Virus record (IMG/VR): IMGVR_UViG_2671180864_000006 | Direction: 5' to 3' (one strand) | From: a virus | Taxonomy: Duplodnaviria; Heunggongvirae; Uroviricota; Caudoviricetes | Length of the DNA stretch: 31,147 nucleotides | Shown: in pieces, positions 1 through 31,147 of the stretch | Position numbering within the stretch: position 1 is the stretch's first letter | Layout of the letters: each line of letters begins with the position of its first letter | Notes under the pieces: generated by a model | The model's input: only the letters and a program-made list of their open reading frames with translations | Told to the model about the DNA's origin: nothing | Database searches by the model: none | Translations under genes and position numbers: made by a program

Positions 1-31
1 CTCAAAGTGATCTACTATTCCGCGCAGCTAT

Positions 32-496
32 TTAGATTCGTCTCGCCTGCCAGAAATTTTTCTGCCAATAGACATTATCAAGTGAGGAACGCATCACTCC
101 CTTGCTGGTAGAGGCGTGGATAAATTGGTTGTTGGTATCGTAAATACCTACATGCAAACCATTTTGTCCGGAACCCGTTTTGAAAAAGACCAGGTCACCA
201 GGCAGCAACTCGTCTTTATCAATTTGCGTGCCGATAGAGGCTTGTTCTTTGGTTTCTCGGGGCAGCTGCAAATCGAAACGATCGCGCATCGTTACAACCA
301 CAAATCCCGAACAGTCCACACCGCGCCGCGTCATGCCACCATAACGATACGGCGTGCCATGCCAGCTTTGTAGCTGGTCGTTCAAACCGGCAATAACGGT
401 AATCGAATCAGAAAGTCTGGCATTTGGCGGCGGTGCTTTATGGTGGCTACACCCGGCCAGAAACAGTGCTGTGATCAAAATAAGGCAGAAACGCAT
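32..496 (-). CDS. nlpC: NlpC/P60-family lipoprotein
   Basis: 154-aa ORF with lipoprotein signal and lipobox (LFLAGCSH) and a conserved Cys in the C-terminal domain; sits downstream of btuD as in the E. coli chromosome; AGAGGA RBS upstream of the ATG at 496. Confidence 0.85.
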   Translation of the reverse strand: MRFCLILITALFLAGCSHHKAPPPNARLSDSITVIAGLNDQLQSWHGTPYRYGGMTRRGVDCSGFVVVTMRDRFDLQLPRETKEQASIGTQIDKDELLPGDLVFFKTGSGQNGLHVGIYDTNNQFIHASTSKGVMRSSLDNVYWQKNFWQARRI

Positions 497-573
497 TCCG
501 TACGGTTCCTCTGTTTTTTATTCTTGCATTAATTTAGCGTCGTAATTACCCGATTTTCAAGATACTAATGAAA

Positions 574-1323
574 TCAGATGGTCGAAATCAGCATTCTGTG
601 ACCTTCGATATCCAGACGGCGAAAATTCATCCCATAGGCCTGCGCCAGATTTGGCGGCGTGAGCACCTCTTCTCTGCGTCCACTGGCCAGCATTTTTCCA
701 CCTTTTAGCAACCACGCCCGATGCGCATGACGCAATGTGTGGTTGAGATCGTGACTGCTCATCACAATCGCCAGTCCTTGCTGACACAGAGCGCTCAGAA
801 TTTTGTCTAACGCACTTTGTTGCGCAACATCAAGACTGTTCATCGGCTCATCAAGAAGCAGCAATTGGCCTGCGGGATTGGCTTGTGGTGTGATTTGCAG
901 CACCACCGCAGCAAGACGTACGCGTTGCCATTCACCGCCGGAAAGTTGATTGGTGCTACGTCCGAGTTTGTCATCAAGAGCCAGCGCCCCTGCGACATCA
1001 TTCAGTAGTTCGGTACGCGTTTTATCGTGCTGATGCAGTGTCAGATAGTGCCAGACCGGCATTGCAAACGGCGGCGTCTGCTGTTGTGAAAGATAGGCGC
1101 GATGCAGCGCGAGTTTTGTTGCGGACCATGCTTCCAGTGGTTGCCCCGCGAACTGAATACTTCCCTTACCGCTGGTCATTCCGGCCATTCGTGCCAGTAA
1201 GGTACTCTTACCCGCGCCATTCGGCCCCACCAGGTGCAGGATCTCCCCAGCCCGAACCTCGCCAGAAAGTGGCCCCAGGCGGGTAGATTCCGCAACATCC
1301 TGTAACTGCATCACAATAGACAT
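574..1323 (-). CDS. btuD: Vitamin B12 ABC transporter ATP-binding protein
   Basis: 249-aa ORF with Walker A (GPNGAGKST), ABC signature (LSGGEWQR) and Walker B (LLLLDEP); stop/start overlap with btuE. Confidence 0.92.
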
Positions 1324-1874
1324 TATTTTGCCAACGCCAGTTTAATGCTTTCCATCACAATGGGGTCTTCCGGCGTCATATCCGGGGAAAAACGCTGGAT
1401 GACCAATCCGTCCCTGCCAACTAAAAATTTCTCAAAATTCCATAAAATATCATCAGGGTACAGCGGTGCACGACCTTTGCTGACCATACGGGCATAGAAT
1501 CCGCTCTCTTCCGGCGCGACTGCGGTCGGCGCTGCGGCAATCAATTTTTGATACAGCGGATGGCGTCCTTCGCCGTTAACTTCAATCTTACTGAACATCG
1601 GGAACGTCACCCCCCATGTGGTGGTACAGTAAGTTTTAATCTCTTCATCGCTGCCCGGTTCTTGTTCCAGAAACTGGTTGCACGGGAATCCCAGCACCAC
1701 AAAACCTCGATCGGCCCAGGCTTTCTGAATATTCTCCAACTGCTCATATTGCGGCGTTAAGCCACACTTTGAGGCGACATTGACAATCAACAGCACATTA
1801 CCGGCGTACTTCTCCAGCGTGGTCACTTCACCGTCGATATCTTTCACTACGGTCGTCAGAATGGAATCTTGCAT
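1323..1874 (-). CDS. btuE: Glutathione peroxidase-family protein
   Basis: 183-aa ORF with the GPx active-site region ([15 protein letters not shown]); lies between btuC and btuD. Confidence 0.9.
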
Positions 1875-1936
1875 CGTTTCTCCTGGGTGTGGTCAGTAAA
1901 AATCTTAGCTTTTAATCATAGACCGTCTTTTTGCGG

Positions 1937-2917
1937 CTAACGTCCTGCTTTTAACAATAACCAGATAAACACCGGCGCACCCAACGTTGCGGTGACCACG
2001 CCAATAGGCAGCTCTGCGGCAGCTAATGCCAGGCGCGCTACAATATCGGCCAGCAGCACTGCGCTCGCCCCTGCCAGCGCGCAGCCGGGAAGTAATACGC
2101 GATGATCGGTTAAACCACACAACCGAAGAATATGTGGGATCACCAGACCAATAAAGCCGATAGCACCCGCCAGCGCCACACTGACGCCAACCATCCAGCC
2201 GGTCGCTGCCACCAGCACATTGCGCCAGAACCACAGGGGTAAACCCAGTTGCCGCGCCGAGATCTCGCCAAGTGCTAACATATTCATCGGCCTGGACTGA
2301 CAACAGATCCACAACAACACGGGGATCAATGCCAGCATCAGCCAGCTTTGCCGCCAGTCTACGCCGCCAAAACCGCCCATCATCCAGTACATCAGCTGAC
2401 GTAAATCAACAGAGGTGGAAAAGTAGATAGCCCACGTCATTAGTGCGCTACAGATAATCCCTAATGCAACGCCAGCCAGCAATAACCGACTGGTCGAAAG
2501 ATGACGACGGGCGAAACGTAAGAGTATTAAAGTGATGATAAGCGCGCCAGCAATCGCACACAGCCCTAGCGCCCAGTTGGGGAGTTGCCCTTGCCCAAGC
2601 AATACCGCGGCGATAAGCCCCACGCCTGCGCCGTTAGAGACGCCAAGTAGTCCAGGTTCTGCCAGAGGATTTTCAAACAACGCCTGCATTACAGCGCCGG
2701 ATATAGCCAGCGCCGCACCAACCAGCAATACAGCCAGCGTACGTGGCAGGCGAATTTGCCAGACGAACAGTTCGCCACGAGGAGTAAACCAGTCACCTGG
2801 CGAAATCCATTGTTCACCGGCGCAAAGGCTTAAGAGAAGCGCCAGCAGCATCAAAACTGACAGGCATAATAACCAGCGAATATTTTGTCGCTGTTGTTGG
2901 CGGGCAAGTGTCAGCAT
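1937..2917 (-). CDS. btuC: Vitamin B12 ABC transporter permease
   Basis: 326-aa polytopic hydrophobic ORF of the FecCD/BtuC permease type; first gene of the btuCED order. Confidence 0.9.
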
Positions 2918-2974
2918 GGTATCCGTTCTGCTGAAGTGTCATGGCGTTGATTTTACGGTGACTCTTCGACAGTG

Positions 2975-3000
2975 AAAAGAAAAAAGGCCGCAGAGCGGCC
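2975..3000 (-). terminator. Rho-independent terminator for the leftward int-cargo transcript
   Basis: Perfect GC hairpin GGCCGC-AGA-GCGGCC (2986-3000) preceded on the plus strand by an A-run (2975-2985), which is a U-tract after the hairpin on the minus strand; lies about 110 bp downstream of the 3110-3664 ORF and just upstream of btuC. Confidence 0.55.
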
Positions 3001-3109
3001 ATAAACACAAACAAAAATCAATAAGTTAGGTAATTATCAAAGACTTACAGACACACAAAAACACAGCCAACCACAACAAATAACAGAGATGTGGTCAATT
3101 TGTGGATCA

Positions 3110-3664
3110 TCAGCCAACAAATTTAGCAACAAATACAGCAACCGCCGCTGTGAAAATGGTTGTGCACACTGGCACAATAATGCCACTCCAACGCCACTTC
3201 GTATTATCATCAACCTTGTCAAACCGCCGATTCATCTCATCCATAATCTTGTCAAAGCGTTTATCCATCGCTTCGGTAAGCTCACCCTTCAGGCTGTTAA
3301 TGTCTGATTTGAGCTGCTCTTTCAGGTTAGCTGTATCAGATTTAAGCTCACCTTTCAGATTCGCAATATCGCATTCAAGATCACCTTTCAGATGTGCTAT
3401 GTCTGCTTTGAGTTCACCTTTCACCTCACCAACATCGGCTTTAGTTGAGAGGTTTGTAGTGCGTTCAGCAAGCGTCGCAAGGTCGTTTCTTGTTAGCGAT
3501 AAATCACCTTCGAGCCGCTCAATTCGCCTTTCAAGTTTATCTGACATTCCGCCTCCACTACTGCCGCCATCGCCACCATGATAAAGCACATCACGCTCAG
3601 AATGCGACACACTACCTGCTGAATTACCGAAAAGATTTCTTGCTACATTACCCATTATCACCAT
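3110..3664 (-). CDS. Coiled-coil protein with C-terminal transmembrane anchor (XhlA-like architecture), prophage cargo
   Basis: 184-aa ORF: Gly/Ser-rich N-terminus, five tandem 11-residue repeats (e.g. KADIAHLKGDL, ECDIANLKGEL), then a hydrophobic C-terminal helix (IIVPVCTTIFTAAVAVFVAKFV). AT-rich. Overlaps the upstream ORF by 17 nt. Start could be 3664 or 3655. Confidence 0.6.
   Translation of the reverse strand: MVIMGNVARNLFGNSAGSVSHSERDVLYHGGDGGSSGGGMSDKLERRIERLEGDLSLTRNDLATLAERTTNLSTKADVGEVKGELKADIAHLKGDLECDIANLKGELKSDTANLKEQLKSDINSLKGELTEAMDKRFDKIMDEMNRRFDKVDDNTKWRWSGIIVPVCTTIFTAAVAVFVAKFVG
3280..3444. repeat. Five tandem imperfect 33-bp repeats inside the 3110-3664 ORF
   Basis: Units recur with 33-bp period (plus-strand motif CACCTTTCAG...GATTT); they encode the 11-aa coiled-coil repeats. 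Confidence 0.75.
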
Positions 3665-4148
3665 CCTGCGCTTTGTCTTTCTCCAACCACTTCAGCACCG
3701 CAGACGTACGATAAAGGCTCAGGTAACCACAATTCAGGCAATGCAGCGTGTAATAAGTTTTGCGCATATCAGGTATGCTCTTAACATCACCCAAAAAAGC
3801 ATAAGATACATAATGCTTTATGTTCTCTTTAATTAACTCACTCTGTTCCTCCAGGGGTAGATTGTTAAAATTTTCTGGTTTCTTATTTTTATCCCAGCAA
3901 AGATCCATACTTTCTGGAACAGATAATCGCGACGATCCACATGAAGGGCAGACACTGGAGACCCCCTTCTCAGACAAGAAACGGAAGAAGATTTCTGGCG
4001 TAATCTCCATCAGCCGCTCTTTATGTTTTTTGACACGACTCATCGACTTCTTATTGATTTCATCAGCTTCTTCTTTGCATTTATCTTCTATATATTTCGA
4101 TAGTAAATAGTCATATAACTCTTTTTTTGTAGGTTTTTTTATTTCCAT
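3648..4148 (-). CDS. Hypothetical zinc-ribbon protein, prophage cargo
   Basis: 166-aa ORF with a basic Lys-rich N-terminus and two Cys pairs (CPSCG ... CLNCG); very AT-rich; its ATG (4148) lies within a few bases of the int stop, suggesting translational coupling. Confidence 0.6.
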   Translation of the reverse strand: MEIKKPTKKELYDYLLSKYIEDKCKEEADEINKKSMSRVKKHKERLMEITPEIFFRFLSEKGVSSVCPSCGSSRLSVPESMDLCWDKNKKPENFNNLPLEEQSELIKENIKHYVSYAFLGDVKSIPDMRKTYYTLHCLNCGYLSLYRTSAVLKWLEKDKAQDGDNG

Positions 4149-4150
4149 AG

Positions 4151-5128
4151 TTACATTCCTCCCAAGGGATTAAACCTCACCGCATCCTGCAAGTAATCCG
4201 GCGCAAGATGGGCATAAATCATCGTTGTCTGAATCTTTGCGTGCCCCAGAATTTTCTGGAGCGTCAGAATATTGCCGCCGTTCATCATGAAATGACTGGC
4301 GAAGGTGTGGCGCAGCGCATGAACAGCCTGGCCGTCAGGAACATCAGGTGCGACCGTTTTGATGACATCGCGAACCAATGAATAATCCAGCGTCGGAAAC
4401 ACCAGTTTCCCGCCCCGTTTTTTGATCTTTTCAAACAGGCTTTCAGAAATAGGAACGGTACGGTTTTTGCTGTTCTTCGTTTTTGAAAAAGTGATTCGAC
4501 AATGAAGAACACGGCGCTGCTCCAGTGCCGCTACCTCGCCCCATCGCGCCCCGGTCGACAGAAGGATTTCGACGGCCAGCCGTTCATCGGGATTTTCAGC
4601 CAGTGCATCCAGCAACTGAACACATTCAGACTTACTCAGATATCCCATTTCACGCTCGTTAACCTTCATTCCTTTAAGGCCTTGAACGGGGTTATCGTTA
4701 AGAAAATGGCCGGATGAGATGAGTGCGGTAAACATCGCGCTTAACGCCCCAATCTCTCGATTTATGGTGCTGGGCTGTATCCCCTGCTCTATCCTGGACA
4801 CACGTAGCTCGGTGAGCATCGTTGTATTAAGTTTATGCACGCACGGGTCATCCATTGCCTCACTCAAGCGCAGCAATTTAAGGCGCGTGTTATGCCCTGA
4901 CTTCATTAGCTGGCCGTGGTATTTCCACCACAAGTCAATAAGCACTGACAGCGGACGGCGATCAATGGAGTTTCCTTTCCACTCATTGTTATGCTGTTGC
5001 GCCAGCACCCACCGCTCATATAAAACTGCATCCGATTTCGTTTTAAATTTTTTGCGAATGCGTTTGCCTTTACGCCCCTCAGGACGCATGTCAAGAAGAT
5101 ACCCTCCCGGAATTGATTTTATGCTCAT
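4151..5128 (-). CDS. int: P2-type tyrosine integrase
   Basis: Strong similarity to P2 Int as recalled, from MSIKS... onward; catalytic motifs ARWGE, HALRHTFAS and the C-terminal catalytic Tyr region (LGHAKIQTTMIYAHL). The ORF track's 50-aa N-terminal extension (to 5278) is judged spurious. Confidence 0.92.
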   Translation of the reverse strand: MSIKSIPGGYLLDMRPEGRKGKRIRKKFKTKSDAVLYERWVLAQQHNNEWKGNSIDRRPLSVLIDLWWKYHGQLMKSGHNTRLKLLRLSEAMDDPCVHKLNTTMLTELRVSRIEQGIQPSTINREIGALSAMFTALISSGHFLNDNPVQGLKGMKVNEREMGYLSKSECVQLLDALAENPDERLAVEILLSTGARWGEVAALEQRRVLHCRITFSKTKNSKNRTVPISESLFEKIKKRGGKLVFPTLDYSLVRDVIKTVAPDVPDGQAVHALRHTFASHFMMNGGNILTLQKILGHAKIQTTMIYAHLAPDYLQDAVRFNPLGGM

Positions 5129-5177
5129 TCGTGAAGCCCCAGCGTTACAAGACCACCATGCCCCCAGCGTTCCATGA

Positions 5178-5489
5178 TTAGCCGGGCTGTGTGCCAGTCT
5201 TGCGGGATTTTTGAGAAGACGATGTGTTTTCTGGCCCATCAGGGGAGAGAGAAGGACTGATCTGCCCAGCAGCCTCATTTGTTTCGTTACTCATCAACCA
5301 CGTAGTGTATTTTTTAAATTCCGGGTGCATTGTGATTTTCAGTAAAACCTCCGTTCCCACACCTCGAATACCAGTCTCGTATTGCTTAACCGTACCAACC
5401 GCAATACCTATTGAATCCGCGAACTTTGCCTGACTAAGCCCCTCAGATTCTCGAATTGCTTTTAGCTTCTTTGATATCTCTATTGACAT
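5178..5489 (-). CDS. Immunity repressor, P2 C-like (HTH)
   Basis: 104 aa from MSIEISKK; HTH region (LSQAKFADSIGIAVGTVKQYETG) and overall layout resemble P2 C; sits immediately upstream of int on the same strand, as in P2. Confidence 0.75.
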   Translation of the reverse strand: MSIEISKKLKAIRESEGLSQAKFADSIGIAVGTVKQYETGIRGVGTEVLLKITMHPEFKKYTTWLMSNETNEAAGQISPSLSPDGPENTSSSQKSRKTGTQPG

Positions 5490-5580
5490 GGTGTGCACCT
5501 GAATACTATATTGGTTATCAGTTGAGTACCACTTGACGCTACAAAGAGCCACAAATAGCACCAGATTGAATAGGTTATCA
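5484..5580 (+). promoter_or_regulatory. Lysis-lysogeny switch region: candidate early promoter with operator-like direct repeats
   Basis: TTGACA (5484-5489), 17-bp spacer, TATATT (5507-5512) on the plus strand, overlapping the repressor start codon. Direct repeat GGTTATCA at 5513-5520 and 5573-5580 flanks the predicted start site. Confidence 0.45.
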
Positions 5581-5584
5581 CACC

Positions 5585-5863
5585 ATGGCAAAAGTCCTTA
5601 ACACATACGAACAAGCGGATTTTGAGCGTTTGGCGGCGTTCTACCCATACCGTAATGAACATGGGCTACCGGTACTTGAAGAAAGCCTAGAGGATTATGC
5701 GAAACGCACAAATCAAAGCATTCTCGCTGTAAGAAGGCAGGCTGATAGATCGGTAATTCCCGTTACTCAAGAAGGAAGAAACACAAAACGCAAAGTAAAT
5801 CTCTTCGCAATTTTCCTGAAAACCATCAGAAACGCAGAGAAATACGTGCAGATGACAAAATAA
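5585..5863 (+). CDS. Cox-position early regulator/excisionase-like protein
   Basis: 92-aa ORF divergent from the repressor, in the position of P2 cox; assigned by position and size only, sequence similarity to P2 Cox is not evident by eye. Confidence 0.45.
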   Translation: MAKVLNTYEQADFERLAAFYPYRNEHGLPVLEESLEDYAKRTNQSILAVRRQADRSVIPVTQEGRNTKRKVNLFAIFLKTIRNAEKYVQMTK

Positions 5864-5877
5864 CGAGGTGTCATTTT

Positions 5878-6216
5878 ATGCTGAAGCAACGCCGTAATTT
5901 TTGTACCGGAACAGAACGCCACGCTAACCGTTTCACTACCAGTGCATCACGCAGCAACATCCGCTACAGCCTGAGTGATACACACGCAACGCCGGATGGC
6001 TACCCAGTAAAACAAATCGGCGAGCACGCCTGGCTGATTGAGAAAGCTGGAATCGTGATCCACAAATGCCCACGCAATCCGTTTACCGGAAACCGCATTT
6101 TTGCACTGAGCTGTGGCGACAATCAGTTCGGGCAGGATTTCACATTATACGAAGCACTTCGCACGGTTGATCGTCTGCTTCGCGGGCAAAGTTTTATTAA
6201 ACAGGCTGATTTATAA
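5878..6216 (+). CDS. Hypothetical phage early protein
   Basis: 112-aa ORF with GAGG RBS about 10 nt upstream; in the early operon between cox and A. Confidence 0.5.
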   Translation: MLKQRRNFCTGTERHANRFTTSASRSNIRYSLSDTHATPDGYPVKQIGEHAWLIEKAGIVIHKCPRNPFTGNRIFALSCGDNQFGQDFTLYEALRTVDRLLRGQSFIKQADL

Positions 6217-6226
6217 CAGGTGCTTT

Positions 6227-6514
6227 ATGACCAAAGACAATGCACAAGGTGTATTTATCCGTTTTATTGATTTTCGCGGTGAACTGTTATTACGTGCATC
6301 CGCTATTGACGGAGTGACTCCGGCGGGTAAAAACGGAGCCGACGAAGCCACTTACGTTTATCTGAACGGCACGCGACTGCTTGTGGAACTTCCGTACCAG
6401 ACCGTACGAGAAATCATCAGCGAAGATGAAAAGGCACGCCAGGTTAATGGCGATGAACCCTATATCGAAATTATTTGTATGGATTCAGAAGCTGAAATAC
6501 AGAAAGCAGATTAA
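6227..6514 (+). CDS. Hypothetical phage early protein
   Basis: 95 aa taking the internal ATG at 6227; the ORF track's longer form (from 6113) overlaps the previous gene. Confidence 0.45.
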   Translation: MTKDNAQGVFIRFIDFRGELLLRASAIDGVTPAGKNGADEATYVYLNGTRLLVELPYQTVREIISEDEKARQVNGDEPYIEIICMDSEAEIQKAD

Positions 6515-6522
6515 AGGGCGTT

Positions 6523-6768
6523 GTGATGGGCAAAGAATATAAAACTCTCATTAACAAAGCACTTGAGCGTTTTTATTTTCGCTTAAGTGCATCAGGCGCT
6601 CATGCTGAACGTGCGGCCCGTGACTCATTGACCAGAGCAATCCGAAGTCTGTATGACGTGGCTTTTTACGCTGATGATCTGGATGCACTTAACGAACTTT
6701 CCGAGCTGATCTGTGCCGCAGAATGCGGGGAACATATTGAACCGTATAAGCTGGGAAATATCGCATGA
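6523..6768 (+). CDS. Hypothetical phage early protein
   Basis: 81-aa ORF, tightly packed in the early operon. Confidence 0.5.
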   Translation: MMGKEYKTLINKALERFYFRLSASGAHAERAARDSLTRAIRSLYDVAFYADDLDALNELSELICAAECGEHIEPYKLGNIA

Positions 6769-6878
6769 GTATATTTATTTCATGGCTTGTTCTGATTATT
6801 TCGGTGGTCTGCGCCATTGGGATTATGCGAATTATTAATTCAGTAAAAAAGATTGAACGCTTTTTCACTGAAGAATAA
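6765..6878 (+). CDS. Small hydrophobic protein (37 aa), not in the ORF track
   Basis: ATG at 6765 overlaps the preceding stop (ATGA); encodes MSIFISWLVLIISVVCAIGIMRIINSVKKIERFFTEE, one predicted TM helix. Confidence 0.4.
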   Translation: MSIFISWLVLIISVVCAIGIMRIINSVKKIERFFTEE

Positions 6879-6964
6879 CCGCGCAAATAAGACCCTAGGT
6901 TAAATAAGAAAATGTGAAAACAATCCGCATTCGCGGAGGTATTCGCACACGCCAAGGAGGCGTA

Positions 6965-7168
6965 ATGGCAATTAAGCATTTTCCTGTCGTTCGTTTCACC
7001 TCCAGAGGACGTGAATACGAAGTTGACGAACGCCTGATTACCACAATCGACAAACACCGTTCAGAAAAGGATGCACATCATATCTATCTCACTGACGGCA
7101 CTTACTTCTGCGCCACCAACGTGGTGCAGGTGAATCTTATCAGACAGGTACAGGAGTCACGCAGATGA
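6965..7168 (+). CDS. Hypothetical phage early protein
   Basis: 67 aa from the ATG at 6965, which follows a strong RBS (AAGGAGG 6953-6959); the track's longer form starts at 6914. Confidence 0.5.
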   Translation: MAIKHFPVVRFTSRGREYEVDERLITTIDKHRSEKDAHHIYLTDGTYFCATNVVQVNLIRQVQESRR

Positions 7169-7410
7169 CCATTCTGGACTACATCGCTGCCAATCCGGGT
7201 TGTAGCAGTGGAGAAATCGCCGCAGCACTGAATACACCAACCACAACCATTAATGCGGAGCTACGCCGTCTCTGGCGCAGCGGTTTAGTCACAAGAAAAG
7301 AGCGCAAAACAGGCGGTCGCTTTTCTTATCAGGTAAACCTGATGCCGTTTGGGTGTAGCAACCCACTAACCCAGATGTTCAACCAGCTACTGAGGGAAAT
7401 CAGAGCATGA
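7165..7410 (+). CDS. Putative winged-helix DNA-binding protein
   Basis: 81-aa ORF; start overlaps the upstream stop; helix-turn-helix-like segment (SSGEIAAALNTPTTTINAELRRLWRSGLV). Confidence 0.5.
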   Translation: MTILDYIAANPGCSSGEIAAALNTPTTTINAELRRLWRSGLVTRKERKTGGRFSYQVNLMPFGCSNPLTQMFNQLLREIRA

Positions 7411-7551
7411 GCACCTCCAACTGCCGGAAACCACGTCGGGCTTCAGCAGCTCATCCGGCAGCAAAACAAACTCCATTAATTCCTGTTCCGGGCCTTTCCT
7501 GCACCTTGCGGCGGGAGGCCTTCGCACATCTGTAACAAGAGGATTGCCGCA

Positions 7552-7917
7552 ATGATTCTCGCCAACGACTTTCTTGAATACCTGCTCAACACAGAGCGTG
7601 ATCTTGCCGCTCGCGTGCGTGATCGTTATGACATGTACCTGAAATCCCTGCCTGTACCGCAGCTCGCTGACGGAAAGATTGTTATTGATGGTCGCTACAT
7701 GATTGACAGCCACGAGGGAAATTACAGGCTTTACCGCATTGAAGGTGGCACCCCGTCCGTTATTGGCATTTACCAGCGCCCATCCTCTGCAATCGTCGAT
7801 GTGATTGCCGACAGCATCCGCATCACACATCGCCATGCCGACACAGAAGACACCGTGCTGGAAATTCAGCGGCTGGCTACAGTCTGCCGCGACACCCTGA
7901 ATGGCATGACGAAGTAA
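7552..7917 (+). CDS. Hypothetical phage early protein
   Basis: 121-aa ORF immediately upstream of gene A. Confidence 0.5.
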   Translation: MILANDFLEYLLNTERDLAARVRDRYDMYLKSLPVPQLADGKIVIDGRYMIDSHEGNYRLYRIEGGTPSVIGIYQRPSSAIVDVIADSIRITHRHADTEDTVLEIQRLATVCRDTLNGMTK

Positions 7918-7923
7918 ATCACT

Positions 7924-10746
7924 ATGACGGCAGAGTACATCAGGGACTGGCAACAACCGCGCCACGCAGTGGGGCGTGAAGGAACGGGGATCCCCGCTCC
8001 TGAATCCGCGCTTTCCTCCTGGCTGGATGCCCACCGGGCAGAGAACGAGCGCCGCCAGGAAATGGCTGATGCGGCGTTCTCCGCCACGCCACTGGGCAAC
8101 CTGATTAATAAAAGCCTGGACGCACAGGAAAAACAGGACAAAACCATCACACTGGCAGGAGACGCCAGAAAACAGGCACGCGGCGCGGTGGATGAAGCCA
8201 TGGCCTCGCTGCGCCTGCTGCCGTCCTATCTGCGCGATCCGCTTATTCGCCACCTCTCCTTCCTGCGCAAAAAACAGGAAGCCGATCGCCGGAAAGGCAA
8301 AAAGAGCTGGCAGGCGGAACGCTATGCACGCGGAACCCTGCGCAAAATATTCGAACGTCTGGATCGCACTGACGGACACTGGCTGACACCGGGTTATCGC
8401 TCCCTTGCCGGACGTGAACGCCTGGACGATTTGCTTTACCTGCCGCAACTCAACAAACACCAGATACAGACGCTGGCCACCATGACGGCGGCGATGTTCA
8501 GCAGCACCTTCGAAAAACTCTGCGATGGTTTTGGCGCGACTGATGGCGAGCTGACCATGGATGTAACGCTGAAGGCGTATCAGATGCTGGCCCGCATGGC
8601 GTTACACTTACACGCCATGCCTCCGCATTATGACGCACTGACAACAGACAAAGACCGGAGGCACGAACCGGACACAGAACTGCTGCCGGGCGCAATCCTT
8701 CGCCTGACCTGTGCGGAATGGTGGAAACGCAAACTGTGGCTGTTACGTTGCGAGTGGAGAGAAGAACAACTTCGCGCCGCCTGTCTGGTTTCCAGAAAAA
8801 CATCGCCCTATCTGAGCCAGGACGCGTTAAGCGAGTTTCGCGCACAGCGCGAGAAAACACGCGATTTCCTGAAAAGTTTCATGCTGGAAAATGAAGACGG
8901 GTTCACGATTGATCTCGAGACGGTGTATTACGCGGGAGTAAGTAACCCGGTTCACCGTAAGGCAGAAATGATGGCCACCATGAAGGGGCTGGAACTTCTG
9001 GCCGAAGCCCGTGGCGACAAAGCGGTGTTTCTGACTGTCACCTGCCCGTCAAAATACCACGCCACAACGGAGAACGGTCATCCGAATCCCAAATGGAACG
9101 GGGCCACAATGCGCGACTCCAGCGATTACCTGGTTAACACGTTTTTTGCGACGGTCCGCAAAAAACTGAACCGCGACGGCCTGCGCTGGTATGGCATCCG
9201 CACGGCGGAGCCTCACCATGACGGCACCGTGCACTGGCATATGATGGTCTTTGCTCATCCGGAAGAAATCGACACCATTGTGTCCCACACCCGCGATATT
9301 GCCATTCAGGAAGATCGTCACGAGCTGGGCGATGACATAACTCCGCGCTTTAAGGCGGAGTATGTAGACGGCTCAAAAGGCACGCCAACCAGCTACATCG
9401 CCACCTACATCGGGAAAAACCTGGACAGCCGCGCCGTGGATGGCATCGACCCGAAAACGGGCAAGCCACGCGTTGACCACGAAACCGGAAAATCAATGGC
9501 CGAGAGCGTGGAACGCGCCATCGGCTGGGCGCGCCTTCACCGGGTCCGCCAGTTCCAGTTCTTTGGCATCCCCTCCCGCCAGGTATGGCGTGAACTGCGC
9601 CGCCTTGCCAGCCAGATGGCACGCAACCCGGAAGGCCCGCAACGGCTGAAGGATGACGCAATGGATGCGGTTCTTGCCGCCGCTGATGCCGGATGTTTTG
9701 CCACCTACATAGAGAAACAGGGCGGCGTACTTGTTCCACGCAAAGACTACCTGATTCGCACCGCCTACGACCTCGCCGATGAGCTGAACGATTACGGCGA
9801 ACAGAGCGTACAGATTTACGGGATCTGGTCACCACTCATCGGGGAATCCTCCCGTGTGTGCACGCATCCGGATAACTGGAAGCTGGTAAGACGCAAACCG
9901 GAAGCGGAAGACAGCGCCCGCGAAAATGGTTTTGACCTTCAGGGCGGCCCTGCCGCCCCTTGGACTCGTGGCAATAACTGTCCCCGTGTACAGGAAACGG
10001 ACAACAACGGGACAGAACAGCCGGAAGAACGGCCAGCACCGTGGCCGCAGCTCCCTGACGGCGTTGATGTGGATGAATGGATGCGCTCACTGAAACGGCA
10101 CGAACGCCGGGCGCTGATGCGTTCGCTTCGTGACAAACAGGCAAAAAACAGCAGTGATGAAATGCAGAGCTGGACACAGAGCCGCAAACAGCAGCGGCCT
10201 TTGCCTGATAACCACGAATTACTCGCTAAAGAATGGCGGGAGTCTGCTGAATCTCTCGGCCTGCATATCGGTGAACAACAGATGCAGCACCTGTTACGGG
10301 GCGGCAGTCTGTACGTTGACGGCAGCATCATTGCACCGCAGGGATTTGAAATTGTACGCAAACCGGATACCCGCCCGGACAGCCGAATCACGCAGCTCTG
10401 GCAGCGCCTGAGCCGTAATCATGGCGTAAGCAGCACGGAGATCCGCCATAACCCGGTCGCCAGCTATCTGACACAGCTGGGGGCATCAGACCCTGAAGCC
10501 GCCGCACGCCTGGCATCCACACTTCAGCAGGACCAGAACACCATGAAAACACCCGTTACCGTGCTTTCTGACATGCTGCGCGCCATCCGCGACGCAGAGC
10601 ACGCACAGAGAATCAGTGAAACCACTGAACGCGCCCGCCGCAAAGCAGACCTGCTGCGGGGTGGCCTGACCAGTGGAAACAAAAAACAGACAGAAACGGG
10701 ACTCACGAATCCCGTAAATGAGCAAAAAACGCGCAGCGATATATGA
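7924..10746 (+). CDS. A: Replication initiation endonuclease, P2 gpA-like (rolling-circle HUH)
   Basis: 940-aa ORF with HUH motif (GTVHWHMMVFA) and paired-tyrosine motif (SYIATYIGKN); carries a long low-complexity C-terminal region that makes it longer than P2 gpA as recalled. Confidence 0.88.
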   Translation: MTAEYIRDWQQPRHAVGREGTGIPAPESALSSWLDAHRAENERRQEMADAAFSATPLGNLINKSLDAQEKQDKTITLAGDARKQARGAVDEAMASLRLLPSYLRDPLIRHLSFLRKKQEADRRKGKKSWQAERYARGTLRKIFERLDRTDGHWLTPGYRSLAGRERLDDLLYLPQLNKHQIQTLATMTAAMFSSTFEKLCDGFGATDGELTMDVTLKAYQMLARMALHLHAMPPHYDALTTDKDRRHEPDTELLPGAILRLTCAEWWKRKLWLLRCEWREEQLRAACLVSRKTSPYLSQDALSEFRAQREKTRDFLKSFMLENEDGFTIDLETVYYAGVSNPVHRKAEMMATMKGLELLAEARGDKAVFLTVTCPSKYHATTENGHPNPKWNGATMRDSSDYLVNTFFATVRKKLNRDGLRWYGIRTAEPHHDGTVHWHMMVFAHPEEIDTIVSHTRDIAIQEDRHELGDDITPRFKAEYVDGSKGTPTSYIATYIGKNLDSRAVDGIDPKTGKPRVDHETGKSMAESVERAIGWARLHRVRQFQFFGIPSRQVWRELRRLASQMARNPEGPQRLKDDAMDAVLAAADAGCFATYIEKQGGVLVPRKDYLIRTAYDLADELNDYGEQSVQIYGIWSPLIGESSRVCTHPDNWKLVRRKPEAEDSARENGFDLQGGPAAPWTRGNNCPRVQETDNNGTEQPEERPAPWPQLPDGVDVDEWMRSLKRHERRALMRSLRDKQAKNSSDEMQSWTQSRKQQRPLPDNHELLAKEWRESAESLGLHIGEQQMQHLLRGGSLYVDGSIIAPQGFEIVRKPDTRPDSRITQLWQRLSRNHGVSSTEIRHNPVASYLTQLGASDPEAAARLASTLQQDQNTMKTPVTVLSDMLRAIRDAEHAQRISETTERARRKADLLRGGLTSGNKKQTETGLTNPVNEQKTRSDI

Positions 10747-10790
10747 AGCGCGCACAAAACAGGCAAAAACGGGATTTCAGAATCCCGTAA
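10693..10790. promoter_or_regulatory. Two 25-bp palindrome-containing repeats, candidate ParR operator/centromere
   Basis: AAACGGGACTCACGAATCCCGTAAA (about 10695-10719) and AAACGGGATTTCAGAATCCCGTAAA (about 10768-10792); each has 8-bp inverted arms ACGGGAnT/AnTCCCGT; one overlaps the 3' end of A, the other lies about 30 bp upstream of the parM-like start. Confidence 0.45.
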
Positions 10791-10822
10791 ACGATTAATT
10801 AATCAACATAAGGAAAAGCGAC

Positions 10823-11782
10823 ATGAAAATTTGTATCGACGACGGCTCCACCAACATCAAGCTGGCATGGACTGAGAACGGCGAACGCCGCAACGCCATC
10901 AGCCCGAACAGCTTCAAGTCGGAATGGTCTGCGCCGTTCGGTGGCATGCAGCCCGCGAACTACATGCTTGATGGCGTGCGCTATGGTTTTGATCCGGTCA
11001 GCGATCGCTTTGTCCAGACAACCGACACGCAATACCAGTACAGCGATGTAAATGTCATTGCCATTCATCACGCGCTGGTCAAATCAGGCATCACGCCACA
11101 GGAGGTGGATGTGGTTGTCACCCTGCCACTGAGCGAGTATTTCGACACAAACGCACAGCCGGACATGGCCAACATCAACCGCAAAAAAGCGAACGTTATG
11201 CGCCCGGTGGAGTACCAGAACGGCGAAGCATTCACTATCCGTAACGTGCGGGTTATGCCTGAATCCATTCCGGCTGGCTTTAAGGCACTGGCTGACATGA
11301 GTCCGTTTGAATCCCTGCTGATTGTGGATTTGGGCGGAACCACGCTGGATGTGGCAAAGGTTCAGGGGCAACTGGCAGGTATCAGCCAGGTGTTTTGCGA
11401 TCCACACGTAGGCGTTTCTCTGATGGCCGATGCCGTACTGTCGGTGATGGCCACTAACGGTATGCGCACCAGTCACCACATCGCCAATACCATTATCGAA
11501 CATCGCCATGATGAAGCCTGGCTGCGCCAGCACATCCACAATGACGCGCATTACGCCAGCCTGATGGCGGTTATTCGTGAAAAGGAAGAAACACTGAAAC
11601 AACGCGTGATCCGCGCGCTGGCGGGTTTTTCGGGTTACGGGCGGGTGATGGTTGTCGGTGGAGGGGCGGAGATTGTGGCACCCGCTATCCGCGAAGCCTG
11701 CGGAGTTAATGCGACTTTCATCGCGGACGGGGTGCCACAGTTTGCTCTGGTTAATGGGCTGTACGCAATGGACAAGGAGTAA
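10823..11782 (+). CDS. parM: Actin-like segregation ATPase, ParM/StbA family
   Basis: 319-aa ORF with actin-fold phosphate-1 (ICIDDGSTNIKL), phosphate-2 (IVDLGGTTLDV) and adenosine (VMVVGGGAEI) motifs, plus several short blocks matching plasmid R1 ParM as recalled (SPNSFK, YSDVNV, INRKK, LVNGLY). Confidence 0.8.
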   Translation: MKICIDDGSTNIKLAWTENGERRNAISPNSFKSEWSAPFGGMQPANYMLDGVRYGFDPVSDRFVQTTDTQYQYSDVNVIAIHHALVKSGITPQEVDVVVTLPLSEYFDTNAQPDMANINRKKANVMRPVEYQNGEAFTIRNVRVMPESIPAGFKALADMSPFESLLIVDLGGTTLDVAKVQGQLAGISQVFCDPHVGVSLMADAVLSVMATNGMRTSHHIANTIIEHRHDEAWLRQHIHNDAHYASLMAVIREKEETLKQRVIRALAGFSGYGRVMVVGGGAEIVAPAIREACGVNATFIADGVPQFALVNGLYAMDKE

Positions 11783-11786
11783 ACCA

Positions 11787-12098
11787 ATGACGACACCAAC
11801 CAGACGGATAAGTTTCTATCTGAAGCCTGCGGCCGTCAAGAACGAAAGCGAAGCATGCGCCTGGCTGGGCAGCCTTACACCAGAAGCCCGCAAAAGCGGC
11901 CAACGCGTGGCTTTTCTGGCCGGGCTGGCACTTCTGAAAATGAATCCAGCAGAGGCTTACCGACTGGCTGCATGGGCTGACGATGAGGCGTTATCGGTGA
12001 CACAAACCAGGACAGAACGCCCCGTGCCACAGCCAGTACCAACCGCACAGATAACCAGTCAGATAGCAGGGAATATCCGGGCATTATTTCCTGAATGA
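11787..12098 (+). CDS. parR: ParR/StbB-like small DNA-binding adaptor
   Basis: 103 aa from the ATG 5 nt after the parM stop, with AAGGAG RBS; resembles ParR in size and N-terminal pattern (ISFYLKP, RVAFLAGLAL), from memory. The track's 148-aa form overlaps parM and is rejected. Confidence 0.55.
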   Translation: MTTPTRRISFYLKPAAVKNESEACAWLGSLTPEARKSGQRVAFLAGLALLKMNPAEAYRLAAWADDEALSVTQTRTERPVPQPVPTAQITSQIAGNIRALFPE

Positions 12099-12158
12099 CG
12101 AATTTGACGGCTTTTAATTTTATCGGGGTGCACTGTCGCCCCGCACGAGGAAAACACG

Positions 12159-12683
12159 ATGAAAAAATACGAATACATGCTAATGAAAGAAGCACTGCGG
12201 GCTGGTCTGGCTCCCTGTCCTGTATCCGTAGAAGCTGTTGTTGGGAACACGATTTTCCGAACGCTGCGAAATCGCGTATCCGTGAAGATGGTTCACCAAC
12301 CACCCAAATCTACCAGCATGATCTATCTGCCGCTGCCCGAGGCTATCAAACTTATGCGTTCGCTGAAATTTGCGATTTGGATGCAGACACAAATCAACAA
12401 AGCGGTGCAAAACACCTTCGTTAAGAGACTAATACCGGAGCTTGCTGCCAGATGTGCAAAATGTACCAGACCCGCACTTCAATTTGATCTGTCATTGATT
12501 CAACAAGCTACGGAGGCAGAACTGTACCGCCTGTCACCTATCCGTGATGCTCACACGGAAGCATCAGAAATGTTCCGGCTCATGTTTCAATTTAATTTTG
12601 CCGTTCGACGCACACGCGTTCAGGTCAATCGCATGATGCAGGAGCAGGAAGAGTTAACACAGTACAAAGGGGGCAGCCAGTGA
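12159..12683 (+). CDS. Hypothetical protein, accessory-locus cargo
   Basis: 174-aa ORF with GAGGA RBS; no recognisable motifs. Confidence 0.55.
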   Translation: MKKYEYMLMKEALRAGLAPCPVSVEAVVGNTIFRTLRNRVSVKMVHQPPKSTSMIYLPLPEAIKLMRSLKFAIWMQTQINKAVQNTFVKRLIPELAARCAKCTRPALQFDLSLIQQATEAELYRLSPIRDAHTEASEMFRLMFQFNFAVRRTRVQVNRMMQEQEELTQYKGGSQ

Positions 12684-12919
12684 GTAATTCAGCACGACTA
12701 CAGCTTGGTTTTTCACCGCTATCAAAAACCATCGTATTGGCAAAAATGCGTGACTTAGGAGACGGAACAAAACGCCGCGTAGGAAATGATCGCGGTCGCG
12801 ATGTAACCAACGAGGCCGCTCAACTCGTTTGGCATCTAGTCATGGCAGAAGGCGGTGAAATTAATTGGGAGCTGGATGATGGTTCTCGTATGATTTTGAG
12901 GGCCGAGAAGAGTAAATAG
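12680..12919 (+). CDS. Hypothetical small protein, accessory-locus cargo
   Basis: 79-aa ORF; GTG start overlaps the upstream stop (GTGA), indicating translational coupling. Confidence 0.45.
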   Translation: MSNSARLQLGFSPLSKTIVLAKMRDLGDGTKRRVGNDRGRDVTNEAAQLVWHLVMAEGGEINWELDDGSRMILRAEKSK

Positions 12920-12933
12920 CTCAAGGGGGATTA

Positions 12934-13119
12934 ATGCTAAATGATGATGAAGAAGAGCTGCTTATGCAGGAATGGTCGCTCGGTGATTATGATAATGGTG
13001 AAAATGGGTGCCCGCATTGTGGCCGTTATCGTTTATGTATCTGCCAGAATGGAAAACACAGATGTGAAAAGTGCAATTGGTCTCCGGAACTTAATGACTA
13101 CGTGCCGATCGAGTGGTAG
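12934..13119 (+). CDS. Hypothetical Cys-rich zinc-finger-like small protein
   Basis: 61-aa ORF with AAGGGGG RBS; Cys cluster CPHCGRYRLCICQNGKHRCEKC. Confidence 0.5.
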   Translation: MLNDDEEELLMQEWSLGDYDNGENGCPHCGRYRLCICQNGKHRCEKCNWSPELNDYVPIEW

Positions 13120-13159
13120 AGGTAAGTCACACTAGGTGTTTTTTAGTTGATTTTATAAA

Positions 13160-13267
13160 TGCACAATAGTGCACAAATTTGCACAATTTTTTTGAACGAC
13201 TTTTTGCCCTTCCGGCCCGCGTGGCGGCTGGATCCGTCAAGGATCCGTGCATGCACAAAAAAACGCG
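13160..13267. repeat. Helically phased TGCACAA repeats and GGATCCGT direct repeat in the cos-proximal region
   Basis: TGCACAA at 13160, 13170 and 13180 (10-bp period) and again near 13250; GGATCCGT twice (13230-13237, 13241-13248); a GCGTGGCGG motif at about 13219-13227 resembles the start of P2/186-type cohesive ends. Confidence 0.5.
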
Positions 13268-13560
13268 TTTTTTCTGCGCGCAGGTGACGGGGGAACAGCC
13301 CGCGTTTCAGGGGGTAAATAGCATTCCCTGAACGATGTCGCAGAGATACAACAGAATGGCTGTATTTCTCACGCTGAGCGTGAAAAAGACGTGAGGGCTT
13401 TTGATTTGATGGGGTGAAAGGTAAGGCCGTCAAAATCGCACTGAGACGGCGAGAATATGCAGTCAACGAGGTGGGATTGCGTAAGAGTCTGACTGTCGAT
13501 GATGGCAATCAGCAGGAAAGCGTCGTGAAATTATCTGACTGATACAGGAGCTGGAGAGTC

Positions 13561-13583
13561 GGGGCATAAATTTTTTATGCCCC
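13561..13583 (-). terminator. Hairpin downstream of portal gene Q (terminator-like)
   Basis: Near-perfect palindrome GGGGCATAAA-TTT-TTTATGCCCC about 28 nt after the Q stop; no separate U-tract follows, so terminator function is uncertain. Confidence 0.35.
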
Positions 13584-13610
13584 GGCGAAGCAGCAGACAA
13601 GCGAAGCGCG

Positions 13611-14657
13611 TCAGGATGTGGGCTGGGTGTCTAACAGTGCGTAAGGGTTAAAGCGGATCACCTCTTCGCCAAGCCAGTCATTGATGTGCTTCATGGCCTC
13701 CATGACGGGCATCAGCTCGTTAATTGCGTAAACCCGCGCGGCCTTCTCCACATCACCAAACGCACTTTTTTCGCCCGGCATCGCCCCCATCAGTTGCGGC
13801 GGAACGCGGTGCGCAGCCAGCACATCATCACGGGATGCCGCCTTAACATTCATGAACTCATCCTTTGCGGTGATCTGCTGGAACGGCAAAATTTGCACCC
13901 CCTCTTTGCCCCCGTTGGGCGCATGAATGAGCACGTTTTTAAACGCACCACCACCACGTGCCCCCTGTAGCGTTTCTTTCAGGGAGTCCATGCTTTCGCG
14001 GTTTACCTGCGCTGCACCGATGTAGATGATGCACCCGGCGTGGGATCCGTTGTCGTAGTACAGTTTTCTGAACATGTCCGCCGAATGAGAAAGGCTGGCC
14101 GAGAGTAATGCGCCAAGATATTCCGGCATGCCGTAGATTTCCTGGTTAATATCCGGATTCATCAGGTGGCACACTTTGCCAGGACGAAACTGAAACGCAT
14201 CCTTGCCATCCTGCACATACCACCATGATTCAAGATCGCTTCCGCGTCGCATGTATTTCGCCAGGGCGTGCCGTAATTTAAGCGGTTCGCCGAGCATATT
14301 GCTCCGAAGCTCAAGGAATGCGTTACCGAACACAAACCAGTCCAGCGCCAGCGCCGAGAAATCCTGCCGGGAAAGCAGCGGGTGCGGAATATAGCAGCCG
14401 AGCAATACATTGCGCTTAAAGTAAAGCGCAGACTGATGCCAGGACGTTTGCCGGGCAGCTCTTGCCAGACCGTACCAGTCCACCGGGGTTTCATACCACC
14501 GCCCGTTATCAGCACAGTACATATTGTCCAGCAGGTCATGCCCGGTCAGGCGGTAAGGACCATCAAATGTGAATGCACTGAGCGACGATTCTTTCCTGAG
14601 CGCATCAGCGAGATCAATGCGTGAACTCATGCGCACTTTTTTATTTTTTCTGCTCAT
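13611..14657 (-). CDS. Q: Portal protein, P2 gpQ-like
   Basis: 348-aa ORF adjacent to and co-oriented with the terminase large subunit, leftmost gene next to cos as in P2. Confidence 0.85.
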   Translation of the reverse strand: MSRKNKKVRMSSRIDLADALRKESSLSAFTFDGPYRLTGHDLLDNMYCADNGRWYETPVDWYGLARAARQTSWHQSALYFKRNVLLGCYIPHPLLSRQDFSALALDWFVFGNAFLELRSNMLGEPLKLRHALAKYMRRGSDLESWWYVQDGKDAFQFRPGKVCHLMNPDINQEIYGMPEYLGALLSASLSHSADMFRKLYYDNGSHAGCIIYIGAAQVNRESMDSLKETLQGARGGGAFKNVLIHAPNGGKEGVQILPFQQITAKDEFMNVKAASRDDVLAAHRVPPQLMGAMPGEKSAFGDVEKAARVYAINELMPVMEAMKHINDWLGEEVIRFNPYALLDTQPTS

Positions 14658-16408
14658 CAGAACTCCATAACCGTGAAACGCTCGTTTTCTCCTTCGCCGC
14701 CAATCGGTTCGTTAATGACAGCAAGCATGGTTGCCCACGCAAGGTCGCCGTGGCTGATCCCCCTCGCGCGGTCCGTTTCGTAAGTGATAAAACCGCCCGG
14801 TGTTTTCACCTTACGCACGGCGTTAAAGGCCGCAACCAGCTCGCGTTCGGCGCGATCGTATTCCCACCGCCCGGCACGCATTATTTGCAGCATTTTCAGT
14901 ACCAGCGACCGTTTTGATGACAGCGTGAAGGTGTAAGGGATGGCGGCGGGAAAAAACCGTTTCACTATCTGATAGACGGCATCCCCGTGCCCGCCCGTCG
15001 CATCAATGCCGATGTGTTCCACGTTGTAGCGATACGTGAACTCTTCAATAACTCTGGCCTGCTCTTCAAATTCCAGCCCCTGAACGCGTCGCGTCTCCAC
15101 CGTTCTGAAACGACCACCAGGAACAGCCGGAGGAACCACCACGGACACAGCGCCGCTGTCGCCGTTACCACTGCTGCCGTTTGCGTCATACCCAATCCAT
15201 ACCGGACGATTCCCCATCGGGCGGGGGGCAAAGGGTTTCCAGTCTTTCCAGTCGTCGTATCCGTCAACACCGCAGCCAATCAGGATATTCAGGTTAAATG
15301 CCGATTCCCCTTCGCGGACAAACTCACACATATAGAGATTGCGGAACTCGTCTTCGGTGTTTTCATCACGAATTTCATCAATATCGGTGTGTTTCCAGCC
15401 GTGATTAACCACATCTTCCAGCGTGACAATTTGCCGCCACGTCCGGTCAGGGCAGATAAGCCCGTTATGCAGCGTTTTCCAGTCCACAGAAAAACGCTGG
15501 CGTTTATGCGCGGCCTTTTTCTCGTTCCAGCGGTCGCCGTTCCAGTAGGCGTATGCCTCGTGCGTTTCGGTGGATGGCGTGGAGAAGCAGGTGCGCCGCA
15601 GTCCGCTGAGGGTTGCCATAGCGCCAGCCACCTTGCGCAGTTCAGCAAAGCGACTGACCCAGAAAAATTCATCAAAATAAAAATTGCCCGTGTAAGATTG
15701 CGCCGTCGCAGCAGAAGTGCCGAGAAAATGCATCTCTGCGCCGTTGGAGAGGATGATTTTATCGCCCCCTTTCAGCTCCACATCGACTTCAGCCGCGGCC
15801 TTCTGAATAATGCTTTTAAACTGGAACGCCTGACGACGCGACGCAGACAAAAAAATCTGGTTACGCTGGTAAGGTTGTGCCACATCGTCACGCAGCGCCA
15901 TCAGCAGTGCTTCCTGTGCAAAATACCAGGTCGCCCCAATCTGTCGGGATTTCAGGATCATCCTGTTACGTATCCCGGCTTCCCTGCAAAGCGTCAGGGA
16001 GTCAAACCAGCCCCGCTGATGCCACTCCAGCCTGCTGATGATTTTTTCCCGCAGTGCGGCAATCTGTTCCGGCGTGAAATGATTTTTGAGTTTTTTCGCC
16101 CGGCCTTTCTTTCCTGTGGCCGTCGCATCCGGCTGGCCATCATGCAGTTTTTTAAGCTGCCGGGTCAGCAGGTCTATTTCCTTAAAGTCACCACCTGTTT
16201 TATTCTGTTTTTCAGTAAGCTGGATGAGGCGCGCATCGATGGACTGCGTGACACGCTGCACGGGTGGCGTTTCATCCCACTGGTCGCGTTTTTTCCACGC
16301 ATAAATCGTGTTCGGGTTTATTCCCATCAGACGTGATATTTCTGCGGGCGGATAACCCTGCCAGTAAAGTTGCCGCGCACGCTGGCGCACAAAAGCGTCC
16401 TGAATCAT
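14657..16408 (-). CDS. P: Terminase large (ATPase) subunit, P2 gpP-like
   Basis: 583-aa ORF of P2 gpP size, divergent from the O-N-M-L operon. Confidence 0.88.
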   Translation of the reverse strand: MIQDAFVRQRARQLYWQGYPPAEISRLMGINPNTIYAWKKRDQWDETPPVQRVTQSIDARLIQLTEKQNKTGGDFKEIDLLTRQLKKLHDGQPDATATGKKGRAKKLKNHFTPEQIAALREKIISRLEWHQRGWFDSLTLCREAGIRNRMILKSRQIGATWYFAQEALLMALRDDVAQPYQRNQIFLSASRRQAFQFKSIIQKAAAEVDVELKGGDKIILSNGAEMHFLGTSAATAQSYTGNFYFDEFFWVSRFAELRKVAGAMATLSGLRRTCFSTPSTETHEAYAYWNGDRWNEKKAAHKRQRFSVDWKTLHNGLICPDRTWRQIVTLEDVVNHGWKHTDIDEIRDENTEDEFRNLYMCEFVREGESAFNLNILIGCGVDGYDDWKDWKPFAPRPMGNRPVWIGYDANGSSGNGDSGAVSVVVPPAVPGGRFRTVETRRVQGLEFEEQARVIEEFTYRYNVEHIGIDATGGHGDAVYQIVKRFFPAAIPYTFTLSSKRSLVLKMLQIMRAGRWEYDRAERELVAAFNAVRKVKTPGGFITYETDRARGISHGDLAWATMLAVINEPIGGEGENERFTVMEF

Positions 16409-16562
16409 TGCTCCCCCTGAGTAATTACAGGAAGATTACCCGCGCGCGAAACCGTTCTCCTTAACCCCCTGTTCTGGCCGTTTTCTTACAACAAAAGCCC
16501 TTTGTATCAGCCTGTTACGCTTTGCCATCATGACTGAAGAACCAGTCAGAGGGGCAAAAACT

Positions 16563-17399
16563 ATGGCTAATGAAAAAAAGACATCCCGCAAAAAGTTTCG
16601 CGTGGCTGTCTCCGGATCAACTGTTGATGGCCGTGAAATCAGTCCGGTGCATCTGCGTGAAGCCGCCGAGAACTTCAACCCGGATGTTTACGCTGCCCGC
16701 GTGAACGTTGAGCACTATCTCTCGCCATGCCCGTCAAGCGAATTTTCCGCAATGGGCGATGTCACCGCACTGAGTACGGAAGACATTACGGAAGGTCCGC
16801 TGGCCGGACGTACTGCGCTGTATGCAGAAATCGAACCGACCGAGCGCATGAAGCAGCTTGTCGCGGACGGCAAGAAAATCTATTCCAGTATCGAACTGCA
16901 CCCGCAGTTCTCCGTTAACGGGCGCGCCTATCTGGTCGGGCTGGCGATGACCGACACCCCGGCAAGCCTGGGCACTGAGCGCCTGAAATTCACGGCACAG
17001 CAACGTCAGGCGGTGATGACGTTCAACAGTATCCAGGGTGAAGCACCGCTTATCTCCGAAGCCATCGAGTCTGAAATCATCGAAATGGCAGAACAACGCC
17101 AGGAAGAAGGCACCCAGTGGTTTAACCGCGTAATGGGGATTATTGGTCGTGGCCGCAAAGCGGATGACGCCAGTTTCTCCCGTATTCAGGAAGCGGTGGA
17201 AAGCGTCGCAACGTCACAGGCCGACATTATCGACCGTTTTAATGCGCTGGAAACACGCCATCAGCAGGACAGCCAGAAAATCACTTTACTGACCACGGAG
17301 CTGACAGCACTGAAGGAAAAACTGCGCACGCAGGACGGCGATCCGCAGAACCGGTTCACCGCAACGGGCGCAGCCTCCGACCAGCTGGCTGACTTCTGA
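16563..17399 (+). CDS. O: Capsid scaffolding protein, P2 gpO-like
   Basis: 278 aa from the ATG at 16563 (MANEKKTSRKKF...), preceded by a GAGGGG RBS; position and size match gpO. Confidence 0.8.
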   Translation: MANEKKTSRKKFRVAVSGSTVDGREISPVHLREAAENFNPDVYAARVNVEHYLSPCPSSEFSAMGDVTALSTEDITEGPLAGRTALYAEIEPTERMKQLVADGKKIYSSIELHPQFSVNGRAYLVGLAMTDTPASLGTERLKFTAQQRQAVMTFNSIQGEAPLISEAIESEIIEMAEQRQEEGTQWFNRVMGIIGRGRKADDASFSRIQEAVESVATSQADIIDRFNALETRHQQDSQKITLLTTELTALKEKLRTQDGDPQNRFTATGAASDQLADF

Positions 17400-17422
17400 T
17401 AAGACAAAGGAGCAAATTTTTT

Positions 17423-18475
17423 ATGAATCTGGTGATGTCAGATATTACCCGCAACAAGCTGGGTTGCTATATGGCGCAGCAGGCGTCGCTTAACAATATC
17501 CCGGTTTCTGCACTGGTATCGCGATTTACCGTGGAACCTGCGGTGCAGCAACGTTTTGAAAACGCCTCAAAGGATAGCACCGAACTTACAAAAAAAATTA
17601 ACGTGATCGGCGTGACCGACCAGAAAGGCGAAAAAATCCTCCTGGACACCACAGGACCGATTGCACGCACAAATACCAGTTATGACGGAACAAAACGCCG
17701 TAACCCGAATAACGTGGTTGATCTGAAAAACCGCAAATACCAGTGCGAACAGGTGAACTACGACACGTTTATTTCGTATCCGCAGCTTGATGCCTGGTCG
17801 GCACACAGCGATTTTCAGTCCCGCATCAGCGCACAGATTGCCCGACAGGTGGCACTTGACCGCATCATGATCGGTTTCAACGGCACATCTCACGCGGATG
17901 AGTCCAACTTCAGCACCAACAAGCTGCTTCAGGACGTTAACGTGGGGTGGCTGGAGCACATCAGAACCAATGCCAGCGAGCGCGTAATGAATGACGTGAC
18001 GCTGACTTCCCGCAACATGGACAACACCGTGGCGCACGCGGGTAAATACGCGAACCCTGATGCACTGGTACAGGACGCGCGCTCATCTCTGCTGGATGAA
18101 TGGCACAAGGAAGCTGACGACCTCGTGGTGATTATGGGGCGCAACCTGTTTAACTCGCTGCGTCTGCCAGTGCTGAACAGCATCAGCGGCCAGAATCCCA
18201 ATGCGGAATTACTTGCCGGGCAGCTCATCCTGTCATCGCGCACCATTGGCGGGCTGGGTGTGTTCCTTGCACCGTTCTTCCCGGATGCAACGATGCTGAT
18301 CACCTCATTCAACAACCTGTCGATTTACTGGCAGAAAGGTTCAATGCGTCGTCTGATGAAAGACGAACCGGAATACAACCGCATCGCCACCTACCAGTCC
18401 ATCAATGACGCTTATGTCGTTGAAGACTATGGCAAGTGCGCGATGGTCACTGGCCTGAAGTTCGCCGACAGCTAA
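17423..18475 (+). CDS. N: Major capsid protein, P2 gpN-like
   Basis: 350-aa ORF with AAGGAG RBS; position and size match gpN. Confidence 0.85.
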   Translation: MNLVMSDITRNKLGCYMAQQASLNNIPVSALVSRFTVEPAVQQRFENASKDSTELTKKINVIGVTDQKGEKILLDTTGPIARTNTSYDGTKRRNPNNVVDLKNRKYQCEQVNYDTFISYPQLDAWSAHSDFQSRISAQIARQVALDRIMIGFNGTSHADESNFSTNKLLQDVNVGWLEHIRTNASERVMNDVTLTSRNMDNTVAHAGKYANPDALVQDARSSLLDEWHKEADDLVVIMGRNLFNSLRLPVLNSISGQNPNAELLAGQLILSSRTIGGLGVFLAPFFPDATMLITSFNNLSIYWQKGSMRRLMKDEPEYNRIATYQSINDAYVVEDYGKCAMVTGLKFADS

Positions 18476-18520
18476 TCAACTCACGGCGGGCATCATGCCC
18501 GCCTGTAACGGAGAGAAAAA

Positions 18521-19321
18521 ATGATTACTCCTGCACAGCAACACTGGCAGAACGTGATGGCACAGCGCGCAGGCCGGGCGAATGAAGGTGTGGACCACGC
18601 CGCGCGTACCGCGCATGAAGAGGTGCTGTATCGTCTGCGTCTGGCACAGGCCCGGCTTAAGGGCGTACAGGCCAGAAGCGCGAAAGCCGACATCAAAAAA
18701 GCGTTGTTGCCGGACTTTTCCGGCTGGATTGAGGGAACGCTGGAGGCTGACGGCGGGCAACAGGACGAAGTGATTGCCACGCTGATGGTGTGGGCGATTG
18801 ACTGCGGCGATCTTCCGCTTGCGCTGCGTATTGGTGCGTATGCGGTCCGTCACAACCTCATCATGCCGGATAACTTTGGCCGTACTGCTGCCACAGTGCT
18901 GACCGAAGAAATCTGCAATCCGGTACTGACGCAGGCCGGGACGGATGCCGACGCGGATTTGTCCGTCTTTATCGAACCACTGGACACACTTTGGGAAATT
19001 GTCGCCAACCAGGATATGCCGGACGAAGTGCGCGCCAAATTATGCAAGGCGTGCGCCTTTGCCCGCCGTGGCCTGAGCGATGCGGACAGCATGGCCTCAT
19101 CACTGAAGCTGCTGCGCGAAGCGATGCATCTGAACCAGAACGCAGGTGTGAAACGCGAGATTGCAACCCTTTCCCGCGCCCTGAAAAAAGCCGATTCCGC
19201 AGCCGCACCAGAAGACGCCAGCGCACAGCAGGCGCAGGACGAAAGCAGCGAAAGTAAAAAGACAACGCGGAAGCCTGCAACACGAAAAACCACCGCGACG
19301 CAGAAGGCGAAGCGCGGTTAA
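18521..19321 (+). CDS. M: Terminase small (endonuclease) subunit, P2 gpM-like
   Basis: 266-aa ORF following N; basic C-terminal tail. Confidence 0.8.
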   Translation: MITPAQQHWQNVMAQRAGRANEGVDHAARTAHEEVLYRLRLAQARLKGVQARSAKADIKKALLPDFSGWIEGTLEADGGQQDEVIATLMVWAIDCGDLPLALRIGAYAVRHNLIMPDNFGRTAATVLTEEICNPVLTQAGTDADADLSVFIEPLDTLWEIVANQDMPDEVRAKLCKACAFARRGLSDADSMASSLKLLREAMHLNQNAGVKREIATLSRALKKADSAAAPEDASAQQAQDESSESKKTTRKPATRKTTATQKAKRG

Positions 19322-19422
19322 CGACTGACCCCGTCAGCGGGCGGCGTGCGCGGTGTTCCGGTTTGGCTCCGTGACCGTTTACACCGCGCACCCACCGCCC
19401 GATTTTTTCAGGAGTGAACCCC

Positions 19423-19917
19423 ATGAGTATGGTTGCCAGAACTGAACCCGGACCCGCAGAGGACGACATCACCGACACCGAAGATGGCGATACCCGTATT
19501 TCAGCGGGTGCATTCTGGCCGGATATTGTGCTGCGCGAGCTGCGTCTGGCGGTACGACTGCCGGGCCGCGTGACCACCTCCCGCCTGCTGCATACCGCCA
19601 CCGGGGCCGTGGCACACGTTACCCGCGAGCTGGAAGCATGGCAGCAGGAACAGCAGGCGGCTGGCCATCAGACGCTGGCCGATGTTCCGGCACCTGTAAT
19701 TAACGGAGAAAGCGTCAATCTCTGGCACTGGCGCAATGCTGTTTATACCGCCACACGCGCCCTGATTCTGGAGCGTTACCGCGATGCGGACACAACGGAC
19801 AAGGGCGACCGCCGGGCGGACGCACTGGATATACAGACATCGGATTTGTGGCGCGATGTGAGCTGGGCCATCTCTGACATTCTGTGCCGCCCGCGAATCT
19901 TTGCGGAGTTGTGCTGA
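19423..19917 (+). CDS. L: Head completion/stabilisation protein, P2 gpL-like
   Basis: Similar to P2 gpL as recalled (LADVPA..., ERYRD..., LWRD... blocks); ATG at 19423 follows a CAGGAG RBS. Confidence 0.8.
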   Translation: MSMVARTEPGPAEDDITDTEDGDTRISAGAFWPDIVLRELRLAVRLPGRVTTSRLLHTATGAVAHVTRELEAWQQEQQAAGHQTLADVPAPVINGESVNLWHWRNAVYTATRALILERYRDADTTDKGDRRADALDIQTSDLWRDVSWAISDILCRPRIFAELC

Positions 19918-20114
19918 TGAAAGTGAAGACACTGGAAGGCGACACCGTGGATTCGCTCTGTTTCCGGTACTACGGCACGACGCAGGGCGTCACCGAAAAG
20001 GTGCTGGATGCCAACCCCGGACTCTGCCGACAGGTATTTCTGGAAGCCGGACAGGAGGTGGAAATGCCGGAGCCGGAGAAGAAAAAACAACGAGAGATGA
20101 TACAGCTATGGTAA
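19917..20114 (+). CDS. X: Tail protein X, P2 gpX-like
   Basis: 65 aa from MKVKTLEGDT; similar to P2 gpX (YYG..G, ANPGL); start overlaps the L stop. Confidence 0.8.
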   Translation: MKVKTLEGDTVDSLCFRYYGTTQGVTEKVLDANPGLCRQVFLEAGQEVEMPEPEKKKQREMIQLW

Positions 20115-20410
20115 CAGGTTTTTTTCAGCGGGTGAGTGACTGGATCACCTTCTGGGCATCAGTCACAGCCACCACAATAGGCGTGATGACCATCAGTGAA
20201 AAAATCGCCCTTGCCGGGTTGTTACTCGGTTCTCTGTCTGCATTACATGCCTGGCGACATCGCCGCCTGATGGAAACCGCCATGCAGCGTCGCAATGAAC
20301 TCATCGCCAGTATCCTGGCGCAGTCAGACGCACGGCCACTTCACGACAGTGAGCGTCAGGCTCTGAACATTCTGCGGGATAACGATACACATGATAAAGC
20401 TGCCCGTTAA
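20108..20410 (+). CDS. Putative holin
   Basis: 100-aa ORF with two hydrophobic helices and a charged C-terminus, immediately upstream of the endolysin. Confidence 0.6.
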   Translation: MVTGFFQRVSDWITFWASVTATTIGVMTISEKIALAGLLLGSLSALHAWRHRRLMETAMQRRNELIASILAQSDARPLHDSERQALNILRDNDTHDKAAR

Positions 20411-20939
20411 ACGTTACGCCGTAGCCGCCATTGTGGCGCTGGGGTTCTCCATTGCCCCTCACAAACTCCGGACCAGCCCGGAAGCGCAAATCCGCATTGC
20501 CACATGGGAGGACTGTCGCGCAACGCCTTACCGGGATATTGCCGGGGTAATGACCGTGGGGTGCGGCTCGACCGGGCATGTGGAAAATCGTCTGTACACC
20601 GAAACGGAAGTCGCCGGGCGCTGGGTTAATGATATGCAACATGCAGAAAACTGCATAAATCAGAACTTCAGCGGCAACGCCATGCCACAGTCCGCGTTTG
20701 AGGCAATGACAGATGCCGCCTTTAATCTTGGATGCAGAAATCTTATGTGGTTCAGGGATAAGAACCGTAACTACCACCGCACCACTATCTGGAAACATGC
20801 ACAGGCGCACAACTGGCCTGACATGTGCAACAGACTGACTGACTTCGTGAACAGCGGCGGCGAACGCTCACAGGGACTGGTTAACCGTCGTACTGATTTT
20901 CGTGCATGGTGCTTACGTGACACCGGAGGCCAGTCATGA
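20391..20939 (+). CDS. Endolysin, likely signal-anchor-release lysozyme
   Basis: 182-aa ORF with an N-terminal hydrophobic segment (YAVAAIVALGFSIA) followed by a lysozyme-like region (TPYRDIAGVMTVGCGSTGH) resembling P21-type SAR endolysins, from memory. Confidence 0.7.
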   Translation: MIKLPVKRYAVAAIVALGFSIAPHKLRTSPEAQIRIATWEDCRATPYRDIAGVMTVGCGSTGHVENRLYTETEVAGRWVNDMQHAENCINQNFSGNAMPQSAFEAMTDAAFNLGCRNLMWFRDKNRNYHRTTIWKHAQAHNWPDMCNRLTDFVNSGGERSQGLVNRRTDFRAWCLRDTGGQS

Positions 20940-21409
20940 AAGTGCGTTACATCCTGATGATGGCACTGACCGTCCTCACGCTGCTGACCATAACACTCTG
21001 GCAGACATTCAGACTGGGGCAGGAAGACGGACACAACCGTTATACACAGGCGCAACTGGACGATTACAGCCGGACCCTGAAAGAGGCCGGCACCATCATC
21101 AGCACCGCATCCGGTGTACTGCGTGACGTCATGACAGCGCGCCAGAACCGACAACAGGAAGGGGAAATCCGACGTGAACAGCTACGCAACGATATCACGA
21201 CAGATGCATGTGCCCGCGCTGTTCCTGACGCTCGCTTTACTGAGCGGTTGCACCAGCACGCAGAACGCGTCCGCGCCGCCGCCGTCGTTCCGTTTCATCC
21301 CGGAAGGGCTGACCGCCCCCGTACTTCCCCCGCCGTTTCCGGTGACGCCATCATGGGGAAACATCGGGATATGGAGCGACAGCCTCATGGACGCACTGGA
21401 AACCTGTAA
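20936..21409 (+). CDS. Inner-membrane spanin (Rz/LysB-like)
   Basis: 157-aa ORF with an N-terminal TM helix (ILMMALTVLTLLTITLW); overlaps the endolysin stop. Confidence 0.6.
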   Translation: MKVRYILMMALTVLTLLTITLWQTFRLGQEDGHNRYTQAQLDDYSRTLKEAGTIISTASGVLRDVMTARQNRQQEGEIRREQLRNDITTDACARAVPDARFTERLHQHAERVRAAAVVPFHPGRADRPRTSPAVSGDAIMGKHRDMERQPHGRTGNL

Positions 21410-21494
21410 CGCCGATAAGCGGGCCATTGAATTACTGGAACAGCGCAGGCTGCAACGACTGAACAACGAGGACAACAACCATGCTGAAAACTGA
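21174..21494 (+). CDS. Outer-membrane lipoprotein spanin (Rz1/LysC-like), overlapping
   Basis: Lipoprotein signal with lipobox (LLSGC) and a Pro-rich mature region; starts in an alternate frame inside the i-spanin gene and extends past it. Confidence 0.6.
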   Translation: MNSYATISRQMHVPALFLTLALLSGCTSTQNASAPPPSFRFIPEGLTAPVLPPPFPVTPSWGNIGIWSDSLMDALETCNADKRAIELLEQRRLQRLNNEDNNHAEN

Positions 21495-21948
21495 TTCCCT
21501 GCGTGAAGCCATGACCCGTTCATGCCGGTGGTGTCATGCCAACCCGGAAAAATTCACCATTTTCGTGGAGAGCGGCAACATTGAAACGACCGGAGAAACC
21601 CCATCGTTTGTTTACCGCTATCAGATAGTGATGTTTGTCATGGATTACGCCGGAGAGCTGGACGACCTCACGCTGCCGCTGCTGGCGTGGTTATCCGAAA
21701 ATCAGCCACAGTTGTTGCTCAATCCGGAGCGTAATCAGGACATCAAATTTTCCGCCGTTATCAATGACGATGACAGCGCCGATCTCCTGTTTACGCTCCC
21801 CCTGCGGGAACGCGTTCGCATCACGCGCAGCAGTCAGGGCACACCGCAGGCAGAACACCTGCCGGAGCCAAAACCCCGCCTGCCCTCTTCCGAAGGCGAC
21901 TGGTCGCATGTATTCCAGGATGTGACGTGGGGGGAAAGCGATGGATAA
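21481..21948 (+). CDS. R: Tail completion protein, P2 gpR-like
   Basis: 155-aa ORF matching gpR size, in the conserved position after the lysis genes. Confidence 0.75.
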   Translation: MLKTDSLREAMTRSCRWCHANPEKFTIFVESGNIETTGETPSFVYRYQIVMFVMDYAGELDDLTLPLLAWLSENQPQLLLNPERNQDIKFSAVINDDDSADLLFTLPLRERVRITRSSQGTPQAEHLPEPKPRLPSSEGDWSHVFQDVTWGESDG

Positions 21949-22576
21949 GGCATTCACCCGCGTGGATGAAACCTTTGAGGCTATCCGCGACAGCCTGAAT
22001 CAGCAGGCCATTAATAACATCGCCAGAAAGCTGGCACAGGATTTACGCCGCGCCCAGCAGGCGCGTATCCGGTCACAGAAAGCGCCGGACGGGACCGCAT
22101 GGACACCACGCAGACGCCGCGTAACCCGGATACAGGAGCGCATTCGCTTTATCTGGAATAACGAAGCACGCACGCTGAAAAACTGGCATCACGACACGGG
22201 GAAATACGGGCGAACCATCACCGGGTGGGATGAGGATAAAAACAATATCCGCACGTTTTACCGGGATGACATCGACCGTTTTCTGGAAATACGCACCCGG
22301 CGCATCAACCAGGACAGCACCAGGCGCGTCTCCATGTTCGTAAAACTGCGCACCGCCCGCTACCTGAAAGCCCGTGCAGATGCTTCCGGTGTGACGGTGG
22401 GTTACAGCGGCGTGGCCGCACGTATTGCACGCGTTCATCAGTTCGGTGAGCGCGATCAGGTTGCGCCGGGCATTTTCACCGATTACCCGGTACGTGAGCT
22501 GCTGGGTATCAGCCAGGCAGATGAGCGCCTGATTTATAACACGGTGCTGGGCCGGATTGCGGAGGCTGTACGATGA
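21941..22576 (+). CDS. S: Tail completion/virion morphogenesis protein, P2 gpS-like
   Basis: 211-aa ORF overlapping the R stop; positional homologue of gpS. Confidence 0.7.
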   Translation: MDKAFTRVDETFEAIRDSLNQQAINNIARKLAQDLRRAQQARIRSQKAPDGTAWTPRRRRVTRIQERIRFIWNNEARTLKNWHHDTGKYGRTITGWDEDKNNIRTFYRDDIDRFLEIRTRRINQDSTRRVSMFVKLRTARYLKARADASGVTVGYSGVAARIARVHQFGERDQVAPGIFTDYPVRELLGISQADERLIYNTVLGRIAEAVR

Positions 22577-23154
22577 GCGCAGAACTCATGCGACTGCTGA
22601 GCAATATCATCCGCACCGGGATCATCTCTGAAGTTGATGAGGAATCCTGGTGCGTGCGCGTTCGCAGCGGCGAACTGGAAACAGGCTGGCTGCGCTGGAA
22701 CACCACGCGCGCGGGAGACTTCAACGTGTGGTTTCCGCCATCACCAGGCGAACAGGTGGCAATTGCCTGCATCGGCGGCAACCCGGAAACCGCCATGATA
22801 ATCGGCAGCCTGTGGAGTGATGCCATTCCGGCACCCGGCAAAAGCCTGAAAGAAATCGTGGTCAGCGCGCCGGACGGCGCGGTGTTCCGCTACGACGCGG
22901 ACGCAGGCGCACTGAGCGCAAGCGGCATGAAAACGGCCACTTTGCAGGCATCCATCAGCGTGACACTGAACACGCCTGTCGTGGAATGCACAGACCTTCT
23001 GAGAACAGCGACGCTTGACGTCACAAAAGGGGGAACGATGAGCGGCAATATCACGCACAGCGGCGGCGATTTCACCTCAAACGGCATCACAGTGCATACG
23101 CATAAGCACGGTGGCGTTAAAGGTGGCAGCGATTCGACAGGAGGCCCGCAGTGA
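22573..23154 (+). CDS. V: Baseplate spike protein, P2 gpV-like
   Basis: 193-aa ORF; position and size match gpV. Confidence 0.8.
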   Translation: MSAELMRLLSNIIRTGIISEVDEESWCVRVRSGELETGWLRWNTTRAGDFNVWFPPSPGEQVAIACIGGNPETAMIIGSLWSDAIPAPGKSLKEIVVSAPDGAVFRYDADAGALSASGMKTATLQASISVTLNTPVVECTDLLRTATLDVTKGGTMSGNITHSGGDFTSNGITVHTHKHGGVKGGSDSTGGPQ

Positions 23155-23501
23155 CAACCCGCTACACAGGAATGAACCCGGACGGGACGGGAAACCTGAA
23201 CGATATGGCGCACCTGAAACAGTCAGTCAGGGACATCCTGACCACCCCGCTGGCAAGCCGGGTTATGCGACGGGAATATGGCAGCCTTGTGCCTGATTTG
23301 ATTGACGAACCCATGAATAACACCACGCGTCTGCAATGCATGAGTGCTACCGTGATTGCACTGACACGATGGGAACCACGCATTGCCCTGAACGCCATCG
23401 ACGTTGTCTGGAAGGCAGGAGGCCACGCCGGGGTGACGCTGTCGGGCACTGTCATGCAGACCATGCAGAATGTTGAATTAACCATCACGCTGAGGGAGTA
23501 A
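23151..23501 (+). CDS. W: Baseplate wedge protein, P2 gpW-like
   Basis: 116-aa ORF matching gpW size; start overlaps the V stop. Confidence 0.8.
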   Translation: MTTRYTGMNPDGTGNLNDMAHLKQSVRDILTTPLASRVMRREYGSLVPDLIDEPMNNTTRLQCMSATVIALTRWEPRIALNAIDVVWKAGGHAGVTLSGTVMQTMQNVELTITLRE

Positions 23502-23504
23502 ATC

Positions 23505-24401
23505 ATGCCTGCCGTTGACCTTTCCCAGTTACCGGAACCCGCCATCATCGCGGAGCCTGACTTTGAGGCAATTCTGGCTGACACAAAGGCCATGATGATT
23601 GCAGCTTATCCCGCCGAACAGCGTGAAGTCGTCTCCGCCGCACTGGAACTGGAATCGGAACCCCTGAACGTTATCGCTCAAACCATGTCGTTTCGTGAAA
23701 TGCTGTTACGCCAGCGGGTCAATGAGGCCGCACGCGCCTGCATGTTGAGCCACAGCGCCGGAACAGACCTGGACAACCTCGCGGGCAATATGAACACAAA
23801 GCGCCTGGTTATCACTCCGGCAACGGATACCACCGACGTGGTGATGGAGAACGACACCTCGCTGAGACTGCGGGCGCAGCGGGCGTATGACGGCCTGAGT
23901 GTTGCAGGCCCGTCAGGCGCATACGAGTATTTTGCCCGCAGCGCCAGCGGTCTGGTGCGCGATGCGCGGGCCATCAGTCCGTCTCCGGCAAATGTGACGG
24001 TTTCCATCCTGTCCACTGAGGGCGACGGCACAGCAACGGAGGCGTTGCTTAATACCGTTCGCGCCGTTCTGAATGCAGAGGATACCCGCCCGGTGGCCGA
24101 CCGCCTGACCGTACAGAGTGCCAGAATCGTGACATGGCGGCTGAATGCAAAACTGTACTTTTACCCCGGTCCGGAATCCGAACCTATTCTGGCTGCGGCT
24201 GAATCGTCGTTCAGGAAGTGGCTGGCTGAGCAGGGGCTTATCGGTCAGGACGTGGCGTTGTCCGCCATTGCTGCCGCACTGCATGTGCACGGTGTGCAAC
24301 GCGTGGAGATAATCGAACCCACACAGAATATGGCCATCAGCGACATACAGGCGGCGCGCTGTGAGTCATTCACCATCAGCGAAGGTGGGCGTAATGAGTA
24401 A
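23505..24401 (+). CDS. J: Baseplate protein, P2 gpJ-like
   Basis: 298-aa ORF in the conserved V-W-J-I order. Confidence 0.85.
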   Translation: MPAVDLSQLPEPAIIAEPDFEAILADTKAMMIAAYPAEQREVVSAALELESEPLNVIAQTMSFREMLLRQRVNEAARACMLSHSAGTDLDNLAGNMNTKRLVITPATDTTDVVMENDTSLRLRAQRAYDGLSVAGPSGAYEYFARSASGLVRDARAISPSPANVTVSILSTEGDGTATEALLNTVRAVLNAEDTRPVADRLTVQSARIVTWRLNAKLYFYPGPESEPILAAAESSFRKWLAEQGLIGQDVALSAIAAALHVHGVQRVEIIEPTQNMAISDIQAARCESFTISEGGRNE

Positions 24402-24924
24402 TTCACTGTTACCACCATCAGCCAGCAATTTCATGCGTTGTGCCGAAGCCGTCGGAACACGCATTACAGACATTCCGGCAGACCTCAACACGCTGTGGTC
24501 GCCGGACACCTGCCCGGTGCATCTGCTGCCTTATCTCGCCTGGGCGTTTTCCGTTGACCGCTGGGATCGCAACTGGCCGGAAGAGACAAAGCGACAGGTG
24601 ATTCGTGATGCATGGCTGATACACCGACACAAAGGAACCATCAGCGCCCTGCGACGGGCCATTGAGCCGCTGGGATACCTCATTCGCGTGTCTGAGTGGT
24701 GGGAGTTCAACGGCGAACCCGGAACATTCAAGATTGATGTTGGCACGCTGGACAGTGGCGTGACGGAGGAAATGTATCTGGAAATGGAGCGGTTGATTGC
24801 TGATGCCCGCCCGGTCAGCCGCCACATGACAGGGCTGAATATCATTCAGGAGATTCAGGGAGATATTTTCGCGGCAGCAGCAACTTACGACGGTGAAGTC
24901 ATTACCATTTATCCGGACGATTAA
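24394..24924 (+). CDS. I: Baseplate/tail protein, P2 gpI-like
   Basis: 176 aa from the internal ATG at 24394 (MSNSLLPP...), overlapping the J stop. Confidence 0.8.
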   Translation: MSNSLLPPSASNFMRCAEAVGTRITDIPADLNTLWSPDTCPVHLLPYLAWAFSVDRWDRNWPEETKRQVIRDAWLIHRHKGTISALRRAIEPLGYLIRVSEWWEFNGEPGTFKIDVGTLDSGVTEEMYLEMERLIADARPVSRHMTGLNIIQEIQGDIFAAAATYDGEVITIYPDD

Positions 24925-24926
24925 GC

Positions 24927-26897
24927 ATGAGTACCACAACACGAAAATTTAAAACCATTATCACCGATACGGGTGCAAAAAAATTAGCGCAGGCAACCGC
25001 GCCAGATGGGAAACCTGTCCGCCTGACACATATGGCCGTGGGTGACGGCGGCGGTACTTTACCCACGCCAGACAGTAAGCAGACCCGTCTTGTGCATGAG
25101 GTGTGGCGACATACCGTTAATCGCGTCACCCTGGACGCAACACATCAGAACCACATTATTGCGGAGCTGGTTATTCCTCCTGAAACGGGCGGATTCTGGA
25201 TCCGGGAAATTGGTGTGTTTGATGAGCACGGCGATTTGATCGCGGTAGGCAATACTGCCGAAAGTTACAAGCCAACCGTTGCCGAAGGATCCGGACGTGC
25301 ACAAACATTTCGCACCATTCTGACCGTATCCAGCACTGCCACTGTGGCGCTTACCGTGGATAACACCATGGTGATGGCCACAGTGAATTACGTGGATGAC
25401 AAACTGAAAGAGCATGAACAGTCACGACGTCACCCGGACGCCTCGCTGACCGCAAAAGGCCTTGTCCAGCTCAGCAACGCCACCAACAGCACGTCTGAAA
25501 CGCTGGCAGCGACACCAAAAGCCGTTAAGGCAGTAATGGATGAAACGAACAAGAAAGCCCCATTAAACAGCCCGGCACTGACCGGAACGCCAACAACACC
25601 AACTGCGCGACAGGGAACGAATAATACCCAAATCGCAAGCACGGCTTTCGTTATGGCTGCGATTGCCGCACTTGTAGACTCTTCGCCTGATGCACTGAAC
25701 ACACTGAACGAGCTGGCGGCGGCGCTGGGCAACGACCCGAATTTTGCGACCACCATGACTAACGCGCTTGCGGGTAAGCAACCGAAAGATGCCACTCTGA
25801 CGGCGCTGGCGGGGCTTGCTACTGCGGCAGACAGGTTTCCGTATTTTACGGGGAATGATGTCGCCAGCCTGGCAACCCTGACAAAAGTCGGGCGGGATAT
25901 TCTTGCGAAATCGACCGTTGCCGCCGTTATCGAATACCTCGGTTTACAGGAAACGGTAAATCAGGCTTCTGGCGCATTACAGAAAAACCAGAACGGCGCA
26001 GATATTCCGGGGAAAGATACCTTCACCAAAAATATTGGTGCCTGCCGCGCATATAGCTCATGGCTGAATATTGGTGGCGATAGTCAGGTCTGGACAACCG
26101 CGCAATTTATTTCGTGGCTGGAGAGTCAGGGAGCATTTAACCATCCTTACTGGATGTGCAAAGGCTCATGGGCTTATGCAAATAATAAGGTCATTACAGA
26201 TACAGGTTGCGGAAATATTTGTCTTGCAGGTGCTGTGGTGGAAGTTATTGGCACTCGCGGCGCAATGACCATACGCGTTACCACGCCGAGCACGTCCAGC
26301 GGTGGCGGAATTACTAACGCTCAATTCACTTATATTAATCATGGTGATGCTTACGCTCCTGGCTGGCGACGAGACTACAACACGAAAAATCAACAACCTG
26401 CATTTGCTTTAGGGCAAACAGGAAGCACTGTCGGAAATGATAAAGCTGTTGGCTGGAACTGGAATAGCGGGGTCTATAACGCAAACATTGGTGGCGCATC
26501 GACATTAATCCTCCACTTCAATATGAATACGGGGAGCTGCCCTGCTGTACAGTTCCGCGTGAATTACAGGAACGGCGGTATTTTTTATCGTTCAGCGCGT
26601 GATGGTTATGGCTTTGAAGCTGACTGGTCAGAGTTTTACACCACAACCCGCAAACCCTCTGCGGGAGATGTTGGTGCATATACGCAGGCAGAATGTAACT
26701 CAAGGTTTATTACAGGTATTCGCCTTGGTGGTCTGTTATCTGTTCAGACATGGAATGGTCCCGGATGGTCTGACAGGTCAGGTTATGTTGTTACCGGTTC
26801 CGTTAACTCAAACAGAGATGAACTAATTGATACAACTCAGGCAAGGCCAATTCAGTATTGCATTAATGGGACGTGGTATAACGCGGGGAGTATTTAA
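24927..26897 (+). CDS. H: Tail fibre protein, P2 gpH-like, with a currently joined variable C-terminal module
   Basis: 656-aa ORF whose N-terminal region is of the P2 gpH type; the C-terminal part downstream of an internal crossover site (25927-25952) resembles the other variable cassettes in this window. Confidence 0.88.
   Translation: MSTTTRKFKTIITDTGAKKLAQATAPDGKPVRLTHMAVGDGGGTLPTPDSKQTRLVHEVWRHTVNRVTLDATHQNHIIAELVIPPETGGFWIREIGVFDEHGDLIAVGNTAESYKPTVAEGSGRAQTFRTILTVSSTATVALTVDNTMVMATVNYVDDKLKEHEQSRRHPDASLTAKGLVQLSNATNSTSETLAATPKAVKAVMDETNKKAPLNSPALTGTPTTPTARQGTNNTQIASTAFVMAAIAALVDSSPDALNTLNELAAALGNDPNFATTMTNALAGKQPKDATLTALAGLATAADRFPYFTGNDVASLATLTKVGRDILAKSTVAAVIEYLGLQETVNQASGALQKNQNGADIPGKDTFTKNIGACRAYSSWLNIGGDSQVWTTAQFISWLESQGAFNHPYWMCKGSWAYANNKVITDTGCGNICLAGAVVEVIGTRGAMTIRVTTPSTSSGGGITNAQFTYINHGDAYAPGWRRDYNTKNQQPAFALGQTGSTVGNDKAVGWNWNSGVYNANIGGASTLILHFNMNTGSCPAVQFRVNYRNGGIFYRSARDGYGFEADWSEFYTTTRKPSAGDVGAYTQAECNSRFITGIRLGGLLSVQTWNGPGWSDRSGYVVTGSVNSNRDELIDTTQARPIQYCINGTWYNAGSI
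25927..25952. promoter_or_regulatory. Crossover site A (gix/pix-like) inside H
   Basis: TTATCGAATACCTCGGTTTACAGGAA, 23/26 identical to the Mu gixL sequence as recalled; encodes IEYLGLQE at the constant/variable junction. Confidence 0.6.
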
Positions 26898-26899
26898 CG

Positions 26900-27433
26900 A
26901 TGATGCACTTAAAAAACATTTCTGCTGGTAATCCTGAAACAAAAGAGCAATACCAGCTAACGAAACAATTTAACATCAAATGGCTTTATACAGAGGATGG
27001 GAAAAACTGGTATGAGGAACAAAAGAACTTTCAGCCTGATACGTTGAAAATGGTCTATGACCACAACGGCGTTATTATTTGTATTGAAAAGGATGTTTCA
27101 GCAATTAATCCGGAAGGCGCAAGCGTCGTTGAGGTTCCTGATATTACAGCAAATCGCCGGGCTGATATTTCAGGTAAATGGATGTTCAAAGATGGCGTAG
27201 TGATAAAGCGAACTTATACCGGGGAAGAGCAGAGGCAACAAGCGGAAAATGAAAAGCAAAGCCTGCTACAGCTCGTCAGGGATAAAACCCAGCTATGGGA
27301 CTCACAGCTACGGCTGGGCATTATTTCCGACGAGAATAAACAAAAATTAACCGAGTGGATGCTCTATGCGCAGAAGGTCGAATCCACAGACACCTCCAGC
27401 CTGCCAGTAACGTTTCCCGAACAACCAGAATGA
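26900..27433 (+). CDS. G: Tail fibre assembly protein, P2 gpG-like
   Basis: 177-aa ORF; close paralogue of the 29029-29562 ORF. Confidence 0.85.
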   Translation: MMHLKNISAGNPETKEQYQLTKQFNIKWLYTEDGKNWYEEQKNFQPDTLKMVYDHNGVIICIEKDVSAINPEGASVVEVPDITANRRADISGKWMFKDGVVIKRTYTGEEQRQQAENEKQSLLQLVRDKTQLWDSQLRLGIISDENKQKLTEWMLYAQKVESTDTSSLPVTFPEQPE

Positions 27434-27436
27434 AAC

Positions 27437-27463
27437 AAGGCCCGATATCGGGCCTTAATTTTT
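27437..27463 (+). terminator. Rho-independent terminator after G
   Basis: Palindrome AAGGCCCGATATCGGGCCTT followed by AATTTTT. Confidence 0.55.
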
Positions 27464-27629
27464 ACTCAGGCTTTTGTGGCCATTCTGGCTTTGCCGTATC
27501 CACACGGCTGACCAGAACACTGTAGCGTTCCCATGCTTCCAGTCGTGTGCGTTCCTCGTCCGTCGCCATATTCAGCCTGACAGCGCGTTCCAGCGGCTGG
27601 ATGACTGATTCAGCTTCGGTCGACGTCCG
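27456..27629 (-). pseudogene. 3' remnant of a convergent tail-fibre assembly gene
   Basis: Identical to the 3' end of the minus-strand assembly gene at 29591-29747; ends at a junction with invertase sequence at about 27629/27630. Confidence 0.7.
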
Positions 27630-28061
27630 CCTGTGCGCCCCCGTGCGCGTGCTGCCGCCAGTCCGGCCAGTGTACGTTCAACAATTAATTCACGTTCCAT
27701 TTCAGCCAGGGCACCCATCACGTGGAAGAAAAAACGCCCCAAGAGAAGATGTATCTATGCTGTCGGTCAGACTGCGAAAATTAATTCCTCGCTCCCGTAG
27801 TTCCCCGACGAGAGAAATCAGATGTTTCATGCTTCGCCCGAGGCGATCCAGTTTCCAGACAACCAGCGTGTCACCTTTTTGAAGGCGCTTTAAAGCACGT
27901 TTTAATCCAGGTCGGCCTGTCCTTGTTCCGCTTAATTTATCTTCAAATATTTGTTCATATCCTGCACAAACAAGAGCGTTTCGTTGCAGGTCTGTATTCT
28001 GGTCATTTGTTGATACCCTTACATAGCCAATCAGCACGCTGAATCTCCCGTCCAAAAGCAC
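27630..28061 (-). pseudogene. Serine DNA invertase (Gin/Pin/Cin/Hin family), truncated and frameshifted
   Basis: N-terminal catalytic domain intact (GYVRVSTNDQNTDLQRNAL...) but the frame breaks after DSIDTSS at about 27715 (apparent 2-bp deletion); the alternate frame continues as [22 protein letters not shown]...GGRRPKL and then fuses to the assembly-gene remnant, so the C-terminal HTH domain is missing. Confidence 0.8.
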
Positions 28062-28091
28062 AAATCATGCCATGCAGGCCAGAAACCGCCA

Positions 28092-28117
28092 TTATCTAAA
28101 ACCTCGGTTTACGAGAA
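28092..28117. promoter_or_regulatory. Crossover site B (gix/pix-like)
   Basis: TTATCTAAAACCTCGGTTTACGAGAA, 23/26 identical to the Mu gixL sequence as recalled; same orientation and reading-frame relation as site A, but with TAA in the first half. Confidence 0.6.
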
Positions 28118-29026
28118 CTCGGCACAAGCGGGGAGAAAATACCGTTACTCAGTACAGCGAATACCTGGACTAATCGACAAACATTCAGCGGTGGCCTTTC
28201 TGGTGAACTATCCGGCAATGCTTCTACAGCTGCAAAATTAAAAACTGCCAGGAAAATAAGCAATGTGGCTTTTGATGGTTCCTCCGATATCACATTAAAA
28301 GCAAGTCATGTTGGTGCGTTTGCCTTAGGGAAAACAGGAAGCACCGTTGCGAATGATAAAGCAGTTGGATGGAACTGGAGTAGCGGAGCCTATAACGCAA
28401 CTATTAGTGGTGCATCAACGTTAATTATTCATTTTTATATGGGAGAAGGAAGTTGTCCTGCAGCTCAGTTTCGGATTAATTATAAAAATGGCGGTATTTT
28501 TTATCGTTCAGCCCGTGATGGTTATGGTTTTGAAGCCGACTGGTCCGAATTTTACACCACCAGAAAACCTTCAGCAGGAGATGTTGGTGCACTGCCGTTA
28601 TCTGGTGGTCAACTGAATGGTGCACTGGGTATCGGAACATCCAGTGCTCTTGGCGGTAATTCGATTGTATTGGGTGATAATGACACGGGCTTTAAACAAA
28701 AAGGCGATGGTAATCTGGATGTTTATGCTAATAACGTCCATGTTATGCGCTTTGTCTCCGGAAGCATTCAAAGTAATAAAACCATAAATATTACGGGACG
28801 TGTTAATCCCTCGGATTACGGTAACTTTGATTCCCGCTATGTGAGAGATGTCAGACTTGGCACACGAGTTGTTTAGACCATGAAGAAAGGCGTGATGTAT
28901 GAAAAATCAGGCCATGTAATCACGGGGCTTGGTATTATCGGTGAAGTCGATGGTGATGATCCGGCAGTATTCAGACCAATACAAAAGTTAATTAACGGAA
29001 CATGGTATAACGTATCGCAGGTATAA
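28100..29026 (+). pseudogene. Promoterless alternative tail-fibre C-terminal cassette with an in-frame amber codon
   Basis: Frame is open from site B (NLGLRELG...) and related to the H C-terminus (KAVGWNW, GIFYRSARDGYGFEADWSEFYTT); TAG at 28874-28876 interrupts it, and the same frame continues to a conserved fibre C-terminus ([11 protein letters not shown]) ending at 29026. Confidence 0.7.
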
Positions 29027-29028
29027 TC

Positions 29029-29562
29029 ATGCAGCATTTAAAAAACATTGTCGCAGGTAATCCAAAAACCGTTGAACAATACCAGCTAACAAAGAATTTT
29101 GATGTTATCTGGTTATGGTCCGAAGATGGAAAAAATTGGCATGAGGAATTAAAAAACTTTCAGGAGGATACAATAAAACTGGCTTACACAGTTGAGGGAA
29201 TAATTATTGCTATAGACAAGGATGTATCAGCAATTAATCCAGAAGGTTTAAGTGTCGTTGAGTTGCCTGATATTACAGCAAATCGCCGGGCTGATATTTC
29301 GGGCAACTGGATGTTCAAAGATGGTGCGGTGATAAAGCGAACTTATACCGAGGAAGAGCAAAGGCAACAAGCGGAAAATGAAAAGCAGAGCCTGCTGCAG
29401 CTCGTCAGGGATAAAACCCAGCTGTGGGACTCTCAGCTACAGCTGGGCATCATTTCCGATGAGAATAAACAAAAATTAACCGAGTGGATGCTCTATGCGC
29501 AGAAGGTCGAATCCACAGACACCTCCAGCCTGCCAGTAACGTTTCCCGAACAACCAGAATGA
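29029..29562 (+). CDS. Tail fibre assembly protein for the second cassette
   Basis: 177-aa paralogue of gpG; C-terminal third is near-identical at the DNA level to G. Confidence 0.8.
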
Positions 29563-29565
29563 AAC

Positions 29566-29592
29566 AAGGCCCGATATCGGGCCTTAATTTTT
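29566..29592 (+). terminator. Hairpin terminator between convergent assembly genes
   Basis: Same AAGGCCCGATATCGGGCCTT palindrome plus AATTTTT as at 27437-27463. Confidence 0.5.
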
Positions 29593-30118
29593 ACTCAGGC
29601 TTTTGTGGCCATTCTGGCTTTGCCGTATCCACACGGCTGACCAGAACACTGTAGCGTTCCCATGCTTCCAGTCGTGTGCGTTCCTCGTCCGTCGCCATAT
29701 TCAGCCTGACAGCGCGTTCCAGCGGCTGGATGACTGATTCAGCTTCGGAAAGCAATGCGGCCTTTTGTGATTCGGCCTGTTGTTGCTGTTCGTCAGCCGT
29801 ATAAATCCGTTTAACCACAGCTCCGTCCTTAAACATCCACTTACCGGAATCATCAGCACGACGATTAGCTGTAATATCAGGAACCTCAACGACGCTATAA
29901 CCTTCAGGGTTAAGCGTGGAGGCATCTTTGGTGATGGCGACAATAATATTATTTGCATCGTAAACAATCTTTATTGTGTCTGGCTGAAAGTTCTTCACTT
30001 CCTCATACCAGTTTTTTCCGTCCTCAGAGTAAAGCCAGATGACTCCGTGCTTCTTTGTTAACTCATACTGCTCCACTGTTTTAGCATTACCTGCTTTTAT
30101 GTTCTTTAAGTGCATCAT
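29591..30118 (-). CDS. Tail fibre assembly protein for the third (inverted) cassette
   Basis: Minus-strand gpG/Tfa homologue starting [11 protein letters not shown]; the track's 11-aa N-terminal extension is probably spurious. Confidence 0.75.
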
Positions 30119-30119
30119 A

Positions 30120-31147
30120 TTAAATACTCGCCACATTATACCAAGTGCCATTTATATACTTTTGCACTGGCCTGTAATGAACGCCTGCAATATTATCGGC
30201 AGAGTTTTTTCCGGTATCCTGTACGTTAATCCCCGTCAGTACATAGCCTGACGGGCACTGAAAATTCCATGTTTGCCAGTTGTTCACTCCATAATATTGC
30301 TGTGAACCAAGTCGAACATCTTTCACATATCTGGAATCAAAATTGCCATAGTTGCCGGGAATAACTTGCGAGCCGCAAAGCCAGTTCCCGTTATTATCCA
30401 TGTACGCCTGACCATCGGTGCCATTGGCTGTCCTTGAGTTATTAATCATGTAGATGCCAAATTGCTTATTTCCCAGACCGCCAATCATAAATTTGCGGTC
30501 GGCATGGTCCTGACGGAGCAAAGCCTGAGCACCATCAGTGGATACCGCATTACGTCCCAAAATAACATTCTGGTCACGCATATGAATCCACATGCCGGTA
30601 CTACTGTTAATTGCAAAACGGTTTGCAAATATATCCCCTGTAACATCAAGACCATGCCCCATGCTTATCCGGCCAGTTCTGAGATTAAGCGTAAAGGGGC
30701 GTAGTGGCCCTATATTACCATTTTCCCCTTCATTCTCTCGTGTAGGGATGATATGCAGGCATTCTTCAGAACGACGAAAAATGGCACCAAAAGATGAATT
30801 AAATATCCTCAGTGCATTGACTGTCGATATTTTCACTTCACTGCTGAAAAGGGCTTCAACAAGAACAGACAAAGCATTCCATTTAAGATTCATCAGGTCT
30901 TTAGGCCGGGTGCCAATGATGCGGTGTCTCCATTTGAAATATTCATTGCCGTTGTTGCCTGTTTCAAACCACATGTAGGAATCGGTGTCTGCATCCGAAT
31001 TATTTTTAAACCCAATCTTTGCCCAGTCAGTATTTCGAATCCAGGCAAGGATTGAGTCGTTTTCAAAAGTAAGTCCACCGGACAACGTATCGCCATTTTT
31101 TTGCACGGCGTTACCAGCCTTGTTTACCGTTTCCTGTAAACCGAGGT
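30120..31147 (-). CDS. Third alternative tail-fibre C-terminal cassette, inverted orientation (partial; open frame leaves the window)
   Basis: Minus-strand ORF ending in a conserved fibre C-terminus ([11 protein letters not shown]); the frame stays open upstream through site C, encoding ...[21 protein letters not shown], the same junction peptide as in H. Confidence 0.75.
31131..31147. promoter_or_regulatory. Crossover site C (gix/pix-like), inverted relative to A and B, cut by the window end
   Basis: TTCCTGTAAACCGAGGT is the reverse complement of the right half of sites A and B. Confidence 0.55.

Follow-up and report, generated by a model that had tools for sequence, protein, structure and literature searches.

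The window analysed here, a stretch of 31147 nucleotides taken at its full length, is the complete contig CXDC01000039.1 of the draft assembly GCA_001258035.1. Its prophage matches that of S. sonnei ATCC 29930 (CP026802.1) at 99.96%, and on this match the window very probably comes from S. sonnei. Based on Pfam domains, open reading frame analysis and a comparison with phage Mu, we read the region from 24927 to the end of the contig as an invertible tail-fibre region of the Mu G-segment type in a P2-like prophage.

The tail-fibre gene H (24927-26897, plus strand, 656 aa; Pfam Phage_tail_fib, Phage_fiber_2 and gp37_C) consists of a constant part, Sc, up to crossover site A, and of the variable tip Sv1 beyond it. 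Site A (25927-25952, plus strand, TTATCGAATACCTCGGTTTACAGGAA) is gix-like, belongs to the repeat families D6 and I6, and matches the Mu boundary TTATCCAAAACCTCGGTTTACAGGAA. It is followed on the same strand by the assembly gene U1, the P2 'G' counterpart (26900-27433, 177 aa, Caudo_TAP), whose product is 97% identical to Mu U'. Downstream of U1 lies a palindromic hairpin, AAGGCCCGATATCGGGCCTT (27437-27456), which is terminator-like on both strands and has a fold energy of -18.3 kcal/mol (z = -4.2). Next comes a 3' fragment of the assembly gene U' with 52 codons (27462-27619, minus strand), which is the same as 29591-29748; homology to U' stops at 27619.

To the right of this fragment, the window contains the 5' piece of an invertase gene (27620-28061, minus strand), which covers codons 1 to ~149 and thus the resolvase domain only, with no helix-turn-helix (HTH). 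Crossover site B (28092-28117, plus strand, TTATCTAAAACCTCGGTTTACGAGAA, family D6) is direct relative to site A and inverted relative to site C. The frame of the variable tip Sv2 (28106-28876, plus strand, gp37_C) is open from site B to its stop codon, and the assembly gene U2 (29029-29562, plus strand, 177 aa, Caudo_TAP) is 84% identical to U1. A second hairpin copy (29566-29585), also scored as a terminator on both strands, is followed by a full U' (29591-30118, minus strand, 175 aa), 90% identical to Mu U, and by the variable tip Sv' (30120-31130, minus strand), a 328-aa ORF that is open up to site C and 100% identical to that of the relative L005. Of site C, only the inner 17 nt are present (31131-31147, minus strand, TTCCTGTAAACCGAGGT), as the contig ends 3 nt past the core dinucleotide.

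Sites A and C are inverted relative to each other and both match Mu gix; the constant fibre part lies outside them, and the opposed open tips each have their own assembly gene. It is among the relatives, whose DNA is 99.8-100% identical, that both orientations of the segment are seen. The window contains no intact invertase with a resolvase domain and a C-terminal HTH; in the relatives, an intact copy of 195 aa lies beyond site C. For Gin, Cin and Hin, a Fis-dependent enhancer acts in cis and is located within the 5' region of the invertase gene.

The relatives show two layouts. In the ordinary layout we observed H, U1, U' (175 aa), Sv' (328 aa), the intact 195-aa invertase and the tail operon. 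In the flipped layout, the same segment is inverted (L016, L020, L021 and L024), and H has 678 aa in L016, L021 and L024. Many relatives have an identical H product of 656 aa, with H DNA that is 99.9-100% identical. With 27620-29748 taken out, the window has exactly the ordinary arrangement of all relatives examined, closed S. sonnei genomes among them, at 99.9-100% identity.

A direct repeat and the mosaic block between its copies

A self-comparison of 25000-31147 revealed a direct repeat whose copies are offset, without gaps, by a constant 2129 bp, in agreement with an earlier sequence-only reading that had seen a repeat in direct orientation about 2.1 kb apart. Copy 1 (27074-27619, plus strand, at least 90% identity) and copy 2 (29203-29748, plus strand) align at ~94.5% identity. 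The near-identity that had been proposed for the interval 27190-27629 also holds, as its self-alignment with 29319-29758 gives 95.2%. In the base-by-base profile, the exact part covers 288 bp, from 27332 to 27619 in copy 1 and from 29461 to 29748 in copy 2, and this exact match rules out a chance origin of the repeat. Identity had been read by eye from about 27330 to 27629; it is real for 27332-27619 and stops there, because 27619 is the right edge. Likewise, the second copy had been placed at about 29320-29747, which gives its approximate position, but its end is at 29748.

The left edge of the repeat is not sharp. Identity declines gradually, from ~90% at 27074-27340 to 67% at 26900-27073, and weaker homology persists through the fibre-tip coding part back to the crossover sites (repeat families D2-D6), with patches at offsets of 1913-2165 that reach the 26-bp site pair at 25927 and 28092. 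The whole paralogy therefore spans roughly 1.7 kb of two half-cassettes (25921-27619 against 28086-29748), and the repeat is the best-conserved end of these half-cassettes rather than a discrete 440-bp unit. Of the duplication of roughly 440 bp that had been described, the repeat itself stands while its size does not. A simple copy-paste of 440 bp is ruled out, since the whole half-cassette is homologous and the block between the copies is a mosaic from three sources. The contents ascribed to the repeat, which are the end of an assembly gene, the terminator hairpin and the 3' end of a convergent assembly gene, were borne out by Pfam, terminator scoring and alignment.

The hairpin and the 3' end of U' (27440-27619 and 29569-29748) are also found at 97-98% identity in P7, in P1-like plasmids, and in lambdoid and P2-like prophages. 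Such a conserved hairpin-U' centre would favour homologous exchange of cassettes and would also confuse assemblers.

The right edge of the repeat is a sharp breakpoint at 27619/27620, where 10 nt, TCAGCTTCGG (27610-27619), are common to both flanking homologies: homology to the invertase starts at 27610 and homology to U' ends at 27619. On the two sides of the block, we observed the ordinary P2-like prophage. BLAST shows 24900-27619 to be 99.9-100% identical to that of the relatives (100% in most), and in a position-by-position comparison 29461-31147 is 100% identical to L005. In the relatives, the equivalent of 27619 directly abuts the equivalent of 29749. Because the flanks are contiguous there, the window is an ordinary prophage with a 2129-bp insertion, 27620-29748.

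Within the insertion, we observed a piece of the P2 invertase in reverse, then a lambdoid cassette, then the P2 centre again. These segments meet in three switch zones of exact overlap, with 10 nt at 27610-27619, 27 nt at 27870-27896 and 47 nt at 29461-29507. The segment 27610-27896 is the exact reverse complement of the P2-like prophage's own invertase, except at 27742, as aligned with L005; the invertase piece is thus P2-type in 27610-27896 and lambdoid-type in 27897-28061. Over 27870-29507, the window matches at 100% the cassette that a lambdoid prophage carries beside trpA-C. Accordingly, U2 is lambdoid-type up to 29460/29507 and P2-type thereafter. At 9 positions in 29508-29693, copy 2 departs from the native lambdoid continuation; therefore, the exact part of copy 2 is not the lambdoid allele but the P2 allele printed again. 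In sum, sites A, B and C stand on one contig, and site B together with Sv2-U2 is a 100% allele of another prophage, joined via a gap and short overlaps. None of the three breakpoints falls at a crossover core, which rules out that the lambdoid cassette was captured through site-specific recombination between gix sites.

A look-up of the U2 protein led to this lambdoid prophage beside trpA-C in ten S. sonnei chromosomes. The order at the lambdoid locus is methyltransferase, a 215-nt invertase stub, site B, Sv2, U2, hairpin, U' and a lambda-type side tail fibre. Across genomes, the cassette occurs in both orientations (L026 6819-9115 vs L033 7060-10250), with a fibre of 918 aa vs 875 aa. Because the adjacent invertase is a 5' stub of 215 nt only, the cassette would have to be inverted in trans, for example by the P2-type invertase, and the stub may be retained for the cis enhancer.

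In addition, the invertase piece contains a gap character. Position 27742 is N in the source record CXDC01000039.1 (L012) and A in the window, while the intact invertase has TTG. With TTG restored, the reading frame holds as far as codon 149, beyond which the piece continues, out of frame, into the U' fragment. The apparent frameshift is therefore a gap artefact, because the N replaces TTG, and a frameshifted invertase pseudogene is ruled out, although the truncation at codon 149 stays. The N further indicates that scaffolding or gap filling took place inside the inserted block. As printed, the invertase remnant ORF has no exact-protein record, as expected given the N.

Origin of the extra block

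The duplication is more likely a false join of the draft assembly than a biological feature, and we put the probability that it was made by scaffolding or gap closing at roughly 0.6. If so, both repeat copies would be one piece of the P2-like prophage, which was written out twice in a draft contig scaffolded from short reads. The true locus would consist of the fibre constant part, site A, Sv1, U1, the hairpin, U'/Sv' on the opposite strand, site C and the intact invertase. The block 27620-29748 would then come from three sources: a reversed piece of the prophage's own invertase, the paralogous cassette (invertase stub, site B, Sv2 and U2) of the lambdoid prophage elsewhere in S. sonnei chromosomes, and a second printing of the U-hairpin-U' centre. 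We infer that these pieces were joined in silico, for example by a greedy scaffolder or a gap closer, at the exact overlaps of 10, 27 and 47 nt, with one gap left as a single N. An artefact of this kind predicts another contig that starts with TTTAGATAATGGCC and continues into the intact invertase.

Several observations are those expected of a chimera. There is an N at 27742 as well as the contig end, the segments equal other loci, the breakpoints fall within stretches of exact identity, and the arrangement is absent from closed relatives. Indirect evidence for a single copy comes from closed genomes that carry a near-identical prophage, such as CP032523.1 and CP026802.1, where the repeat is present once; in CP032523.1 (loci L006 and L026) and CP026802.1, the P2-like and the lambdoid loci are both present and both in their ordinary form. 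The extra block is also absent from 25 and 26 other contigs with identical H and U1, respectively, among the 10 places listed for each. GapFiller accepts an extension overlap of 10 nt or more to close a gap, uses the same reads again and does not close gaps in repeats. The paper on the Sanger pipeline characterises both SSPACE and GapFiller as greedy tools that tend to make false joins, with 4-10 misassemblies per genome. The contig resembles such joins in its short exact overlaps, the shortest of which (10 nt) equals the GapFiller default minimum, in the single N within a repeat and in the sequence that is printed twice. The sequence-only reading had warned that the repeat may cause collapse in a short-read assembly; this points in the wrong direction, since what separates the two copies resembles an artefactual insertion and not a true duplication that has collapsed.

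The contig end provides further evidence of assembly trouble. We observed that its last base is the last base common to both possible continuations of site C, which are TTTAGATAA toward the invertase (L005) and ATTCGATAA toward the fibre constant part (flipped isomer); the next base after 31147 is T on the invertase side and A on the fibre side of the flipped isomer. This suggests that the contig stops at an unresolved inversion branch, and it is compatible with the presence of both orientations in the culture, or with some other source of ambiguity here. In L014, which is another draft of this prophage, the break is at the window equivalent of 27563, inside the repeat.

Some features speak against a chimera. 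We reconstructed no legitimate read-pair link that would place the reverse-oriented invertase piece after the U' fragment and thereby trigger the first join, in which respect the contig differs from the SSPACE/GapFiller false joins. Such a link is hard to find because in no ordinary isomer of either prophage does the 3' end of U' adjoin the reversed invertase. By a rough estimate, a chance terminal overlap of 10 nt at any one gap has a probability of 1e-3 or less. Moreover, the 27-nt switch zone is shorter than the GapFiller default extension overlap of 29 nt, so that this zone would have to be closed by overlap, or with a small k.

The junction exactly matches the product of an unequal exchange between the two copies of TCAGCTTCGG in the flipped isomer. 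This 10-mer is present in both the invertase and U'. In the ordinary isomer the two copies form an inverted pair (L005 12684 and 14576), while in the flipped isomer they form a direct pair 2167 bp apart (L021 8544 and 10711; also L024), near codon 149 of the invertase and near codon 135 of U'. Because the orientation of the pair changes, the inversion state sets which illegitimate rearrangements are possible, inversion on the one hand and duplication or deletion on the other. Thus, the junction might be real and stem from a private tandem duplication via these direct repeats, which we regard as possible but rather unlikely. Unequal exchange or replication slippage would double the 5' part of the invertase, the crossover site, Sv, U, the hairpin and the 3' end of U', and a later ordinary inversion between the outer sites would produce the order in the window. 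The lambdoid interior, 27897-29460, would then be either a real gene-conversion patch or a paralogue that the assembler swapped in for a collapsed Sv1-U1 copy.

The hybrid flank predicted from this exchange is the same as window 27595-27645, with the end of a unit joined to the start of a unit at a short direct repeat, and the flipped substrate exists, as both orientations are found among the relatives. A tandem duplication also accounts for the U' fragment abutting a reverse-oriented invertase without a spurious scaffold link. As weak support, the sub-contig end at 27741 equals 27609 + 132, as expected for the end of a junction node if k = 133, where k is a free parameter; the values of the assembler k inferred from the left end, 27741 and 31147 are mutually inconsistent. 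However, this route depends on two rare events, namely duplication at a 10-bp repeat and conversion over 1.6 kb, or on one such event plus an assembly error, and the left end of the conversion would fall in the last 27-50 nt of the available homology. The two units are also not identical, given that 27897-29460 is the lambdoid allele, which is 67-90% identical across the assembly gene and has patchier homology upstream. Furthermore, an exact tandem repeat of 2.2 kb is unstable in recA+ cells, and the N at 27742 and the contig end show that the assembler was struggling exactly here. The priors that we estimated therefore disfavour a real junction, because it would take an unstable tandem duplication of 2 kb at a 10-bp repeat as well as a conversion, and favour a chimera, because misassembly is fairly likely with three paralogous cassettes and orientation heterogeneity.

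The searches for the junction also count against a tandem duplication, in that no other genome or protein set searched contains it. The junction 27619/27620 is covered by not a single record among 5426 complete E. coli genomes, INPHARED phages and PLSDB plasmids, all of which are collections without Shigella isolates. The junction 31-mer and the 22-mer ACTGATTCAGCTTCGGTCGACG were absent from GTDB representative genomes and IMG/VR contigs, and the 31-mer was absent from JGI metagenome contigs; these collections, too, are without Shigella isolate genomes. Eight candidate junction-spanning ORFs were absent from a collection of 15 billion proteins that includes NCBI Shigella assemblies. A junction that is native to another prophage gained no support, as it was not found by the 31-mer and 22-mer, by BLAST or by the eight fused-ORF variants, with the DNA collections being those without Shigella isolates. 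The tfaR-pinR neighbourhood of the Rac prophage in E. coli K-12 was considered as a parallel and is a different case, with a full-length pinR.

If a duplication by microhomology in the flipped isomer and a lambdoid conversion patch had both occurred, the contig would be correct as printed, with three tips (Sv1/U1, Sv2/U2 and Sv'/U') and three sites. This combination appears improbable to us, and even then the truncated internal invertase would be at most a second carrier of the enhancer. The sequence-only reading had predicted that recombination between the repeat copies would delete the invertase remnant and the second cassette. The arithmetic of that deletion is right, but the second cassette would not be lost, only 27620-29748, that is, the invertase piece, site B, Sv2 and most of U2.

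Two further rearrangements were also considered. In the first, the P2-like U' would have been joined illegitimately to the invertase of a second element carrying Sv2-U2, so that the other element's fibre gene, on the minus strand, and not an invertase, would lie beyond the contig end. The right half of the region does read like the reverse complement of an ordinary series of invertase, site, Sv, U, U', Sv', site and fibre gene, and the contig ends one base before the nucleotide that separates the invertase-side from the fibre-side continuation. Nevertheless, we hold such an inter-prophage event to be very improbable: 29461-31147 is 100% the P2-type allele, 27610-27896 is 100% the P2-type invertase, and the only native home of Sv2-U2 that was found has a truncated invertase stub and a different Sv'. 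Among the loci read in closed S. sonnei genomes, Sv2-U2 was seen only in the lambdoid prophage, with no second P2-type carrier. In the second, the ordinary isomer would have undergone a single inversion at its inverted pair of 10-mers and no other event. Sites A and C would then be direct and U'-Sv' inverted, contrary to the contig, and the branch at site C would be unexplained; this inversion was rejected.

Relation to known fibre switches

The Mu G segment with Gin and the P1/P7 C segment with Cin have the same gene set and order as the window, including the 26-bp site and a serine invertase. The Mu and P1 cassettes have about 90% DNA identity to the region, and the sites of the window match Mu gix at 23-25 of 26 positions. 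They differ in the host element, which is a P2-like prophage in the window, and in that Mu and P1 are without the third site and third half-cassette, which in the contig are probably not real. Without 27620-29748, the window corresponds exactly to the arrangement of phage P88/Xuanwuvirus and of the E. coli and Shigella prophages between btuC and ihfA. In these P88-type relatives, the order is I, H, U, U'/Sv', invertase and an inverted tail operon, and both the extra block and the junction are absent from all of them.

An established natural system of multiple inversion is the Min system of plasmid p15B, with six sites and an intact invertase. Were the contig correct, the region would resemble Min in having more than two crossover sites and one constant fibre part that can be joined to three tips. 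It differs from Min in that the third cassette is of doubtful linkage and the invertase copy inside the region is without a DNA-binding domain. The underlying biology is the well-known fibre switch of the Gin/Cin/Pin type, with nothing new unless read-level data confirm the joins. If the duplication were true, a two-way switch of the Mu type would have been caught gaining a third specificity via a cassette from another prophage, a modest extension beyond p15B Min. If it is an artefact, spurious additional cassettes, invertase pseudogenes and duplications can arise from the scaffolding of short reads in such fibre regions, above all where paralogous cassettes in several prophages meet mixed orientations in the culture, and such contigs are unfit for inferring multi-cassette host-range switches or deletion-prone repeats.

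At the other end of the contig, window 1-32 is not aligned to the E. coli chromosome at this position, as the top hits all start at 33, and has no match in the loci examined; it may be the edge of a repeat or insertion sequence that ended the contig. In L002, L003 and L005, the operon of sheath, tube, tape-measure and gpU lies on the strand opposite to H and G, with the invertase between the two blocks. A tail operon on the opposite strand is unlike the gene order of P2. We also noticed IS3-family elements in U1 or between Sv' and the invertase (L006 12444-13600 and 15404-16560; also L011, L019 and L022). As these insertions indicate, the fibre switch is decaying in parts of the S. sonnei lineage.

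What the first reader, a model, noticed from the sequence alone, without database searches (positions are those of the whole stretch)
28874..28876. In-frame amber codon inside the second alternative tail-fibre cassette
The cassette frame reads ...DVRLGTRVV, then TAG, then continues in the same frame to the conserved fibre C-terminus. A single nonsense codon in an otherwise intact cassette suggests recent inactivation of a silent copy, suppressor-dependent expression, or a sequencing error.
Basis: seen in the sequence. Interest (0 to 1): 0.4.

Follow-up and report, generated by a model that had tools for sequence, protein, structure and literature searches.

The report
Inherited amber stop in silent tail-fibre cassette
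The stop codon is real: it is an inherited Gln-to-amber (CAG to TAG) mutation carried by many Shigella sonnei assemblies in a spare, unexpressed phage tail-fibre cassette, so it is ordinary prophage decay and not a sequencing error or a special coding trick.

Summary
TAG at 28874-28876 is there, in frame, as described. Seven orthologous cassettes (two E. coli prophages, five P2-like phages including Yersinia phage L-413C) have CAG (Gln) at this codon, so it is a C-to-T nonsense change.

It is not an error and not private to this sequence. The 909-nt cassette is identical, TAG included, in all 16 related loci compared at nucleotide level. Three further loci carry the TAG 42-mer. The truncated 203-aa product is on record in 2,308 index blocks. 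One carrier is Shigella sonnei ATCC 29930.

In those genomes the cassette sits in an IS-riddled lambdoid prophage and occurs in both inversion states, so it went on flipping after the mutation.

In the window it lies in a 2,129-bp insertion within a P2-like prophage that is otherwise 99.99% identical to its canonical S. sonnei relatives. It follows a truncated, frameshifted invertase remnant, has no start codon and is not fused to the fibre gene, so it is silent.

If fused, the stop would remove the last 50 residues, the tip homologous to the phage Mu fibre C-terminus.

No suppressor tRNA lies in the window, and no diverged relative keeps the stop.

Verdict: ordinary pseudogenisation, low interest. 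The three-cassette layout is unusual but was not found in any other assembly.

The parts
24927..26897 (+). Expressed tail-fibre gene H of the P2-like prophage (656 aa): constant part Hc up to site 1, fused to variable end Hv1
   Evidence: ORF. Pfam Phage_tail_fib and Phage_fiber_2. The exact protein occurs in S. sonnei-type assemblies with the canonical layout.
25927..25952 (+). Crossover site 1, TTATCGAATACC-TC-GGTTTACAGGAA (half-site types c-a), at the constant/variable junction of H
   Evidence: 0 matches expected by chance in 100 shuffles.
26900..27433 (+). tfa1, the tail-fibre assembly chaperone for Hv1; it is followed by a terminator-like hairpin at 27437-27456
   Evidence: 100% identical to L022.
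27458..27619 (-). Duplicated 3' fragment (about 160 nt) of tfa3. It forms the left end of the 2,129-bp insertion and is identical to 29587-29748.
   Evidence: The last 288 nt of the 546-nt direct repeat are identical.
27621..28037 (-). Serine-invertase remnant. It is lambdoid-type from its upstream site to about 27897 (ORF start 28037) and P2-type from about 27869 down to 27621. It has a 2-nt deletion (frameshift) at about 27741 and is truncated at codon ~139, so it has no HTH domain. It joins the tfa3 fragment at the 10-nt microhomology CCGAAGCTGA (27610-27619).
   Evidence: Alignment A1.
28092..28117 (+). Crossover site 2, TTATCTAAAACC-TC-GGTTTACGAGAA (types i-b), in direct orientation relative to site 1
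28118..29028 (+). Silent fibre cassette Hv2 (the frame is open from 28100). It is 100% identical to the S. sonnei lambdoid-prophage cassette.
28874..28876 (+). The amber codon: TAG where orthologues have CAG (Gln)
29029..29562 (+). tfa2, an intact 177-aa chaperone for Hv2; it is followed by the second copy of the hairpin at 29566-29585
   Evidence: Pfam Caudo_TAP. The exact protein is in 4,765 index blocks.
29591..30118 (-). tfa3, chaperone for Hv3 (175 aa in relatives)
30120..31106 (-). Silent inverted fibre cassette Hv3 (328-aa ORF)
   Evidence: The exact protein is in canonical relatives.
31131..31147 (-). Partial crossover site 3 (ACC-TC-GGTTTACAGGAA on the minus strand). The window ends inside it.

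Best explanation
The TAG is a genuine, inherited CAG-to-TAG (Gln-to-amber) nonsense mutation in a tail-fibre C-terminal cassette that is spread through many Shigella sonnei assemblies. It most likely arose once in the invertible tail-fibre segment of a defective, IS-riddled lambdoid prophage next to the trp operon, and has been carried passively since. In the window, a 100% identical copy of that cassette with its chaperone gene lies inside a 2.1-kb insertion in the invertible region of a P2-like prophage next to btuC. That copy presumably arrived by recombination through the shared tfa and invertase sequences. Here the cassette is silent: it abuts a dead invertase remnant, has no start codon and is not joined to the fibre constant region. 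Two successive inversions (site 1 x site 3, then site 1 x the now-inverted site 2) would fuse it in frame. The product would then stop after 594 of 644 residues and lack the distal tip, so it would very probably be non-functional. Shown: the codon, its ancestral state, its recurrence, the anatomy and the inversion states. Inferred: loss of function, the single origin, and the route by which the copy reached the P2-like prophage.
For: TAG is in frame. CAG is present in 7 of 7 orthologues: 2 E. coli prophages and 5 P2-like phages. None of 5,426 complete E. coli genomes carries the TAG 61-mer; the six that match all differ from it. The exact TAG 39-mer occurs in 6 IMG/VR contigs. The TAG 42-mer is in 19 of 19 loci L006-L021 and L028-L030. 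Hv2 is 909/909 nt identical in the 16 loci compared. The exact 203-aa truncated product is in 2,308 index blocks. L019 is CP026802.1, S. sonnei ATCC 29930. The host lambdoid prophage is decayed: IS1 and IS3-family insertions, a split J gene and a 60-aa invertase stub. Both inversion states exist, with reciprocal hybrid half-sites: i-b/c-a versus c-b/i-a. The window prophage differs from canonical L022 by 1 mismatch in 12,693 nt apart from the insertion. The invertase remnant is frameshifted and truncated. The tip after DVRLG aligns with the phage Mu fibre C-terminus in PDB 5YVQ and 8JU3. In Mu, the chaperone binds the distal part of the fibre (PMC9608196).
Against: Loss of function was not tested. 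The 49 codons after the stop are still intact, and the chaperone gene tfa2 is intact. That would also fit a cassette still in use, although S. sonnei is so clonal that too little time has passed for further decay. The window's three-cassette arrangement, and so the route by which the cassette got there, is not seen in any other assembly examined. An assembly join across the 288-nt identical repeat is therefore not excluded for part of it.
Confidence: 0.88

Rival explanations
1. Sequencing or assembly error: the true base at 28874 is C.
For: The closest E. coli orthologues differ from the window at this base.
Against: The same T occurs in 19 other loci from independent assemblies, including complete genomes. 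The truncated ORF is called in 2,308 index blocks.
Confidence: 0.01
2. The stop is leaky or suppressor-dependent. Near-cognate tRNA-Gln readthrough, or a supE-type suppressor, would restore the ancestral Gln exactly, so the cassette would still yield some full-length fibre when it is flipped into the expression site.
For: The ancestral codon is CAG, so Gln insertion would restore the wild-type protein (that supE inserts Gln is established knowledge). The downstream 49 codons and tfa2 are intact. The cassette is found in the expressed orientation in four loci.
Against: There is no tRNA gene in the window. The stop is not conserved in any diverged relative. The intact downstream sequence is explained by clonality, since Hv2 is 100% identical across all carriers compared. 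In S. sonnei the cassette's prophage is broken by IS elements, so no fibre would be useful there. Basal UAG readthrough in wild-type enterobacteria is low (general knowledge, not measured here).
Confidence: 0.04
3. Split gene: translation stops at TAG and restarts at ATG 28880, three nucleotides later, giving a truncated fibre plus a 48-aa tip peptide that assemble together.
For: An ATG lies 3 nt after the stop, and gene callers do call a 48-aa ORF there.
Against: That Met is ancestral: orthologues read QTMKKG or QTMQKG. No Shine-Dalgarno-like sequence precedes it (GGCACACGAGTTGTTTAGACC). No relative has a two-gene arrangement.
Confidence: 0.02
4. The cassette's presence in the P2-like prophage is an assembly chimera. 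The contig path jumps through the near-identical tfa-terminator-tfa repeat between the P2-like prophage and the lambdoid module elsewhere in the same genome. On this reading the TAG is real but the cassette is not a 'second alternative cassette' of this prophage.
For: The insertion is flanked by a 546-nt repeat whose last 288 nt are identical. The arrangement is absent from about 40 related loci, 5,426 E. coli genomes, IMG/VR and the GTDB representatives. The window ends at a repeat or IS-prone site. IMG/VR contig L010 is another P2/lambdoid hybrid.
Against: The left junction is a unique 10-nt microhomology join, too short for a k-mer mis-join. The adjacent P2-type invertase segment carries a private 2-nt deletion. 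Both must therefore exist in the source DNA.
Confidence: 0.3

Closest known systems
Phage Mu G segment (S/U and S'/U' with gin), and the P2-like phage P88 (Xuanwuvirus) version of it
   Same: It has 26-bp crossover sites at the constant/variable junction of the fibre gene, and convergent pairs of fibre end plus tfa chaperone. In canonical relatives a serine invertase sits just outside the segment. Nucleotide identity is 90-92% over most of the region. The fibre tip is homologous to Mu S.
   Different: The window has a third cassette, Hv2, in direct orientation behind an internal dead invertase remnant. No intact invertase lies within the window.
Multiple-inversion systems such as Min of plasmid p15B (several crossover sites, many fibre ends); this comparison rests on my own knowledge and was not tested here
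   Same: There are more than two fibre-end cassettes and more than two crossover sites. Reaching some cassettes needs successive inversions.
   Different: Only three sites are present, and one cassette is a nonsense pseudogene. The extra unit looks like a recent insertion flanked by direct repeats, not an evolved shufflon. Its existence in vivo is unconfirmed.
Rac/e14-type lambdoid prophage stf-tfa invertible segments with pin (E. coli NCTC86 and OZ040035 loci; S. sonnei ATCC 29930)
   Same: This is the source of Hv2-tfa2. S. sonnei copies are 100% identical and E. coli copies 98.6-98.7% identical. The i-b and c-b site types and the invertase stub are the same.
   Different: The E. coli copies have CAG, while the S. 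sonnei copies and the window have TAG. In the window the cassette sits in a P2-like prophage and not a lambdoid one.
Classical amber (CAG to TAG) phage mutants grown on supE hosts (textbook genetics)
   Same: It is the same base change, and Gln insertion would restore the wild-type protein.
   Different: Those are laboratory mutants kept on suppressor strains. Here there is no sign of a suppressor, and the allele sits in defective or silent prophage DNA.

Membership tests
Gin/Cin/Pin/Hin-type (Din family) invertible tail-fibre segment | 26-bp crossover sites with imperfect dyad half-sites around a 2-bp core, placed at the constant/variable junction of the fibre gene | tested here: met
   Sites lie at 25927-25952 and 28092-28117, with a partial site at 31131-31147. 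0 matches expected by chance in 100 shuffles. The reading frames of sites 1 and 2 coincide, so exchange at the TC core gives an in-frame fusion, as seen in L008, L010 and L019.
Gin/Cin/Pin/Hin-type (Din family) invertible tail-fibre segment | Alternative fibre C-termini, each followed by its own tail-fibre assembly (Tfa) gene, in convergent orientation | tested here: met
   Hv2-tfa2 (+) faces tfa3-Hv3 (-). tfa2 matches Pfam Caudo_TAP; tfa3 by its Caudo_TAP annotation in relatives.
Gin/Cin/Pin/Hin-type (Din family) invertible tail-fibre segment | Intact serine invertase (Resolvase plus HTH_7) next to a crossover site | tested here: not met
   Within the window there is only a frameshifted remnant of about 139 codons without the HTH domain. 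Canonical relatives encode an intact 195-aa invertase immediately beyond site 3, where the window stops. In several S. sonnei genomes an IS splits that half-site.
Gin/Cin/Pin/Hin-type (Din family) invertible tail-fibre segment | Both orientations occur, with reciprocal exchange exactly at the site core | tested here: met
   This holds for the lambdoid copy of the same cassette: i-b with c-a (L011, L013, L018, L021) versus c-b with i-a (L019, L020). It was not observable for the window's own segment, which is a single sequence.
Gin/Cin/Pin/Hin-type (Din family) invertible tail-fibre segment | Fis-dependent recombinational enhancer within the 5' part of the invertase gene (established for gin, cin and hin) | not tested
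   The 5' roughly 190 nt of the invertase gene is retained in all remnants and is highly conserved. No enhancer or Fis-site test was run.
Nonsense-mutated prophage pseudogene | Orthologues carry a sense codon at the position | tested here: met
   CAG in 7 of 7 orthologues.
Nonsense-mutated prophage pseudogene | The allele is reproducible in independent assemblies, so it is not an error | tested here: met
   19 other loci carry it, and the truncated product is in 2,308 index blocks.
Nonsense-mutated prophage pseudogene | Other decay in the same element or lineage | tested here: met
   IS insertions, a split J gene and an invertase stub in the S. sonnei lambdoid prophage. A frameshifted, truncated invertase remnant in the window. 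A codon deletion in Hv2.
Nonsense-mutated prophage pseudogene | The truncated product is non-functional | not testable with these tools
   This is inferred only. The missing 50 residues align with the C-terminal tip of the Mu fibre.
Suppressor-dependent or programmed-readthrough gene | A suppressor tRNA encoded by the element | tested here: not met
   ARAGORN finds 0 tRNA genes in the window.
Suppressor-dependent or programmed-readthrough gene | The stop codon is conserved among diverged relatives | tested here: not met
   All compared carriers are 100% identical over the 909-nt cassette. Every diverged relative has CAG.
Suppressor-dependent or programmed-readthrough gene | The host carries an amber-suppressor allele | not testable with these tools
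   Whole S. sonnei genomes could not be scanned for tRNA anticodons.

The most novel reading that the evidence does not exclude
The amber cassette is not dead but leaky. Near-cognate tRNA-Gln readthrough (or a supE-type host) restores the ancestral Gln, so the cassette provides a low-dose third receptor specificity when flipped in. In addition, the window records live traffic of fibre cassettes between a lambdoid and a P2-like prophage, through shared crossover sites and tfa homology.
Probability: 0.04. Interest if true: 0.45.

Novelty: already known. Interest (0 to 1): 0.1.

Why it matters
It matters little beyond annotation. The codon should be annotated as a pseudogene lesion inherited across the sampled S. 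sonnei assemblies, and not flagged as an error or as recoding. It could serve as a simple lineage marker if wider sampling confirms it: TAG is in every S. sonnei-type locus fetched and absent from the 5,426 complete E. coli genomes searched. The context is mildly instructive. Invertible fibre cassettes keep flipping, with an invertase presumably supplied in trans, after they have become pseudogenes. They can apparently also move between unrelated prophages.

Tried and rejected
- **Exact TAG 39-mer in GTDB species representatives:** 0 hits. This is uninformative, because S. sonnei is probably not a separate representative.
- **Unique insertion features:** I searched for the junction 38-mer and the 2-nt-deletion 40-mer in IMG/VR and GTDB, with 0 hits.
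- **ORFs spanning the junction or remnant:** three look-ups found nothing on record.
- **Insertion region against E. coli:** BLAST of 27380-28130 against 5,426 E. coli genomes gave no place covering 80% or more, and every listed (top) hit starts at the junction. The source assembly and any second example of the three-cassette layout were therefore not found.
- **Dcm (CCWGG) deamination hotspot as the cause:** rejected, because the ancestral context is GTTCAGACC.
- **Phage-encoded suppressor tRNA:** none found.
- **Palindromic head-to-head junction of two P2-like prophages:** I considered this for the window's right half. I dropped it because 29400-31147 is collinear with the canonical single prophage.
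- **Contig end as evidence of inversion heterogeneity:** an IS insertion in that half-site, present in many S. sonnei genomes, explains it at least as well.

Full report
**1. The observation**

Window 28874-28876 is TAG. In the frame of the surrounding cassette there are 258 open codons before it (from 28100) and 49 after it. The translation reads ...[67 protein letters not shown] and ends at 29026-29028. With the stop read as Gln, the frame hits Pfam gp37_C (above cutoff) and gp37_trimer (sub-threshold). It also aligns with the solved phage Mu tail-fibre proteins 8JU3 (E 9e-55) and 5YVQ (E 5e-16). The 5YVQ match covers the stretch from ...NFDSRYVRDVRLGT to ...INGTWYNV, which spans the stop. 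This is a real fibre-coding cassette with one internal stop.

**2. The ancestral state**

- The closest E. coli copies (NCTC86, OZ040035; 98.6-98.7% identical over 941 nt) read RVVQTMKKG, with CAG at this codon.
- Five P2-like phage gpH genes (L-413C, vB_EcoM-569R9, P24B2, vB_YpM_22, vB_EcoM-720R8) also have CAG.
- The change is therefore C to T, Gln to amber.
- The context GTTCAGACC is not a Dcm site.
- Against the E. coli copies the cassette also has an in-frame 3-nt deletion (one Thr codon, at about 28554), Asn-to-Lys at 28702 and three synonymous changes. tfa2 has two amino-acid changes but is intact.

**3. The allele is neither an error nor private to this sequence**

- None of 5,426 complete RefSeq E. 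coli genomes has the TAG 61-mer. Six match it, and all six differ from it.
- The exact 39-mer occurs in six IMG/VR contigs.
- All ten NCBI loci retrieved through the exact tfa2 protein, and three retrieved through the truncated ORF, carry the TAG 42-mer.
- Over the 909-nt cassette, the 16 loci compared are 100% identical to the window.
- The exact 203-aa truncated product (GTG 28265 to TAG) is on record in 2,308 blocks of the gene index, and tfa2 in 4,765.
- One carrier, CP026802.1, is Shigella sonnei ATCC 29930 (PMC9430107 and PMC11331407).
- A contig with the window's exact H and Hv3 proteins, AKNC01000050, is from S. sonnei 3226-85 (PMC5447701).
- The window's P2-like prophage differs from such relatives (L022) by 1 mismatch in 12,693 nt. 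The window is therefore almost certainly S. sonnei.
- From my own knowledge, S. sonnei is a young, nearly monomorphic clone. That would explain the 100% identity without invoking selection.

**4. Where the cassette normally lives**

In the S. sonnei genomes it sits in a lambdoid prophage beside trpA. The layout is: stf constant part | Hv2 tfa2 / tfaX' HvX' | a 60-aa invertase stub, followed by a tfa fragment and a methyltransferase.

That prophage is decayed. IS1 and IS3-family elements interrupt it, J is split into two ORFs, and in several genomes the stf constant part is replaced by an IS. This fits the IS-driven genome degradation described for Shigella (PMC7373316, seen).

The crossover half-sites can be typed. 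The left half is c (fibre side, GTTATCGAATACC) or i (invertase side, ATTATCTAAAACC). The right half is a (GGTTTACAGGAA...) or b (GGTTTACGAGAA..., the Hv2 type). Two states occur:

- Loci with i-b at Hv2 have c-a at the other end, where that end was captured (L011, L013, L018, L021).
- L019 and L020 have c-b at Hv2 and i-a at the other end.

This is a clean reciprocal exchange at the TC core. The TAG cassette therefore exists both silent and fused to the fibre gene. The fused form gives an 875-aa product ending at the TAG in ATCC 29930. Inversion continued after the mutation. The stub cannot catalyse it. An invertase acting in trans is implied, and the same genome (GCA_003606425.1, L013 and L023) has an intact 195-aa invertase in its P2-like prophage.

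**5. Anatomy in the window**

- Host btuCED genes lie at the left end, by the E. coli annotation under the match.
- A P2-like prophage follows, with J, I and H at 23505-26897.
- The canonical relatives read H(Hc|Hv1) tfa1 / tfa3' Hv3' | invertase, followed by U and T on the opposite strand.
- The window is that layout plus a 2,129-bp insertion (27620-29748). The insertion is flanked by a 546-nt direct repeat (27074-27619 and 29203-29748), whose last 288 nt are identical.

The insertion holds three things:

- An invertase remnant on the minus strand.
- Site 2 (type i-b), in direct orientation relative to site 1.
- Hv2(TAG) and the 5' part of tfa2, both of lambdoid type.

The invertase remnant has these features (alignment A1):

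- Its first ~140 nt of coding sequence, with the upstream site, carry the lambdoid stub's SNPs.
- From about 27869 down to 27621 it matches the P2-like invertase.
- A private 2-nt deletion at about 27741 shifts the frame.
- It is truncated at nt 441 of the feature as mapped (codon ~139 of the ORF from 28037), so it has no HTH domain.
- It joins the tfa3 3' fragment at the 10-nt microhomology CCGAAGCTGA.

Consequences for expression:

- An in-frame TAA (28097-28099) lies inside site 2, and no start codon precedes Hv2, so the cassette is silent.
- The frames of sites 1 and 2 coincide (…EYLGL…), so fusion would be in frame.
- Fusion needs a site 1 x site 3 inversion followed by a site 1 x site 2 inversion, or a deletion between the direct sites.
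- The fused product would stop after 594 of 644 residues.

The window ends inside site 3, at the last base common to the c and i half-sites. In canonical relatives the i half-site and the intact invertase follow. In five S. sonnei loci an IS3-family element sits in that half-site, which would both break a short-read contig there and disable the site.

**6. How solid is the three-cassette arrangement?**

- I could not find it anywhere else. It is absent from about 40 related loci, 5,426 E. coli genomes, IMG/VR and the GTDB representatives. Look-ups of junction-spanning ORFs also found nothing.
- The microhomology junction and the private 2-nt deletion cannot be k-mer artefacts, so part of it must be real.
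- The joins through the 288-nt identical repeat could still be an assembly path.
- I rate it about 0.7 real. If real, the flanking direct repeats fit a single-crossover insertion or unequal exchange through the tfa-terminator-tfa repeat, followed or preceded by a patch from the lambdoid module. This is inference.
- IMG/VR contig L010 is a second P2/lambdoid hybrid of a different kind.

**7. Mechanism and rivals**

- **Best explanation (0.88):** a single inherited nonsense mutation, neutral because the cassette lives in defective or silent prophage DNA. It removes the distal 50 residues that align with the Mu fibre tip. In Mu, the Tfa chaperone binds the distal part of the fibre (PMC9608196). 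Fibres recognise LPS (PMC11915804).
- **Sequencing error:** refuted.
- **Suppression or readthrough:** Gln insertion would restore the wild type, but there is no tRNA in the window, no conservation of the stop outside the identical set, and the host could not be scanned. I rate it about 0.04.
- **Restart at ATG 28880:** the Met is ancestral and has no Shine-Dalgarno sequence. I rate it about 0.02.

**8. Comparison, novelty and score**

The system works like, and by site sequence, cassette layout and observed reciprocal inversion belongs to, the Gin/Cin/Pin-type invertible tail-fibre segments (Mu G, P1 C, e14 P, phage P88). The one defining feature not met inside the window is an intact invertase.

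A nonsense codon in a spare cassette of a decaying Shigella prophage is an ordinary, already-known kind of event. Interest is 0.1. The only mildly unusual aspects are two. A pseudogenised cassette still flips, and it appears to have been copied from a lambdoid into a P2-like prophage.

Noticed in passing
window 27621-28037 (-), junction at 27610-27619: A dead serine-invertase remnant lies inside the fibre region. Its 5' part carries the SNPs of the lambdoid stub and the rest matches the P2-like invertase. It has a private 2-nt deletion at about 27741, is truncated at codon ~139, and is fused to a tfa3 3' fragment at the 10-nt microhomology CCGAAGCTGA.
   Followed up: yes
window 27620-29748 (flanking repeats 27074-27619 and 29203-29748): This is a 2,129-bp insertion relative to the otherwise 99.99%-identical canonical S. 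sonnei P2-like prophage. It creates a three-cassette layout that I could not find in any other assembly. It may be strain-specific or partly an assembly join.
   Followed up: partly
window 31131-31147; L032-L034, L037, L038: The window stops inside crossover site 3, at the last base shared by the two half-site types. In five S. sonnei loci an IS3-family element is inserted in exactly that half-site, between Hv3 and the invertase. That should lock the P2-like segment.
   Followed up: partly
L013, L018, L019, L020, L021 (S. sonnei lambdoid prophage beside trpA): The lambdoid invertible segment keeps only a 60-aa invertase stub, yet it occurs in both orientations with reciprocal hybrid half-sites. 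Inversion must therefore be driven in trans, probably by the P2-like prophage's intact 195-aa invertase in the same genome. In ATCC 29930 the TAG cassette is the one fused to stf.
   Followed up: partly
window about 28860-28866: 488 E. coli records cover at least 80% of the query. Most listed hits match Hv2 at about 98.5% only up to this point and then diverge. Fibre tips therefore appear to be exchanged as modules at the conserved [14 protein letters not shown] motif, a few codons before the TAG.
   Followed up: no
L010 (IMGVR_UViG_2695420708_000013): This is a hybrid contig. P2-like J-I-Hc (nt 1-878) is joined out of register to lambdoid stf/Hv2(TAG)/tfa2/tfaX/HvX/stub/methyltransferase, then to the P2-like invertase, U and T. 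The H gene is frameshifted. It is either a real inter-prophage recombinant or an assembly chimera.
   Followed up: partly
window about 28554 and 28702: Hv2 also carries an in-frame one-codon (Thr) deletion and an Asn-to-Lys change relative to its E. coli orthologues. At protein level both are present in the six IMG/VR copies translated; the 16 loci compared are nucleotide-identical over the cassette.
   Followed up: yes
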